Below are positions 1 to 64,000 of a stretch of DNA of 64,000 nucleotides, piece by piece (within the stretch, counting starts at the first letter, position 1; every line of letters begins with the position of its first letter). This DNA comes from an uncultured Bdellovibrionales bacterium (GTDB lineage: Bacteria; Bdellovibrionota_C; UBA2361; SZUA-149; CAZDWZ01), in NCBI GenBank assembly GCA_964405665.1, contig CAYOOT010000002.1, positions 24,751 through 88,750 on the forward strand, read 5' to 3'. Below the pieces are notes generated by a model. The model saw only the letters and a list, made by a program, of their open reading frames with translations. It searched no databases and was not told where the DNA came from. Made by a program: the position numbers and the translations under genes.

Positions 1-82
1 TTTCTTTAGTGGTTACCTTTGAGGAATCTATCTGAAATACTTTCCAGGTTGCGGACGAGGACGTCCGCGGTCCAGAATAATC

Positions 83-772
83 TTATTTTCTACTTTTAGT
101 CTTCGTAGATACTATAATTTTTTTCTTTGTAGTTTTACTAACTACTTTGGCTACAGGAGTTGGTAAAGCTTTTTTAAAAACTGTCTTATTTTTAAGAGGA
201 TTCGAATCTAAATAAGCAATGGCATCTACCACTTCCGGCGGAAGATCGGGACTATAAACAAAAGCTAAAAAATCAGTGCTTTTTTTGACTTTCGCTAAAT
301 TTTCTCTTGTCGGTTCAATTGAAAGATAAAAACGCATTGCAGAAAAATTGCAATTAACTGATTCCGTATATTCATTTAAACATAAATTAATGGTCTCTTT
401 TGCCAGATACCCTGTCCCTTGCACATCCAGATTATGACCCTCTCGGAGAAGTTCGCTTAGAATACTCAGAATCTCTTCTGATTTGCCGTCGTTTTTTAAA
501 TGAGCATTGATATCGATAAAAGCTTCACTCCAACGATTATAAATTTTTTGCTTATTTTCTTGGGAAGAAACCCCGGGAGGATAACTTCCAATATATTTAC
601 TTAAATACGCAACTTCTTTTTGTAATTTTTCTAAGGAATTTTTTGGTTCTTCTCTGGTCGTCTCTGGAAGAATAAAATTGCTTTTACTTTCTTCCGCCAA
701 TACTGATTGACATAGAAACAAAGAATTAAAGGATAAGAGAAACAAAATTATTAAAATTATTTTTTTATACAT
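83..772 (-). CDS. Hypothetical exported protein, helical core with Lys-rich C-terminal tail
   Basis: 229-aa ORF with signal-peptide-like N-terminus (MYKKIILIILFLLSFNSLFLCQSVLA-E); no family motif recognised. Confidence 0.7.
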   Translation of the reverse strand: MYKKIILIILFLLSFNSLFLCQSVLAEESKSNFILPETTREEPKNSLEKLQKEVAYLSKYIGSYPPGVSSQENKQKIYNRWSEAFIDINAHLKNDGKSEEILSILSELLREGHNLDVQGTGYLAKETINLCLNEYTESVNCNFSAMRFYLSIEPTRENLAKVKKSTDFLAFVYSPDLPPEVVDAIAYLDSNPLKNKTVFKKALPTPVAKVVSKTTKKKIIVSTKTKSRK

Positions 773-862
773 ATCAATTCTAAATTTTTTATAAGTTTAG
801 TTAAAGTAAGATCCTAACCTCTCCTTGCAATGTCTCCTAAAAAACCCAAGACTGAACCACTT

Positions 863-966
863 GTCGTTGCGAGGGAGCCGAAGGCGATCGAAGCAATCTC
901 CTTGCGTTTACTCAGGGACTAATTTGGGTAAACACTGGGAGATTGCTTCGCTTCGCTCGCAACGAC
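863..966. repeat. CGTC/GTC-type palindromic intergenic repeat (GTCGTTGCGAG...GAAGCAATCTC / GAGATTGCTTC...CTCGCAACGAC)
   Basis: Terminal inverted repeat gtcgttgcgag (863) / ctcgcaacgac (to 966) plus inner inverted repeat gaagcaatctc / gagattgcttc; decayed half-copies ending in GCA(A)TG(A/T)C nearby (about 810-835, 978-997, 1031-1063). Confidence 0.75.
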
Positions 967-1164
967 AGGTTATTTTGCCTTCGTTTCCTTCGCATGACAA
1001 ATAGTTCTAAGGTTTCTTCTAACTATAACAAGACTCTCGGCCTCGTAGGAGACTTGCAATGACCATACTATACTTTCTTTAATATATCCAAACTCCTCAA
1101 TTCTGAAGCACTTAGCAGTGTTAATTTTTTAGATTTCAATAATCAACGAAAAACGTTCTGTAAT

Positions 1165-2652
1165 TTAGGAAGTTTCCATTTCGGGAATTCTTTGATTAAG
1201 CAGACTAAGAACGGCTCTAAAGACTTTTCTCGCTTCCATCGATAAAGACTTTTTACCGCCATTATCAACATACAGCACCAAAGGTTTTTTATGTTTCGCC
1301 CTTAAAGGTGAAACAAAATAAGAAGAACTACCCAGAGGAGCTACCACTTCTCCAGCAAAAGTAGAATTGAAGGAATTCATTTTTGTAAAGCAAAGTGCCA
1401 AGGGAGAGAGCGGATCCTCTAAGAAAATTTCAATGCCTGCATAAATTCTCTTTCCAAAAGCCATTTTTACTTGAGCGGATTTACGATCTTCCCCGACAAC
1501 CAATAAAGCCGCTCTGGCATAAGGCCCTCGATGAATTAAAACTTCTATGACATCTTCCAACAGTTCAAAGACATCGGTACTAAGAAAACAAATTTCCTCA
1601 ACTTTCCCAATTAGATCTTTTGACTTTTTGCTAAACTCCTTAAGATTTTTTTCGATATCGGAATTAGTTTGGACAATATAATTTACTTCTTCTTCCAGTA
1701 CCTTGAGCATACTGCTGGAACTTCCTCGCAGCTCCTCTTCATCCAGATAAGATAGATCCTCATCTTTTTCTTTGTATCCATCAAAAGTAATTTCTGCTGA
1801 AGGTTCTATGTTTTTGTGTTCGATCTTATTTTCCAGAAGATCATTATAATAAGCTGAAATCAATTCATATATTGTGGAATATTGCTGGCCAGTGATTTTA
1901 AGAAACCGAATGGCACTTTTAGAAGGCAAATTAAGGTTAGGATGATATTTCTTCCATTTGCCATTATGGACCGCATCAACTAATTCAATTGCACTTTGTA
2001 AAATAAAGCGCAAATTGACCTGTGCTGATGTTTTGCACAGCTCATCTTTATTAAAAGCGTGAACAATCTCGGGAGATATCTTATGGTATTCCAGAAATTC
2101 ATTGAAGATTTCATTAAGGTTAAAAGAATAATTATGGCGTAAACGATAGGCCAGAGAAGATGGGTTCAGACTTTTAGATATTTTAAGAAATTCTTGTTTT
2201 AAAGTCGTGCAGGCAATCATCTGCCCAACATAAGCAAACAATCCTGCCATTTGCGTAACTTCGGTTAAATCCCGATAAACTATTGAGGAGATTGTACGTG
2301 CAACAAATGAAGTTTCCAAACAAAGTTTTCTAAAATATTCCACCCGTGCTTCAACTTCAGAATCTTCTGATACTGGTCGATTTAACATGTTATTTAAAAT
2401 ATCAATTACCGAGCCTACTCCAAGTCGGACAACCGCAGCACGCACATTAATGATATTTTCTTTTACAGAACTTTGATCTAAGGAATTTGCCTCGCGCAAC
2501 AACTCTAAAGTAATTATCGGATCCTCTCCTAATAAATTTGCCAACTGCGGAATTCGCATATCACCGACAGATGCAAGCTCGATGCCAGACAAAAGAATTT
2601 CTTTTTTTGCCGGGAGTTTGAGTTCTGTTGGTTTTACTTTTTCGATAGCCAT
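1165..2652 (-). CDS. HDOD domain-containing protein with C-terminal GAF-like region
   Basis: EDPIITLELLREANS...NVRAAVVRLG matches the HDOD pattern DPxLxxxLLxxANS...AVxxLG; C-terminus (RAALLVV...FVSPL...LVLYVDNGG) is GAF-like. Confidence 0.8.
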   Translation of the reverse strand: MAIEKVKPTELKLPAKKEILLSGIELASVGDMRIPQLANLLGEDPIITLELLREANSLDQSSVKENIINVRAAVVRLGVGSVIDILNNMLNRPVSEDSEVEARVEYFRKLCLETSFVARTISSIVYRDLTEVTQMAGLFAYVGQMIACTTLKQEFLKISKSLNPSSLAYRLRHNYSFNLNEIFNEFLEYHKISPEIVHAFNKDELCKTSAQVNLRFILQSAIELVDAVHNGKWKKYHPNLNLPSKSAIRFLKITGQQYSTIYELISAYYNDLLENKIEHKNIEPSAEITFDGYKEKDEDLSYLDEEELRGSSSSMLKVLEEEVNYIVQTNSDIEKNLKEFSKKSKDLIGKVEEICFLSTDVFELLEDVIEVLIHRGPYARAALLVVGEDRKSAQVKMAFGKRIYAGIEIFLEDPLSPLALCFTKMNSFNSTFAGEVVAPLGSSSYFVSPLRAKHKKPLVLYVDNGGKKSLSMEARKVFRAVLSLLNQRIPEMETS

Positions 2653-2955
2653 ATCAATTTAAATATCGGCAGAAATAAACATAATGTTTAGGGGATATTA
2701 GAATTTGAAGAGCCCGATTTTGGCTGGTAATTACTTTAATTCAAGATAGAAAGGCCATTCATTCTTTTAAAAAAATAATAGTTATAGCTACTTAACAAAT
2801 AAAGATTTTAATCAATGCCTTTATTTCCCAGATCATGCTTTATTTTAGGTTATATTAATCCAAAAAATTCCGATAAAAAGCATTATTTATGCAACGGAAA
2901 TACTCCAATAATTCATAACAATAATGAAGGGTTATTTAAGTTTAAATCTTGTTTT

Positions 2956-4794
2956 GTGAAAAAGTTTTTTTTAGAAATTATTTTTTTTAGCCTCGCCATT
3001 TTAGTAAAGCCCCCCTTTGTCTTTTCTCAAGACAGCGGTCAAAAAATAAAAGCAGCTGAAGATCTAGTAAAGCCACACATAGAAAGAGTAATCGAACAAG
3101 GGAAAGCGAATCAAGAATACGGAAGACAAGTAGCTGAACAAATTCAAGGAGGAACTCTTCGACATCCCTGGACAGAAAGTGGAAATCCCACATCAGGTAT
3201 GGATTGGCAACTTGATAGTTTTTTTGCAAAAGATTTTAATCCAATAAATGGAGCAAATTGGAACAATATTCATGGATGTTTTCAGTTTGGTCTTTTAGGA
3301 CAATCTAATACCTCTGATTTTGGAGATTTTAAAACAACTTCCTTTGAGCCCGCACTTTGCCAATTAAATTGCATGCTTGCCAGCATGTTTACCGCAGAGG
3401 GTTGGCCACATCGGCCGCATTGGTGGTTCCCCCTACTACCTCCTCCACCACAAAATAATAATGGAATGGAAACTGCTATGTATTGGTTTCCTGAATATGA
3501 AGTGTACACAAATAATTACGGGATCAACAGATTAAGACCAGAAGATCAAGGGCAAACACTTTTTTCCCGCCAAGCTTTAACCAGTCAAAAAGCTTCTTTC
3601 GATCAACAGAAAGCTACTGCTGCAGGTCAGACTTATCCCTATGATGCCAGTGGATTTCAAGTCCCGCCTCACTTAAAAAACCAACCGTATTTTGGTCAAG
3701 GACAATGGGGAGGTTTTGCCTTTCCTGACTTTGAAGATAAATTATACGCACACATTGCAAGAACTCATTTTTCTGTAACTCGCTCGGATTTAAGAAAAAA
3801 TACGATACTCGGTTGGGGGCAACCCAATCCGGGCCAAACATATTCCAGATTTGATTCCTTTCCTCCAAAAAGTTCAGAGCATGCTCCCATTAATATCTGG
3901 ACCGAATATGGGATGTGGGATTTATATACAAGCATTCCTCATTTTTCTACACGACTCTACGGTGGCATTGGTGCTGGTCTAATGAATGCCTTGTTTGGAG
4001 GAAGAACTGCAAATTTAATGCAAGCTGCTAAAGAACAAAATCCGTTTTGGAAAAACTCTGGTGCAATGGCTTACAGAGTTCAGAAATGGCCGGACATGTA
4101 CGGGTCTTTGAGAAATCTTTATAATATTGGAGGCGGGGCAGACCCTAAATTAGCAGAAGTTGTTTATAAAGGCGGACATGAACTATATCCAGTGGTCACA
4201 AACCTCTCCGGATTTGGGAGCCCAACTTTATCCACTGCTGCAATCATTGCCCGACGGGGGTTATATATTGCAGGAGAAAACCAAACGATGCTTCCTTTTT
4301 ATCCCACAAATGTTCCCAATCCTAGAATCATGCAGTACACGATAAACCTTGGAAATAAATCTCAAGAAATAGACAAAATGCAATTGATTTTTCCTCGTCG
4401 CGGATCAGCACTAACCTCTGAATGTTTTCGCTCTCAAAATATTCCGAATCTGACTACAAATGATGCTGGATTGAAAACCTGGGCAGAAACAAATTTTCCT
4501 GCAGATTTAACAAAATTTGCTTTAGATCCAGCACTGGCCAGTATCCAAGGAGGAGATACTTCTTTTATTTACTGGAATAGAAGAATTTCCTGTCATTGTA
4601 AATTTGCAGGAATACCCACCGGCTCTTGGGTCATGGATAAAGGAGATAAGCTTTATGATATTCCAAAATTTCCGCTCTGTTCCTATCTTCCCACCTATGG
4701 CTTTAGCGCTTGGCAAGGGGAAGACACTTATCGATACTGTATTCCCGGTCCGGGAGATTTTCTAAGATATAGAGGGATGAATGATTTACTATAG
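2956..4794 (+). CDS. TraU-like exported Cys-containing protein (F-type T4SS/pilus assembly family, highly diverged)
   Basis: Start moved to in-frame GTG at 2956, giving signal peptide MKKFFLEIIFFSLAILVKPPFVFS-Q. Motifs YWFPEYEV, ELYPVVTNLSG, TAAIIARR, KMQLIFP...C and DTSFIYWNRRISCHC resemble TraU/PFL_4710 (WEP..., LYP.TG, AAxxAxR, WQMLYP..C, D.xYxxW..xxCC); neighbours also look Tra-like. Confidence 0.55.
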   Translation: MKKFFLEIIFFSLAILVKPPFVFSQDSGQKIKAAEDLVKPHIERVIEQGKANQEYGRQVAEQIQGGTLRHPWTESGNPTSGMDWQLDSFFAKDFNPINGANWNNIHGCFQFGLLGQSNTSDFGDFKTTSFEPALCQLNCMLASMFTAEGWPHRPHWWFPLLPPPPQNNNGMETAMYWFPEYEVYTNNYGINRLRPEDQGQTLFSRQALTSQKASFDQQKATAAGQTYPYDASGFQVPPHLKNQPYFGQGQWGGFAFPDFEDKLYAHIARTHFSVTRSDLRKNTILGWGQPNPGQTYSRFDSFPPKSSEHAPINIWTEYGMWDLYTSIPHFSTRLYGGIGAGLMNALFGGRTANLMQAAKEQNPFWKNSGAMAYRVQKWPDMYGSLRNLYNIGGGADPKLAEVVYKGGHELYPVVTNLSGFGSPTLSTAAIIARRGLYIAGENQTMLPFYPTNVPNPRIMQYTINLGNKSQEIDKMQLIFPRRGSALTSECFRSQNIPNLTTNDAGLKTWAETNFPADLTKFALDPALASIQGGDTSFIYWNRRISCHCKFAGIPTGSWVMDKGDKLYDIPKFPLCSYLPTYGFSAWQGEDTYRYCIPGPGDFLRYRGMNDLL

Positions 4795-4813
4795 ATTTTT
4801 TTTGAGGTGTAAC

Positions 4814-6466
4814 ATGAAAAAAATACAAATACCGCAAATTGTCTTTATGACATTGAATGCTTTGATCATCTCATTTGCTTTTTGCTTCACTTATACAGAA
4901 AAAGCTTATTCCATTGATTTCACAGTATCCAATCCTCAATCTCAACAAGATCAATTACAACTATTACAACAACAAGCTTACAATCAAGGACGACTAGATA
5001 ATTCAAATCTAACACCGCAACAACAAAGACAACAACAGCAGCGCCTTCTACAAGAACAAGCAAATATTCAACAACAACTTAATAATTCCAATCTTAGTGC
5101 TCAGCAGCAATTACAACTCTTACAACAACAAGCCTATAATCAAGGACAACTTAATAATTCCACACTCACATCGCAACAACAGCAGCAACAGCAAATACAA
5201 ATCTTACAACAACAAGCATTAATAAATTCTCAATTACAAAATCAGAACTATTCCCAATTTAATCAGCCGTTAAATAATCAATTTATTCAAAATACTTTAA
5301 TTGGAAGTGCAATTGGCGGGCTAGTCGGTGGACAAAGCGGAGCAAATTTAGGCTTAACAATTGGGGCATTGTCCAGTGTCGGTAGCCAAAATACCGGGGG
5401 AACTAATTTTGGTGGACTAGGTATTATTGCTCCATTACTACTTACTCAAAGTCTCACTGGCGGTGGACAAGGACTGGGAGCTGGGGGCTTAGGAGGAATT
5501 GGCTCATCAAGTTTGCTAACCCCTTTGCTACTTGGTTCTCTTTTTAGTTCAGGACTTGGTTCCAATAATTCATATCAGCAAAACCAACAAGCACAACAAC
5601 TATTAATTCAACAACAACAATTTCTGTTACAACAACAAACTGCTCTTCAAACACAACTAAACGATCCTAATCTTACACCTCAACAACGAGAGCAAATATT
5701 GTCTCAGTTAACTCAAATACAACAACAGCTAATTGCCTTGCAACAACAGCAACAACAATTGCAGCAAAATGGTGGCAGTGGACAAGGCCAGGGCGGACAA
5801 ATAGCTCAACAACTACTTACCAGTCTTTTATTAGGTGGATTACTTGGCGGTGGTGGTGGTTTCCCCGGGCTTGGTGGTGGTCTTGGAGGAGGTATCGGCG
5901 GTGGTGGCGGTATCGGTGGATGTAGTGGTGGAAGTTGCATGCCTAATGGATCTGGTGGCATCCCCGGTCAAGAAGGTCTAAATTTCGGGCAAAAACCTCC
6001 CATTACTGATAGTCTTCCCAACGTCGGACCAGATTTAGGAACGTTCGGCGAACACCCTGGACCAAACTTGGATCCTATGGGCCTTGGGCCAGAAGGACAA
6101 TTGCCTGATCAAATTACTAATCCAATGAATATTGCAGAAATGTTGGAAGCAGACAGCCAAGGTAAAACAGATGGAGCGAATTCAACAAAAGAGATAGATG
6201 CTGGAACGCCAACGCCGACACCCTCTCCAAACGAGCAAGCAGTTACTGATCCTATCACTGGTAAACAATTACAACCTGGAGAAGGGAATGTATATTATGC
6301 AGATTGGTGTCCAAATTGTTTACAAACCAAAGTCCCAGGTAGAATTGGTCAAATGAATCAAGCTGGTATATCCAATGTAAATCCAATAAACTTGGGCGGT
6401 AGCACAGCTATTCCTCATTCTCCTTATGGTGTCGGAAACATTGGAGGAAAATTATTCACATTTTAA
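4814..6466 (+). CDS. Exported Gln/Gly-rich protein with glycine-zipper segment and C-terminal thioredoxin-like CxxC (YYADWCPNC)
   Basis: ATG 4814 preceded by GAGGT; signal peptide; poly-Gln repeats; GSAIGGLVGGQSGANLGLTIG; WCPNC at 6305-6319 followed by putative cis-Pro motif AIPH. Confidence 0.75.
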   Translation: MKKIQIPQIVFMTLNALIISFAFCFTYTEKAYSIDFTVSNPQSQQDQLQLLQQQAYNQGRLDNSNLTPQQQRQQQQRLLQEQANIQQQLNNSNLSAQQQLQLLQQQAYNQGQLNNSTLTSQQQQQQQIQILQQQALINSQLQNQNYSQFNQPLNNQFIQNTLIGSAIGGLVGGQSGANLGLTIGALSSVGSQNTGGTNFGGLGIIAPLLLTQSLTGGGQGLGAGGLGGIGSSSLLTPLLLGSLFSSGLGSNNSYQQNQQAQQLLIQQQQFLLQQQTALQTQLNDPNLTPQQREQILSQLTQIQQQLIALQQQQQQLQQNGGSGQGQGGQIAQQLLTSLLLGGLLGGGGGFPGLGGGLGGGIGGGGGIGGCSGGSCMPNGSGGIPGQEGLNFGQKPPITDSLPNVGPDLGTFGEHPGPNLDPMGLGPEGQLPDQITNPMNIAEMLEADSQGKTDGANSTKEIDAGTPTPTPSPNEQAVTDPITGKQLQPGEGNVYYADWCPNCLQTKVPGRIGQMNQAGISNVNPINLGGSTAIPHSPYGVGNIGGKLFTF

Positions 6467-6483
6467 ATGAACTATCCATTACA

Positions 6484-7095
6484 ATGTATTACAAAATAAT
6501 ATTCTTATTCTTGCTATTAGCTTCAACTGTTTCAGCACAAGAATTGACCGATTCCGTTTCAAAGGTAAGAGCAAATAAAGTATATAAATCTACTCTTCCT
6601 TCCGATCCCAACTACTGGAACTATAATAATTGGTACAAAAACAATTCCGTTGTCAGCCTAATAGTTAGTGGAGAGGACAAAGAGCATTTGATTGACGCCT
6701 TAAAACAAGTAAAAATATTAAAAGAAAAAAATGTGCTGATTGGAGAAATTATTGTTGTTGGCGGTTTTCTCTTCGGAGATTTAAGCGGTAATGCTTCAAA
6801 AAATTCGGAATTTAAAAATAAAATTCAGAGTAACATGGGCAGACTTACACCTGATGCCATTAATTTTCTTAACCAAATAGCAGCTCCTTCCGAGTTGCCA
6901 GGTCTTGTTCAAAAGTTAAACTTGGGCCAGTCTTCTTTTGCCGAACTTGCCCCGATTATGGAGCACTTTGAGATCAGTCTTTCCCCAAGTTGGATTATTA
7001 GATATAAAGGAAAAGATCACATCTATGAAGGCAACTTTGATATCACAAGATTCTTTACTGCTGACGGACAATATAGTGCAATAAACTATGAATAA
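6484..7095 (+). CDS. Exported thioredoxin-fold-like protein, TrbC (F-type)-like
   Basis: Signal peptide; VSLIVS...L...K...I.EIIVVGG and HFEISLSPSWII...IYEGNFDI resemble TrbC_Ftype (xFVSxS...; FxIxxVPxxV...GNxsL). Confidence 0.45.
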   Translation: MYYKIIFLFLLLASTVSAQELTDSVSKVRANKVYKSTLPSDPNYWNYNNWYKNNSVVSLIVSGEDKEHLIDALKQVKILKEKNVLIGEIIVVGGFLFGDLSGNASKNSEFKNKIQSNMGRLTPDAINFLNQIAAPSELPGLVQKLNLGQSSFAELAPIMEHFEISLSPSWIIRYKGKDHIYEGNFDITRFFTADGQYSAINYE

Positions 7096-7678
7096 GTTTC
7101 TTATTTTACTTTTCCTCTTAACTTCAGCAACAGTTTCTAAAGCACAAAATTTCAACTTACTAGATCCTAATGTCCCAATCGCTTCTCATCAAAAAAGAGG
7201 AAGCCGTTTTAAAATTGAAAAGTATTTCTATCTTCAAGATTTTTTAAAAAGAATGGGAGCACCGGAAAGTTCTAGCGACAAGGCACCAGAAAAAAGTCCC
7301 AATCTTGCTTTCTCCTATCAAAACTTTATTAACAAATTGCCCAGCGGCGCCGGAACCTATGATGGCAAACCAGATTGCAGCGAATCACAAGTAAGAAGAA
7401 TTCCTGTAGTTTATGATTCTGAGGAATTAAAACTTTTTGATATTTTATATTATAATTATCAAAACAGCTCGCAAACCTCAAAATCAAGAGCTTGGGAATT
7501 ACCTACTGCTCCCTACTTGGAAGGAGATCTATATAATCCTTATCGAACTTATAACCTACAACAAGACTTAGCCCGATTCTTTGATATCCGCTGCCTTCCT
7601 ACTCGTGTACATTTTCCGGTAATTGACGGCCAAAGATATGAAGAATATCGGGAAGGTAGCAACGCCTGGGATAAATAG
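7088..7678 (+). CDS. Exported protein, TraW C-terminal-like
   Basis: Signal peptide; overlaps upstream gene by 8 bp; QQDLARFFDIRCLPTRV...DGQRYEEYREG resembles the TraW C-terminus (QxGxLxxxFxIxxVPAxV...G...iEE). Confidence 0.45.
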   Translation: MNKFLILLFLLTSATVSKAQNFNLLDPNVPIASHQKRGSRFKIEKYFYLQDFLKRMGAPESSSDKAPEKSPNLAFSYQNFINKLPSGAGTYDGKPDCSESQVRRIPVVYDSEELKLFDILYYNYQNSSQTSKSRAWELPTAPYLEGDLYNPYRTYNLQQDLARFFDIRCLPTRVHFPVIDGQRYEEYREGSNAWDK

Positions 7679-7748
7679 TTACTTAGTACTCATTTCGCCC
7701 ATTTTCTTGCATAACATTACAATAAGTTAAATTTTAGTTGGTATTTAC

Positions 7749-16548: not shown

Positions 16549-16590
16549 AAAGTGCTTGATTTAATATCGATGACTAAGCCGGGGTTGTAA
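16549..16590 (+). repeat. 42-bp direct repeat, copy 2 (orphan duplicate of fumC 3' end)
   Basis: aaagtgcttgatttaatatcgatgactaagccggggttgtaa; reads KVLDLISMTKPGL* versus KVLDLMSMTKPGL* in fumC. Confidence 0.95.
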
Positions 16591-16635
16591 AAACTCGAAA
16601 GTTTTTGCAAAGCAAAAACTTTTCATTTAAAATAC

Positions 16636-17568
16636 ATGCATATGAACCACTCCGAACTAATCGAAAAAATTAAGCTCCTCAAACAACAAAAAAACGCTGT
16701 CATCCTTGCGCACTACTACCAAGAAGGCGAGATTCAGGACATTGCTGATTTCGTTGCTGATAGTTTGGGACTGGCGCAATTTGGTGCAAAAACTAAAGCA
16801 GATATTATCGTGCTAGCTGGTGTCCTGTTCATGGCAGAAACTGCAAAAATTTTAAGTCCGGAGAAAAAAGTCTTGGCTCCGGATTTAAATGCCGGATGTT
16901 CTCTTGCTGATAATTGCCCGGCAGAAGAATTTAAAAAATTTAAAGCAAAATATCCCGATCATAAAGTAATTACTTATGTTAATTGCAGTGCAGAAGTTAA
17001 GGCTCTTTCTGATATTCTTTGCACTTCAGCTAATGCCGAAAAAATTGTAAATTCTTTTCCCCAAGATCAACCATTAATTTTTGCTCCTGATCAATACTTA
17101 GGAGGCTATCTCATTAAAAAAACCGGAAGAAAAATGGTTCTCTGGCCAGGCTCTTGTATTGTTCATGAAACATTTGATGCCAAAAAAATAACTGAACTAA
17201 AAGCCAGATACCCAAAAGCTTTGGTGCTGGCACACCCTGAATGTCAAGAACCGGTTCTTGATTTGGCGGATCATATCGGCTCAACTTCTGCCTTATTGAA
17301 ATACTCTAAGGAATCGCCAGCAAAAGAATTTATTGTGGTTACTGAAGCCGGGATTCTTCATCAAATGCAAAAAGCTTCTCCGGATAAAAAATTCCATGCT
17401 GCGGCAAATAGCGAAAGTTGCAATTGTGCGGAATGTCCTTTTATGCGTCTTAATACAATGGAAAAAATCTACAATTGCTTAAAAGATGAAAAGCCGGAGG
17501 TCCTTGTGCCGGAAGAAATCAGAATTAAGGCTTTAATCCCCTTACAAAAAATGCTTGAACTAAGCTGA
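16636..17568 (+). CDS. nadA: Quinolinate synthase
   Basis: [56 protein letters not shown]. Confidence 0.96.
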
Positions 17569-18716
17569 TGTTAAATAAATTTCCCATCTACTTGGACAAT
17601 AATGCCACAACTCCGGTGGATCCTCGAGTTATTGCCAGCATGGTCGAGACCTTGGAAAAGAATTTCGGAAATCCCTCTAGCAGCACTCACACTTTTGGCT
17701 GGTATGCAGCAGAACTTGTAAAAATCGCCAGAGAAAATCTCGCTTCTTTAATTAATGCTCAAGCAGAAGAAATTATTTTTACCAGTGGCGCTACTGAGGC
17801 AAACAATCTGGTAATTTTTGGAGTGCTGAATTCTCTCAATAAAAAACCCCATGTAATAACAGTTTCTACTGAACATAAATCCATTCTTGACCCTCTAAAA
17901 TATCTGGGATCAAAAATCGATCTGACAGAACTAAGGGTCAATCAAGAAGGAGGATTAAGTCTTGATGACTTAAAAAACTCTCTGCGAGAGGATACTGCTC
18001 TTGTTTGCGTAATGCTGGCCAATAATGAAATCGGCAATATCCATCCCCTAAAGGAAATTGCCAAATTAGTTAGGACAACAAAAGCAATACTGCTTTGTGA
18101 TGCCACTCAAGCAATCGGAAAAATTCCTGTTGATGTAATAGATCTGGGAGTTGATTTATTAAGTCTTTCTGCTCATAAGTTTTATGGCCCAAAGGGGATC
18201 GGTGCATTATACATTAGAAAAAATTCGGCCAAACTTCAGCCTCTACTTTTTGGCGGAGGACATGAACGGGGTCTTCGTTCAGGAACATTAAACGTTCCGG
18301 GAATTGTCGCCCTAGGGAAAGCTGCGGAAATTGCCAAAAATGAATTGACAGCAGATGGTTTACATTTGAAAAATTTGAGTTCCTATTTGCTAGAACTGCT
18401 TTCTCAAGAAATTCCTGATTATAAATTAAATGGCCCCAGCAAAAATCGTCTTCCCGGAAATTTAAATTTAGCGTTTTTAGGTGTTGATAATGCCAGATTG
18501 ATCGGAGCTATCCAAACCAAAGTGGCACTTTCCGCAAGCTCTGCTTGTCAATCTGCTTCCACAATTCCTTCACACGTACTCAATGCTTTAGGATTTGATT
18601 TGCAGAGACAAAAATCAAGTATTAGAATTGGTATCGGAAAGTTTAATACTAAAGAAGAAATCGAAGGGGCGGTAAAAATTATTTGCACCAATATTAAGAA
18701 AATTAGAAATGCTTAA
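17568..18716 (+). CDS. iscS: Cysteine desulfurase (IscS/NifS type)
   Basis: YLDNNATTP, FTSGATEANN, DATQ, PLP-lysine SAHKFYGPKG, RSGTLNVPG, catalytic SACQS; TGATG overlap with nadA. Confidence 0.88.
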   Translation: MLNKFPIYLDNNATTPVDPRVIASMVETLEKNFGNPSSSTHTFGWYAAELVKIARENLASLINAQAEEIIFTSGATEANNLVIFGVLNSLNKKPHVITVSTEHKSILDPLKYLGSKIDLTELRVNQEGGLSLDDLKNSLREDTALVCVMLANNEIGNIHPLKEIAKLVRTTKAILLCDATQAIGKIPVDVIDLGVDLLSLSAHKFYGPKGIGALYIRKNSAKLQPLLFGGGHERGLRSGTLNVPGIVALGKAAEIAKNELTADGLHLKNLSSYLLELLSQEIPDYKLNGPSKNRLPGNLNLAFLGVDNARLIGAIQTKVALSASSACQSASTIPSHVLNALGFDLQRQKSSIRIGIGKFNTKEEIEGAVKIICTNIKKIRNA

Positions 18717-19128
18717 AAAAATTATTTTATCAATCCTTTTTTTTAATACACTTTGCTTGGCCGAAGATCCAAAACCCGATAGCTTTGATTTCGATCAGAA
18801 GGAAGAAAATAACGATCCAGTGGAAAGCTGCAAACTCTCGCACGGCACGGCACGTCCGAGAATTGAAGTTGATTATGCTAAGCGTGTTGGGAGCCGGAGA
18901 TCCACAATCTTTTTAATTAAAGGAAAAATAATTGGTTCCTGCATTGATGAAGCAGGATATTATGAATTCGGTAAAATAAAAGAAAAATTCAAAATTCCTT
19001 TAAGCGATCAATTAAATCGCTATGAATTCCACATTACTTCTTATGAAGGCGTAGATGGAGAAATAAGAGTATTTTCTCTTGATGGAAGACAAGATAAAGT
19101 TTTTATTGAAGACGAGATTAAGAGATAG
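18709..19128 (+). CDS. Hypothetical exported protein
   Basis: 139 aa; signal peptide MLKKIILSILFFNTLCLA-E; overlaps end of iscS. Confidence 0.65.
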   Translation: MLKKIILSILFFNTLCLAEDPKPDSFDFDQKEENNDPVESCKLSHGTARPRIEVDYAKRVGSRRSTIFLIKGKIIGSCIDEAGYYEFGKIKEKFKIPLSDQLNRYEFHITSYEGVDGEIRVFSLDGRQDKVFIEDEIKR

Positions 19129-19145
19129 ATCAGAAATTATCATAC

Positions 19146-19163
19146 GGCGAGGCAAAGCTCGCC
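19146..19163. terminator. Short hairpin between convergent genes
   Basis: ggcgag-gcaaag-ctcgcc; no clear U-tract. Confidence 0.3.
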
Positions 19164-19180
19164 ATAGAGGAATACAGCAA

Positions 19181-19399
19181 CTATAATGTAGGAGGAATTT
19201 CGATATCCCGATCCATTACAGTTTTACGGCCATCGTTCTTGGCATTTTCAATTGCCTTATCACAAACTTTTTTAATCATTTCAGATAAAGCGCCTGTGAC
19301 GTTGGCAGATGTACTTAAGCCTGAAGCATCTTTAATGTAGCTTTTCAGCTTAGAAACAACTATCAACACGTTTTCTTTAGTTTCATTTTCTGTGGTCAT
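19181..19399 (-). CDS. Bacterial histone-fold protein (Bd0055/HBb-like singlet histone)
   Basis: LIVVSKLKSYIK...STSA...ALS....C..A.E.AK.DGRKTVMDRDI closely follows recalled Bdellovibrio Bd0055 (LVVTSKVKKLIK...NTSA...VLS....C....E.AKADGRKTVMARDI); RKTVxxRD histone L2 motif; GGGGG SD-like sequence upstream. Confidence 0.9.
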   Translation of the reverse strand: MTTENETKENVLIVVSKLKSYIKDASGLSTSANVTGALSEMIKKVCDKAIENAKNDGRKTVMDRDIEIPPTL

Positions 19400-19453
19400 A
19401 TTCCCCCATAAAGTCCATTAATTAACCAGTGGCTTATAACAAGCCTAATTTGA

Positions 19454-20350
19454 TTATTCAAGCGAAACCTCAGCAATTATAAATTCAAGACTAGTTTCTT
19501 CGGGATTAGTAAAGATTAGCATTCTTTCCACATAACTAAGATCCATTAATCGAGTTTTAGGGCCGTGTATCACTTCCTGGAGGGGAATTTCTATTGTATT
19601 TTGGCCCTTTACCAGCTCAAATTGTCCATTATAACGATCCTCAAATTCCTTGCATTTTGCTCGGTCATCTATCCGAATATTAATTAAAATCTGCTCTTTG
19701 TTTAGTAAATTTATCTTTAATTTTAGTTTTTTATATTCTGACCAATCAAAACCATTGGCCTTATATTCTAAGCCGGAAAATTTGTGGGCCAGTGTAGTCA
19801 CTTGATTAGCAGTGCCTGAATTACAGGGTAGACAAATGTCCTTAGGAAGCCAAAATATCGCATTGAGAAAACCAGAAGACTGAAAAGTTTGATCATAAAG
19901 AACAGGAAATTTTTCTTTTTGTATTTTTAAAGTTTCATATTCTAAAGTAAGTGGTAAAAAAATATAAATTGAAGCTAAATAAAAAATTCCTAAAATAATT
20001 ATTAAGCGAATAAAGAAATTTTTTATAATTTTAAATGATAAAACTATTCCTATTCCGAGGTACCCATTAATTAAGTCATTACTACTGGCACCTCTTCCAA
20101 ATAAAGGTTGAATCAACTCGATCAATACCGGCAATATTAAAAGAAAAAATAAAAGTTTTTCTTTTTTTACTTCCTTAAAAAAACAAAAAAAGCCAAGAGT
20201 AATCAGCATAAATAGGGGGAAATGCAGAGAATCGGAAAGTGTTTCAAAAAAATAGCGATATCTGAGCTTGGGATAGGGAACTAAAAAAAGTATAGCCAGG
20301 GCAAGTGCGAAGTAACGAACTCTTTTGTCTTGAGAAAGGAATTTTTTCAT
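19454..20350 (-). CDS. VanZ-family membrane protein with C-terminal carbohydrate-binding-like beta domain
   Basis: LHFPLF, IELIQPLFGRGASSNDL (VanZ: E..Q...GR..s..D); soluble domain with IRIDD and IEIPL; start set at ATG 20350 because the longer ORF start lies inside a REP. Confidence 0.75.
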   Translation of the reverse strand: MKKFLSQDKRVRYFALALAILFLVPYPKLRYRYFFETLSDSLHFPLFMLITLGFFCFFKEVKKEKLLFFLLILPVLIELIQPLFGRGASSNDLINGYLGIGIVLSFKIIKNFFIRLIIILGIFYLASIYIFLPLTLEYETLKIQKEKFPVLYDQTFQSSGFLNAIFWLPKDICLPCNSGTANQVTTLAHKFSGLEYKANGFDWSEYKKLKLKINLLNKEQILINIRIDDRAKCKEFEDRYNGQFELVKGQNTIEIPLQEVIHGPKTRLMDLSYVERMLIFTNPEETSLEFIIAEVSLE

Positions 20351-20369
20351 TTGTAAATTAGAGACGTTT

Positions 20370-20445
20370 GTAGGGGCAGCCTTTATGGCTGCCCGGTCGA
20401 CCATAATATTTAGTAATTCCGGGCAGGGATAAACCCTGCCCCTAC
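20370..20445. repeat. Inverted pair of GTAG-type REP elements
   Basis: gtaggggcagcctttatggctgccc (20370-94) and gggcagggataaaccctgcccctac (20421-45). Confidence 0.9.
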
Positions 20446-20454
20446 AATATGATC

Positions 20455-20925
20455 TTACTTAATCCTTTTAAGTACAGGCTTATTAGATTTACTGCCAGCC
20501 CCTTTTCCGCCTTCTTCCACATGAAGATTGGGTTGGGGTTTTGTTGTGGCTTGCTTCTGCTCTTCACGAGAACCTTCAATTTGCTGAACTATTAAATCTT
20601 TTAGAACTTCTAAAGGAAGCTGATCCGGCCAGACCTGACTTTCCCCCTCACTGTTTCTTAAACCCCAGACAGCTTTCCAAGGGATGATACATTGAAAATA
20701 ATTTCCACTAAATTTCAAATAAGTGGAGATTTCTTGATCATTATGTGTGGTTTCCCCTTGAAAAAGATAACTAACTTTCAAAGTCAGTGCTTTATTGTCC
20801 TTTAAGTATTCAGGCACAACTACACCTTCTTGACCAGAATTCAGGTAAATCAATACATGATCTCCTTGCATCCATAGCTCAAATAGTTTTATCTTCTCCT
20901 TGGTTTTATTATCTGTTTCTGTCAT
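20455..20925 (-). CDS. sspB: ClpXP adaptor / stringent starvation protein B family
   Basis: GVVVPEYL...LTL..SY...LKFSG..F...IPWKAVWG; flexible tail ending in KPVLKRIK (cf. XB motif RPxLRVVK). Confidence 0.8.
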   Translation of the reverse strand: MTETDNKTKEKIKLFELWMQGDHVLIYLNSGQEGVVVPEYLKDNKALTLKVSYLFQGETTHNDQEISTYLKFSGNYFQCIIPWKAVWGLRNSEGESQVWPDQLPLEVLKDLIVQQIEGSREEQKQATTKPQPNLHVEEGGKGAGSKSNKPVLKRIK

Positions 20926-20957
20926 AGCAATGAAAGCCAGTATGCCATATTAGGTAA

Positions 20958-22409
20958 ATGAATAGCAATAATAGCACAAATATCTTGTTACTTTCCTTCG
21001 TGTTTTTTTTACTGACAACGATCAGCTACGCACAAGAAAATGAAGGAGAAACGAACTCTAGCACAGATTCTTCTATAACAGTACCAACTACTGTTATTAA
21101 TAAAGCAGATGTATCAAATAGTAATACTGGAACACCAGATGAAGTTGAACCATTGGAAAGCTGGGATATGAAAGCTCTCTCCATTCCTACTACAATCAAA
21201 ATAAACCCTACTCAACAACCGACAGAGGGAGTTTTGCCTCCGGAACATGAAGCCAGCATTCCCCCGGAAGTTTGGACAGAGGAAATGGGCAGTAAATTAG
21301 ATTCTCGTTATAATGAAAAAAAAGTTCCCTTATCTAAAAAAGACGAGCAACGTCTTTTCAAGGCATTCAAAAGACAGAAAGAAGTTGTTCGAAACCTGAG
21401 AGAAGAATTTTTTTCAAAAGATAGTCGCGGTCCAGCCGAATTAATCCTCTGTGCAATCAATGTTAATGGTTATGGCCTTAAAAATGAATATCAGGAAAAA
21501 TTTTCTGACGGCAAAGGTTCAAAGAAATATCTAGCAATGGAAGAAAGCTTTATTACGGCAATTAATGCTGCAAAATGCAACGTTGTTGTATTACAAAATT
21601 TTCTCGGCTTAAGACCACTATCGGCAAAAGAAGGATTGAGCATCCTCACAGAAAAACTAAACAGTAGAGATAACGCCACTTGGCGGTTTTTTTATCCAGA
21701 ATATTACACTAAAAGTAAATTCACCAATGCCTTTTTAATTAATGATAATTCCATACAAGTTACGAAAATTGAGAATTTACACAACATTAAACTTCCCAAA
21801 TTTGATAAATTCCTTCTTTCCAGTTTTGCCATACCACCAACTAAAATGATTTTTAATTTCAATTCTCCAAACCCTTTAAAAACTAGAAAAATTACTCTTT
21901 TGGCATCATTCCTTGGAACTAACGTTGGCACTGATAATCCAGGATTACCGAATTCTCAAATGCAAATTGCCGAAATTAATCGCGTTCTGATGAAGTCTCT
22001 TCATGAAAAAGAATCAGATAATGATCTATCTTTATTAGTAGCGGAACGTGCCGGTCCCAAATCCTCCAATGCCGGATTAGTTCTGGAAGGCAGATTGCGT
22101 TTAAAAGACTTTCAATCTAGCGGAAGCTGTAAATTTGATAGAGAATATAAGGTCACCTGCTCTCCCCCCGATCCCGGTTATTTTAAAGAATTATTCGGAA
22201 TAATGAAGGAAGGGATTCCCCCCGATTTGGAAGACAAAAAGCAGCTTGAAATATTTAATACTCTAACTCCTGATATCTATTTTTTTGACAGGGATTTAAA
22301 ATTTGCCTTAATTCATCACCTGCAAACTAGCCGCTATAAAATAGGTTTTCAGGAAGTAAAAAATGGTTTAAAAAATAGTCCACTAATCTGGGTGGAGTTA
22401 AATTGGTAA
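20958..22409 (+). CDS. Exported protein with degenerate endonuclease/exonuclease/phosphatase (EEP)-like domain
   Basis: Signal peptide, S/T/P-rich linker, LCAINVNG and VVVLQNF resemble EEP strands; LQE, GDxN and SDH residues appear replaced. Confidence 0.5.
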   Translation: MNSNNSTNILLLSFVFFLLTTISYAQENEGETNSSTDSSITVPTTVINKADVSNSNTGTPDEVEPLESWDMKALSIPTTIKINPTQQPTEGVLPPEHEASIPPEVWTEEMGSKLDSRYNEKKVPLSKKDEQRLFKAFKRQKEVVRNLREEFFSKDSRGPAELILCAINVNGYGLKNEYQEKFSDGKGSKKYLAMEESFITAINAAKCNVVVLQNFLGLRPLSAKEGLSILTEKLNSRDNATWRFFYPEYYTKSKFTNAFLINDNSIQVTKIENLHNIKLPKFDKFLLSSFAIPPTKMIFNFNSPNPLKTRKITLLASFLGTNVGTDNPGLPNSQMQIAEINRVLMKSLHEKESDNDLSLLVAERAGPKSSNAGLVLEGRLRLKDFQSSGSCKFDREYKVTCSPPDPGYFKELFGIMKEGIPPDLEDKKQLEIFNTLTPDIYFFDRDLKFALIHHLQTSRYKIGFQEVKNGLKNSPLIWVELNW

Positions 22410-22478
22410 TTGATAACGGAGCGCGGACTCGCAGGGCACGTTGCCCTTTAGTCCGCTAGTTTATTAAGGTAAGAAATT

Positions 22479-23552
22479 ATGCACAAAGAATCAAAAGACT
22501 TTCTTTACAAACTTTTAAATACCCCCTCACCTTCGGGTTTTGAACAAGATATTCAAAAAGTCGTTAAAAAAAGAATGGCTCATTATGCTGATACGATTGA
22601 AGTCGATGTGCACGGCAATTTGACTGCCTGTTGGAATCCGGATGCCAGCGTAAGAATAATGCTAGCCGGACATTGCGATCAAATCGGCTTTATGGTCACG
22701 CATGTTAATGATGCCGGATATATTCATTTTGGAACAATCGGTGGAATTGATCCGGCCGTGCTTCCAGGATCAACCTTAACGATTCTCAGTAAATCCGGAC
22801 CAATCCCCGGAATTATTGGACACAAACCAATACACTTACTTGCACCGGAAGAAAGAGGAAAACAAGTTTCTTTAGCAAATCTTTGGATCGATATTGGAGC
22901 AGACGATGGCAAAGCTGCCAGAGCTCTAGTAAATGTTGGCGACCCGATTGTTTATCAAATGGGAATCACCGAACTGGGTAAAAATATTATTTCTTCTCCT
23001 GCTTGTGATGATAAAGTCGGACTATTTGTTTGCATGGAAGCATTAAGAATTGTTTCTCAAACTCAGTCCAAGAAAAAATGCCCGATTGCCCTTTATGCAG
23101 TAAGCACAGTGCAAGAAGAAGTAGGCTTAAGAGGAGCAAGGACTTCTTGTTTTGGAATTGATCCCGTAGCCGGAATTGCAGTGGATGTTACTCATGCCTC
23201 TGATAATCCAGGAGCAGATGCCAAAGCCATCGGCACTGTAAAGCTGGGCAAAGGTCCGACAATCGCTCGAGGCTCCAATATCAACCCGGTTTTAGAAAAT
23301 CTTTTAGTAGAAACTGCCAAGAAGAAAAAATTAGCATATCAACCACTTTCTTCTCCCAATGCCACAGGCACCGATGCCAACGCCATTCAGATTTCCCGGT
23401 CGGGTGTTGCTGCAGCATTAATTGGTCTTCCCAATCGCTATATGCACACGCAAGTAGAGGTCGTAGATTTGAGAGATTTGGAAATAGCTGCTAAGTTAAT
23501 TGCCGAAACTGTAGTAAGGATTACAAAAAGGACCAGTTTCGTTCCCGTATAA
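22479..23552 (+). CDS. M42-family metallopeptidase
   Basis: PSPSGFE, LAGHCDQIG, DDKVG, TVQEEVGLRGA, VDVTH, GTDA, RYMHT. Confidence 0.92.
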   Translation: MHKESKDFLYKLLNTPSPSGFEQDIQKVVKKRMAHYADTIEVDVHGNLTACWNPDASVRIMLAGHCDQIGFMVTHVNDAGYIHFGTIGGIDPAVLPGSTLTILSKSGPIPGIIGHKPIHLLAPEERGKQVSLANLWIDIGADDGKAARALVNVGDPIVYQMGITELGKNIISSPACDDKVGLFVCMEALRIVSQTQSKKKCPIALYAVSTVQEEVGLRGARTSCFGIDPVAGIAVDVTHASDNPGADAKAIGTVKLGKGPTIARGSNINPVLENLLVETAKKKKLAYQPLSSPNATGTDANAIQISRSGVAAALIGLPNRYMHTQVEVVDLRDLEIAAKLIAETVVRITKRTSFVPV

Positions 23553-23640
23553 TCCTAATCTAATAAGTATTTCTTGCTAGCCGACTCGGGCGTTAATTCA
23601 ACTGATAGTGGTTTTCCAGCATTACCTTGGCTTGGAAAGA

Positions 23641-23946
23641 TTAAGCCGCTTTTGTGCCTTGCATTTTTTTTGTTACTGCAATTTGCAAACCCAGAGCTTC
23701 GAAAACTTTTGATAAACTAGAAAGTCTAGGGTTTCCTTTTTCTGAAAGCATATCATATATGCCTTCTCTATTAAGTGAAGTGTTTTTAGAAAGATAACCA
23801 ACTCCTCCTTGGGCTTCTACCACATCGCGTACTGCAAGAAGAAAAGCTGCTTCACCTTCTTCAATAGATTCAGTAATGTACCCGGCAGCAAAGTCTAGAT
23901 CTTTTAGCTGTTCAAGTAACCATTTTTTATAATCAATAGTTGGCAT
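23641..23946 (-). CDS. Addiction-module antidote (HI1420/TIGR02684-like HTH)
   Basis: FLLAVRDVVEAQGG...TSLNREGIYDMLSEKGNPRLSSL..V..ALG; ATG 23946 overlaps the toxin 3' end. Confidence 0.9.
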   Translation of the reverse strand: MPTIDYKKWLLEQLKDLDFAAGYITESIEEGEAAFLLAVRDVVEAQGGVGYLSKNTSLNREGIYDMLSEKGNPRLSSLSKVFEALGLQIAVTKKMQGTKAA

Positions 23947-24286
23947 AGTTTTTCTCTTGTTTATACTCTTCCCAATAGGCTTTTGCTTTTTTGATATCGG
24001 CATTTTGCGATCCCTTATCTCCTCCACAAAGTAAGATTATTATTTCCAATCGATGCTGTCCAAAGTACACTCTATATCCAGGACCGAAATCGATCTTTAG
24101 CTCATGAACGCCTTTCCCAACTGTTTCAACAAGTCCTAAGTTTCCAGCCCTAACACGAGCTAATCGGGATATGATTTTTTGCTTTGCTCTTAAATCTTTT
24201 AAATTCTCAAACCATTCAGCAAATGGTAAGGCTCCACTTTTAGAGCGAAAAATGCATAGATTTTTTGGCAAAACTTCCGTGTCCAT
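23933..24286 (-). CDS. Addiction-module killer protein (RelE/ParE-like, HI1419/TIGR02683-like)
   Basis: PFAEWFENLKD...RLARVRAGNLG...VGKGVHELKIDFGPGYRVYF...LLCGGDKGSQNADIKKA. Confidence 0.92.
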   Translation of the reverse strand: MDTEVLPKNLCIFRSKSGALPFAEWFENLKDLRAKQKIISRLARVRAGNLGLVETVGKGVHELKIDFGPGYRVYFGQHRLEIIILLCGGDKGSQNADIKKAKAYWEEYKQEKNYANY

Positions 24287-24292
24287 CTAATT

Positions 24293-24319
24293 GTAGATTA
24301 TAACCTACGCTCTTGTCAA
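24293..24319 (-). promoter_or_regulatory. Probable TA promoter with operator palindrome
   Basis: Minus strand TTGACA, 18 nt, TACAAT; imperfect palindrome gtagattataacctac (24293-24308, 14/16) lies within it. Confidence 0.5.
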
Positions 24320-24325
24320 CCACTA

Positions 24326-24381
24326 TTTTACCTCTGGACAAAGACCCTTTAAAAACGAGTGGCCTTTGTCCAGAGGTAAAA
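24326..24381. repeat. Long inverted repeat
   Basis: ttttacctctggacaaag (24326-43) / ctttgtccagaggtaaaa (24364-81): perfect 18-bp arms, 20-nt spacer. Confidence 0.85.
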
Positions 24382-24762
24382 GTGCGTAGTGCTTTATCTC
24401 TCCTTAAAGTTTTATTGTAATTTTCTTTCTTCCTCGTTTCGAACTAACAAGTATTTCTCGTTAGTTGCCTCGCACACTCACTCCCTTTCTTCGTATCGAA
24501 CAAAATTTGGAGAAGTTGCTTATTTTTTAATATTTATTGTTAATTTTTCATTAACAGCTTGGTCCAAATTGCCGACCTCGTAAGCCTGTGATATTCCAAA
24601 TTATAGCTTGGGGGGACAACACAATTGGATCTTGATAGAAAAAATAAAAATTATCTTAGTCCTACTTTGGAAGTGGCTTTTAAATCCTCAATATTATACT
24701 CTTCACAAATGACTAGAAATACAGAAAACTTATAAGAAATATTTTTTATCTGGAAATCTAAA

Positions 24763-27579
24763 TTGAAACTACTAAAGTTTTTTATCCCCTTCTTACTTGT
24801 GATGATTGGCTCCTTTAGCGCACCAACTTTTTTCCATTTTTTTGATAGTGCAAACTACAAACTGGTAATCGATTTAAAAGTAGACAAAGGTGATGCTGTC
24901 GGTATTTTTATTAATCAAAATTATTTTAAATATTATTCCAAAAAATTAGTTTTAAATCAAAGAACAAAATATTCTTTTGAAGATTTACCGGATAAAATTT
25001 CAGACTTAAGAATCGATCCCACAGGAGACAATGATGCCTCAATAGATTTATATAATATTTCAATCTACAAAAATAATCAGGTGATAGAAAGTCTTGGACC
25101 AAGCGATCTCCTCAAGTGGGGCGCTTTTTTCGCATCAACTCCGGCAAAAGTAGTGGACGATCATGTCAATGTTGTTTCCACCACAAATGACCCGATAATA
25201 ATGGGGAAATTTCATTATACAATTCCTTTTTCCGACAAAATTGGCCTAATGATTGGAGCTACCCCAGCTAGTTTTTCATTAACATTTTCTTGGGTCTTAT
25301 TATTTTGTCTAATGCTTGTTGGGATTTTTAAGAGGCAGTTACTGGAGTGGGGATTTTTTATCAGTGCCTTGTTTTTTTTAGCATTCTTGAAATTAGAAAC
25401 ATATCTTGTTCCTTGGTGCTTAGAAAAGATAACTGCACCATTGAGGATTTCTCAAAGTGTTGGCATCGCCAGTTACTCCGGAGTTCCTAAGCCAATTGAA
25501 ATAAAAACATTTCTTTCTATGTTGCTGCTAGCGATTATTTTTGGAGTTCTTTTGTATTATCTACTTAGTCTTTTATCTAAGATTGCAAAGTTTTTATCAT
25601 TTAAAGATTTAAAAAATAATCTTGTTAATGAAAATAAATTTTCAAATTTATTCTTCTTTTCAATTTTTATTACTATCTCCATCTTTAATTTTCCGGCAAT
25701 AAAGAAAGCTTTCGATCTCTTGCCAAATATTGATCATGCTCATGATTGGGATTCGATGGCAGTATTTAATTGGCAGTATGTAGCAAACTTAGGACTATTG
25801 CCCTTTAGAGATTATTGGTTTCCTTACGGTGGCTATTGGAATCAAATATCTCCCTTCCCCTGGGATATGTTTCGTTTTCATATCTATAAAACTATTGTCT
25901 TTGGTGTTTTTTCACTTTGCATCTATGCCCTCTGTAACTTTCGCAAATTATGGACCCTTTTAATCTTATCAATAGTGTTGATTCTTGTAGAAACTGGATA
26001 CTTAAAAGGGTTTTATCGATATGTGATGTGTATTGATATTACTCTATTATATTTAGTAATAATTAATCAAAATATCTTAAAACAAAAATGGTTAATATTG
26101 TATGGGGTTTTTGTCGGATGGATATTATCTTACGAACCGACGCAAGCAATTTACGGAGCAGTTCCGGTTTTACTTGTTTTTTTTAGAAGAAACTTTCAAG
26201 ACCCCAAAAAACTTTGGCAAAACTTTCTTTTGCATCTTCCGGCAATAATCTCTTTTTCCGCTATTGTTTTTATTTTTATAGCTAAAATGCTGATCTTTAA
26301 ACAGTGGAGTGGTTTTTTAGACTTTTATCAAAATATGGGAGCAATATCGGTTGCTGATTCTACCCCGGGAGGACTGTTATTTTGGAAAAACTCCGTTTTT
26401 CAAGAAGAAAACTTAGTATTAATCGCAACGCTTTGGTTAGTTTTATTGGGTACTTATTTTTATTACTCTGATTATAAACAAAAGGAATATAAAATAGAAA
26501 ATGATCTAATTATGAGCATGGGTGTTCTGGCGTCAATGATTTTCCTAAAACATCTGGTGCGGCCATTTATGGCTAATCAATTTATTATCATTCATATCTT
26601 AGCCTTGTTATTATATTTAGTAAGGTATTCAACTAGCTGGAGCAAGACACAGAAGAGTTTGGGCTTTTTGTCGTTGGGGTGTTTTTTGGGATGGGGATTT
26701 CAGACAGGCTTAACTAAAGATATTGTAGGTAGATACGTAGTTACTCCAAAAAATTTAATCGAAAACATTGAGGTGTTAGCACTTGATGAAGTTATCCTCA
26801 AAAAACAACAGGACTTATTTTTTAGTCCCGAGAATTTTATAAACTCTTCTCCAGATGTTCGCGACATTTATAATTTTTTTAATGCCCTTGAAGTCAATCA
26901 TTCAACACCAGAAATCTTTGTTCTGGGAGATGACAGCTTATTTTATATTATTTTAAAAAAAATCCCTCCACCATTTGTTAGTGTCTATGATGGCTCTGCG
27001 CTCTACGCTCAACAAACTATTCTCAACTGGCTAACTGCAAAAAATCCTGAATACGTTATTTGGAATTCTAGTAATAATACTTTTGACAATGTTCCAAATC
27101 CGGTAAGAGTACCCTTATTGTATGAATACGTTGCAAAAAACTATTTGCCATTTAAGAAATTCGGAAAATACTTTGTTCTTAAAAAAAGATCAGACAAGGA
27201 GAGTATTGATCTTGCTTTTTGGAAGGAAAACTTAGGTCAAGAACTGTCTTTGGGGTATGTGCCGGCAGAATCTAATATTAAGGATTTAGAGCCCTGCAAG
27301 AAGGATGCAGTGGAGTGTTATCAAGTTCTGGAGCTCACTCCTTTGCCAGAGAAATTGGGCCAGCCACTGAAAGTCTCTTTTATTGTGGGTAATGAAACTT
27401 TTGCAGTTCAGTTTCTTACGAGAAAATCAACAAAAAATTACTATATTACCTTAAATCGACTTTGGTTTTGGTCTTTAGCCAACGCTTCCGGTCAAAAAAT
27501 AGATTACCTAGCTGGTTCTGAATCATTTCTTGGCTCAAATATCAGTAAACACTCAATGAAAACCCACTTACTTTATTAA
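24763..27579 (+). CDS. Large polytopic membrane protein (GT-C-like glycan-modifying candidate) with N-terminal beta domain
   Basis: 938 aa, many TM segments, G..PFRDYWFPYG motif, periplasmic C-terminal domain; TTG start; located in glycan locus. Confidence 0.6.
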   Translation: MKLLKFFIPFLLVMIGSFSAPTFFHFFDSANYKLVIDLKVDKGDAVGIFINQNYFKYYSKKLVLNQRTKYSFEDLPDKISDLRIDPTGDNDASIDLYNISIYKNNQVIESLGPSDLLKWGAFFASTPAKVVDDHVNVVSTTNDPIIMGKFHYTIPFSDKIGLMIGATPASFSLTFSWVLLFCLMLVGIFKRQLLEWGFFISALFFLAFLKLETYLVPWCLEKITAPLRISQSVGIASYSGVPKPIEIKTFLSMLLLAIIFGVLLYYLLSLLSKIAKFLSFKDLKNNLVNENKFSNLFFFSIFITISIFNFPAIKKAFDLLPNIDHAHDWDSMAVFNWQYVANLGLLPFRDYWFPYGGYWNQISPFPWDMFRFHIYKTIVFGVFSLCIYALCNFRKLWTLLILSIVLILVETGYLKGFYRYVMCIDITLLYLVIINQNILKQKWLILYGVFVGWILSYEPTQAIYGAVPVLLVFFRRNFQDPKKLWQNFLLHLPAIISFSAIVFIFIAKMLIFKQWSGFLDFYQNMGAISVADSTPGGLLFWKNSVFQEENLVLIATLWLVLLGTYFYYSDYKQKEYKIENDLIMSMGVLASMIFLKHLVRPFMANQFIIIHILALLLYLVRYSTSWSKTQKSLGFLSLGCFLGWGFQTGLTKDIVGRYVVTPKNLIENIEVLALDEVILKKQQDLFFSPENFINSSPDVRDIYNFFNALEVNHSTPEIFVLGDDSLFYIILKKIPPPFVSVYDGSALYAQQTILNWLTAKNPEYVIWNSSNNTFDNVPNPVRVPLLYEYVAKNYLPFKKFGKYFVLKKRSDKESIDLAFWKENLGQELSLGYVPAESNIKDLEPCKKDAVECYQVLELTPLPEKLGQPLKVSFIVGNETFAVQFLTRKSTKNYYITLNRLWFWSLANASGQKIDYLAGSESFLGSNISKHSMKTHLLY

Positions 27580-27634
27580 AAATTTGACTGAGTATTTACC
27601 TCCAGTTATACTCCGACTTTTTCAAAGGGTAATT

Positions 27635-28444
27635 ATGTCAGATTTTGAATATAAAAAGTTTTTGGCGATGAAAGGTCTTTTTAAAAATGCTTTTCACTTG
27701 GCGCACAAGATTTTCCCTAATGGTGGAACTTGCCTTGAGTTTGGAGTGTTTCGAGGTAACAGCTATTTCTATCAAGCATCTCATATCAAAGAAACTTATA
27801 AAAATTCCAAATTGATCGGCTTTGACTCTTGGATGGGTTTGCCCGAAGAAACCAGTTCTGTCTGGCGTCCAAGAACTCATGCCAAAGGGGAATATTGTTC
27901 TACCAAGGATAATGTTTTAAATAAATTAGAATCAACCAACTTACTTGGAGACGAAAGATTTTCTTTCGTCGATGGTTTTTATTCAGACAGCTTAACTCCA
28001 GAGTTACAAAAAACTATCAGCAATGTGATCTTTATTAATGTCGACGTAGATATCTATCAGTCTACTATTGAACTTTTAGATTTTGTAAAACCACTGCTTC
28101 GTCCCGGAGTAATTATTTACTGGGATGATTGGAAAGATCCAAGAGCTAACAATCCTGAATTATGGGGCGAACACCTGGCTTGGGATCATTGGACAACTAA
28201 GAATCCAACATTTAAGGCTGAACTAGTAGAAACAAATTGGGTCAATCAAAGAATTATGGTCTTTACTGAAGCCAATGGCGGACAGTTATCAGATATTGGG
28301 CTTGATGTCGGTGGAGTTAAAGAATTGCTTCATGGATTTTTAACACCTACTGATAAACTAGTTAAAACAATCGTCAAAAGTAAGCCAGTTTCAGGATTAA
28401 TTGATTTTGGTTTTCAAATGTTAGGTAAAATTAGACCTCTATAA
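27635..28444 (+). CDS. TylF/MycF-family O-methyltransferase
   Basis: LEFGVFRG, GFDSWMGLP, DGFYSDSL, INVDVDIYQST, DDW; ATG 27635 preferred. Confidence 0.85.
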   Translation: MSDFEYKKFLAMKGLFKNAFHLAHKIFPNGGTCLEFGVFRGNSYFYQASHIKETYKNSKLIGFDSWMGLPEETSSVWRPRTHAKGEYCSTKDNVLNKLESTNLLGDERFSFVDGFYSDSLTPELQKTISNVIFINVDVDIYQSTIELLDFVKPLLRPGVIIYWDDWKDPRANNPELWGEHLAWDHWTTKNPTFKAELVETNWVNQRIMVFTEANGGQLSDIGLDVGGVKELLHGFLTPTDKLVKTIVKSKPVSGLIDFGFQMLGKIRPL

Positions 28445-28458
28445 GCTTAATATTTCGT

Positions 28459-28525
28459 GTAGGGGCGACCCTTGTGGTCGCCCGGAATATCCTGATAGAC
28501 GGGCGACCACAAGGGTCGCCCCTAC
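28459..28525. repeat. Inverted pair of GTAG-type REP elements
   Basis: gtaggggcgacccttgtggtcgcccg (28459-84) and its exact reverse complement (28500-25). Confidence 0.92.
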
Positions 28526-28551
28526 TGGAATAAAAGAAAGTCGCAATTTAA

Positions 28552-29913
28552 ATGAACTCAATAACTCACGAGATAGCAATAAAAGCAGAAAACCTATCCA
28601 AGATCTATCAGATCTACCAGCAGCCTATTGATCGCTTAAAACAAATGCTTTTTGGCAAAATTGCCAATAAAAAATTCTATACTGAATACTGGGCTCTTCA
28701 AGGTGTTGATTTAGAAGTTTATAAAGGTGAAACAGTAGGAATTATCGGGAAAAATGGTTCAGGAAAATCCACCCTACTACAAATGGTCTGTGGCACTTTA
28801 AATCCAACAAGTGGCTACCTAAAAACAAATGGCAGAATTGCCGCTCTCTTGGAATTAGGTGCAGGATTTAATCCGGAATTCTCCGGCAGAGAAAATGTCT
28901 ATCTTGCTGCCTCAATTTTAGGTTTAAACGATCAACAAATTAAAGAACGTTATAATTCGATTTGTGAATTTGCCGGAATCGGAGATTTCGTCGATCAACC
29001 GGTAAAAACATACTCCAGCGGAATGTATGCTCGCCTTGCTTTTGCTGTAGCGGCACATGTCGATGCGGAAATTCTAATCATTGATGAAATTTTAGCTGTT
29101 GGTGACATCCCCTTTATTCAAAAGTGCATGCGCTATATCAATAAATTTAAAGAAAACGGAACCATTTTCTTTGTCTCTCATGACATTAATGCCGTGATGA
29201 ATCTTTGTGACCGGGCATTATGGTTGGATAATGGTTTATCCAAAGGATTTGGTGAAACAAAGGATATTTGCAATCAATACCTAGCCTCAATTAGCGCGGA
29301 AGCAGCTAGCGGTCATAAGGATGCTGAAAGTTTTAAAATCGGCGGAACAAGAAAAGCAATAACCAAGGCTCCATTAGAAACAAAAGATGTTCGACACGAC
29401 CTACTGAAAGAATCTAATTTAAAAAATGTTGTGCAAATATTTGATTTCGATCCTGATGCTCCTTGGTATGGATGTGGTGGTGCCAGTATTCTGGATGTTT
29501 CTTTATTGGACGAAAGTGGAGAAAAAATAAAAGTATTTGCTGGTGGGGAGTTAGTAGCCTTAAAAATAACTTGTCTTGCTAATAAAGATTTGAAAAATCC
29601 AATAGTGGGATTCTATGTAAAAGACAGGCTCGGTCAGAATTTGTTTGGGGACAATACATATCTGTCCTTTTCCAACAAAAATGTAAGTATTAATTCTGCA
29701 GAAAAATTTGAAGCTAGCTTCAAATTTAACTTACCATATTTACCGCTTGGAGATTATTCTATTGACGTTGCCATTGCTGAAGGTTCTCAAGAAAACCATA
29801 TCCATCATATCTGGTCTTCCGATGTTTTATCGTTTAATGTAACAAACACTCATACTCATCAAGGATTAATTGGCATCCCCATTTTGGATATTTCATTAGC
29901 GCAAATCAACTGA
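28552..29913 (+). CDS. wzt: Polysaccharide ABC exporter ATPase with C-terminal Wzt-C carbohydrate-binding domain
   Basis: GKNGSGKSTLL, LLELGAGFNPEFSGRENV, YSSGMYARLAFA, IDEILAVGD, VSHD; C-terminal Ig-like domain. Confidence 0.92.
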   Translation: MNSITHEIAIKAENLSKIYQIYQQPIDRLKQMLFGKIANKKFYTEYWALQGVDLEVYKGETVGIIGKNGSGKSTLLQMVCGTLNPTSGYLKTNGRIAALLELGAGFNPEFSGRENVYLAASILGLNDQQIKERYNSICEFAGIGDFVDQPVKTYSSGMYARLAFAVAAHVDAEILIIDEILAVGDIPFIQKCMRYINKFKENGTIFFVSHDINAVMNLCDRALWLDNGLSKGFGETKDICNQYLASISAEAASGHKDAESFKIGGTRKAITKAPLETKDVRHDLLKESNLKNVVQIFDFDPDAPWYGCGGASILDVSLLDESGEKIKVFAGGELVALKITCLANKDLKNPIVGFYVKDRLGQNLFGDNTYLSFSNKNVSINSAEKFEASFKFNLPYLPLGDYSIDVAIAEGSQENHIHHIWSSDVLSFNVTNTHTHQGLIGIPILDISLAQIN

Positions 29914-29996
29914 AGCACAAAAATCTCGCCTAAAATCAACTTAAAAAAAACAAACTTGGTTTAATGAATCGAAATAGGAAATTTCCGTGGAGGGTA

Positions 29997-31904
29997 CTAA
30001 TTATCCATCCTTAAATCTGGGTATTGTTTTAACCAAAGTCCTAAATTTAACAAAGTAAATAGCTTAAAGCTATTATCTGCTTTCTTGGACTGATGATCGT
30101 CTAGCATTTTTTTAAATTGCTTTTGGCAAATCAATTCCTTAAATAATAAGTCATCTCCAAGGAAAGATGTAAAAACCCAAGCTAACCCTTGGTTCAACCA
30201 ATGAGCAACGGGGGCATTAAATCCCTTTTTCTTTCGATAAATTATTTGACTTGGGAGCACTCCTTCTTGGCTTTTTTTCAGAATATGTTTCTTACTAAAT
30301 CCCTTTAATTTTAAATTAACCGGTAATGTTGCAGCAAACTCAGCTATTCGATAATCTAGTAAGGGTGCTCTTAATTCTAAAGAACAAGCCATTGACATGC
30401 GATCGGCTTTTACCAAAATATCATTAACCAGCCAGGTTTTAATATCTACAAACATCGCTTGATCAATATAATGAGCAGAACCTACCTGATTATTGAAATA
30501 TTCAAATTGATTTCTGGCAATTGGTTTTGTTAATTCTGCTGAATATTTTTTTTGTATTAAATGATTTTTTTCCCGATCGCTAAATATCTCCCTCCAAGAG
30601 TAATGAGCCTGAGCAAAAGGCAAGCTATAGCCGGAAAGAAACTTTTTTATTTTAAAATCTAAGCTAACTTTATCAAAGGATGTAGGAATGAGTCCACTTG
30701 TTACTTTCGAAAATAAATTTAGAAGAGGTTTCGGAAAACAGTTTACATATTGATAAAGTTTATCGGCAATATAGGTTTCATAACCGGCAAACATCTCGTC
30801 CCCCCCATCTCCTGCTAAAGCAACTGTTACATAGTCTCTGGCATATTTAGAAAGATAGTATGTAGGAATCATCGAATTATCGGCAAAGGGCTCATCAGCA
30901 AGTCTAACTATCTCGGGTAAAATTTCGGCCATTTTTACATCAACAACTTTTTGCTTATGAGAAACCTTGAGAATATTTGCAACCAATTCTGCTTCAGGAA
31001 GTTCTGAATAACTTTTTTCTGGAAACCCTATAGAAAATGTTTTTACATCAGTTGGTTTTTTTTGAGCAGCCATCGCCGCAACAATGGAAGAAGAATCAAG
31101 CCCTCCACTAAGAAATGCTCCCAATGGCACATCGGAAATCATTCTCAGTTTGACGGCATCATCAATTAGACTTTTTAAATGCTTTGCCGCTTCTGTTTCA
31201 TCAATCTTAATTTTCTTATCAAAAAACTTTTCTAGCTGCCAATATTCCCAAATTTTGGGGCTTTCATTTTGTTTTAAAAGCAGATTGTGTGCCGGAGGAA
31301 GTTTTTTTACTCCCTTAATAATGGAAGAGTCTGTTAAAATATAACCTAAAGATAGATACTGATTAACTCCATCTAGATTAATTCTCTTTTTAATTTCAGG
31401 CTCATTTAATAGGGCTTTTACCTCTGAAGCAAAGACAATCCCTCCATCATTTAATAAATAATAGAATAACGGCTTTTTCCCTAATCTGTCTCTGGAGATA
31501 AAAAGAGTTTTGTTGGCAATATCCCAAAGAGCAAAGGCAAACATCCCATTAAATTCCTTAACGCAATCTGCTCCCCAATATTTATAGCCTTCTAAAATGA
31601 TCTCAGTATCGGAATGTGTTCTAAATTCCGCTCCCAGCAAAGTAAGTTCTTTTTTTAACTCCTGATAGTTATAAATCTCTCCATTAAAAACCACGCAATA
31701 CTTACGCTCTCGATCAAACATCGGTTGCTGCCCAGATTCACTAAGATCAATAATTGCCAAACGACGATGCCCTAGCCCGATATAATCATCAAAATAAAAA
31801 CCATCGGCATCAGGACCACGCAACGACATCTCATCAGTTATTTTTCTTAACAGTTTTTCTTCAGGCCGAATTGACCAACTAAGTTTTCCAGCTATGCCGC
31901 ACAT
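29997..31904 (-). CDS. asnB: Asparagine synthase-like glutamine amidotransferase (glycan amidation type)
   Basis: MCGIAG N-terminal Cys, GHRRLAIIDL, FNGEIYNY, RDRLGKKPL, LSGGLDSS, GDGGDEMFAGY, KKGF. Confidence 0.9.
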   Translation of the reverse strand: MCGIAGKLSWSIRPEEKLLRKITDEMSLRGPDADGFYFDDYIGLGHRRLAIIDLSESGQQPMFDRERKYCVVFNGEIYNYQELKKELTLLGAEFRTHSDTEIILEGYKYWGADCVKEFNGMFAFALWDIANKTLFISRDRLGKKPLFYYLLNDGGIVFASEVKALLNEPEIKKRINLDGVNQYLSLGYILTDSSIIKGVKKLPPAHNLLLKQNESPKIWEYWQLEKFFDKKIKIDETEAAKHLKSLIDDAVKLRMISDVPLGAFLSGGLDSSSIVAAMAAQKKPTDVKTFSIGFPEKSYSELPEAELVANILKVSHKQKVVDVKMAEILPEIVRLADEPFADNSMIPTYYLSKYARDYVTVALAGDGGDEMFAGYETYIADKLYQYVNCFPKPLLNLFSKVTSGLIPTSFDKVSLDFKIKKFLSGYSLPFAQAHYSWREIFSDREKNHLIQKKYSAELTKPIARNQFEYFNNQVGSAHYIDQAMFVDIKTWLVNDILVKADRMSMACSLELRAPLLDYRIAEFAATLPVNLKLKGFSKKHILKKSQEGVLPSQIIYRKKKGFNAPVAHWLNQGLAWVFTSFLGDDLLFKELICQKQFKKMLDDHQSKKADNSFKLFTLLNLGLWLKQYPDLRMDN

Positions 31905-31915
31905 CAAATTTTCTC

Positions 31916-32758
31916 TTAAGCAAAAGTTCTAAATTTAATTCCTAATTCTTCTACCATAGAGAAATCAGGATGGGGGTTGGGATTTACTAAACTAATTAAA
32001 CTATCACTTCTAAAATTCAATTTTAAACCGATTGTTTCAGCGGACTTAATTGCCAACCAGACAAGCTGCCAAGGAAGCGGGATAAAAAACGGGTCTTTAT
32101 TTAATTGCCTCGCTAACTTCTTTAAGATCTCAATAAACTCCCAAGGCACATTTGATGCGGCGGTAATTGCTTTAGTGAGATTAAGATCATTTGTAATTAT
32201 TTTAAAAATTAAATTTGCTAAATCTTCCTCATGACAAAGAAACATTTTTTCTTTTGCCCCAACCACAGGAACTATTGATGAATTTTTAATTGAATTTCTT
32301 AAAGAACCAACCATGCCACCAGAGGCATCACCATAAACTAATCCCGGCCTAATCGATATTCCGGAAATGGAGTTGGTAAATTTTTCTATTTCTAATTTTG
32401 CCTTTCCGTACAAAGAATGACAATTTTCAAAAGCAGAGATAGAAGATATAAAAATTATTTTTTTAACTCCTTTTGCTTTGGCCTCAGAGAGAAATTTAAT
32501 TGAAGGATCGACATTTTGTTTTTTTATTTCATTCCAGCTAATAGCCTTAAAATCATAAGCACAGTGAATCAAAACATCACAATTTGAAAAATGATCGGAA
32601 GCAAAATCTTCGCTCAGACTAAAATAAATAGTTTTGCCTAAAGATTCCTCTGATTTTCTCACCAAGGAAGTTACGGACATCCCCTGCTTCACTAAATGTT
32701 TTCTTATGGCAGAGCCTAGATATCCATTAGCTCCAGTGATAAAACAATTTAAATTCAT
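31916..32758 (-). CDS. NAD-dependent epimerase/dehydratase
   Basis: ITGANGYLG, FISS, YGKAK (YxxxK), RPGLVYG. Confidence 0.88.
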   Translation of the reverse strand: MNLNCFITGANGYLGSAIRKHLVKQGMSVTSLVRKSEESLGKTIYFSLSEDFASDHFSNCDVLIHCAYDFKAISWNEIKKQNVDPSIKFLSEAKAKGVKKIIFISSISAFENCHSLYGKAKLEIEKFTNSISGISIRPGLVYGDASGGMVGSLRNSIKNSSIVPVVGAKEKMFLCHEEDLANLIFKIITNDLNLTKAITAASNVPWEFIEILKKLARQLNKDPFFIPLPWQLVWLAIKSAETIGLKLNFRSDSLISLVNPNPHPDFSMVEELGIKFRTFA

Positions 32759-32765
32759 AAATTCC

Positions 32766-34331
32766 TTATTCTGTACTTAAATCTGCTATTCTTTGTGCGT
32801 TGGCCATTGCCGTAAATGTTATGGTGGGTGCAGGCACATTGGGGAAAACACTGGCATCGACTAGATGAATATTTTCCCAAGAAAAAGGTCTGCCCAAGAG
32901 ATCTGTTTCCAAATCTGATGGATTTAAAGACATCGGAAAACTCCCTCCCACATGCCTACCCTCTCCGGGCAAACCTACTTGCAACATAGGCTTAATAAAA
33001 ATTAAATCTGTAAATCTATTTAAACGATTAAGCTTCGTAATTAACTTCTTTATTCTCAGCTTGGCAAGAGGATTAATTATCCCTTTCATCTGAAGTTTTT
33101 TACCATCAAAACTTAATTCGATGGTAGATGAATTATTAGAATGTAAATATCCTTGCATCGCAAGCATTCTGCCTAAAATCTGTGCTTCAATCAGACCAAA
33201 AACAGGCTTGGCCCAGGAAAACATTTTATTTAGGGCCTTTTTATAAAGATCACTGTAGGTATAAAGCTGCATATGCACTGTATGTTCTGAAATATTTGAA
33301 TCAAAGCATTCTATAAATACTTGAGAAAGTGTGTGCATTCTTTCCTTTTCCACATCAGCAATCCTTTTTTTGGAAAACATTGGCACTAAAAAATATTCAC
33401 TTGCCTTAAGAGTGAGCACCTTATTAAAGGAAGATTTTGAATTAAGAATAATTCTAGCAGAAGATACTACCCCAGCTGCAAGGTACACTTTATCTCCTTC
33501 CAGCAAAAAACTTTCCTTATTAGTTCTTTGATACCCAAGAATTTTAACTATTTTCTTTTCTTCCTCTACTTTGGTAACAATAAACCCTGGAAGATATCTA
33601 AAGTTCCGCTCAAGCATTAGCTCTTTTAGAGTAGAAGTAGTGCTATAAATAATCGATTTTGGACAACCATATAGACAAAGTCCGCAATAGAGGCAATTAC
33701 TAGCATTCTCCCCTGAAGTGACAGCCAATCTAGATGATCCAAAAAATAAATTATTTTTTTTAAAAATCTCTTTATTTTTTTGCATTTTTTGCAGCAAATA
33801 TTTTGCCTGCTTGCTGGGAGTAAGTCTTTGTTTATCTTTAGAATAAGTTGGGAATACTTTTAATAAACCATCTTCTTCTGAACTTAGTGGCAGAAAAGAC
33901 ATAACGGATTGGTAATATTTTTCTAAATCGCTAACTTTAATTGGCCAATCCTTAATGTCTTTTTCTGAATAAGGAAGAACAGCAGAACCCCAAACATTAC
34001 TAAAGCCTCCTTGAGCTAGAGTCGGAGTAAAACTGCCAATATTAGTTCCGATAAACGGTAGATGATTTTCTACTTCTTGATAGGGAAAATCTGAGCCATA
34101 AATTAATTTTTTTTGCATCCCTTTAGGATCGGAAGAGACTCCCTCCTTAAAAGAATCAATGATTGCTGGATCCCAATTTTTAGGATTATTCTTATCAAGC
34201 GATACAAGCTTATTTTCTCTTTGCTTCTCTAGGCCGATACCCCCATCAAGCATTGTAACGGCAAATCCTTTACTTAAAAGTATTTTTGCTGTCGCTACGC
34301 CTGTTGGGCCTGATCCGATTATATAGAACAT
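32766..34331 (-). CDS. FAD-dependent GMC-family oxidoreductase
   Basis: IIGSGPTG, GGFSNVWG, C..CG.C..GC, LAAG, H.GG, VDASVFP..P...IT.TAMANA. Confidence 0.82.
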   Translation of the reverse strand: MFYIIGSGPTGVATAKILLSKGFAVTMLDGGIGLEKQRENKLVSLDKNNPKNWDPAIIDSFKEGVSSDPKGMQKKLIYGSDFPYQEVENHLPFIGTNIGSFTPTLAQGGFSNVWGSAVLPYSEKDIKDWPIKVSDLEKYYQSVMSFLPLSSEEDGLLKVFPTYSKDKQRLTPSKQAKYLLQKMQKNKEIFKKNNLFFGSSRLAVTSGENASNCLYCGLCLYGCPKSIIYSTTSTLKELMLERNFRYLPGFIVTKVEEEKKIVKILGYQRTNKESFLLEGDKVYLAAGVVSSARIILNSKSSFNKVLTLKASEYFLVPMFSKKRIADVEKERMHTLSQVFIECFDSNISEHTVHMQLYTYSDLYKKALNKMFSWAKPVFGLIEAQILGRMLAMQGYLHSNNSSTIELSFDGKKLQMKGIINPLAKLRIKKLITKLNRLNRFTDLIFIKPMLQVGLPGEGRHVGGSFPMSLNPSDLETDLLGRPFSWENIHLVDASVFPNVPAPTITFTAMANAQRIADLSTE

Positions 34332-34332
34332 T

Positions 34333-35241
34333 TTATGAAATGTTTGATTGTTCTGAATAAGAAGCTGAGCGCCTCACTACAACCTCAGCAAGAATTCCTA
34401 GAACAAATACCTGAACTCCAAGAATAAATAAAATTACTGCCAAACTTCCTATCGCTCCTAACCTCACAAAATCAATACCACCTTTCAATGCACCTAGACC
34501 CATAATACCAAAAGCAATTGGTAGAAAAAATCTCAAAGGTTCAAAATAAGATGCGATTCTTAGAATAAGCATTGTAAAAGTTAAGAAGTCTTGCACCGGT
34601 CTAATATTAGATTTTCCAACTCTTCGTTGATAGATGATTGGCACATATACAATTCGATAGTTAGTATAAAGCGAGGCAAGTGTTATTGTTGTTGTAAAAG
34701 AAAATCCCATAGGCAATAAACTTTTAAACTCTCTGTATAAACGATGCTTAAAAACTCTCATCCCAGAATTTAAATCAGGTACCATTGTTCCTGTAAGTAT
34801 ATGAGTCATTTTCCTTAAGGTCCAACGGGCAATTCGATGAAATGGTTTTGAAGAAATACCAATTCCCTCTCTTGCTCCCACCACCATATCCGCACCAGCC
34901 GTAGCTTCATTTATTAGCTTACTCAAATCTTCAATAGGATAAGTTGCATCTGCATCGACAATAAAAACCCACTCATGTTTGCAATAATTTAAACCGGTTT
35001 TCAGAGCTGCTCCGTAACCTCTATTCACTTGATGAGTGATTACTTTAATGTCAGAAATTTCACTAAGAATTTTAGCAGAGCTATCTGAGGATCCATCATT
35101 TACACAAATAATTTCAAAGTTCCATTGAGGAATTTCAGAAATGATTTTTTTTATTCTTTGAACAGTCTGTGCAATCGCATCTTCTTCGTTATAAACCGGA
35201 ATAATAATTCCGCAGCTAAGTTTGTTACTTTCTGTTTGCAT
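34333..35241 (-). CDS. GT2 glycosyltransferase (polyprenol-phosphate glycosyltransferase-like) with C-terminal TM helices
   Basis: IIPVYNEE, VNDGSSD, NRGYGAALKTG, VDADATY, DLNSGMRVF. Confidence 0.9.
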   Translation of the reverse strand: MQTESNKLSCGIIIPVYNEEDAIAQTVQRIKKIISEIPQWNFEIICVNDGSSDSSAKILSEISDIKVITHQVNRGYGAALKTGLNYCKHEWVFIVDADATYPIEDLSKLINEATAGADMVVGAREGIGISSKPFHRIARWTLRKMTHILTGTMVPDLNSGMRVFKHRLYREFKSLLPMGFSFTTTITLASLYTNYRIVYVPIIYQRRVGKSNIRPVQDFLTFTMLILRIASYFEPLRFFLPIAFGIMGLGALKGGIDFVRLGAIGSLAVILFILGVQVFVLGILAEVVVRRSASYSEQSNIS

Positions 35242-35358
35242 ATTGACTATTACTTAGTTAAAAGATATTTTTTATTAACATATAACAAACATTACGATAA
35301 ATTGGAAATTATCAATGATAGCATGTTTTAACTCTTATTATAAACTCTAATAATTCCT

Positions 35359-37284
35359 ATGAAAACCTTTCTTCTAAAAAATAAGTATTATCTTTTATTT
35401 TTCTTCTTTTGTTTTTCCTGGTTCCACTTTCAATATAATCATTTCGAAAACATCAATATCAAAATTACTCCAAAGAAAAATGTCGATCTTTCAAAAATCA
35501 AATTAAATTTACTTTGGGATTCTGGATACGATTATAATAGCTATGAAAAAAAGGAAATAATTTTTAAGGATCCACAAGAAAGCTTTGAAATCAAACTTCC
35601 TCCAATGAAAATAAATAAAGTTCGTCTTGAAAATTTTAGTAATAACATTTTTTTAAATCAAATTATTGAAAAATTTGAAGTTTCAACTTCTCAGGCTCAG
35701 CATTTAATAGATAAATTTGGACCAACAAATGAATTCCAGATTGTTGATCTGCCGCCATCAAAAAAATTTAGTTTATTTCTTTTAGTCTTTCAGTTTTTTT
35801 TGTCTTTAGGCACAACAATATTCATCATCAGTATAATGGATTTATTTAATCGGGCAGGTGGTGTAAAAAAATTTTTTAGTGGGCGTCATGAGAAAAATTT
35901 TTTATTAACTACACTTTTTCTTTTTTCAATCTATCTTTTGTGGGTACTGGCTAATTGGCCAGTAGCAATGACCAATGATTCTTGGAGCACATTGACTGAT
36001 GTGAAAAGCCTAAAATTTACCAATTGGCATCCATATTTTTATGCCTTTTTTATCCTTGCACTGTTAAATTTTTTCGATGGTCTGCAATTAATTGCAATAA
36101 TTCAAGCATTTTCTTCTTCCTTGATTTTAGCTTATGGTATCTATTATTGCTCTACCCAAGGAATCAAATGGAGATATCTGCTGCCATTTATTCTTTTTGC
36201 AGGGTTTTCTATTCCGTTAGGATCATACAATACTATTTTTTGGAAAGATGTCCCTTTTTCCTTAGCAATTCTCCTCTTTTCTATTTTACTTTTTAAGTAC
36301 GCAATTTATAAAGTAAAAAATAAAGAGAAAATAAATTTATGTTTTTTCGAAAAAATAATCTTAGTAGCTTGTTCTCTTGGTATTATATTTTTTAGGCATA
36401 ATGGAATAATTTATCTTGCAATAATTCCACTTGTCTATTTTCTCTTTTTAAATAAAAACTCTAGAAAAAGTGTCCTACTATCTTTTTTCTTTTTCTTCTT
36501 TTTATTCAAAGCAGTTCTTCCTGAATACTTAGATATTAGCAAACCACCAGGTGCTCCTTATCAACAAATGCGCTTAACGCTAGCAATCATGACTCATCCT
36601 GCCTTTTATTCTCCCACTCGAGAAGATGATATAAAAATTATTGAGGATGCAACAAAACATAAATGGGAAACTATTAAAAGTAATTATCCCGAACATTGGT
36701 TTTGGCTGTGGGATAATTCTGAAGTAGGAAAAAACCAATGGAACAGTAAGGGTGGTCAAACAGAAAATTACAATTCCAACTTCTTGATTAAATTAATTTA
36801 CAATAATTTCCCAATCTATCTGGCGGAACAAACTTTTGGATTTTTTCATTCCATTGGCATCGACTATAATAAGTCTGATAAAAACAATAATTATTTTGAA
36901 AATCCATTGCAAATCTTCGGATCTAATCTTGCCCCGCCCGGAAAAGAGTTTTGGGGTTTAGTTGTGCATAAAAGATTGCCCTTTCCTAAGTTAACACTCT
37001 TTTTAGATAAGATCTTCTCCTGGAGCATGAATTATCAGGGAATGATCTGTCCATTATTTTTTACCTGGGGATTACTTTGGATTTTTGTATTATTATTTAT
37101 TGTTTTAATTGCAGAAACTCCATTGAGTGCAGTGGCGCTTTATGTTCTCTTTCAAATGATTAGCGCAACTTTTGTTTTTTTCATTGGAGCGGGAGAAAGC
37201 TGGAGATATTTTTATAATATTTATTTATCAATTTTCTTACTATTACCCTTTTGGGTTATTTCCAAGAAAGCAAAGATTAAATAG
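35359..37284 (+). CDS. Polytopic membrane protein (GT-C-like; DUF6020-like)
   Basis: WP..MTNDS, NWHP, WKDVPFS, RHNG motifs; many TM segments. Confidence 0.55.
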   Translation: MKTFLLKNKYYLLFFFFCFSWFHFQYNHFENINIKITPKKNVDLSKIKLNLLWDSGYDYNSYEKKEIIFKDPQESFEIKLPPMKINKVRLENFSNNIFLNQIIEKFEVSTSQAQHLIDKFGPTNEFQIVDLPPSKKFSLFLLVFQFFLSLGTTIFIISIMDLFNRAGGVKKFFSGRHEKNFLLTTLFLFSIYLLWVLANWPVAMTNDSWSTLTDVKSLKFTNWHPYFYAFFILALLNFFDGLQLIAIIQAFSSSLILAYGIYYCSTQGIKWRYLLPFILFAGFSIPLGSYNTIFWKDVPFSLAILLFSILLFKYAIYKVKNKEKINLCFFEKIILVACSLGIIFFRHNGIIYLAIIPLVYFLFLNKNSRKSVLLSFFFFFFLFKAVLPEYLDISKPPGAPYQQMRLTLAIMTHPAFYSPTREDDIKIIEDATKHKWETIKSNYPEHWFWLWDNSEVGKNQWNSKGGQTENYNSNFLIKLIYNNFPIYLAEQTFGFFHSIGIDYNKSDKNNNYFENPLQIFGSNLAPPGKEFWGLVVHKRLPFPKLTLFLDKIFSWSMNYQGMICPLFFTWGLLWIFVLLFIVLIAETPLSAVALYVLFQMISATFVFFIGAGESWRYFYNIYLSIFLLLPFWVISKKAKIK

Positions 37285-37291
37285 AGGATTA

Positions 37292-38500
37292 ATGAAAAAG
37301 AATTTAGAAATAGAAAGGCTTAGAGCAATTGCAGTTCTAATGACATTTGTCACACATTGTAGTTTCGCTCAAGGAATCTGTCCCAATTATTTTAAAGTTC
37401 CAATGACCGGAGTTGATCTCTTTTTTGTTATATCAGGATTTGTTGTAACTGGTTCTTTAATGAGAACATTTCCTGAATTCTCTCCCACACAATCTATTTC
37501 TGAAAGAATGAGCCTAAGTGCTAATGTAATTAAGTGCTTTTTTATTAGAAGAATTTTTAGGATTTTACCAGCTGCCTACTTTTGGTTGCTTTTTTATGTA
37601 GTTCTTGCAGTGATCTTTGGAAAAGAGTCTGCTTACTTAGTTGGAACACCTTCACAAATTTTTAAAGAAATAGCTTATTTTTCAAGTGGTTTTTACAATT
37701 ATCTTGGTTACAAAGGAGACTTAGCAATTCATTATCTTGGGCATTTCTGGAGCCTTGCTGTTGAAGAACATTTTTATATTTTATTACCTTTCTTTTTTGT
37801 TTTAGCAGCAACAAGATTTTCTAGAATTCTTAGCTCAATAGCTGTAATCATATTAGTCGCCGGTATTTTAAGGCCTTTTATCACACCAGACTTACTTGAT
37901 CCACACTCTTTTAATTACTTCACCTCTCATCGACGTTTTGACACTTTGGCATTAGGAGTAATGCTTGCATTGATCAGAAGCTCAAATATAAAATTACCTA
38001 AAATTGAGAACATTAAAGTTCCAATATTCGTTCGGCTGATGCTTTATCATATCCTCCCTTTTTTCTTCCTGATGCTTCTCTGGTCTGGCCCCAGTGTTTT
38101 GCCTCCGCCATTTAATTCTAATTTTGGACTAACCATTTATGGACTATATGCTTCAGGTTTAGTTTTATTGGCATCATTTGAAAAAAATTATATTTTTAAT
38201 TACAAATATCTAAATAGAATTTTAGAGTTTATTGGCGAAAGATCTTATACTGTCTATTTGTCACAAATAGGATTTGTCTGCCTGGATATTTTATGGACAA
38301 ATTGGCTTAAATTAAATTACCCTTCAACTTTCAATTATCTGATGCTAACAAAGCCTGGTATTATTTTACATTGCATATTGTTATTAACAGTAATCATTAC
38401 TGTTAGCGATATTATGTATCGATTGATTGAAAAACCAATGATTAAATTCGCAAAAGAAAGATATAACTTAAAAGCTGAAAATCCAAAAAGCGATGAATAA
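37292..38500 (+). CDS. Acyltransferase family 3 (OafA-like O-acyltransferase)
   Basis: IERLRAIAVL..FVTH, GVDLFFVISGF, RRIFRILP, HFWSLAVEEHFY, IEKP; ATG 37292 preceded by AGAGG. Confidence 0.9.
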   Translation: MKKNLEIERLRAIAVLMTFVTHCSFAQGICPNYFKVPMTGVDLFFVISGFVVTGSLMRTFPEFSPTQSISERMSLSANVIKCFFIRRIFRILPAAYFWLLFYVVLAVIFGKESAYLVGTPSQIFKEIAYFSSGFYNYLGYKGDLAIHYLGHFWSLAVEEHFYILLPFFFVLAATRFSRILSSIAVIILVAGILRPFITPDLLDPHSFNYFTSHRRFDTLALGVMLALIRSSNIKLPKIENIKVPIFVRLMLYHILPFFFLMLLWSGPSVLPPPFNSNFGLTIYGLYASGLVLLASFEKNYIFNYKYLNRILEFIGERSYTVYLSQIGFVCLDILWTNWLKLNYPSTFNYLMLTKPGIILHCILLLTVIITVSDIMYRLIEKPMIKFAKERYNLKAENPKSDE

Positions 38501-38508
38501 AGTTGCAA

Positions 38509-39207
38509 TTAAGCAACTTTTTCTAAAACATAAATGAATTCTTGGCTCTCTGCCCCTCTTTGGGCAATAATTCTTAAAGAAAGATCATGATATTTGTTCA
38601 AAGTATTTTTTAAAAACAGATTGAATGATTCATAATCCCAAACATGAAAATGAATACTGTAATTAATTTCTTGCAAATGTTTGGCAAATTCTTCTGCTTC
38701 TGAGATTGGTTTTACATTAAATGTTTTACAACTTACTTCTAAAGAGAATTCTTTAAAATGCTCAAAATCTCTTTCTTTACTGGGATTAGAAAAATCTTTC
38801 TCTAAGTGTTCAATTGTAGTCAAACTCCTATTGGAGTCAAAAGATGTATGTTTGTCTGGAACTGCAAGAAATAATTTACCACCTTTATTTAAAACCCGGC
38901 TCCAAGAATGCAAAGCTCCAATCGGATCCCTCATATGCTCAATTACATGATTGGCGATAACAAAATCCTTAGATTGAGAACTTATTGTTTTTAAAGTTTC
39001 TGCATTATCAATAATATCAGGAGTAACCAGTGGCAATTCTTTTAATTCAGGGTAATGCTCTAATAATTCTTCTTTTGTTAAACAATCTACATATTGGACA
39101 TCCAAATGTGGAACTGGACATGGTCGATGCAAAGCACCAATTTCAATCCCCCGACCTTGCAAAAGCATTAAAAATTGATCTCTTCCGGATATATCAACTG
39201 ATTCCAT
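38509..39207 (-). CDS. Class I SAM-dependent methyltransferase
   Basis: GIEIGAL, DFVIANHVIEHM.DP, RVLNKGG.L...VPD. Confidence 0.82.
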   Translation of the reverse strand: MESVDISGRDQFLMLLQGRGIEIGALHRPCPVPHLDVQYVDCLTKEELLEHYPELKELPLVTPDIIDNAETLKTISSQSKDFVIANHVIEHMRDPIGALHSWSRVLNKGGKLFLAVPDKHTSFDSNRSLTTIEHLEKDFSNPSKERDFEHFKEFSLEVSCKTFNVKPISEAEEFAKHLQEINYSIHFHVWDYESFNLFLKNTLNKYHDLSLRIIAQRGAESQEFIYVLEKVA

Positions 39208-39279
39208 AATCCTCGTTTAAATTCTATAAATTCTTACTATAACAAATAGCGCAACTCAAATATAAAGTATAATTCATTT

Positions 39280-40755
39280 CTATAAAAGATTTGCCCAGGT
39301 CAGTGTTGGATTTGCCTGATTTTCAGAATACTTTTTTTCTAAAACCAGGGCAACTTGCGTAAAAATATCTTTAGGACCAAAATAGTATCTAATAATTTCA
39401 AAGCCACTTCCTGCTACTAGACTCTTGGCATGTTCAAAAGATTGAAGTCTTGTTAATTCATCCGGATGAACTTTAACATTTTTCTTAGAAGTAAAAGTAT
39501 TTAGAAATTTTCCTAATGCTTTAAAGAAAATTACGCTTAGGCCAAATTCCGGCGGCCAAAACAATACTGCTTTCCCACCATCTTTAAGAACACGATTAAA
39601 TTCTTTAAGGATTAGCGTTATCTCCTCTGCAGTAAAATGCTCCATCACTCCCAGATTATAGACTCCATCTATGGAGGAATCTGCTAAGGGTATTTCAAAA
39701 ATACTTCCATGCAATAATTTACACTTATTTTTGTTTACTCGATCATAAAGGGATAGGGCATTAACGGAGATATCCAAAGCAGTTAAAGAATATTCTTCTC
39801 TAATATCTCTATCTACCTGTCCGCTCCCACAGCCTGCATGAAGAATGGAAGAGCCTTTTTTGAAATATTGTCGAGCAAAAACATTAAGCGCAGGCTTAAG
39901 AATCAATTTACGATAAATAGCTGCAACGATATCATAAAGTGATCTTTCTTTTTGTGCTGCCCAGTAATCTTCCCAACCTTGGGTATCAATTTTCGTTGAA
40001 TCCACAATATCGTTCAAAGGCTCGGGAACAACAAAGCGTTCAGGCTCAATTTTCAATGTGACATACGTTTGAAACAAAAGACCAAGGCTTTTTAGGATTT
40101 GCTGAAAATCCATTTTCGAACTGCCATAAGTTCTAGGGCTAAGAATGATGGGGATTTCTTTGATACTGAAATTATTTCTGTTAAGAATAAAAAGACTTTC
40201 AAAGAAGAATGAATATCCTTTTGATTTAATTATTTTAAAAGTTTCTTTAGGTATTTCATTAAGTTTATACAATCTCAATGATCCAGTAGAGTCATGGGGT
40301 AGTCCAAGAAAAAATTTAGTGGCAATATGTCCAAGATGGGTAAGAGTTTTTCTTAAAAAATTCCATTCGGGAAGGCTTTTGGAATTCAGAAATCTAGAGG
40401 CAACAACAATCGAGCAACCCCCGGCTGCATTCAAAAGTTCTTTAATATAATACGGTGGATGAGTAAAATCACAATCCATAGTAATTAGAGTTTCATAACC
40501 TTGATCATAGGCCCAATTTATTCCAGAAAGATGCGCCGAACCAATTCCTTCTTTTCCCTTTCGATGGATAATATTTACTTTGGAATCATTAGAGGCAATT
40601 TCATCAAGTATCTTTCCTGTTCCATCAGGAGAATTGTCATCCAGAAACAGTAAGTCGATATTTAAGTTTAAATCTTTGATCTGCTGATAAAGTAGCCGAA
40701 CATTCTCCGCTTCGTTGTATGTGGGAATAAATACAAGGATATCAGAATTTTTCAT
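39280..40755 (-). CDS. Polyprenol-monophosphomannose-synthase-like GT2 fused to a class I methyltransferase
   Basis: N-terminal IPTYNEAEN, DDNSPDGTG, MDCDFTHPP, SKGYSF; C-terminal LHAGCGSG, DGVYNLGVMEH, RVLKDGG. Confidence 0.85.
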   Translation of the reverse strand: MKNSDILVFIPTYNEAENVRLLYQQIKDLNLNIDLLFLDDNSPDGTGKILDEIASNDSKVNIIHRKGKEGIGSAHLSGINWAYDQGYETLITMDCDFTHPPYYIKELLNAAGGCSIVVASRFLNSKSLPEWNFLRKTLTHLGHIATKFFLGLPHDSTGSLRLYKLNEIPKETFKIIKSKGYSFFFESLFILNRNNFSIKEIPIILSPRTYGSSKMDFQQILKSLGLLFQTYVTLKIEPERFVVPEPLNDIVDSTKIDTQGWEDYWAAQKERSLYDIVAAIYRKLILKPALNVFARQYFKKGSSILHAGCGSGQVDRDIREEYSLTALDISVNALSLYDRVNKNKCKLLHGSIFEIPLADSSIDGVYNLGVMEHFTAEEITLILKEFNRVLKDGGKAVLFWPPEFGLSVIFFKALGKFLNTFTSKKNVKVHPDELTRLQSFEHAKSLVAGSGFEIIRYYFGPKDIFTQVALVLEKKYSENQANPTLTWANLL

Positions 40756-42014
40756 GAGCCCCTGATAATATCAACTTTTGGCAGCGGGAAAATAAATGCG
40801 GAACCGGCTTCCAATGTTTTCTTTTCTCTTTCCAAAAATTCTTCTTTAAAGTGCCAAGGAAGAACCAGGTAATAATCGGGTTTTAATTTTCGGGATTCTT
40901 CTTCACTAATAATCGGAATGTCGGTTCCCAGAGTAAATGCGCCGTATTTATCAGGGTTTCTTTCGGCAGCGAAATCAATAATTCGATTATCTATGCCACA
41001 CCACTGTAAAATTGTATTGCCTTTTGTTGAGGCTCCATAAATATGAATAGATTTGCCCTCTTTCTTTAGGTTTTTTAAAACAGTGATCAATTCATGTTTA
41101 TGGACATTGATTCGATCTTGAAAATTCCGATAAGGCTCATCCGTATCCAAGGCTAAATCAAATTCCTCTTGCCGGAAATCTCTTAATCTTTCGTAGGAAT
41201 CTTCATTCTTATATTTAAAATTATCGACATGAGTGGCATAAAATCTTAAACTTCCGCCGTTGATGTTGTTTAATTCCACATCAACAACTTTCATGTCCGC
41301 TCTTTTTAAAATATTTTCGATAACAGCCAAGCTATAATATTCTAAATGTTCATGACAAATTGTGTCATAAGAATTCATATTTAACATTAAGGGCATGTAA
41401 GACATTTCAGAAATCCAAATGCCGTCTTCGGAAAGTACTTTTTTAATTTCTTTGGAAAAAGAAACAGGATCTTCTAAATCATAAAACATCGCAATCGATG
41501 TAATCACATCAAACTTTTCATTTTTAATCACTTTATTTAATTCTTTGGAAGGAAAAACATCTTGGATTACTGTAACTCCCTTGCCAATTTCCTGGGCCAC
41601 GTCCGATGGATCAACACCATATTTTACAAAACTTGCCGGATAATTAGAAAGCAAAGTTCCATCATTACAGCCGATATCAAGAACCGTTGCAGAATTCTTT
41701 TTAATAAAATCCATTGCTTTTTCAGCAATATCCTTTAAATGGTTTCTCATCGTGGCATTCGTTCCGGAACGATACCAATAAGAAGAATAAAGAATTTGGG
41801 GCGGAACTGTATGCTCCATTTGCAACAATCCACAAGCATTCTCATCCAACATCGGATTACATCTAACTAAAGTAGTGCCAATTTTTCTCAACGGTGGATT
41901 TTTCTCATCAGGCTTAACAAAAGAACCTTGTAAATTTTGTTCACCTAAGTCTATTACCCTGGTCAAAGCAGTTGAACCACAGACTCTACATGTTCTTCGA
42001 TGTGTTAGATGCAT
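40752..42014 (-). CDS. NDP-hexose C-methyltransferase-like protein (Zn-binding N-terminus)
   Basis: CRVC...C, YWYRSG, LDIGCNDG, CHEHLEYY, HIYGASTKGNT, LPWHF. Confidence 0.88.
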   Translation of the reverse strand: MHLTHRRTCRVCGSTALTRVIDLGEQNLQGSFVKPDEKNPPLRKIGTTLVRCNPMLDENACGLLQMEHTVPPQILYSSYWYRSGTNATMRNHLKDIAEKAMDFIKKNSATVLDIGCNDGTLLSNYPASFVKYGVDPSDVAQEIGKGVTVIQDVFPSKELNKVIKNEKFDVITSIAMFYDLEDPVSFSKEIKKVLSEDGIWISEMSYMPLMLNMNSYDTICHEHLEYYSLAVIENILKRADMKVVDVELNNINGGSLRFYATHVDNFKYKNEDSYERLRDFRQEEFDLALDTDEPYRNFQDRINVHKHELITVLKNLKKEGKSIHIYGASTKGNTILQWCGIDNRIIDFAAERNPDKYGAFTLGTDIPIISEEESRKLKPDYYLVLPWHFKEEFLEREKKTLEAGSAFIFPLPKVDIIRGS

Positions 42015-42164
42015 ATAAATTCTTTGTTTTGATCGATATTAAAAAATATTAATAGTATCAAACACTTAATATTTAATCAAGCAGCTGAACCAAGTAGTAT
42101 TTTAAAGAAAAATCTTCTGTTTTCCAAGATTTATACTAAATTTTCCTAATCAGAAAAATTTAGC

Positions 42165-43889
42165 TTAAAGGATCCATGGAGCAGGACGACTCCAATGTAG
42201 CAAATAATAAACCACAGGAAATCCAAAAACATCCACGTTCGAAATAAAAACCTGTATCCCTATTAGAAAACAAACTAATGAGATTGCCATTTTTCGATTA
42301 CGCAATGACCACTCTGTATCCAGAAATTTTGCCAAGGCTAGACCGGCAAGCAGATAAATTGCCGGGAAAGCAGAAGCTAGTATTCTTGGGGAATTCTGGT
42401 AGTGAAAAGGAAACGGTCCATCAAATTGGAAAAAAATTTGTGTAAGCAGTGAAGGAAGAAGTAATAAAGCAAAACAAAACCGCTGAGCTAAAGTTAGTTG
42501 AACAAAGAAAATTGTTATTAATGCAAGAAATAGAGAAATTTGAAAACTACTAAATAAATTTCTAGGATAAGATCCACTGAAATCAACTAACACTTGATAT
42601 AGTTGAGATAAATGTAATTTTGTAAATACCTCAATAATAGTTCCTAATGAAGCATAAATTACTTGAGCATTATCCAAAACTTTAGCTGTCCCAAATTGAT
42701 TCATTATTTTTAGAAAGACATACGGACAGAGACCGGCAATTACGACAGAAAGAATTGTCTTTTTCCAAGGCATCTTTTGAAGATATGCCAGAATCAAAAA
42801 TACTAAAATCCAAGGCTGAAACTCAAAAGTTAACAGTGCAAGGCCCATCACTCCACCAAATAATAGACTGTTGGCATAAGAAAAACTCTTTCTGGTAAAT
42901 AATTCATAGAAAAGTAAAACAAGCAGTGTCGTCGTAAAATATACAAAAACATAAGACATTGATTGTGCTGCATATTGGATAAATACAGGAGAAAAAGTGG
43001 CAAAAAGCGCAGTGAAGAGTGCAGCTCGATAACCAAAATTTTTCAAAGCCAGCTGGGACAGGACATAAACTGCAGTAGCCCATGCAAAAATATTGATAAA
43101 AAGCCAGACATGGAAATCATTAAAAAAATAAGAAAATTGCGAGGAAAGATACATCGGAAATGCGCGCGGAAGAAGAGTATTCTCTAAGGGACCTGAATTG
43201 TTTAAAAATACTTCCTCAGTATAACGAAATACAAAATAGTCGCCATTGACAGCTCCTTTTCCATCAGGAAAAAGATAATAATGATACCAACTGTCCTCCT
43301 TTCCTTCTCCATAAAAAAATGGACGATAGGTATTTGGTGAACGCAGCGAAAGGTGTAACCACGTTTGAAAAATAATCGCACAAACAATTAAAATTATATA
43401 ACTGCTATTTTTTAGTGAAAGCGGTGTTTGACGAAGATATTTTTGGTAAACAGCAAACAATACCCCCATCGCCGCAAAAATAAGAAAGAAAACTAAGTGC
43501 TCATGAGGAATTACGGCACCCTTTTTCAAGGCATCAGGAAACCAATTAAGTTCAGGCTTAATATTGATATGATTCCAATAAATCATCGTCGGTTTATTAA
43601 CGTAGTAATTGAAACGCTCCAGACCCAAAAGATGAATAGGTAGAGTTTGGATAATGAAACTAACAAAAGTAATTCCTTTGACCAGGCGTTTTGACACTCC
43701 TAAAAAAAGCAGCAAATAATATAGCGTTGGAAGAAACCAGCAAAAGAAATAAGCAGAAGCAAAAAAACTACGAAAAGAATATTTTATAACTTCCGTTTCC
43801 CAGTGATAACGACCAGCAAGCAGTAATAATCCTGACAACAAAATCAGTATCCAGGTAATTAGAGATTTTTTTTGATCTTGATAGGGCAT
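42165..43889 (-). CDS. Polytopic membrane protein (GT-C-like candidate)
   Basis: 574 aa, more than 10 hydrophobic segments; located in glycan locus. Confidence 0.55.
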   Translation of the reverse strand: MPYQDQKKSLITWILILLSGLLLLAGRYHWETEVIKYSFRSFFASAYFFCWFLPTLYYLLLFLGVSKRLVKGITFVSFIIQTLPIHLLGLERFNYYVNKPTMIYWNHINIKPELNWFPDALKKGAVIPHEHLVFFLIFAAMGVLFAVYQKYLRQTPLSLKNSSYIILIVCAIIFQTWLHLSLRSPNTYRPFFYGEGKEDSWYHYYLFPDGKGAVNGDYFVFRYTEEVFLNNSGPLENTLLPRAFPMYLSSQFSYFFNDFHVWLFINIFAWATAVYVLSQLALKNFGYRAALFTALFATFSPVFIQYAAQSMSYVFVYFTTTLLVLLFYELFTRKSFSYANSLLFGGVMGLALLTFEFQPWILVFLILAYLQKMPWKKTILSVVIAGLCPYVFLKIMNQFGTAKVLDNAQVIYASLGTIIEVFTKLHLSQLYQVLVDFSGSYPRNLFSSFQISLFLALITIFFVQLTLAQRFCFALLLLPSLLTQIFFQFDGPFPFHYQNSPRILASAFPAIYLLAGLALAKFLDTEWSLRNRKMAISLVCFLIGIQVFISNVDVFGFPVVYYLLHWSRPAPWIL

Positions 43890-43915
43890 AGTTTGTAGCT
43901 AAGATTTTTATATAC

Positions 43916-46900
43916 TCAAAGATTACAGATCTTTTTGAAAAAATACTTCTCGTGATAAAATTCTCCTGAATTTTCCGGTTCTAGTTTAGATCCACGAAAT
44001 TCTTGAGCCAAAGATTTAGTCCCGGTTTTATCCTTCACTAGTTCTGCTGCTATTTTTAAAAAATATTCGATTACCTCTTCTGCCTCAATATTCCAACGAT
44101 GCATCCAGGTCCAATCGCGATTTTCTAATCTTTCTGTTAAAGCACCAAGAGCAGAACATAAAATAGGGCGCCCGGACTCTATCGCTTCGGACAAAGTAAA
44201 ACTAAAGGTCTCCGGACAGCGAGCAGGAAACCAAATTAAATGCGGATTGTTTTGTTCAATTAATTTTTTCAAGTCTTCGTCGCAGAACTCGCCGGTGATG
44301 TTAAGTAACTGTGAGGCTTGATCGGCTTGATCTTTATTGAAATATCCAATCAGATTAAGTTCAATATTCTGATTGCGCTCCTTAATCATTTTTGCGGTTT
44401 CCAAAACCAAATTTGAACCCTTATGCGGCCAAAGAGCGGCAATGATCGCTACTCTTAAAGGATCATTTTTCCCTAATTTGGGAATTTTAAAAGCGATATT
44501 GGTATTTTTTGGAACAAGATGTGGGACCACAAAATATTTAACATCAGGAATATATTTTTGCATTCTCAAACGAACATCATTGCTTGGACAAATCACATGT
44601 TCTGCCTTTAGAACTAATTCCCGATTTTTTTCTCTCCAAGAAGTAATATCAACAGCTCCCCAAGTAGGTCTTTTGGCAATGCACAGATTGCAGGCAGCAG
44701 CGGCAGGTTCTTCGCAGTAATCACCTTTTTCATTGGTCAGAGTTATTTGCGGGCAAATTGTAAAATAATCATGGATAGTAAAATCAAAGGATACATCCAA
44801 GCGCTTGGCCAAATTCACAATATTAAAAGGAATGCCAATCGTGTGGTGCACATGTATTTTTGAAATTCCGAAGGTTTTTAAAAATTCAAAAGCAAAATTT
44901 TCTGAATTATTACTATTAACAATAAATTGAATCTTTTTTTCTTGATTTTCAAACTCTAAAACAAAATCACCGCTGTCTTTAGGCATTAAAGCCGGACGAA
45001 GAACCAAAAAAGCAGCCTTATCTTGCAACATTGTTCGAAGCTGTTGAATATGTTTCTCAGTTCCGCCACCAAGGGCATGGGTGATAATCAGAACAACCGG
45101 CTTTTTTTGCTGCCGATAGCGTGCCGCTGTCGCCGCCAGGCGAAAAGCAAATGCTGGATCTCTTTCCAGGTGCCTGATAATTAAAGAATCATAGTCGGGA
45201 TAAAGTTCTCTTAAAATTTTAGTTGCCGCCAGCTTCGATGGAGAACTCTCTTTTGCAAAACTGACTTCTCCTTTATGATAAACAAAAGTATCTGCCGCTA
45301 GAAGATGTTTCCAACCCATTTTGGAGGCACGTAAGCAAAAATCATTTTCTTCACCATAACCGCGACCAAAAGTTTCCTGATCAAAAAGCCCAAGTTGTTT
45401 TAAACAAGCCCTGCTGATAAACATACAGAATCCTACCGCTGTAGGAATTTCCACTGAACGGCCAAGATTTGCTTGATAGAAAGCTTGATTGTAAGAAGCT
45501 AAGGATTCTCCTTCGGGAAATTCTTGAAAACCATCGATATCAGGATAATTGCAAATTGTAGCATTATTAGAAAATGGAGTAATTGTTCCAATATTTTCCT
45601 TTCGAGCAGCATGAGCGATAAGACGATCAATCCAGAAATCAGAGACTAAAGTGTCGCTATTTAATAAAATTACATCCGAGGCGGGATATAAAGACATTCC
45701 TTTATTTACAGTGCCAACAAAACCTAAATTAGTTTTATTTGTATGCACTTCGACTCGGGAATCCCCTGTCAGAGAAGAAAGATAAGAAAACATTTCTTCT
45801 TCCGGGCTACAATCATTAATCAATAATAATTTATAAGCTGTTTTTGATTTTGAGTTGAGAACGCTTTCCACACAAGCTTTGGTGGTAGACACATCACGAT
45901 AGATCGGAATAACAATAGAAACATTTTTATTTGTTTCAGTTAAAGGTACTTCTTTGTTTTTAGAAGGCAATAAATCTTGCCAAAGTTCTTTATTTTCTGG
46001 AATTTTAAAGCTGGAGATTGCAGAAATTTTTCTTCCTTCTTTAATTCCATAGGTAAGATAATGAGCCAGAGGTTCCATTCCGGAAGATTTAACATCGGGA
46101 TATTTTTCAGAATAAAATTTTGGTTCAAAAAGATTACTGGGCAAACGTCCTTCTTTGTAACCATATGTAATATAATGAACCAAAGGATTGAGCTGCGCAG
46201 CAGCAATGTCTTGGTATTGATTCAAATAACCAGCAGTATCAAAATAAGGATTGGGATTTAATTTCAAGGTTGTTCCATTGAGCCAGAAATTAATTAAAGG
46301 ATTTTCATTTTCTCCCAAAAGTGAAGAATATTTTGTCCGGTAATATCCGATCTCAAACAAGGGCATCGGGTTTCTACTCTCTTTCCAACCAAATTTTATA
46401 AAATGAATTAAAGGATTCATTTTACTGGCAAGAACATCAGCGTTTTGTTCTAGATAATATTTTTCATCAAATAAAGGATGTGCCGATCTTAAAGTATTTT
46501 TTTCCTGAAAAAGATAATCGATTAAAGGATTAATTTTTGCCTTTCTTAACTCATCTTTTTGAGACAAATAATAACTACTTAAAAATAACGGATGGGGATC
46601 AAAACTTTCTTCTGCTCCGAAAAGAAGATAATGCCTTAGAGGGTTTAATCCGCTTTGTGTCAAATTTGTATTTACCGAAGAATAATGAATCAGAGAAAAA
46701 AGAGGATGAGGATCTTTATTTTCGAATACTCCTTTTTTAATAAAATGAATTAAGGGATTGATTCCGATATTTTTGACATCAGGATTACTTTGCAAATAAT
46801 AATCAGAATCAAAAAGGGGGTTGGGAAAATATCCTTTAAAAGCACCATAGCGAACATAGTGTTCTATTGGATTCTGAATGCTAGATAAATCATTGGCGTA

Positions 46901-47026
46901 AAAATTTCGATACCAATCAGAATCAAAAAGAGAGCTTTCTTCAATAAGTTTTATTGACTGCTTGACAGCAAAATGCCTTAAAAATTTATATTTTATTGTT
47001 AATATTAGCCTAAGACCTAAATGCAT
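43916..47026 (-). CDS. Multi-domain glycosyltransferase: N-terminal 38-aa repeats, GT2 and GT4-like domains
   Basis: VIPIYRD, INDCSP, NLGFV..VN.G, LLNSD, GYGEENDFC (GT2); HALGGGTEKH, TIHDY..ICP, ETFSFTLSEA (GT-B). Confidence 0.88.
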   Translation of the reverse strand: MHLGLRLILTIKYKFLRHFAVKQSIKLIEESSLFDSDWYRNFYANDLSSIQNPIEHYVRYGAFKGYFPNPLFDSDYYLQSNPDVKNIGINPLIHFIKKGVFENKDPHPLFSLIHYSSVNTNLTQSGLNPLRHYLLFGAEESFDPHPLFLSSYYLSQKDELRKAKINPLIDYLFQEKNTLRSAHPLFDEKYYLEQNADVLASKMNPLIHFIKFGWKESRNPMPLFEIGYYRTKYSSLLGENENPLINFWLNGTTLKLNPNPYFDTAGYLNQYQDIAAAQLNPLVHYITYGYKEGRLPSNLFEPKFYSEKYPDVKSSGMEPLAHYLTYGIKEGRKISAISSFKIPENKELWQDLLPSKNKEVPLTETNKNVSIVIPIYRDVSTTKACVESVLNSKSKTAYKLLLINDCSPEEEMFSYLSSLTGDSRVEVHTNKTNLGFVGTVNKGMSLYPASDVILLNSDTLVSDFWIDRLIAHAARKENIGTITPFSNNATICNYPDIDGFQEFPEGESLASYNQAFYQANLGRSVEIPTAVGFCMFISRACLKQLGLFDQETFGRGYGEENDFCLRASKMGWKHLLAADTFVYHKGEVSFAKESSPSKLAATKILRELYPDYDSLIIRHLERDPAFAFRLAATAARYRQQKKPVVLIITHALGGGTEKHIQQLRTMLQDKAAFLVLRPALMPKDSGDFVLEFENQEKKIQFIVNSNNSENFAFEFLKTFGISKIHVHHTIGIPFNIVNLAKRLDVSFDFTIHDYFTICPQITLTNEKGDYCEEPAAAACNLCIAKRPTWGAVDITSWREKNRELVLKAEHVICPSNDVRLRMQKYIPDVKYFVVPHLVPKNTNIAFKIPKLGKNDPLRVAIIAALWPHKGSNLVLETAKMIKERNQNIELNLIGYFNKDQADQASQLLNITGEFCDEDLKKLIEQNNPHLIWFPARCPETFSFTLSEAIESGRPILCSALGALTERLENRDWTWMHRWNIEAEEVIEYFLKIAAELVKDKTGTKSLAQEFRGSKLEPENSGEFYHEKYFFKKICNL
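46016..46927 (-). repeat. Eight tandem 38-aa coding repeats, consensus F(D)xxYYxxxxxD(V/L)xxxxxNPLxH(Y/F)xxxGxxExxxPxPL
   Basis: Counted directly in the translation (aa 34-337). Confidence 0.88.
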
Positions 47027-47056
47027 AACTCAAATTTTTGCAAGGAGATTTCATCT

Positions 47057-47085
47057 GTAGGGGCAGGCATAAAACCTGCCCCTAC
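47057..47085. repeat. Single GTAG-type REP with GTAG at both ends
   Basis: gtaggggcagg-cataaaa-cctgcccctac. Confidence 0.85.
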
Positions 47086-47254
47086 AATACTCATCAACTT
47101 GTGATATCCATTAATTTTGTTATCACCTAGTTTGATATATCAGCAGCTCTAAGATAAGAAAAGAGCTGGAAGTTTTAGTATCTGGATTTTTTCAGTATTC
47201 TCGTGTAGGATTCAGTATTTTGCTAAGATCAATTAGTTAACAAGATAATATTTA

Positions 47255-49111
47255 ATGAAGACTTCTATAAATAAAGATTTTTCTTCTGCGGATTCGGCGG
47301 TTTCCATGAGGCTGATTAATCAGACTTCCCCATTAAAAGTGCTCTACATTACTACTTCTTTCGATGCTCCTTTTCGTTATCGTTGTTTTAATTACATGCA
47401 ACTTTTGCGCGGTCAAAAGCAGATCGCCAATATAGAAAAATTAAATTACCTTACTTATCTTCGATTGGAAGGATATTCTTTAATCGTTTTGTTTCGCTTG
47501 CCCTGGAACGATGAAGTGGCCCAAGTCGTATCTACTGCAAAAAAATTAAATATTCCTGTTGCTTTTGATATTGACGACTATATTTTCAATCCTCAAGAAA
47601 TAGAAAAAATTCCTTTTTTTAAGAATATTTCCCCAATTGAGCAAATGAAATACAAAAAAAATTCCGAGAAGCTCTGGAAAACATTCTCGGCTTCCGATTT
47701 CTTCTTTGGCTCTAGCAGCGAATTGGTTGATTTAGCTGAGCAATTGGGCAAAAAAAGCTTTCTCCTTCCTAATCTAATTAATCCCCATTTATTGAAATTT
47801 CAAAAGCTTAAAAAAATTTTCTTCCCTAGAAGATATAGAACACCGATAATTTCTTATTTCAGCGGCTCCAATACTCATGATATGGATTTTGAAAAAATAT
47901 CTCCTGCAATTTGTAAAATACTGGAACAACATCTGAATGCCTATTTTCTTGTTGTCGGTTTCTTGAAATTAAATGATAATTTTAAAAAATTTGATAAAAG
48001 AATTATTCGCCTTCCTTTTCTCGATTGGGAATTGCTTCCTTGGATCCAAGCTTTAGTTACTGTCAACCTGGCTCCGCTTTCAGAAATTAACACTTTCAGT
48101 AACGCTAAAAGCGCCTTGAAATTTTTTGAAGCGGCAGCTGTAAAAGTTCCGACTATTGCCACACCAACTCGGGAAATGAAAAAATGCATCATCAATGGCG
48201 AAAATGGCTTTTTCGCGGAAACAAATGAAGATTGGTTTAATGCGATCAACTTTTGCTTGAATAGAAATAAAATGAAAGATTTGGGGCAAAAAGCTTACGA
48301 TTCTTGTTTGAGTCTTTTTTCTTTTGAAGCAAACACTGAAAATACGCTAAGCATTTTAAAAAAAGTTAGCGGATCAACAGAAAAAACGCCTGCTCATATT
48401 AAATTAAAAAATGAAAAATTCTACATCAAGCAAGCAAAATTAGGAAAAACCAATTTTTCTTTTTTAATAAAGATCAAAAATCATTTCTTACAATTTAGAT
48501 ATTTGATAAAAATTGCCTTTAAAAATTTACTCTCTACCACTCCTCGACCATTGGGGTTAAATAATCCTCTGGAAAATACTTGTTCTCTTCAAAAAACTTC
48601 CTTTGATAATAATTGCATTGATATAGGGCCAAATTATTTAAAAAATCCAGGCGATCTTCTAATCGATACTCCTTCTGCTTTAACGCCACGAAATATGCTA
48701 GATCTGAAATTGATCGATCAAAATAAAAATATTTTTCTATCTCAAGGCCTAGATCCTTATTTTCTCGATTTAAAAATTCCTGCCGGCGCTGTTGATCGAA
48801 AATATTTTTTATTAAAAATGGTTTGCAAATCTGATGCAACTGCAGATTTTGGACAAATCTTTTGGCTCTCAGATTTAAATGATTTCTACAAAGAAGAATA
48901 TAGTATCAGATTTCCAGTAGTTTGTGATGGGAAAGTCCATACTTACTTTATTCGACTTGATAAAGAGGACAGCAAAGAGGAAACCTTATGGAAACAAGCA
49001 AAAAATATTTACAAAATGAGATTAGATCCGATCTCTTCTGCGGGAACTTTTAAGATCTTGGAAATGAAATTTACAAATCAATGCGGAGACTCAATTCCAC
49101 AACCAATATGA
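47255..49111 (+). CDS. GT4-like glycosyltransferase with C-terminal beta-sandwich domain
   Basis: FRYRC, FDIDDY.F, YFSGSNTHDMDF, NLAPL...FSNAKSALKFFEAAAVKVPTIAT. Confidence 0.82.
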   Translation: MKTSINKDFSSADSAVSMRLINQTSPLKVLYITTSFDAPFRYRCFNYMQLLRGQKQIANIEKLNYLTYLRLEGYSLIVLFRLPWNDEVAQVVSTAKKLNIPVAFDIDDYIFNPQEIEKIPFFKNISPIEQMKYKKNSEKLWKTFSASDFFFGSSSELVDLAEQLGKKSFLLPNLINPHLLKFQKLKKIFFPRRYRTPIISYFSGSNTHDMDFEKISPAICKILEQHLNAYFLVVGFLKLNDNFKKFDKRIIRLPFLDWELLPWIQALVTVNLAPLSEINTFSNAKSALKFFEAAAVKVPTIATPTREMKKCIINGENGFFAETNEDWFNAINFCLNRNKMKDLGQKAYDSCLSLFSFEANTENTLSILKKVSGSTEKTPAHIKLKNEKFYIKQAKLGKTNFSFLIKIKNHFLQFRYLIKIAFKNLLSTTPRPLGLNNPLENTCSLQKTSFDNNCIDIGPNYLKNPGDLLIDTPSALTPRNMLDLKLIDQNKNIFLSQGLDPYFLDLKIPAGAVDRKYFLLKMVCKSDATADFGQIFWLSDLNDFYKEEYSIRFPVVCDGKVHTYFIRLDKEDSKEETLWKQAKNIYKMRLDPISSAGTFKILEMKFTNQCGDSIPQPI

Positions 49112-50163
49112 ATAATTTTAAAATAATCAGCAAAAGAGCAGCGAATAAAATGGGAGAAGAAAAAGAAGTTTTTTGTCTTGATCAATATTCTTTAGTTTTT
49201 CAAAAACCTAAAAGACTTAAATCACCAATTGCTTGGGTCGAACATATTCCCTTTGCTTTTTTTATCATGGAAATATTACGACCCGAGCTTTTCGTTGAAC
49301 TGGGAGTACATACAGGCAATTCTTATTCGGCATTTTGTCAAGCAGTTAGTACCTTAAATATCGGCACTTCTTGTTACGGCGTTGATACCTGGAAAGGAGA
49401 CGAACACGCTGAATTCTATGATGATAGTATCTTCAATGAACTAAACGAATATAATAATAATAATTACTCGGCATTTTCTTCTTTGATTAGAGGCACATTC
49501 AATGATGCCTTAAAATATTTTTCCGATAAAAGCATCGATTTGTTGCACATCGACGGCTTTCATACATACGAAGCGGTAAAAGAGGATTTCAATACTTGGT
49601 TGCCCAAGATGAGCGATCATGGTGTGATCCTACTTCATGACACCTGTGTTCGAGCGAATAATTTTGGTGTTTGGAAATTATTTGAAGAATTAAAAGTAAA
49701 ATACCGGACCTTTGAATTCATTCATGGGCATGGCCTGGGAATAGTAATTGTCGGGGATCAAGTAAATGAAAATTTTTCCAAATTCTTGGATCAAAGCGAT
49801 GAAAATGATTTTTATCTGACTTTCTTTGCCAAGTTAGGAGAAAAAATCAGTGATGAGTTTCGACTAAGTTCTCTAGACTCTGTTTTCGCCAATGCTGAAA
49901 AACTCCCGCATTTGGAAAAGGAATTATCTTCTCTACAGAATTTAATAGAGGAAAAAGAACAAAAAAATACTTTTGAAAAAAGGGATCTCTTAAAACAGAT
50001 CGACTCTTTAGAAAATAAACTGTCAGAAATGGATCTAAAACAAACAGAACAAGACTACTTGCATTTTTCTCATAGAAACGAGCTGGAAATAATAAAAAAT
50101 TCTCTTTCTTGGAGAATCTCCAATGCTCTATCAAGATTGGTAAGAAAACTTAAGATTTTTTAG
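49108..50163 (+). CDS. SAM methyltransferase (Methyltransf_24-like) with coiled coil; putative chain-terminating/length-regulating enzyme
   Basis: W..HIPFAF, VELG...GNSY, GVDTWKGD, DLLHIDGFHTYE, LHD; coiled coil ending NSLSWRISNAL; start uncertain (49081, 49108 or 49150). Confidence 0.85.
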   Translation: MNNFKIISKRAANKMGEEKEVFCLDQYSLVFQKPKRLKSPIAWVEHIPFAFFIMEILRPELFVELGVHTGNSYSAFCQAVSTLNIGTSCYGVDTWKGDEHAEFYDDSIFNELNEYNNNNYSAFSSLIRGTFNDALKYFSDKSIDLLHIDGFHTYEAVKEDFNTWLPKMSDHGVILLHDTCVRANNFGVWKLFEELKVKYRTFEFIHGHGLGIVIVGDQVNENFSKFLDQSDENDFYLTFFAKLGEKISDEFRLSSLDSVFANAEKLPHLEKELSSLQNLIEEKEQKNTFEKRDLLKQIDSLENKLSEMDLKQTEQDYLHFSHRNELEIIKNSLSWRISNALSRLVRKLKIF

Positions 50164-50220
50164 GTTACTTCTAAAGTAAAGATCGCCAAGACTATTTGCT
50201 CTAGCAGTAATTTTTGTTTA

Positions 50221-50268
50221 ACATTTATAACGATTTATAAAACCCATTTTACAAATCGTTATAAATGT
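50221..50268. promoter_or_regulatory. 22-bp inverted repeat upstream of the AAA gene (operator or terminator candidate)
   Basis: acatttataacgatttataaaa / ttttacaaatcgttataaatgt, 21/22 complementary, 4-nt loop. Confidence 0.55.
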
Positions 50269-50286
50269 GGTAACTAACTAAATTTT

Positions 50287-51460
50287 ATGGGAAAAACTCG
50301 TACATTATCCCTCTTTAATTAAGCAAAGATTAGCAGAATTAGCTCCGCTTATTCAGTTCGTTATCGGTCCCAGACAAGTAGGGAAAACAACTGCGCTTAA
50401 AGCTGCTATGGAGGATCGCGGCTTCTATGAATCCGCCGATTCCCCCAGTCCCTTATCTTTTGAAGTTATTGCTGACTGGTGGCAGAAAGCACTCGCTTCT
50501 CCTGAGAAGATCTTAGCAATTGATGAAATTCAAAAAATTAACAATTGGGCTGAAGCAATAAAAAAACTTTGGGATTCTTCAAAGAAAAAACCAAAAGTTG
50601 TTCTTACTGGCTCATCTGCTTTGCTTGTGCAAAAAGATTTAAATGAAACTTTAGCTGGTCGCTATGAAATAATTATCGCCGAACATTGGAACTTTAATGA
50701 AGCAAAAGACATCTTTAACTTGTCTTTGAAAGAATTTATTGAGTTTGGTTGTTATCCAGGGAGTATTCAGTTTTTAAAAGATCGGAATCGCTGGGCAGCA
50801 TATCTTAGAGACTCTATAGTCGAACCAGCCTTGGGTCGTGATTTACTTCAACTTCACCCTGTTAAATCTCCAGCTTTACTTAGGCAAATTTTTGCTGTTG
50901 CCTGTAGTTTACCAGCTTCAGTTATTAGTTTACAAAAACTACAAGGACAACTACAAGGACAAGGTTCTTTACCAACAATACAACATTATTTATCCTTGCT
51001 ATCTTCTGCCTTTCTTGTTTCCGGTGTTCAGAAATTTACAAACTCTCAATTCCATTTGCGAAAATCACCGCCCAAACTAATTATTCACGATAATGCACTT
51101 TGTCGAGCATTTGAGCGCCCAATTTCGCAAAATTTAACAGATCTTAGATTTGGACATTATTTCGAAAATCTAGTTGGAGCAAGATTTCTAGAAGCAGGTT
51201 GGGAAGTATATTATTGGAATGATCGGGCGATGGAAGTAGATTTTGTAGTAAGAGGTCCTTCAGGAGAAAATTTTGCTATTGAAGTTAAGTCTTCTTTAAC
51301 TGAAGAAAAAAAACTGTCTGGACTAAAGACTTTCTGTAAAAATTTTCCTGATTTTGAACCATGTTTAATTTCGCTGGTGAAACAAAAATTACCGGGAATC
51401 CGAGAGCTTAATGCAACATCGATTTTGTCCTTGAGTAGACAATCAAAAAATAAACTTTAG
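50287..51460 (+). pseudogene. AAA_14/DUF4143 ATP-binding protein with apparent +1 frameshift near the 5' end
   Basis: Walker A GPRQVGKT (50366-89) lies upstream of the first in-frame ATG (50408); that frame is closed by TAA at 50279; ATG 50287 is in another frame and stops after 11 codons; Walker B IDEIQK, TGSS, C-terminal EVDF...IEVK. Confidence 0.6.
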
Positions 51461-51466
51461 TAGTTA

Positions 51467-52906
51467 CTACTTCCTAGACTTCGATCGCGGCCTTTGTGTC
51501 ATCCCGCAGCAAGAAGTATTGTCTTCATTTTGCGGGCGGCCAATCCGATAATTTAAAGTAAAACAGGCATCGCAATAATTTTCCTGCTTATCATTAAGCG
51601 CACGATACATTCCTTCCAACGAAAGATATCCCAGAGAATCGGCACCGATATAATTTTTAATTTCTTCAACATTGTGCCGGGAAGCAACCAGGTCTTCCGG
51701 TAAAGGCGTATCAATTCCGTAGTAACAAGAACCAACTGTCGGTGGAGAGCTGATGCGAAAATGTACCTCTGCAGCACCGCAATCCCTCAACATTTTAACT
51801 AATTTTTTACAAGTTGTTCCACGAACAATAGAATCATCAACCACAATTACTTTTTTACCTTTAAGTAAACTAGTAATCGGATTTAATTTTACTTTCACTC
51901 CAAAATCTCGAATTGATTGTGATGGTTCAATAAAGGTTCTACCGACATAGTGATTACGAATTAATCCCAACTCTAAGGGCAATCCAGTTTGCTGGGCATA
52001 GCCCATGGCAGCAGGAACACCGGAATCAGGAACAGGAATAACGATATCTGCTTTTACCGGCTGTTCCTTGGCCAACTCTTCACCCAAACGCTTGCGAGTT
52101 GAATAAACATTACGTCCATTGATTGTTGAATCTGGACGAGCAAAATAAACATATTCAAAAACACAAAGCGCTGATTCTTTTGTCTTTAAACTAAAATCAC
52201 TTTTCATTGAACCATCAGCAGAAATTTCTACAATTTCTCCCGGCTCCACATCTCTAATAAATTGCGCTCCAATTAAATCAAATGCACAGGTTTCTGAAGC
52301 AATTACATAACCGCCGTCAATTTTTCCGATAGAAAGAGGACGAATTCCTGCAGGATCTCTTACTCCAAACAATTTGCTGTGAGTCATTACAGCTAAAGAA
52401 TATGCTCCGCGAACTTGCTTCAATGCCTTTGCTAATTTTTCTAGTGTGGATGCTCCTGTTGCTCTAGCAGTCAAATGAAGAATTACTTCGCTGTCTGATG
52501 TCGAAGAAAAAATGGCCCCTTCTTTTTCTAGTTCCGTTCTAAGTTCAATTGCATTGATCAGATTGCCATTATGCGCCAAAGCTAGACCATCGTTTTGAAA
52601 GTTTGCAACAAAGGGTTGAAGGTTTTGCCAATCTTTTCCTCCGTAAGTTGCATAACGGGTATGACCCAAGGCGGCAGTTCCTTCTAGTTTATTTAAAATA
52701 GCTTCATCAAAAACATCGGCGACTAAACCCATATCGCGATAAACAAACATCGCTTTGGAATTTGTCGAAACTATTCCTGCCCCTTCCTGTCCGCGATGTT
52801 GCATTGCAAAAAGACTAAGGTAACAATATTTTGCCGCTTCTGTGCTATTGATGATTCCAACTACTGCGCATTCATCGTGAAATTTATCTAAAATGTCTTT
52901 TTCCAT
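51467..52906 (-). CDS. purF: Amidophosphoribosyltransferase
   Basis: DECAVVG, QHRGQEGAGI, GHTRYAT, AHNGNL, CVFEYVYFARPDS, VDDSIVRGTT, YYGID. Confidence 0.97.
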   Translation of the reverse strand: MEKDILDKFHDECAVVGIINSTEAAKYCYLSLFAMQHRGQEGAGIVSTNSKAMFVYRDMGLVADVFDEAILNKLEGTAALGHTRYATYGGKDWQNLQPFVANFQNDGLALAHNGNLINAIELRTELEKEGAIFSSTSDSEVILHLTARATGASTLEKLAKALKQVRGAYSLAVMTHSKLFGVRDPAGIRPLSIGKIDGGYVIASETCAFDLIGAQFIRDVEPGEIVEISADGSMKSDFSLKTKESALCVFEYVYFARPDSTINGRNVYSTRKRLGEELAKEQPVKADIVIPVPDSGVPAAMGYAQQTGLPLELGLIRNHYVGRTFIEPSQSIRDFGVKVKLNPITSLLKGKKVIVVDDSIVRGTTCKKLVKMLRDCGAAEVHFRISSPPTVGSCYYGIDTPLPEDLVASRHNVEEIKNYIGADSLGYLSLEGMYRALNDKQENYCDACFTLNYRIGRPQNEDNTSCCGMTQRPRSKSRK

Positions 52907-52957
52907 GAGGCCGAGATTATATCTCATCCTCGGACTATAAACAAGAATGTGAAATGA

Positions 52958-53046
52958 TTTACTGTAGGGGCAGCCTTTATGGCTGCCCGTTTAACAACAT
53001 ACTTTTGGGAATTCCGGGCAGCTATAAAGGCTGCCCCTACAGTAAA
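52958..53046. repeat. Inverted pair of GTAG-type REP elements
   Basis: gtaggggcagcctttatggctgcccg (52964-89) and cgggcagctataaaggctgcccctac (53015-40); complementarity extends 6 bp outward. Confidence 0.92.
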
Positions 53047-53084
53047 AATTTTAATTATCTTATGATTAATAATACCAATATAAG

Positions 53085-54488
53085 TTATTTAGCCAAACAA
53101 TGTATAATCCCACCAATCGTGGCAAAACCTTTTTTCAAGCGATCCAGACCGAAATGTTCATTAGGCGCGTGAATATTATCATCAGCAAGTCCATAACCGA
53201 TTAATACTACTTCGGCTCCAGAAGCTTTTGCTAAATCAGGAATTATCGGAATAGAACCACCGGAGAGACTGTTTAAACAAGGTTTTTTGAAAATTTCTTG
53301 ATAGACACTGGCTGCAGCTTTAGCAGTTTTAGAGTTAGGGTCAGCTACAAGCGGATCCCCTTGACCGGCATGAACTTGAACTTTGATTTCAATTCCGGGA
53401 GCAATTTGTTTTTTTAAATAATCTTCCACTAGCTTGCCGATTTGTTCGGAACTTTGATTGGGAACCAACCTGCAAGATAACTTGGCCAAAGCTTTTGCCG
53501 GAATTACTGTTTTAAATCCATCTCCACTATAGCCACCATTAATCCCATTAATTTCTAAAGTAGGCCGGATACTTGCTCTCTGCATTGGTGAAAATTTCGT
53601 TCTTTCTCCGCCACTAGCTTCTGCTTTAAACATTGCCTGAAAAATCTGTTCATCAAAATGAAAATTTATTGCCGATTTTTTTTCGGCAGACAATTCTATT
53701 ACCTGATCATAAAATCCAGGAATTTGTACTCTTCCTTCAGCATCATGCAGACTTCCTAACAATTCTGCCAATGCCCGATTGGGATTATATACCACCCCAC
53801 CAACCATTCCGGAATGCATATCACTAGAAGATCCGCTGAGTTCAACTGTAAAACAAACAATCCCCCTTACTCCCAATGTAACTTCCGGCGTTTCTTTGTC
53901 ATGCAGACCCATATCAACAATAAAAAGATGATCTGCTTTTAGTTTTTCTTGCTTTACTTTTAAAACCGCGGGAAGGCCGGCACTGCCGCATTCCTCTTCT
54001 CCTTCGATACACAATTTTACATTCACCGGAAGTTTACCATTTTTCATCAGCAGATGTCTGATCGCTGCAATTGTGTAAAAAAATTGTCCTTTATTATCTT
54101 GTGCTCCGCGAGCATATACTTCCTCACCCTCTAATCGTGGCTCGAAAGGAGGAGACGTCCACAAATCAAGGGGATCTACCGGTTGTACGTCATAATGCCC
54201 ATAGAATAACAGAGTCGGTTGATCTTTTCCGGCCTTTGTCCAGGAAGCAAAGATTACCGGATGGCCGGGAGTCCCGCGACTGGAAGTCTCCCAAACTTCC
54301 ACATCTAGTCCTGCTTTTTTTAAAAAATCTACAACCCAATTGCAGCATTTGCGCATATCTCCTGCATATTCCGTTTCCGAACTAATGCTAGGAATTCTTA
54401 ATAACTCAAAATATTCTTTAACTAAATTTTCTTTATATTTATCGAAATCAACAAATAATTCTTGAATAACTTTTGGAAGGTGAGACAT
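53085..54488 (-). CDS. M20-family dipeptidase
   Basis: YGHYDVQP, ARGAQDNKGQ, EGEEECGS, DMHSG, GGSIP, HAPNE. Confidence 0.92.
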   Translation of the reverse strand: MSHLPKVIQELFVDFDKYKENLVKEYFELLRIPSISSETEYAGDMRKCCNWVVDFLKKAGLDVEVWETSSRGTPGHPVIFASWTKAGKDQPTLLFYGHYDVQPVDPLDLWTSPPFEPRLEGEEVYARGAQDNKGQFFYTIAAIRHLLMKNGKLPVNVKLCIEGEEECGSAGLPAVLKVKQEKLKADHLFIVDMGLHDKETPEVTLGVRGIVCFTVELSGSSSDMHSGMVGGVVYNPNRALAELLGSLHDAEGRVQIPGFYDQVIELSAEKKSAINFHFDEQIFQAMFKAEASGGERTKFSPMQRASIRPTLEINGINGGYSGDGFKTVIPAKALAKLSCRLVPNQSSEQIGKLVEDYLKKQIAPGIEIKVQVHAGQGDPLVADPNSKTAKAAASVYQEIFKKPCLNSLSGGSIPIIPDLAKASGAEVVLIGYGLADDNIHAPNEHFGLDRLKKGFATIGGIIHCLAK

Positions 54489-54489
54489 T

Positions 54490-54960
54490 TTATTTTTCCT
54501 TAATGTATCCGGGATACATTTGAATTAATTTTTCTATTGCCTGTTTGTAAGCCTCAGACTTAAAACCACTGAGCCGGGAAACAAACTCTGTGGCAGTCAG
54601 CCATTGGGCTTGAGAAAATTCCACTATATGGTGTTTCTTAAAATCTATAATAGCTTTAGATGCAAGACGCACTAAAAAGTAATATTGTTCTTGGCCACGA
54701 TGACCTTTGATATATGAGCTTTCAGTCCATTCATAACGAATAAAACCTGGATATTGTCCAATTATCTGCACATCTTTGGTGCCTATTTCTTCTTCTAATT
54801 CTCTTAAAGCTGCTTGCTTTAAATCCTCACCTTCATCCACTCCACCTTGAGGCAATTGCCAAGCCCCTTTGATATCAGCTCTTTCACAAGCAAGTATTTC
54901 CCCCCGATCATTAATTACAATTAACGCTACATTTTTTCTGTATGTAGTCGGGATTTTCAT
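54490..54960 (-). CDS. rppH: RNA pyrophosphohydrolase (Nudix)
   Basis: YRKNVA, WQLPQGGVDEGE...AALRELEEEIG, GQEQYYFL, FK..AY. Confidence 0.85.
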   Translation of the reverse strand: MKIPTTYRKNVALIVINDRGEILACERADIKGAWQLPQGGVDEGEDLKQAALRELEEEIGTKDVQIIGQYPGFIRYEWTESSYIKGHRGQEQYYFLVRLASKAIIDFKKHHIVEFSQAQWLTATEFVSRLSGFKSEAYKQAIEKLIQMYPGYIKEK

Positions 54961-54964
54961 AAAC

Positions 54965-56308
54965 CTACATCTGGTCTTTTAAGGCCGCTGCTACTTTTTC
55001 CAAGCTAATGCCATCTTGTTGTTTTCCGTTTGCTAAATTTTTTATACTACAAACTCCCCGAGAAAGTTCTTGGCTCCCGGCAATAACTACAAACTCAATT
55101 CCTTTTTTATTGGCATACTTAATTTGATTTCCCAATTTTCCGACCTCCAAAGAAAGTTCAGTATTTACTCCGGCATTTCTAAGATGATTGGCAATTTTCA
55201 CGCACTGTGATTCAGTACTCGGATCAAGCACAGTTACTAAAACTTGGGCGGTACTACTTTTGGTCGGTAATTTTTCCAGGGCCTCAAAGGCTCCGAGCAG
55301 GCGATCCAATCCCAAGGAAGCTCCTACTCCTGGAAGTTCTTTTTTGGTGTAGAGACTTGCTAAATCATCATACCTGCCACCGGAACAAATCGATCCAATC
55401 TCCGGCAAATCAAGACAAGTAGTTTCCAGAACTGTTCCTGTATAATAATCCAGTCCGCGAGCTATTGATAAATCTATTTTACAATTATTATCCCCTACCC
55501 CAACATCAGAAAGAATCAATAACACGCTTTCTAGTTCCGAAACTCCCTTTAAAGAAAAATCATTTCCTAAGAAATGATTTCTTAATTCAATAATGAGATC
55601 TCTATTATTTAAATTGCTTCTGGATAAGCTTAAAAAGGAAAATACTTGTGAAATTTGCGAGGTAGACAAACCTGCCACTTCAACTAATTCTTCCCTCACA
55701 ACATCTTCTCCTAATTTATCCAACTTATCAATTGCTCGGAGCACAGGAACACTTGCTTCTTGCTTCTGCAAAGAAGCAAGAAAGCCATTTAAAATTTGCC
55801 GATTATTAATCCTAAAACGGTGCGCTACTTGCAAAGCATTAAAGGCATGATGAAAAACATTGATTATTTCTGCATCGGCAAGCACAGATTTTACTCCAAT
55901 GATATCAATATCACATTGAATGAATTCTCTGTACCGTCCACGCTGTGGTTTTTCTGCTCGCCAGACTGGAGCAATATGAAATCTTTTAAATGGAGTTCCC
56001 AATTCGTTGATATGTTGCGCTGCATAGCGAGCAAGAGGCACTGTTAAGTCAAAACGCATTGCCACATCTCTTCCCCCTTGATCGTTGAAACGAAAAAGCT
56101 GCTTGTCAGTTTCTTGAGAACCTTTACCTAAAAGAATTTCCGTATATTCCAAAGCCGGAGTATCAATAGGCACGAAGCCAAAAGAAGAGAATACTTCTTG
56201 TAATGTTGAAATCATAGAATTTCTAAGAATTGCCAGGTTAGGCAAATAATCTCGGAAACCTTTTAAAACTTTTGGTTCAATTATCGATTTAGACACGTTT
56301 TTTTCCAA
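54965..56308 (-). CDS. hisS: Histidine--tRNA ligase
   Basis: KGFRDYLP, MRFDLTVPLARY, RAEKPQRGRYREF.QCD.D, ARGLDYYTG, GGRYD; TTG start. Confidence 0.97.
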   Translation of the reverse strand: MEKNVSKSIIEPKVLKGFRDYLPNLAILRNSMISTLQEVFSSFGFVPIDTPALEYTEILLGKGSQETDKQLFRFNDQGGRDVAMRFDLTVPLARYAAQHINELGTPFKRFHIAPVWRAEKPQRGRYREFIQCDIDIIGVKSVLADAEIINVFHHAFNALQVAHRFRINNRQILNGFLASLQKQEASVPVLRAIDKLDKLGEDVVREELVEVAGLSTSQISQVFSFLSLSRSNLNNRDLIIELRNHFLGNDFSLKGVSELESVLLILSDVGVGDNNCKIDLSIARGLDYYTGTVLETTCLDLPEIGSICSGGRYDDLASLYTKKELPGVGASLGLDRLLGAFEALEKLPTKSSTAQVLVTVLDPSTESQCVKIANHLRNAGVNTELSLEVGKLGNQIKYANKKGIEFVVIAGSQELSRGVCSIKNLANGKQQDGISLEKVAAALKDQM

Positions 56309-56321
56309 TATAATAATGAGT

Positions 56322-56377
56322 AGATCCTCCTTCGCTTCATCCTTTGCTAAAGCTTAGGACGACAAGTCAGAGGATAA
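56322..56377. repeat. CGTC-type repeat half (AGATCCT..TTCG...GCTAAAGCT..GACGAC)
   Basis: Reverse complement reads gtcgtcctaagc...gcgaaggaggatct; related copy at 59136-59202. Confidence 0.6.
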
Positions 56378-56389
56378 AGTTTTTTCTAT

Positions 56390-56421
56390 GAGTTATACAA
56401 CATAGTAATGTTGTATAACTC
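56390..56421. promoter_or_regulatory. Perfect 14-bp palindrome in the divergent hisS/phoH intergenic region
   Basis: gagttatacaacat-agta-atgttgtataactc. Confidence 0.55.
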
Positions 56422-56471
56422 GTGAAAAGACTTAACAATAAATGTTGTTGCTGCATTAAGCAAGGAGATGT

Positions 56472-56543
56472 ATTCTCCCCTTTTTCCCACACTGAATATA
56501 TTCTGAAATTACTTATGGTTTAATGTGGGAAAAAGGGGAGAAT
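56472..56543. repeat. Hairpin element, copy 1 (20-bp arms; right arm contains the SD and start of the PhoH gene)
   Basis: attctcccctttttcccaca (56472-91) / tgtgggaaaaaggggagaat (56524-43). Confidence 0.9.
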
Positions 56544-58035
56544 GGAAAGAAAAATATTTGTTTTGGATACATCAGCCATTATGTCTTTAGTGCAAGATGT
56601 AACCACTTATCGTGGGAAGGAAATGCCAGGATTTGCTGGTGTTTTAGGGGATAATGAAATCGTAATTCCTAGAATTGTTCTCGATGAGCTTGCGGGCTTA
56701 AGAAAAGCAACCGGAGAAAGATCAAAAACCGCTCTGGAAGCCGCAAAACAATTGGAATATTATTCTACTCTAGGTTCTTTATTGGAAGGAGTAGAAACCG
56801 AAAAAGGGGGAATGCTACGCATTGCTCCTCGACCATCACATGAGAAAATTTTTGCGTGGGGATTGATGACCGATGTGGCTGATCACGAAATCCTAGCAAC
56901 AACAATTGAAATTGAAGATTCTTTAAGAATAAAATATAAGAGCGATCCCTTAGAAGAAGATACCGACGAGGAAGAACTTCCTAGAGTTACTCTCATCACA
57001 CAAGATCGCATCCTGAGAGTTCTTGCTCGAAGCGTTTTTAATGTCTCTGCGGAAGAACTAAAATTTGTCTGTGCCCCTGAGTTGGAAAACTCCAGAGGTT
57101 ATCGAAAAATAGAAGTAAGCGGCGAAGAGTTGGATAATATTATCAGTCAAGGGTATTATCAAACGGAACGTTTTTCTTTTGTTAATGAATTTTTTCACAT
57201 CGTCGACAAAGAAAATCCTACTGTTCATTACTGCTATGCAATAATGAGGGACAAAGAATCAGGTAAAGCAGAATTAATCGATAGAACAAAAATTGATTAT
57301 CTAAAAGTAGCCGGTGAAGTTTCCGGCAAAAATGTTCAGCAAAAACTTCTTCTTTGGTCCTTAATGGGCTGTGGCGAATCAGACCCCTTTGCTCCCGATG
57401 GGATAAGATTAATTACTGTATCTGGGCCGGCAGGAAGTGGAAAATCTTTTCTTACTTTAGCCGCCGCTTGGGAGCGATTAGAGCGCGGACATTTTGAACG
57501 GATCATTATTACTCGACCAATGGTCGAAGTCGGAGCTTCGATGGGTTTTTTACCAGGAACTTTGGAAGAAAAAGTAAAACCTTGGGGAGGTCCAATCGAA
57601 GATAACTTAAGAGCGATCGTGCAAGTTCCTTCTCCTGACGAAGGCCGAAGTAATGCCGGAGGAGGAAAAAGAGGAGTCCAACGTTCAACTAGGCCATTTG
57701 ATGCCAAAGCTTGGTTGGAAATGGAAGATAGATTGGAAATAGTGCCTCTTACCTATATTCGCGGTCGTACTTTTAGAAAATCTTTTGTAATTTTAGAAGA
57801 AGGTCAAAATATTGAACGAGGACCGCTGAAGGTTCTTTTAACGCGATTGGGAGAAGGTAGCATTGTTGTGATTGTGGGAGATGAAAGTCAAATTGATAAT
57901 CAATTTCTAAGCAGACGCAATAATGGTCTTGTGCATGCAATTAATGCTTTTCGCAATTGGCCGCAAGCGGTGCATGTTTATTTAAAACAAATTGTTAGAA
58001 GTGATTTGGCGGAAGCGGCTAGTCAATTGTTATAG
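56542..58035 (+). CDS. PIN domain + PhoH-family ATPase (YlaK/PhoH2-like)
   Basis: FVLDTS, VLDEL, ADHEIL, LITQD..LR (PIN); GPAGSGKS, MGFLPG..EEK, RGRT, LEEGQN, GDESQID (PhoH). Confidence 0.92.
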   Translation: MERKIFVLDTSAIMSLVQDVTTYRGKEMPGFAGVLGDNEIVIPRIVLDELAGLRKATGERSKTALEAAKQLEYYSTLGSLLEGVETEKGGMLRIAPRPSHEKIFAWGLMTDVADHEILATTIEIEDSLRIKYKSDPLEEDTDEEELPRVTLITQDRILRVLARSVFNVSAEELKFVCAPELENSRGYRKIEVSGEELDNIISQGYYQTERFSFVNEFFHIVDKENPTVHYCYAIMRDKESGKAELIDRTKIDYLKVAGEVSGKNVQQKLLLWSLMGCGESDPFAPDGIRLITVSGPAGSGKSFLTLAAAWERLERGHFERIIITRPMVEVGASMGFLPGTLEEKVKPWGGPIEDNLRAIVQVPSPDEGRSNAGGGKRGVQRSTRPFDAKAWLEMEDRLEIVPLTYIRGRTFRKSFVILEEGQNIERGPLKVLLTRLGEGSIVVIVGDESQIDNQFLSRRNNGLVHAINAFRNWPQAVHVYLKQIVRSDLAEAASQLL

Positions 58036-58065
58036 TTTTTGATAATTTGCTGCGGTTTTATTCTC

Positions 58066-58135
58066 CTCTCCCCTTTTTCCCACGCTGCATATATTCTGGT
58101 ACTATTTATAGTTTGATGTGGGAAAAAGGGGAGAG
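58066..58135. repeat. Hairpin element, copy 2 (18-bp arms)
   Basis: ctctcccctttttcccac (58066-83) / gtgggaaaaaggggagag (58118-35); 60/68 identical to copy 1. Confidence 0.9.
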
Positions 58136-58213
58136 TAAATTTTATATTTGCATGTTCAAAGAACAATGCTTATTATCTTCTAAATTAAACACGAGTTTCA
58201 TTATAGGGCTATT

Positions 58214-58483
58214 ATGAGCGAAAGTAACAATACAGACCCCTGTGCAAGTTGGGGAATTGATCAAAAATTGGCTGTTGTTTGGTTTGTTATTATAATTGCA
58301 ATCGGTGTTGGTCTAACAACCGCTCTGAAAAATACAGATTCCTATAACTATAATCACAACGGTGAGTTTTTTGATTATAAGGCTTACAAAGAAAATCGAC
58401 TGTCCCAAAGTTCAATCCCCAGTGATGACATTGATAAGCGCGCTCAAGGCGATATTGTTAGTACACAAAATAATTTAAAGTAA
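58214..58483 (+). CDS. Small single-pass membrane protein
   Basis: 89 aa, one TM segment (LAVVWFVIIIAIGVGLTTAL). Confidence 0.6.
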   Translation: MSESNNTDPCASWGIDQKLAVVWFVIIIAIGVGLTTALKNTDSYNYNHNGEFFDYKAYKENRLSQSSIPSDDIDKRAQGDIVSTQNNLK

Positions 58484-58512
58484 TTTCTAAAAAATTAATT
58501 GAGAGGAAGTTT

Positions 58513-59103
58513 ATGTCTACAAAAAGTAGAGCAGAGTCTTTTGCACTCTTAAAAGAATATACAGCAAGTGATAGTTTGATCAAACATGCCTTATCGGTAG
58601 AAGCGGCGATGCTCTGGTATGCCAAGCATTTTCAAGAAGACGAACTTTTGTGGGCAACAACTGGCCTGTTGCATGATTTTGATTATGAAAAATATCCTAC
58701 TTATTCCTTAGAAGGTCCAGAACCCACTGGACATCCTTTTTCAGGTTGTAAAATTTTAAAAGATTTTGGCTATCCCGATTTGATGACGGAAGCAATTTTA
58801 GGTCATGCTAAATATTCCGGTGTAGAAAGAAAAAGTCTTTTAGCCAAGGCTTTATTTGCCTGCGATGAATTATCCGGATTAATAACTGCTTCTGTTTTGG
58901 TTCGCCCGGACAAATCAATTCATAACTTGGAAGTAAAATCTGTACGTAAAAAAATGAAAGATAAGGCTTTTGCCCGGGGCGTAGATCGTGATGATATTAT
59001 TGTCGGCACTCAAGAATTAGCAATAGATTTGGATCAGCATATAGCCAATGTAATTGAAGCAATGAAAGTTAGTGCTGTGGAATTGGGATTAAATGGCCTA
59101 TAA
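58513..59103 (+). CDS. HD-domain (HDIG) phosphohydrolase
   Basis: H...VE..M, GLLHDFDYE, H, ACDELSGL, KDKAFARGV. Confidence 0.88.
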   Translation: MSTKSRAESFALLKEYTASDSLIKHALSVEAAMLWYAKHFQEDELLWATTGLLHDFDYEKYPTYSLEGPEPTGHPFSGCKILKDFGYPDLMTEAILGHAKYSGVERKSLLAKALFACDELSGLITASVLVRPDKSIHNLEVKSVRKKMKDKAFARGVDRDDIIVGTQELAIDLDQHIANVIEAMKVSAVELGLNGL

Positions 59104-59135
59104 TTTCAGGATTTAATCAATAAAAACAGCTATTG

Positions 59136-59202
59136 AGATCCTTTCATCCTACGCTAAAGCTCCATCCTGCGCTGAAGCTTCGGATGGCAAGCCGGAGAAT
59201 AA
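59136..59202. repeat. CGTC-type repeat half with internal tandem duplication
   Basis: agatcctttcatcctacgctaaagct-ccatcctgcgctgaagcttcggatggcaag; similar to 56322-56377. Confidence 0.55.
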
Positions 59203-59276
59203 TAGCCTTGCCTAACTTATGAAAAGAACTATAAAATAATCTCTTATTATTCTAACCCCTTGCCGATATCTAATGA

Positions 59277-59825
59277 ATGAAAAACCTACCAAAAAATTTC
59301 GAACTTGCTTACAGCCGGGAAGAAATTCTGGAGCAAATAACGCAAATGGGGAAAAGTATTTCCCAGTGGGCCGAAGTTGCTCAAAAAAACACAAATAAAC
59401 CGGTACTGGCAGTCTGTATTTTAAAAGGTTCTGTTTTCTTTTTTTCCGATTTACTGCTGAATATTTCCAGTCAAATTGAACCGAGCTTTTGTCGAACCTG
59501 GGGATATTCCACAACCACTAATACCCGAGAAAAAGGGGTTCGAGTTTCTATCGATGATATCTATGCTGCCGGACGAGCTGTGTTGATTATCGATGATATT
59601 TGCGATTCCGGAAGTACCCTACTGACATTGCATAACATGTTTTCTGAGCTGGGGGCTACGGAAGTAAAATCTGCTGTTACAATTTTAAGAGAAGTAGATT
59701 CGGTGATATATAATCCCACTTGGGTCGGTTTTGTTTATCCCGGCAAAGAATGGTTTGTCGGTTACGGAATGGATTATAATGATCAATACCGCAATTTACC
59801 TAATATTTATAAAATAAAACCTTAA
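59277..59825 (+). CDS. hpt: Hypoxanthine phosphoribosyltransferase-like protein
   Basis: ILKGSVFFFSDL, PRPP motif VLIIDDICDSGSTL, FVGYGMDYNDQYRNLP. Confidence 0.85.
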   Translation: MKNLPKNFELAYSREEILEQITQMGKSISQWAEVAQKNTNKPVLAVCILKGSVFFFSDLLLNISSQIEPSFCRTWGYSTTTNTREKGVRVSIDDIYAAGRAVLIIDDICDSGSTLLTLHNMFSELGATEVKSAVTILREVDSVIYNPTWVGFVYPGKEWFVGYGMDYNDQYRNLPNIYKIKP

Positions 59826-59827
59826 TT

Positions 59828-60442
59828 ATGTCGCTTTTACAAAAACTAAATAATTTTTTCTGCAATATTTTGTACTATTTGAACAAAACAAAGTCTTTTT
59901 TTGAATTCTATTTCAAAAAAACTTTTTCTAAGGATATTGAAATGCAACGTTCGCCCTTTTTAATAAAAAAAGGCTTATTGAATAAAGAAAAAAAACTGTT
60001 AAGAACCCTTCTTCAAAAAAATCCACTTTGGCTTTCGGGACATTTAAAATTAGCGCATTCAGAACTTAATCAAATATTGCTTGTCGATCAAGGATTAGAT
60101 CCTCGCGCATTGGGAACAATTAGAATATCGGCCGAACTAATTAAAGAATACTGTATCAATAAAAATTTTCCTTCGGCGCATCATCTTTATTTAGAAGCCA
60201 GTTATTTCGAAGCAATGTATAGTTTTTTAAATCGCAATCATCAGCTAGCACTGGAAATCTTCCGTAAACTCTTATTGCCAGAAAATGCAATCCAACTTTG
60301 CCGAGAAATGCATTATCGTGTTTTAGAAAATGCCGGCCTGAGCGCTTCCGTTGTTTCCTCCAAAGAAGAAGCTTTGAAATATTTTTCCCGTATTCCTGGG
60401 AAATTTGGAAATCGACAACTGATTGAGGCTATTTCGAAATGA
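59828..60442 (+). CDS. Hypothetical helical (TPR-like) protein
   Basis: 204 aa, tightly coupled to both neighbours; no family motif recognised. Confidence 0.55.
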   Translation: MSLLQKLNNFFCNILYYLNKTKSFFEFYFKKTFSKDIEMQRSPFLIKKGLLNKEKKLLRTLLQKNPLWLSGHLKLAHSELNQILLVDQGLDPRALGTIRISAELIKEYCINKNFPSAHHLYLEASYFEAMYSFLNRNHQLALEIFRKLLLPENAIQLCREMHYRVLENAGLSASVVSSKEEALKYFSRIPGKFGNRQLIEAISK

Positions 60443-61437
60443 GTAATAAAAAAGCCTGCATTCTGATCAATTCTTTTAACTATGATTATTACTTGTCCGA
60501 AGCTATTGAAAGCTCTATTAATCAAAGTTTTCCTGAAAAAGATTTCGAAGTAATCGTCGTTGATGATGGTTCCACCGATGACACAAAAAACATCGTCAAA
60601 AAATATAAAGATAAAATTAAATATATTTATAAAGAAAATGGCGGTCAGGCATCAGCATTCAATATCGGGCTGGAAGCAACTGACGCTGAATATGTATTAT
60701 TTTTGGATGCTGATGATTTGTGTCATCCTCAACGAGTGGAAAAAATAGTTTCAGAATTTGAAAAATATCCTGAAGTAGGTTTTGTTCTAAATTCCAGACA
60801 AGTGGTCTTTAGTAATAAAGAAGTATTCGAAAAACATCCTGATGTACATAATATGCAGTTGGGACCTGATAATTCAAGAATTTTAGCCAAATGCGGCTAT
60901 GGCACCAGTCGTTCTGCAGTTAGAAAAACTCTACTCGATAAAATAAAACCTTTTCCCCAAGAGCTGATAATCGAAGCTGATTTATATATGCTTTCTTTGT
61001 TATGGTATTGCCGTTTATCTTGTCTCAATGAATACCTGACTATCTATCGTGTTCATGCCAATAATAGTTTTCACACTGCCGATTTAAAAAAATCCCAAAG
61101 AAAAATAGCGACGATAAAAGCAGGTGTCAGTAATATCCAAAAGGCCATTTCCAATTCGGAGCTCCATCAAAAAAACCCGGAATTATTTAAACACATTTCT
61201 ACTCGGTATCTTATCGAATATCTGGACCTGGAACTTAGCTTGCATGCATCTAAAGGTCATTATAAGAAATATGAATATTTAAAGTTAGAAATAGAAAAAT
61301 ATAAAAATGCTTGCTATGAGTGGCCTTTTTTAAAAAAATCATACAAGTTTTTTATTTTTTTCTTAATGGTCCTTCTTCCGATAAGCAGTTTTGTTAAATT
61401 AAAAGATCATTATTCAAAATTAAGCAATAAAATATGA
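60439..61437 (+). CDS. GT2 glycosyltransferase
   Basis: INSFNY, VVDDGSTD, NGGQASAFN.G, FLDADD, YRVH. Confidence 0.9.
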   Translation: MSNKKACILINSFNYDYYLSEAIESSINQSFPEKDFEVIVVDDGSTDDTKNIVKKYKDKIKYIYKENGGQASAFNIGLEATDAEYVLFLDADDLCHPQRVEKIVSEFEKYPEVGFVLNSRQVVFSNKEVFEKHPDVHNMQLGPDNSRILAKCGYGTSRSAVRKTLLDKIKPFPQELIIEADLYMLSLLWYCRLSCLNEYLTIYRVHANNSFHTADLKKSQRKIATIKAGVSNIQKAISNSELHQKNPELFKHISTRYLIEYLDLELSLHASKGHYKKYEYLKLEIEKYKNACYEWPFLKKSYKFFIFFLMVLLPISSFVKLKDHYSKLSNKI

Positions 61438-63110
61438 TTACTTTAGGACTGAGCTACTCCGGACAACATGATTCCAGTATTGCCATTTATAAAAATGGCA
61501 AAATTATTTTTGCGATGTCGGAAGAGCGTGTTAGCAGAATTAACCATGATCACTCTTTCCCCATCAGAGCAATCGAAGCCGGATTGGATTATACAGGTTT
61601 AGCTTATTCTGAAATTGACAATGTATGTCTCGGTTGGGATGGTCCAGTAAGTTCTCTTTTTAAAAATTTGCAATGTTCAGAAATTAAGAATTTAACTAAT
61701 ATTAAAAGTAATGTTAATTTCTTAGTTGGACATCTAAAAAACTTCTATACTCACTCCGGACTAAACACTTTATTTAGAAAATTCGGTAATAAGCCATTTT
61801 TTCATTGTAATCATCATCTTGCCCATGCAATCAGCGCCTATTCCTTTTCTCCATTTGATCAAGCAACAGTTTTGGTAATAGATGGAAGGGGCGCCTGTGA
61901 ATCTACCACAATTTGGAAAGCGGAAAATAATTCTTTAATTCCCGTAAAAACAATTAATTGGCCCAATTCTCTGGGATTATTATATGCAAAATTCACTAAA
62001 TATCTGGGATTCCAGCCCTTGAGTGACGAGTGGAAAGTGATGGGACTTGCCGCCTATGGCAATACCTTGCTTGATACTTCCAACTTAATCGATTTGAGCA
62101 AAGATATTTATCAAATCAATAAAAATCTTTTAGGAAATTCTTTGGTGGATGTAAGTTTACTGGAAAAACTTTACGGGCCAAGCAGAAAGGATGGAGATGA
62201 AATAACCGCACATCACAAAAATGCCGCATACACGGTGCAACATATAACAGAAAAAGCGATCCTCAATCTTACCCGTTACAGTATCAATCTCACCGGCAAT
62301 AAAAATCTTTGTCTGGCAGGCGGAGTCGCCATGAACTGTAAAGCAAATGGAATGATTGCTTCATCGGGACTAATTGAGGGAATTTTCATTCAACCGGCAG
62401 CTTCCGACGAAGGAGTCTCTTTAGGAGCGGCACTTTATCCGTCTTTTTTAAAAAATAAAGTTCTTCCAAAATTACCGCTGGAAGATCCTTATTTGGGACT
62501 GGGTTTTTCTGATTCCGAAATTGAAGAAACAATCAATAAATATAAAATCCCTTTTGAAAAATTAGGCGCAAACCGCGGTGAAATTATTGCCAAGGAAATT
62601 GCCAATGGTAAAGTTATCGGCCATTTCAATAAACGAATGGAATTCGGACCGCGCGCTCTCGGTAATCGATCTATTTTAGCCGACCCCAGAAAAGAAGAAA
62701 CAAAAATAATTGTCAATAATTGCGTCAAATACAGGGAGGATTGGCGTCCCTTTGCTCCATCAATTATGGAAGAGCATTATCATGAGTTTTTCAACTCAAA
62801 ACATTTATCTCCTTTTATGATCTTAAGTTTTCCCGTAAAAGAAGATGCAGAAAATAAAATTCTAGGGGCCACTCATGTGGATCATACGGGACGCCCACAA
62901 ACTGTAAATAAAGAGATCAATCCTGATTACTGGAATTTAATAAATGAGTTTTATAAACTCACAGGAGTTCCCGTTCTGGTAAATACATCATTTAATTTAA
63001 AGGGCGAACCAATTGTTTGTACTCCGACAGACGCCATCAGAACTTTCTATTCTTCAGGACTGGATGTGCTGATACTTGGAAATTATTTGGTAAGAAAAAA
63101 ATTGCCTTAG
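61434..63110 (+). CDS. Carbamoyltransferase (NodU/CmcH family)
   Basis: HDSS, EERVSR, HHLAHA.SA, DGRG, KVMGLAAYG, AGGVAMNCKANG, EFGPRALGNRS, RPFAP, NTSFN..GEP. Confidence 0.93.
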   Translation: MITLGLSYSGQHDSSIAIYKNGKIIFAMSEERVSRINHDHSFPIRAIEAGLDYTGLAYSEIDNVCLGWDGPVSSLFKNLQCSEIKNLTNIKSNVNFLVGHLKNFYTHSGLNTLFRKFGNKPFFHCNHHLAHAISAYSFSPFDQATVLVIDGRGACESTTIWKAENNSLIPVKTINWPNSLGLLYAKFTKYLGFQPLSDEWKVMGLAAYGNTLLDTSNLIDLSKDIYQINKNLLGNSLVDVSLLEKLYGPSRKDGDEITAHHKNAAYTVQHITEKAILNLTRYSINLTGNKNLCLAGGVAMNCKANGMIASSGLIEGIFIQPAASDEGVSLGAALYPSFLKNKVLPKLPLEDPYLGLGFSDSEIEETINKYKIPFEKLGANRGEIIAKEIANGKVIGHFNKRMEFGPRALGNRSILADPRKEETKIIVNNCVKYREDWRPFAPSIMEEHYHEFFNSKHLSPFMILSFPVKEDAENKILGATHVDHTGRPQTVNKEINPDYWNLINEFYKLTGVPVLVNTSFNLKGEPIVCTPTDAIRTFYSSGLDVLILGNYLVRKKLP

Positions 63111-63132
63111 CGGCCATATCTACAAAAAAGGC

Positions 63133-63951
63133 TTATTTAATTTTTGAAATAATTCTTTTGGGTAAAGCACAGAGCCATCCTTTAAAATCAAACAGGATTT
63201 TTCCCATCACTTTATTGGAAGGATGGATCATAAAAATTTCCTGGCAATTGGCAAGATCAATACTGTTATATCTGACATCCTTTTCTGTGATGTTATTATT
63301 TTTAATTAAAATTATATGCCTTACTTCTTTTGGTGACAATTCAAGATTAGTCGATCCCTTGATGGTTGAGATCTCACAATTTTGAATGCCCTCTGAATTC
63401 AAAACATCTTTTAACAGCGATTGATAATGATCGGCAGGATATTTACTATACCAAGATTTGAATTTGTCCAATGCGGCAATGACTTCCTTCCCTTCGTCCA
63501 AAGAAGGCAGCTCAATAAAAGTTAATCTGGAATGTTTAATAAATAAACCAACCAGTTTCGACCATTTTGCCAGATCATAATGGAAGTGATGTAAAACACT
63601 GAGCAGTAAAACCACATCAAAGACCTTCTGCCCTTTAAAAAGTTCCGACAGAATTTCAAAATTAAGGATGGAAGAAAAAATATAGTTATTATCTATTTTT
63701 TCACTTTGTATTTTTTTAAGATGAAACAAATAATCAGGCTTATAATGTTCAATTGAATATACATTGGCATTAAAATCTTTTGCCAGAAGCATGCTAAAAA
63801 TTCCGAGGTTGCTCCCTATGTCAAGAAAGGACATCTGATATGAGGAATTCGGAATATGCTTTTTTATTACCTCATATCTCAAATTGCAATCTCTTCCTGT
63901 GCTATCCGCAGTGGCAGCTTGATAGTCACTTATTGTTCTAAAAAATGCCAT
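63133..63951 (-). CDS. Class I SAM methyltransferase (WbdD-MTase-like)
   Basis: FLDIGSNLGIFS, DVVLLLSVLHHF; ATG 63951 preceded by GGAG preferred. Confidence 0.8.
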   Translation of the reverse strand: MAFFRTISDYQAATADSTGRDCNLRYEVIKKHIPNSSYQMSFLDIGSNLGIFSMLLAKDFNANVYSIEHYKPDYLFHLKKIQSEKIDNNYIFSSILNFEILSELFKGQKVFDVVLLLSVLHHFHYDLAKWSKLVGLFIKHSRLTFIELPSLDEGKEVIAALDKFKSWYSKYPADHYQSLLKDVLNSEGIQNCEISTIKGSTNLELSPKEVRHIILIKNNNITEKDVRYNSIDLANCQEIFMIHPSNKVMGKILFDFKGWLCALPKRIISKIK

Positions 63952-64000
63952 AGTAAATTTTCTCCCAATATAAGTATCAGATATACCCAAAATGCTTCAA

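What the first reader, a model, noticed from the sequence alone, without database searches (positions are those of the whole stretch)
19181..19399. Bacterial histone (Bd0055/HBb-like)
72-aa singlet histone fold, strongly resembling the characterised Bdellovibrio bacteriovorus histone Bd0055, with intact RKTVxxRD motif and a short acidic N-terminal extension (MTTENETKE). Bacterial histones are patchily distributed and only recently characterised. It is small and easily missed, and it lies downstream of sspB and a VanZ gene on the same strand.
Basis: partly seen in the sequence, partly recalled or inferred. Interest (0 to 1): 0.62.

Follow-up and report, generated by a model that had tools for sequence, protein, structure and literature searches.

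The report
HBb-type bacterial histone gene

Summary
It passes the Pfam histone model PF00808 (27.8 bits, cut-off 21.4). Its best solved relative is Bdellovibrio bacteriovorus HBb/Bd0055 (E 1.3e-12, about 51% identity over 59 residues). An AlphaFold2 model (pLDDT 83.6) superposes on the HBb crystal structures (TM 0.83-0.88, rmsd 1.0-1.7 A).

It shows the marks of the 'bacterial dimer' alpha3-truncated histones. Alpha2 is four residues shorter than in HMfB and alpha3 is a single turn. The RKTV motif and the RD clamp are intact. Eight of the 10 HBb DNA-contact residues are kept. The archaeal tetramerisation histidine is absent (Asn55).

A 93%-identical relative differs at 27 synonymous but only 5 non-synonymous codons. 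The host is an uncultured Bdellovibrionota MAG. Of 124 genomes in its phylum, 62 carry the gene. This genome also has a ZZ-type histone paralogue and five HU/IHF genes, like B. bacteriovorus.

The sspB-like/VanZ-like neighbourhood is real but confined to the closest relatives, and both labels fall below curated cut-offs. The acidic N-terminal tail is very probably translated and is common in near relatives. It is the only mildly new point. Verdict: new member of a known kind, low interest.

The parts
19181..19399 (-). HBb/Bd0055-type 'bacterial dimer' histone gene, 72 aa. Predicted alpha1 runs to residue 26, with the tail modelled as its N-terminal continuation. L1 is 27-31, alpha2 is 32-55, L2 with RKTV is 56-62, and a one-turn alpha3 is 63-65.
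19370..19399 (-). Codons 1-10: a short acidic/polar N-terminal tail (MTTENETKEN, net charge -2, mean pLDDT 62), very probably translated.
   Evidence: The ATG has an SD-like GGGGG 3 nt upstream. The internal GTG/TTG codons (11, 12) have no SD and read GTA/TTA in the 93% relative. That relative has an in-frame 2-codon indel in the tail. Half of 115 near relatives have 8 or more residues here, with mean charge -2.8.
19400..19453 (-). Intergenic leader with the ribosome-binding site (GGGGGAAT-ATG). It is unusually conserved, but no convincing sigma-70 promoter was found in it.
   Evidence: 47/54 nt (38/41 nearest the ATG) match L067, against about 72% for the surrounding 1.4 kb. The promoter scan found nothing in this gap.
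19146..19174 (-). Hairpin (GGCGAG-CTTTG... stem) in the 52-nt gap between the convergent histone and lipoprotein genes. It is a likely bidirectional terminator, but lacks a clear T-run.
   Evidence: Fold -14.7 kcal/mol, z -1.9. L067 has a different, 13-bp perfect hairpin at the same place.
19454..20404 (-). Upstream neighbour, 316 aa: a membrane protein with a VanZ-like N-terminal part and a weak CBM/CIA30-like C-terminal part. It is context only, not part of the histone function.
20455..20925 (-). Second upstream neighbour, 156 aa: a weak SspB-like protein (ClpXP adaptor) ending in ...PVLKRIK. It is context only.

Best explanation
The gene encodes a small nucleoid-associated protein of the HBb/Bd0055 'bacterial dimer' class of alpha3-truncated histones, in an uncultured Bdellovibrionota bacterium. 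Shown here: histone-fold sequence and predicted structure, conservation of the DNA-contact and fold-stabilising residues, strong purifying selection, and a ribosome-binding site. Inferred from the characterised homologue: two chains form a head-to-tail 'handshake' homodimer. The dimer binds DNA without sequence specificity through phosphate contacts in the minor groove. These contacts come from alpha1 lysines (K17, K19, K23), loop L1 (T30, S31, A32) of one chain, and loop L2 and alpha3 (K59, T60, R64) of the other. The L2 loop is held by the R58-D65 clamp reinforced by D56. Because alpha3 is one turn long and the tetramerisation histidine is replaced by Asn55, it should not build tetramers or wrap DNA into (hyper)nucleosomes. 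Instead it should bend DNA like HU/IHF (Hu et al. 2024) and/or coat it end-on as a filament at high density (Hocher et al. 2023). It probably acts as an abundant general chromatin protein alongside the genome's five HU/IHF-family proteins and one ZZ-type histone paralogue.
For: PF00808 scores 27.8 bits against a cut-off of 21.4. NCBIfam 'histone' gives E 2.5e-7. HBb structures 8cmp/8fvx match at E 1.3e-12, far better than the Leptospira FtF histone HLp (2.8e-5), HTkC (1.6e-3) or HMfB (6e-3). The AF2 model has pLDDT 83.6 with helices 3-26, 32-55 and 63-65. The Foldseek top five are all HBb, with TM 0.83-0.88 and rmsd 1.0-1.7 A. Residue mapping shows S9, K10, K12, K16, S24, K52, T53 and R57 of HBb conserved, T8->V and N22->S changed, the further crystal-contact residues T23 and A25 kept, the D49/R51/D58 clamp kept, and A48->N55, which is not His (residue lists from PMC11317129 and PMC10627809). 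Alpha2 is 4 residues shorter than in HMfB. The core length is invariant in 114 of 115 relatives. Synonymous versus non-synonymous codon differences are 27 to 5. The gene is present in 62 of 124 genomes of the phylum. The same genome holds a ZZ-like histone and five HU/IHF genes, the same repertoire as reported for B. bacteriovorus (PMC10627809, PMC11390915).
Against: No expression, abundance, dimerisation or DNA-binding data exist for this protein. The whole protein is net neutral (pI 6.2) and its core carries +2, against a family mean of +3.4. N22, the residue with the most DNA contacts in the HBb simulations, is Ser here. DNA affinity may therefore be lower than for HBb. No convincing promoter of its own was found. 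The DNA-binding mode of HBb itself is disputed between two published models.
Confidence: 0.88

Rival explanations
1. It is an HBb-family protein whose acidic N-terminal tail changes its behaviour. The tail would fold back on, or compete with DNA for, the basic alpha1/L1-L2 face, or block the tight dimer-dimer packing of the HBb filament. The protein would then be a weaker, regulated or purely bending DNA binder and not a coating one.
For: The tail is very probably translated. It is acidic at -2, and near relatives average -2.8 with a range down to -6. It makes the protein net neutral. In the HBb-DNA filament the N terminus mediates dimer-dimer contacts (PMC10627809). Intramolecular inhibition by acidic tails has been proposed for coiled-coil histones (PMC11390915).
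Against: The tail is only 10 residues long, poorly conserved in sequence and length, and has low model confidence. Deleting the four N-terminal residues of Bd0055 did not make it wrap DNA in the FRET assay (PMC10627809). Nothing here tests the idea.
Confidence: 0.15
2. It is a histone-fold protein that is not a general chromatin protein. It would instead be a low-abundance, specialised factor (for example a regulator, or a ClpXP-controlled protein linked to the upstream SspB-like adaptor), as the authors of the prokaryotic histone survey caution for uncharacterised histone-fold proteins.
For: It lies on the same strand, 54 and about 1050 nt downstream of the VanZ-like and SspB-like genes, with no clear promoter of its own. 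It is net neutral. The caution is stated in PMC11390915.
Against: The neighbourhood is shared only with L067 (partly) and L010, and not with the other relative loci, many of which have short flanks. The SspB label is sub-threshold. Sequence conservation is very high, as for the abundant Bd0055. The leader and RBS are conserved.
Confidence: 0.07
3. It is a nucleosomal (HMfB-like) or face-to-face (DUF1931/Leptospira-type) histone that forms tetramers and wraps DNA.
For: It shares the histone fold and the RKT motif.
Against: His49 of HMfB aligns with Asn55. Alpha2 is 4 residues shorter and alpha3 is one turn. The FtF interface residues R48 and N52 (read here from the aligned Leptospira histone) align with N52 and D56 (PMC11390915). 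E-values to those classes are 7-10 orders of magnitude weaker than to HBb. The genome has no DUF1931 match.
Confidence: 0.03

Closest known systems
HBb / Bd0055 of Bdellovibrio bacteriovorus HD100 (PDB 8fvx, 8fw7, 8cmp, 9ezz, 9f0e); 'bacterial dimer' category of alpha3 histones (Schwab et al. 2024)
   Same: About 51% identity over the whole fold with no indel. Both have the same short alpha2 and one-turn alpha3, the RKTV motif, and the RD clamp with the extra Asp. Eight of 10 DNA-contact residues are shared and neither has the tetramerisation His. Both are single-domain proteins, and both occur in a Bdellovibrionota genome that also has a ZZ histone and HU/IHF.
   Different: It has a 10-residue acidic N-terminal tail where HBb has 3 residues before the core. 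It has T8->V, N22->S and K13->S. The core charge is lower (+2) and the whole protein is neutral (pI 6.2, against 9.3 for the HBb core fragment). The gene neighbourhood differs, and the host is an uncultured, low-GC (36%) lineage in a separate 124-species GTDB phylum.
ZZ histones (Bd3044 type)
   Same: The C-terminal domain of the paralogue in this genome (L003 1102-1608) is 47-49% identical to the protein studied here.
   Different: The protein studied here has no zinc-finger domain.
Face-to-face alpha3 histones (Leptospira HLp, PDB 9qt0; DUF1931-related)
   Same: Both have the alpha3-truncated fold and the conserved SK.K alpha1 motif.
   Different: It lacks the R48/N52 dimer-dimer interface residues and has an acidic rather than a basic tail. 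The match is only E 2.8e-5.
Archaeal nucleosomal histones HMfA/HMfB
   Same: Both have the histone fold, the RKT(V/I) loop and the RD clamp.
   Different: Alpha2 is shorter by 4 residues, alpha3 is truncated and there is no His49. No hypernucleosome is therefore expected.

Membership tests
Histone fold (Pfam PF00808 CBFD_NFYB_HMF) | Score above the curated gathering threshold | tested here: met
   27.8 bits against 21.4
Histone fold | Helix-loop-long helix-loop-helix topology | tested here: met
   The AF2 model has helices 3-26, 32-55 and 63-65 with pLDDT 83.6. Foldseek hits are histones only.
alpha3-truncated histones (Schwab 2024) | alpha3 of only 3-4 residues | tested here: met
   DSSP helix 63-65 in the model
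alpha3-truncated histones (Schwab 2024) | alpha2 4-5 residues shorter than in nucleosomal histones | tested here: met
   There is a 4-column gap relative to HMfB in alignment A2. Alpha2 is 24 residues.
Bacterial dimer histones (HBb/Bd0055 class) | Sequence clustering with HBb (the class is defined by sequence similarity) | tested here: met
   HBb is the best PDB hit at E 1.3e-12, against 2.8e-5 or weaker for the other histone classes. Identity is 51%.
Bacterial dimer histones (HBb/Bd0055 class) | RKTxxxD motif / RD clamp | tested here: met
   R58 K59 T60 ... D65, plus D56 equivalent to HBb D49
Bacterial dimer histones (HBb/Bd0055 class) | Conserved alpha1 lysines | tested here: met
   K17, K19 and K23 correspond to HBb K10, K12 and K16. 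K17 and K19 are invariant in 60 relatives.
Bacterial dimer histones (HBb/Bd0055 class) | Absence of the FtF interface residues R48/N52 and of the archaeal tetramerisation His | tested here: met
   The aligned residues are N52, D56 and N55.
Bacterial dimer histones (HBb/Bd0055 class) | Forms dimers and nothing larger | not testable with these tools
   Only single-chain prediction is offered. This needs AlphaFold-Multimer or SEC-MALS.
Bacterial dimer histones (HBb/Bd0055 class) | Non-specific DNA binding, high abundance, nucleoid enrichment | not testable with these tools
Nucleosomal archaeal histones (HMfB type) | Three-turn alpha3 and His49 four-helix-bundle interface | tested here: not met
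SspB (neighbour at 20455-20925) | Score above the Pfam/NCBIfam cut-off | tested here: not met
   12.2 bits against 27, 14.5 against 191, the orthologue 16.4 against 27, and no PDB hit. It is a resemblance only.
VanZ (neighbour at 19454-20404) | Score above the Pfam cut-off | tested here: not met
   There is no hit for the window protein. The orthologue in L010 scores 21 bits against 30.1.

The most novel reading that the evidence does not exclude
A large subclade of HBb-type histones, including this one, carries short disordered acidic N-terminal tails, the opposite charge to eukaryotic and Leptospira-type histone tails. These tails might tune or auto-inhibit DNA binding, or prevent the close-packed end-on filament seen for tail-less Bd0055. 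That would give a natural handle on the disputed HBb binding mode.
Probability: 0.15. Interest if true: 0.5.

Novelty: new member of a known kind. Interest (0 to 1): 0.2.

Why it matters
It adds one more well-supported HBb-type histone, paired with a ZZ histone and HU/IHF genes, in an uncultured low-GC Bdellovibrionota lineage. This agrees with the published picture that histones are a standing component of chromatin in this group. The only point that might repay work is the acidic N-terminal tail shared by about half of the near relatives. Comparing tailed and tail-less proteins could help decide between the 'bending' and 'end-on filament' models of HBb.

Tried and rejected
1. Conserved operon with sspB/VanZ. 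I ran tblastn of the window's neighbours against the fetched relative loci and clustered all flank ORFs. Only L010, which is in the same family, shares the whole arrangement. The genus-level L067 shares the VanZ-like, lipoprotein and desulfurase neighbours. L061 has a VanZ-like gene elsewhere. Many loci have only about 1.5 kb of flank, so absence is not proven there. I rejected the arrangement as a family-wide feature.

2. Alternative start at GTG/TTG (codons 11 and 12), which would remove the tail. I rejected this. There is no SD before these codons, and they read GTA/TTA in the 93% relative. In nearly all relatives an SD-preceded ATG defines the tail.

3. Own sigma-70 promoter in the 54-nt gap. 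The scan found none, and hits across the region were no more frequent than in shuffles.

4. The small hairpin at 19431-19445. It is not conserved in L067, so I dropped it.

6. Other histone classes in the genome. There is no DUF1931 match. The PF00808 hits at C3 and C45 are weak matches inside larger unrelated open frames.

7. I considered a codon-bias estimate of expression and did not run it. A 72-codon gene with no reference gene set to hand would give too noisy a result.

Full report
**Observation**

The ORF is there exactly as described: 19181..19399 on the minus strand, ATG start, 72 codons, TAA stop. The motif RKTVMDRD sits at residues 58-65. Ten acidic/polar residues (MTTENETKEN) come before the conserved core. 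No competing ORF of 40 aa or more overlaps it.

**Identity**

- Pfam's histone model PF00808 scores 27.8 bits against a gathering cut-off of 21.4. NCBIfam's archaeal 'histone' superfamily model gives E 2.5e-7, below its strict cut-off.
- Against all PDB sequences the two best hits are the Bdellovibrio bacteriovorus histone HBb/Bd0055 (8cmp and 8fvx, E 1.3e-12), aligned without gaps over residues 10-68.
- The other classes score far weaker: the Leptospira histone HLp (9qt0) at 2.8e-5, HTkC (9f2c) at 1.6e-3 and HMfB at 6e-3.
- An AlphaFold2 model built on 60 relatives (pLDDT 83.6) has helices 3-26 and 32-55 and a single-turn helix 63-65.
- Foldseek's five best PDB matches are all HBb structures, with target-normalised TM 0.83-0.88, rmsd 1.0-1.7 A and 51-52% identity. 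Eukaryotic H2B, MHF and other archaeal or bacterial histones follow at much weaker E-values.

**Class features**

The published definitions come from Hocher et al. 2023 (PMC10627809), Hu et al. 2024 (PMC11317129) and Schwab et al. 2024 (PMC11390915). HBb-type 'bacterial dimer' histones belong to the alpha3-truncated family. Their marks are an alpha3 of 3-4 residues, an alpha2 4-5 residues shorter than in nucleosomal histones, an RKTxxxD motif, conserved alpha1 lysines, no FtF interface residues R48/N52 and no archaeal tetramerisation histidine. All of these are met here.

- The alignment with HMfB shows a 4-column gap in alpha2, and HMfB His49 aligns with Asn55.
- The positions I read as the FtF interface residues R48 and N52, from the aligned Leptospira histone, align with Asn52 and Asp56.
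- Of the ten HBb residues with the most DNA contacts in the simulations (N22, R57, S9, T53, T8, S24, K10, K12, K52, K16), eight are identical. The two changes are T8->V15 and N22->S29.
- The further crystal-contact residues T23 and A25 are also kept.
- The D49-R51-D58 clamp is kept as D56-R58-D65.
- The distance from the SK.K anchor to GRKT is the same in 114 of 115 relatives.

**Selection and gene signals**

The nearest relative is P0001/L067, a 2-kb Logan contig at 93% amino-acid identity. It differs at 27 codons synonymously and at only 5 non-synonymously. Within the fold, the only two non-synonymous changes are the conservative I->V and K->R.

- **Start codon:** The ATG is preceded by GGGGG at 3 nt. 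The in-frame GTG and TTG at codons 11-12 have no SD and read GTA and TTA in L067. L067 also has an in-frame two-codon insertion in the tail.
- **Relatives:** In nearly all of the relative loci examined, an ATG with a canonical SD 5-10 nt upstream defines an N-terminal extension of 2-21 residues. The tail is therefore very probably translated.
- **Leader:** The 54-nt leader is 47/54 identical between the window and L067, while the surrounding 1.4 kb is 72% identical. No convincing sigma-70 promoter lies in it.
- **Terminator:** A hairpin lies downstream in the 52-nt gap before the convergent lipoprotein gene (-14.7 kcal/mol, z -1.9). L067 has a different, 13-bp hairpin at the same position. This fits a terminator.

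**Host and distribution**

The window is contig C2 of a 2.82-Mb, 132-contig, 93%-complete assembly with 36% GC. The closest named relatives of the histone are Bdellovibrionota/Bdellovibrionales MAGs. The best is isolate STL-BDEC1 at 73% identity. It is in the same GTDB family as the window's genome, because G010 and L010 are the same place.

The family also turns up in Spirochaetes, Chlamydiota, Cloacimonadota and Verrucomicrobiota MAGs, as published. In the window's own GTDB phylum (124 species representatives, one class), 62 genomes and 44 of 64 genera have a match. The large protein collection holds 329 relatives at E <= 1e-3. Some are already named 'histone H3/H4' (JGI) or 'histone-like protein [Bdellovibrionota bacterium]' (NCBI).

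**Genome repertoire**

The same genome has a second histone-fold gene on contig C34 (L003 1102-1608, 168 aa). It has an N-terminal Cys/His-rich part (CxxC...Cx4C...Cx3C...Hx5H), a Pro-rich linker and a C-terminal HBb-like fold ending RKTVMGRDIN. That fold is 47-49% identical to the singlet. This matches the published ZZ histones (Bd3044 type).

There are also five HU/IHF-family genes and no DUF1931/FtF-type match. B. bacteriovorus likewise has Bd0055, Bd3044 and HU/IHF (PMC10627809, PMC11390915).

**Neighbourhood**

The order NadA, cysteine desulfurase, small lipoprotein (+ strand), then histone, VanZ-like membrane protein, SspB-like protein (- strand) recurs in full in L010. L067 shows the VanZ-like, lipoprotein and desulfurase neighbours. 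Among the other loci only L061 has a VanZ-like gene near the histone.

Clustering of all flank ORFs found no widely recurring neighbour, although many of those loci carry only about 1.5 kb of flank. Both neighbour labels are sub-threshold. The C-terminal ...PVLKRIK of the SspB-like protein recalls the ClpX-binding LRVVK tail of E. coli SspB. That comparison is from my own memory and was not tested. The context therefore says little about function.

**The tail**

Half of 115 near relatives have 8 or more residues before the core, with mean net charge -2.8 and a range of -6 to +3. In this protein the tail (-2) cancels the +2 of the core. The result is a net charge of 0 and pI 6.2. The family median pI is 7.9, and a third of members are below 7.

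The papers read here describe basic tails on FtF histones and acidic tails on coiled-coil histones. Term searches of those papers turned up no remark on acidic tails in the bacterial-dimer class. This is the only mildly new point, and it is a property of a whole subclade, not of this gene.

**Mechanism**

By homology the protein should form a handshake homodimer. It should bind DNA backbone phosphates in the minor groove through alpha1 lysines and the paired L1-L2 loops. It should not tetramerise or wrap DNA. Whether it bends DNA like HU/IHF (Hu 2024) or coats straight DNA end-on (Hocher 2023) is unresolved even for HBb. Dimerisation, DNA binding and abundance are inferred here, not shown.

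**Verdict**

This is a new member of a known, well-characterised kind in a phylum where it is common, so interest is low. I used it only as context.

Noticed in passing
own genome G000 contig C34; L003 1102-1608 (+): A second histone-fold gene of 168 aa. It has an N-terminal Cys4 + Cys2His2-like zinc-finger part, a Pro-rich linker and a C-terminal HBb-like fold (…GRKTVMGRDIN). It looks like a ZZ histone of the Bd3044 type.
   Followed up: partly
window 19400-19453 (-) and L067 912-965: The 54-nt leader upstream of the histone ATG is 87% identical (47/54; 38/41 next to the ATG) to a relative whose flanks are only about 72% identical. No recognisable sigma-70 promoter is present. It may hold a non-canonical promoter or a regulatory 5' UTR.
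   Followed up: partly
window 20455-20925 (-); L010 3431-3952: A weak SspB-like protein whose C-terminus (…PVLKRIK; L010 …PMLKRIK) resembles the ClpX-binding tail of E. coli SspB (recalled from memory). All profile scores are below cut-off.
   Followed up: partly
window 19454-20404 (-); L010 4793-5785: A 316-aa membrane protein that combines a sub-threshold VanZ-like N-terminal part with a sub-threshold CBM11/CIA30/agarase-CBM-like C-terminal domain. This architecture is unannotated and conserved between a 36%-GC and a 57%-GC genome of the same family.
   Followed up: no
G000 versus G010 (L010): Two genomes placed in the same GTDB family differ greatly in GC (36% in the window against 57% in the L010 locus) and in size (2.8 against 5.1 Mb), yet keep the NadA-desulfurase-histone-VanZ-like-SspB-like order.
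   Followed up: no
G039:C22:15769-16140: One genome of the phylum has two histone-fold matches in tandem within a single 148-aa open frame. This could be a doublet histone.
   Followed up: no

What the first reader, a model, noticed from the sequence alone, without database searches (positions are those of the whole stretch)
56472..58135. PIN-PhoH gene bracketed by two direct copies of a 68-bp hairpin, one hiding its RBS
Seen: both copies have TCTCCCCTTTTTCCCAC / GTGGGAAAAAGGGGAGA arms (0 mismatches between copies) around a 34-nt loop of identical length (8 differences). Copy 1's right arm contains the GGGGAG SD and overlaps the start codon; copy 2 starts about 30 nt after the stop. No attC GTTRRRY/RYYYAAC ends and no target-site duplication are evident. 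Inference: a one-gene cassette bounded by an unrecognised recombination site or MITE pair, and/or structure-gated translation of a potentially toxic RNase-helicase (PIN-PhoH2 proteins act as toxins in mycobacteria).
Basis: partly seen in the sequence, partly recalled or inferred. Interest (0 to 1): 0.62.

Follow-up and report, generated by a model that had tools for sequence, protein, structure and literature searches.

The report
Dispersed hairpin repeat flanking PIN-PhoH
The two hairpins around the PIN-PhoH gene are two independently inserted copies of a 70-base palindromic repeat present at least 46 times in this uncultured Bdellovibrionota genome, so the gene is not a mobile cassette, although the repeat family has an unexplained habit of sitting exactly against gene ends.

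Summary

- **A dispersed repeat.** The 68-nt hairpin (functionally 70 nt, T..A) has at least 46 copies in this 2.8-Mb genome, next to unrelated housekeeping genes and tRNAs.
- **Family spread.** Versions with the same termini and size but unrelated interiors are expanded in two other families of the class.
- **Stem.** It is maintained by compensatory changes.
- **Two separate insertions.** A 93%-identical relative with the same gene order carries the downstream copy but has an empty upstream site. More distant orthologues lack both.
- **Not unusual.** PIN-PhoH is a conserved core gene, and at least three other protein genes are bracketed the same way.
- **Not an SD.** GGGGAGA lies 1 nt from the ATG, whereas genomic SDs lie 5-8 nt away. 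A real AAGGAG sits just 5' of the hairpin.
- **Family oddity.** Copies lie flush against stop codons, tRNA 3' ends and start codons, without target duplication. Neither a DNA word nor general compaction explains this.
- **Not found.** No partner transposase was identified, and RNA data could not be obtained.

The closest known kinds are REP/TIRYT-type and MITE-like repeats.

The parts
56473..56542 (.). Hairpin repeat copy 1: 70-nt unit with a 68-nt core at 56474-56541 and pairing that extends to 56472/56543. Its last base is the A of the PIN-PhoH ATG. It is lineage-specific: present in the 98% strain L058 and absent from the 93% relative L057.
58066..58135 (.). Hairpin repeat copy 2: 70-nt unit with a terminal C:G pair and a core at 58067-58134. 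It lies 31 nt after the PIN-PhoH stop codon and 79 nt before the next ORF. It is orthologous to the copy in L057 (2196-2263) and is also present in a sibling strain (L056), so it is the older insertion.
56542..58035 (+). PIN_4 + PhoH (PhoH2-type) gene of 497 aa. It is a conserved, vertically inherited gene of this clade and is not part of the repeat.
56462..56467 (+). AAGGAG, the probable native Shine-Dalgarno sequence of PIN-PhoH, lying 6 nt 5' of the hairpin core. Removing the 68-nt core would put it 6 nt from the ATG, the genomic optimum. L057 has AAAGAGG followed by 9 nt and a TTG start at the empty site.
56309..56440 (.). A second, unrelated dispersed repeat family fills most of the hisS / PIN-PhoH spacer. 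It includes a perfect 14-nt inverted repeat at about 56391-56425 and has at least 20 partial copies in the genome.
   Evidence: (I8)
54965..56308 (-). hisS, the divergent upstream neighbour. The same neighbour is found in L057 and L058.
58214..58483 (+). 89-aa ORF with no Pfam match, the downstream neighbour. It is conserved in L056 and L057.

Best explanation
The two hairpins are two members of a dispersed, non-coding, 70-nt palindromic repeat family. The family behaves like REP-type or MITE-like selfish or semi-domesticated DNA, is private to a few lineages of one Bdellovibrionota class, and has colonised at least 46 intergenic sites of this genome.

Shown:
- The copies at PIN-PhoH arrived independently. 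The downstream one predates the split from a 93%-identical relative. The upstream one is found only in the window's lineage.
- PIN-PhoH is an ordinary conserved chromosomal gene that happens to lie between two occupied spacers, as at least three other protein genes do.
- The family keeps a perfect 17-19-bp stem through compensatory changes.
- It keeps invariant termini (T)TCTCCCCTTTT...AAAAGGGGAGA(A), while the interior differs between genomes.
- It makes no target-site duplication.
- It sits exactly against gene ends.

Inferred:
- Copies are spread through a single-stranded hairpin intermediate by a trans-acting enzyme that recognises the termini. A Y1/HUH (RAYT/TIRYT-like) enzyme is the best guess, but none was linked to the element.
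- At PIN-PhoH the upstream copy is wedged between the gene's own SD (AAGGAG) and the start codon, and supplies the A of the ATG.
- When transcribed, the -35 kcal/mol stem would loop out and bring the SD back to about 6 nt from the AUG. The insertion is therefore probably tolerated or mildly repressive, and is not a dedicated switch.
- The downstream copy probably acts, at most, as a 3' stabiliser or terminator-like hairpin.
For: Copy number and context:
- nhmmer finds 46 loci, all 68 nt long with arms at a constant offset.
- The neighbouring genes are unrelated housekeeping genes and tRNAs.

Structure:
- 96.7% of cells are paired, 9 pairs carry double compensatory changes (54 cells), 0 of 500 shuffles reach this, and the slid controls collapse. 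The +-1 position covaries as T:A or C:G.
- 35 of 45 copies have perfectly complementary arms even where their loops have diverged.

Family breadth:
- The same termini and size with unrelated interiors are expanded in G034 (18 copies) and G122 (28), in other families of the class. They are absent from 116 of 124 genomes.

Independence of the two copies:
- L057 (93% identity, same synteny) has an empty upstream site and an orthologous downstream copy.
- L058 (98%) has copy 1, and L056 has copy 2.
- Distant orthologues lack both copies.

Clustering and duplication:
- Copies cluster, and at least three other protein genes are bracketed the same way.
- There is no target-site duplication beyond the shuffled expectation.

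SD argument:
- GGAG peaks 5-8 nt before starts and a spacing of 1 nt is at background.
- AAGGAG lies 6 nt 5' of the core.

Other:
- The terminus GGGGAGA(A/G) fits 7-8 of the 8 positions of the GGGGWSAS motif of TIRYT-associated TIRs (PMC3733652).
- REPs lying close to ORF 3' ends are published.
Against: - No transposase could be tied to the element. Y1 genes occur equally in genomes without the hairpin.
- None of the Y1 genes examined in the six element-bearing genomes (G000, G034, G122, G121, G036, G007) is flanked by the termini.
- The genome's RAYT-like gene has its own, different REP.
- Copy 1 is more diverged from the family consensus (11 differences, median 6) than the phylogenetically older copy 2 (5 differences). 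That fits a young insertion poorly. Loss in L057, or a divergent source copy, cannot be excluded.
- Only one other start-abutting copy (C58) has an SD-like sequence beyond the hairpin (reading of the flanks). The looped-out split-RBS idea therefore cannot explain how genes such as obg are translated.
- Gene calls used for the statistics are crude longest-ORF calls.
Confidence: 0.8

Rival explanations
1. One-gene cassette. The two hairpins are recombination sites, attC-like or otherwise novel, that mobilise PIN-PhoH as a unit.
For: The two copies are direct repeats that bracket exactly one ORF. Copy 1's nearest relative in the genome is copy 2, at 8 differences.
Against: The gene is conserved and syntenic without the upstream hairpin in L057, and without either hairpin in 17 more distant loci. 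The hairpin occurs at 46 sites next to unrelated genes. The stems are perfect, with no extrahelical bases and no GTTRRRY cores. The nearest-neighbour margin is trivial (8 against 9, 9, 10), and copy 2 is only 2 differences from copies on other contigs.
Confidence: 0.03
2. Dedicated translational gate. The upstream hairpin sequesters the start region of a potentially toxic PIN-PhoH RNase/helicase and opens only under certain conditions, as a thermometer or a helicase- or RNase-dependent switch.
For: The AU of the AUG and the 19 nt upstream of it are inside a stem of about -35 kcal/mol. Start-abutting copies keep hairpins at full strength.
Against: The same element abuts the starts of at least 8 unrelated genes, including the conserved start of obg. 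The hairpin is absent from PIN-PhoH orthologues in all other lineages, so this gene does not need it. GGGGAG is not at SD distance, and the likely SD lies outside the stem. No antitoxin partner is present, and the gene is near-universal in the clade.
Confidence: 0.1
3. Domesticated RNA punctuation or terminator element. The hairpin works at the RNA level as a bidirectional terminator, stabiliser or processing site. Its exact abutment to stop codons, tRNA 3' ends and AUGs reflects cleavage at the stem base, for example generating short-leader or leaderless mRNAs, or a promoter within the loop.
For: - Exact abutment: 22 sides lie 1 nt after a stop codon (none at 0, 2 or 3 nt), 8 lie at an ATG, and 6 lie at a tRNA discriminator base. 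This is replicated in G034 and G122.
- In 5 of 10 convergent pairs, and in one divergent pair, the element is the whole spacer.
- Stem and termini are conserved while the interior is free to vary.
- Symmetric-loop variants, which carry TAGAAT-like boxes on both strands, are enriched at gene starts (6 of 8 against 4 of 36, p = 7e-4).
- obg, whose conserved start codon abuts the element, has only the hairpin between it and an upstream ORF that ends 30 nt beyond the hairpin.
Against: - Only 46 of about 2300 junctions carry the element, and it is absent from most of the class, so it cannot be a general expression mechanism.
- There is no U-tract after the stem and no -35 box.
- There is no Rfam match.
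- The near-identity of copies within a genome indicates recent spread rather than ancient function.
- No RNA data were available.
Confidence: 0.2
4. Classical DDE-type MITE, derived for example from IS630 or IS5, that duplicates an AT or TTAA target.
For: The element has perfect 17-19-bp terminal inverted repeats, small size and an AT-rich core. 72% of flanks read AT. At the C1 junction, the empty site in an 80% relative has one TTAA while the filled site has TTAA-[70 nt]-TTAA.
Against: Direct-repeat matches between left and right flanks equal the shuffled expectation at every offset and length tested. tRNA-Ser junctions read G-T|...|A-C or A-T, which is incompatible with an AT duplication. 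AT and TTAA are both self-complementary, so the apparent duplications are equally well explained as stem extensions. No IS with these inverted repeats was found.
Confidence: 0.1

Closest known systems
REP / REPIN / BIME repeats mobilised by RAYT (TnpA-REP) Y1 transposases
   Same: High-copy extragenic palindromes whose hairpin is kept by compensatory changes. There is no target-site duplication. They lie mostly between convergent or co-directional genes, close to ORF 3' ends, and published REPs sometimes touch or supply stop codons (PMC3733652). Their distribution across genomes is patchy.
   Different: The unit is one 70-nt hairpin with a 34-nt loop, not a 20-40-nt REP or a REP doublet. It has no GTAG or CGTC head. 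No RAYT gene is flanked by it, and the genome's RAYT-like gene has a different, GC-rich REP. Abutment is exact to the base, and it also occurs at tRNA 3' ends and at start codons.
TIR repeats associated with TIRYT (RAYT-like) transposases, or 'TIRtrons' (Di Nocera et al. 2013, PMC3733652)
   Same: These are moderately abundant inverted-repeat families, often in dimers or clusters. The published TIRs share GGGGWSAS, and the terminus here is GGGGAGA(A/G), fitting 7-8 of the 8 positions.
   Different: No TIRYT or Y1 gene bracketed by these termini was found in any of the six element-bearing genomes examined. The motif match is short and could be chance.
Bacterial MITEs transcribed with neighbouring genes, such as Correia/CREE (NEMIS) of Neisseria, and ERIC/IRU
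   Same: Short non-autonomous palindromic insertions found next to unrelated genes, co-transcribed with them, and able to form long RNA hairpins. According to my own knowledge of the Neisseria literature, Correia elements can carry promoters and RNase III sites, and such elements can reshape 5' and 3' UTRs.
   Different: Correia elements duplicate a TA target, are 100-155 bp long and carry an IHF site. Here there is no duplication, the size is fixed at 68-70 nt, and the element is placed flush against gene ends.
Integron attC sites and gene cassettes
   Same: Imperfect-palindrome sites placed directly after the ORFs they accompany, recombined as folded single strands, in compact gene-plus-site units.
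   Different: There are no GTTRRRY/RYYYAAC cores and no extrahelical bases, and the stem is perfect. The neighbouring genes are core housekeeping genes and tRNAs. The gene persists without the site in relatives.
Split ribosome-binding sites bridged by a hairpin (phage T4 genes 38 and 25; recalled from the literature, not checked here)
   Same: The SD and the start codon are separated by a stem-loop whose folding restores a functional SD-AUG distance. Here AAGGAG lies 6 nt from the 5' foot of the stem and the AUG lies at its 3' foot.
   Different: The T4 hairpins are small, whereas this one is a 70-nt, -35 kcal/mol stem-loop. Only this copy, and perhaps one other, has an SD beyond the hairpin. 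The function is untested.

Membership tests
REP / REPIN (RAYT-associated) | A 20-40-nt imperfect palindrome carrying a conserved GTAG or CGTC tetranucleotide head | tested here: not met
   The unit is 68-70 nt with termini (T)TCTCCCCTTTT, and no GTAG or CGTC head.
REP / REPIN (RAYT-associated) | A RAYT gene flanked by inverted copies of the same repeat (REPtron) | tested here: not met
   Five Y1 hits in G000, and the Y1 loci fetched from G034, G122, G121, G036 and G007, carry no hairpin termini within about 1.5 kb. The RAYT-like gene on C32 has its own GC-rich REP.
REP / REPIN (RAYT-associated) | Many extragenic copies, a hairpin preserved by compensatory change, and no target-site duplication | tested here: met
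   46 loci. Nine pairs carry double changes, with 0 of 500 shuffles reaching this. No duplication beyond the shuffled expectation.
TIRYT-associated TIR repeats | TIRs containing the GGGGWSAS motif that flank a TIRYT gene | tested here: inconclusive
   The terminus GGGGAGA(A/G) fits 7-8 of the 8 positions. No Y1 gene flanked by it was found.
MITE derived from a DDE insertion sequence | Terminal inverted repeats plus a target-site duplication of fixed length | tested here: not met
   Inverted repeats are present, but direct-repeat matches between flanks equal the shuffled expectation at offsets 0-2 and lengths 2-5.
MITE derived from a DDE insertion sequence | A parent IS with the same inverted repeats in the same or a related genome | tested here: not met
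   The genome-wide arm search lists no arm pairs in G000 other than the 51-nt-offset hairpins. There are no matches in viral contigs. DDE transposase families were not searched.
Integron attC / gene cassette | R''/R' core sites (RYYYAAC / GTTRRRY), extrahelical bases, and a cassette that moves with its site | tested here: not met
   No core sites are present. Arms are perfectly paired in 35 of 45 copies. The gene is retained without the upstream site in L057.
PhoH2 (PIN-PhoH) toxin-antitoxin-like module | A PIN domain fused to a PhoH ATPase | tested here: met
   PF13638 PIN_4 (1.9e-10) and PF02562 PhoH (3.8e-49).
PhoH2 (PIN-PhoH) toxin-antitoxin-like module | An adjacent small antitoxin gene (phoAT-like) upstream in the same operon | tested here: not met
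   The upstream neighbour is the divergent hisS, and no ORF of 60 aa or more is listed within the hisS / PIN-PhoH spacer (56309-56541). Downstream neighbours differ among orthologues.
Known structured RNA families (Rfam 15) | A match at the family's gathering score | tested here: not met
   Only sub-threshold miRNA-precursor look-alikes were found, at 23-29 bits against cut-offs of 74-171 bits.
Intrinsic terminator | A GC-rich stem with a 3-8-nt loop followed by a U-tract | tested here: not met
   The loop is 34 nt. The flanks read AT(G/T)AA rather than a T-run.

The most novel reading that the evidence does not exclude
The family is placed, or retained, by a mechanism that reads the functional end of a gene rather than a DNA word. 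Across three genomes with unrelated element interiors, the 70-nt hairpin begins on the first base after a stop codon or after the last encoded base of a tRNA (the discriminator, or CCA where it is encoded), or ends on the first base of a start codon. It does so without target duplication. This could reflect insertion coupled to RNA 3' ends or hairpin feet, or an RNA-level punctuation role in which cleavage at the stem bases defines mRNA and tRNA ends and yields short-leader messages.
Probability: 0.15. Interest if true: 0.8.

Novelty: new variant of a known kind. Interest (0 to 1): 0.42.

Why it matters
For the finding as posed, the result deflates the claim. There is no new gene cassette system and no dedicated riboregulator of a toxin.

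What remains of interest is the repeat family itself. It is an orphan, deeply conserved-terminus hairpin repeat of uncultured predatory-type bacteria. It lands base-exact against stop codons, tRNA ends and start codons, and it can make up the entire spacer between two genes.

If the rule behind that placement were understood, it would bear on two things. The first is how REP-like DNA chooses or survives at its sites, which is a long-standing loose end. The second is how genes whose only upstream sequence is a -35 kcal/mol stem, among them obg (normally an essential gene), are transcribed and translated.

There is also a practical point for annotation. Assemblies break at these repeats (L056 starts inside copy 2, and G000 contig C94 starts inside a copy), and start codons next to them are easily miscalled.

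Tried and rejected
- **Cassette or recombination site.** Rejected by the orthologue comparison.
- **Hairpin arm as a canonical SD.** Rejected by genome-wide SD spacing.
- **Target-site duplication of AT, TTAA or other words.** No excess over shuffled flank pairings. The TTAA 'duplication' at the C1 junction is uninformative because TTAA is palindromic.
- **A simple target word that mimics gene ends.** Only 5% of T(A/G)(A/G)T words in noncoding DNA are real stop codons, against 20 of 24 next to elements (p about 1e-22). For ATG the figures are 17% against 8 of 21.
- **Genome-wide compaction or deletion to the limit.** Ordinary hairpins in 77 convergent spacers have a median offset of 5.5 nt, only 1 is flush on both sides, and this is no better than shuffled controls.
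- **Weaker hairpins at start codons.** Not seen.
- **Partner Y1/RAYT/TIRYT gene.** None is flanked by the termini in the six genomes examined.
- **Promoter or terminator consensus in the hairpin.** None was found by the scan.
- **Rfam.** Nothing reached a gathering score.
- **Phage carriage.** There are 0 matches in viral contigs.
- **16S rRNA for the anti-SD.** It is not in the MAG.
- **Exact-protein look-up of PIN-PhoH.** It is not on record.
Full report
**Observation.**
The sequence is as described. Two direct 68-nt copies lie at 56474-56541 and 58067-58134. Their 17-nt arms are identical and their 34-nt loops differ at 8 positions. The arm occurs four times in the window, against 0.29 expected. 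Copy 1 ends one base before the ATG (56542) of a 497-aa ORF with PIN_4 and PhoH domains. Pairing extends to 56472/56543, so the AT of the start codon lies in the stem. Copy 2 begins 31 nt after the stop codon. As RNA, copy 1 in its context folds at -48 kcal/mol (z = -6), and the consensus 68-mer folds at -32.8 kcal/mol. Rfam offers only sub-threshold miRNA look-alikes.

**The hairpin is a dispersed repeat.**
The window is C2:24751-88750 of a 2.82-Mb, 132-contig, 36% GC assembly. Iterated nhmmer finds 46 loci, nearly all exactly 68 nt long. A contig from another sample starts inside copy 2, and contig C94 starts inside a copy. Assemblies therefore break at the repeat, and 46 is an undercount.

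In an alignment of 42 full copies, the outer 12 bp are almost invariant. The inner 5 bp change in a compensatory way (CCCAC/GTGGG, CGCGC/GCGCG, CACAC/GTGTG and others). Overall, 96.7% of cells are paired, 9 pairs carry double changes (54 cells), 0 of 500 shuffles reach this, and the slid controls collapse. The base on each side of the core also covaries (T:A 39 times, C:G twice), so the unit is 70 nt and the A of an abutting ATG is its last base. Thirty-five of 45 copies have perfectly complementary arms even where the loop has diverged heavily.

**Host and family breadth.**
PIN-PhoH orthologues carry titles of uncultured Bdellovibrionota/Oligoflexia MAGs. In 124 genomes of the class, hairpins with the same termini and the same 68-70-nt size are expanded in only three genomes, each from a different family: G000 with 41 strict matches, G034 with 18 and G122 with 28. 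Each has its own interior. There are isolated copies in five further genomes and none in the Bdellovibrio-rich genus. None occurs in viral contigs. Patchy expansions with conserved termini are the signature of a mobile family whose ends are the recognised part.

**PIN-PhoH is not a cassette.**
The protein has more than 130 homologues at 63-93% identity. Fifteen orthologous loci at 68-79% identity have no hairpin, and neither do two at 81-82%.

The decisive case is L057, at 93% identity and with the same order hisS / PIN-PhoH / small ORF:
- Its upstream site is empty. It reads AAAGAGG, then 9 nt, then a TTG GAA AGA AAA start.
- Its downstream hairpin lies at the orthologous place. The flanks align, the terminal pair is the same C:G, the loop shares the CTGG variant, and the interior differs at about 10 positions.

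A 98% strain (L058) has copy 1 unchanged. Copy 2 therefore predates the split from L057. Copy 1 was gained later, or less parsimoniously was lost in L057. Either way, the two are separate events.

Bracketing is not special either. Copies cluster, with 10 adjacent pairs within 2.5 kb against 1.7 expected at random (maximum 7 in 2000 simulations). Three other protein genes, and several tRNAs, are bracketed in the same way. Copy 1's nearest relative is copy 2, but only by 8 differences against 9, 9 and 10. Copy 2 is just 2 differences from copies on contigs C4 and C27.

**The 'hidden RBS'.**
GGAG in this genome peaks 5-8 nt before start codons. The 1-nt spacing of GGGGAGA-ATG is at background, 6 of 2239 genes. 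A proper AAGGAG lies at 56462-56467, 6 nt 5' of the hairpin core. Removing the 68-nt core would restore the optimal spacing, and L057's empty site has an SD in the equivalent place.

My inference is that the element was wedged between the SD and the start codon. Once folded, it brings them back together, as in the split ribosome-binding sites of phage T4 genes 38 and 25 (recalled from the literature, not checked here). This is untested and cannot be general. Of the other start-abutting copies, only C58 has an SD-like sequence beyond the hairpin (flanks). One of the other abutted starts is the conserved start of obg, whose upstream ORF ends 30 nt beyond the hairpin. Start-abutting copies are not weaker hairpins (median -34.2 against -33.4 kcal/mol). 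How these genes are expressed is therefore open. Possibilities are a promoter in the AT-rich loop, or cleavage of the stem.

Symmetric-loop variants, which carry TAGAAT-like boxes on both strands, are enriched at gene starts (6 of 8 against 4 of 36, Fisher p = 7e-4). However, no -35 box or consensus promoter is detected.

**The family's odd placement.**
Of about 90 element sides:
- 22 lie exactly 1 nt after the stop codon of an ORF of at least 80 codons, which is 0 nt for the 70-nt unit. None lie at 0, 2 or 3 nt.
- 8 have the ATG of a long ORF at offset 0, and 3 more lie at 1-4 nt.
- 6 abut the discriminator base of tRNAs. That is 6 of the genome's 35 tRNA genes, and none of the six encodes CCA.

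In 5 of 10 convergent pairs the element is the whole spacer (69-70 nt, against a genome median of 65 nt, with only 4% of pairs at 0-2 nt). In one divergent pair it is the whole 68-nt spacer (median 162 nt).

The pattern recurs in G034, with 5 sides 1 nt after stops and with tRNA-Met (after its encoded CCA), tRNA-Trp and tRNA-Tyr. It also recurs in G122, with four tRNA-Ser genes and with TAA and TGA stops. The same Ser-gct / Arg-acg / Ser-tga tRNA cluster is decorated in G000 and in G122, each with its own genome's version of the element.

Empty sites show that the double-flush copies sit where there was almost no spacer:
- At the C1 junction, an 80% relative has overlapping stop codons (TTAA).
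- At the C65 junction, a 63% relative has a 14-nt spacer, and an 81% relative has 170 nt of other repeats.

**Explanations tested for the flush placement.**
- *Target duplication:* none beyond shuffled flank pairings.
- *A target word:* flanks do show a consensus, reading A-T-(G/T)-A-A outward. But only 5% of T(A/G)(A/G)T words in noncoding DNA are real stops, against 20 of 24 next to elements (p about 1e-22). For ATG the figures are 17% against 8 of 21 (p = 0.016).
- *General compaction:* ordinary hairpins in 77 convergent spacers have a median offset of 5.5 nt, only 1 is flush on both sides, and this is no better than shuffled controls.

The behaviour is therefore specific to the element and remains unexplained. 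Published REPs are also mostly within 20 bp of ORF 3' ends and sometimes supply the TAG stop (PMC3733652). This family looks like an extreme case of a known tendency.

**Search for the enzyme.**
Y1_Tnp (PF01797) matches occur in all genomes tested, including those without the hairpin. None of the Y1 genes examined in G000, G034, G122, G121, G036 or G007 is flanked by the termini. The 180-aa RAYT-like gene on contig C32 is flanked by its own GC-rich REP, which has about 130 half-site hits. The terminus GGGGAGA(A/G) fits the GGGGWSAS motif reported for TIRs around TIRYT transposase genes. That is a lead, not a link.

**Comparison with known kinds.**
The element works like a REP-type or MITE-like repeat. 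It fails the defining tests of each class:
- It has no GTAG or CGTC head and no REPtron, so it is not a classical REP.
- It has no target-site duplication and no parent IS, so it is not a classical MITE.
- It has no core sites, so it is not attC.

I therefore call it a new variant of a known kind. An earlier agent in this scan reached the same description from another copy (e1-1412108). I re-derived the stop and tRNA result independently. I added the start-codon abutment, the empty and filled orthologous sites, the SD spacing, the word-model and compaction controls, and the third genome.

**Limits.**
- Gene calls are crude longest-ORF calls of at least 90 codons.
- The genome is a 93%-complete MAG.
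- Relatives used for empty sites are 63-93% identical, so the exact ancestral junctions are uncertain.

**Verdict.**
The cassette reading is refuted. The MITE-like reading is supported in a broad sense. The translational gate is unproven and is not specific to PIN-PhoH.

Noticed in passing
window 56309-56440: Most of the hisS / PIN-PhoH spacer is a second, unrelated dispersed repeat with at least 20 partial copies in the genome. It has two modules and includes a perfect 14-nt inverted repeat, GAGTTATACAACAT/ATGTTGTATAACTC. The same AATGTTGTATAACT motif lies in the MBL / pgpA spacer of an 81% relative (L061).
   Followed up: partly
G000 contig C32:24164-24706 (outside the window): A 180-aa RAYT-like Y1 transposase gene is flanked by inverted GC-rich REPs (GCGGACGTCCTCATCCGCAACCTG), which have about 130 half-site hits genome-wide. 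It is a classical REPtron and is unrelated to the hairpin family.
   Followed up: partly
G000 contigs C65, C72, C29, C95, C17, C60 (outside the window): A sub-family with a nearly symmetric loop is strongly enriched at gene starts (6 of 8 against 4 of 36, p = 7e-4). Copy 1 at PIN-PhoH also has an atypical loop. The cause could be promoter selection or age, and is unknown.
   Followed up: partly
G000 C60:7851-11645 and G122 locus L073: The tRNA cluster Ser-gct / Arg-acg / Ser-tga is decorated with flush hairpins in two genomes from different families, each using its own genome's version of the element. This indicates either a recurrent hot spot or concerted evolution.
   Followed up: partly
window 56467-56473 with 56569-56575: GAUGUAU just 5' of hairpin copy 1 can pair with AUACAUC in codons 10-12 of PIN-PhoH. 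In the minimum-free-energy fold, this encloses the hairpin and the start codon in a longer helix. It may be chance.
   Followed up: no
G000 C16:6644-6714 (outside the window): A 55-nt variant hairpin with the same termini (TCTCCCCTTTTCC...GGAAAAGGGGAGA) is followed directly by an orphan right arm. This could be a nested or abortive insertion.
   Followed up: no
L058:2900-3200: The contig of the 98% strain switches to GC-rich unrelated sequence inside PIN-PhoH, after residue 411. It is probably a chimeric metagenome assembly, not a biological feature.
   Followed up: no
window copy 2 against G000 C27:4471, C4:14923 and L057:2196-2263: Copy 2 differs by only 2 nt from copies on other contigs, but by about 10 nt from its own orthologue in the 93% relative. 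This suggests either that copy 2 is a recent source copy or that gene conversion occurs among copies.
   Followed up: no
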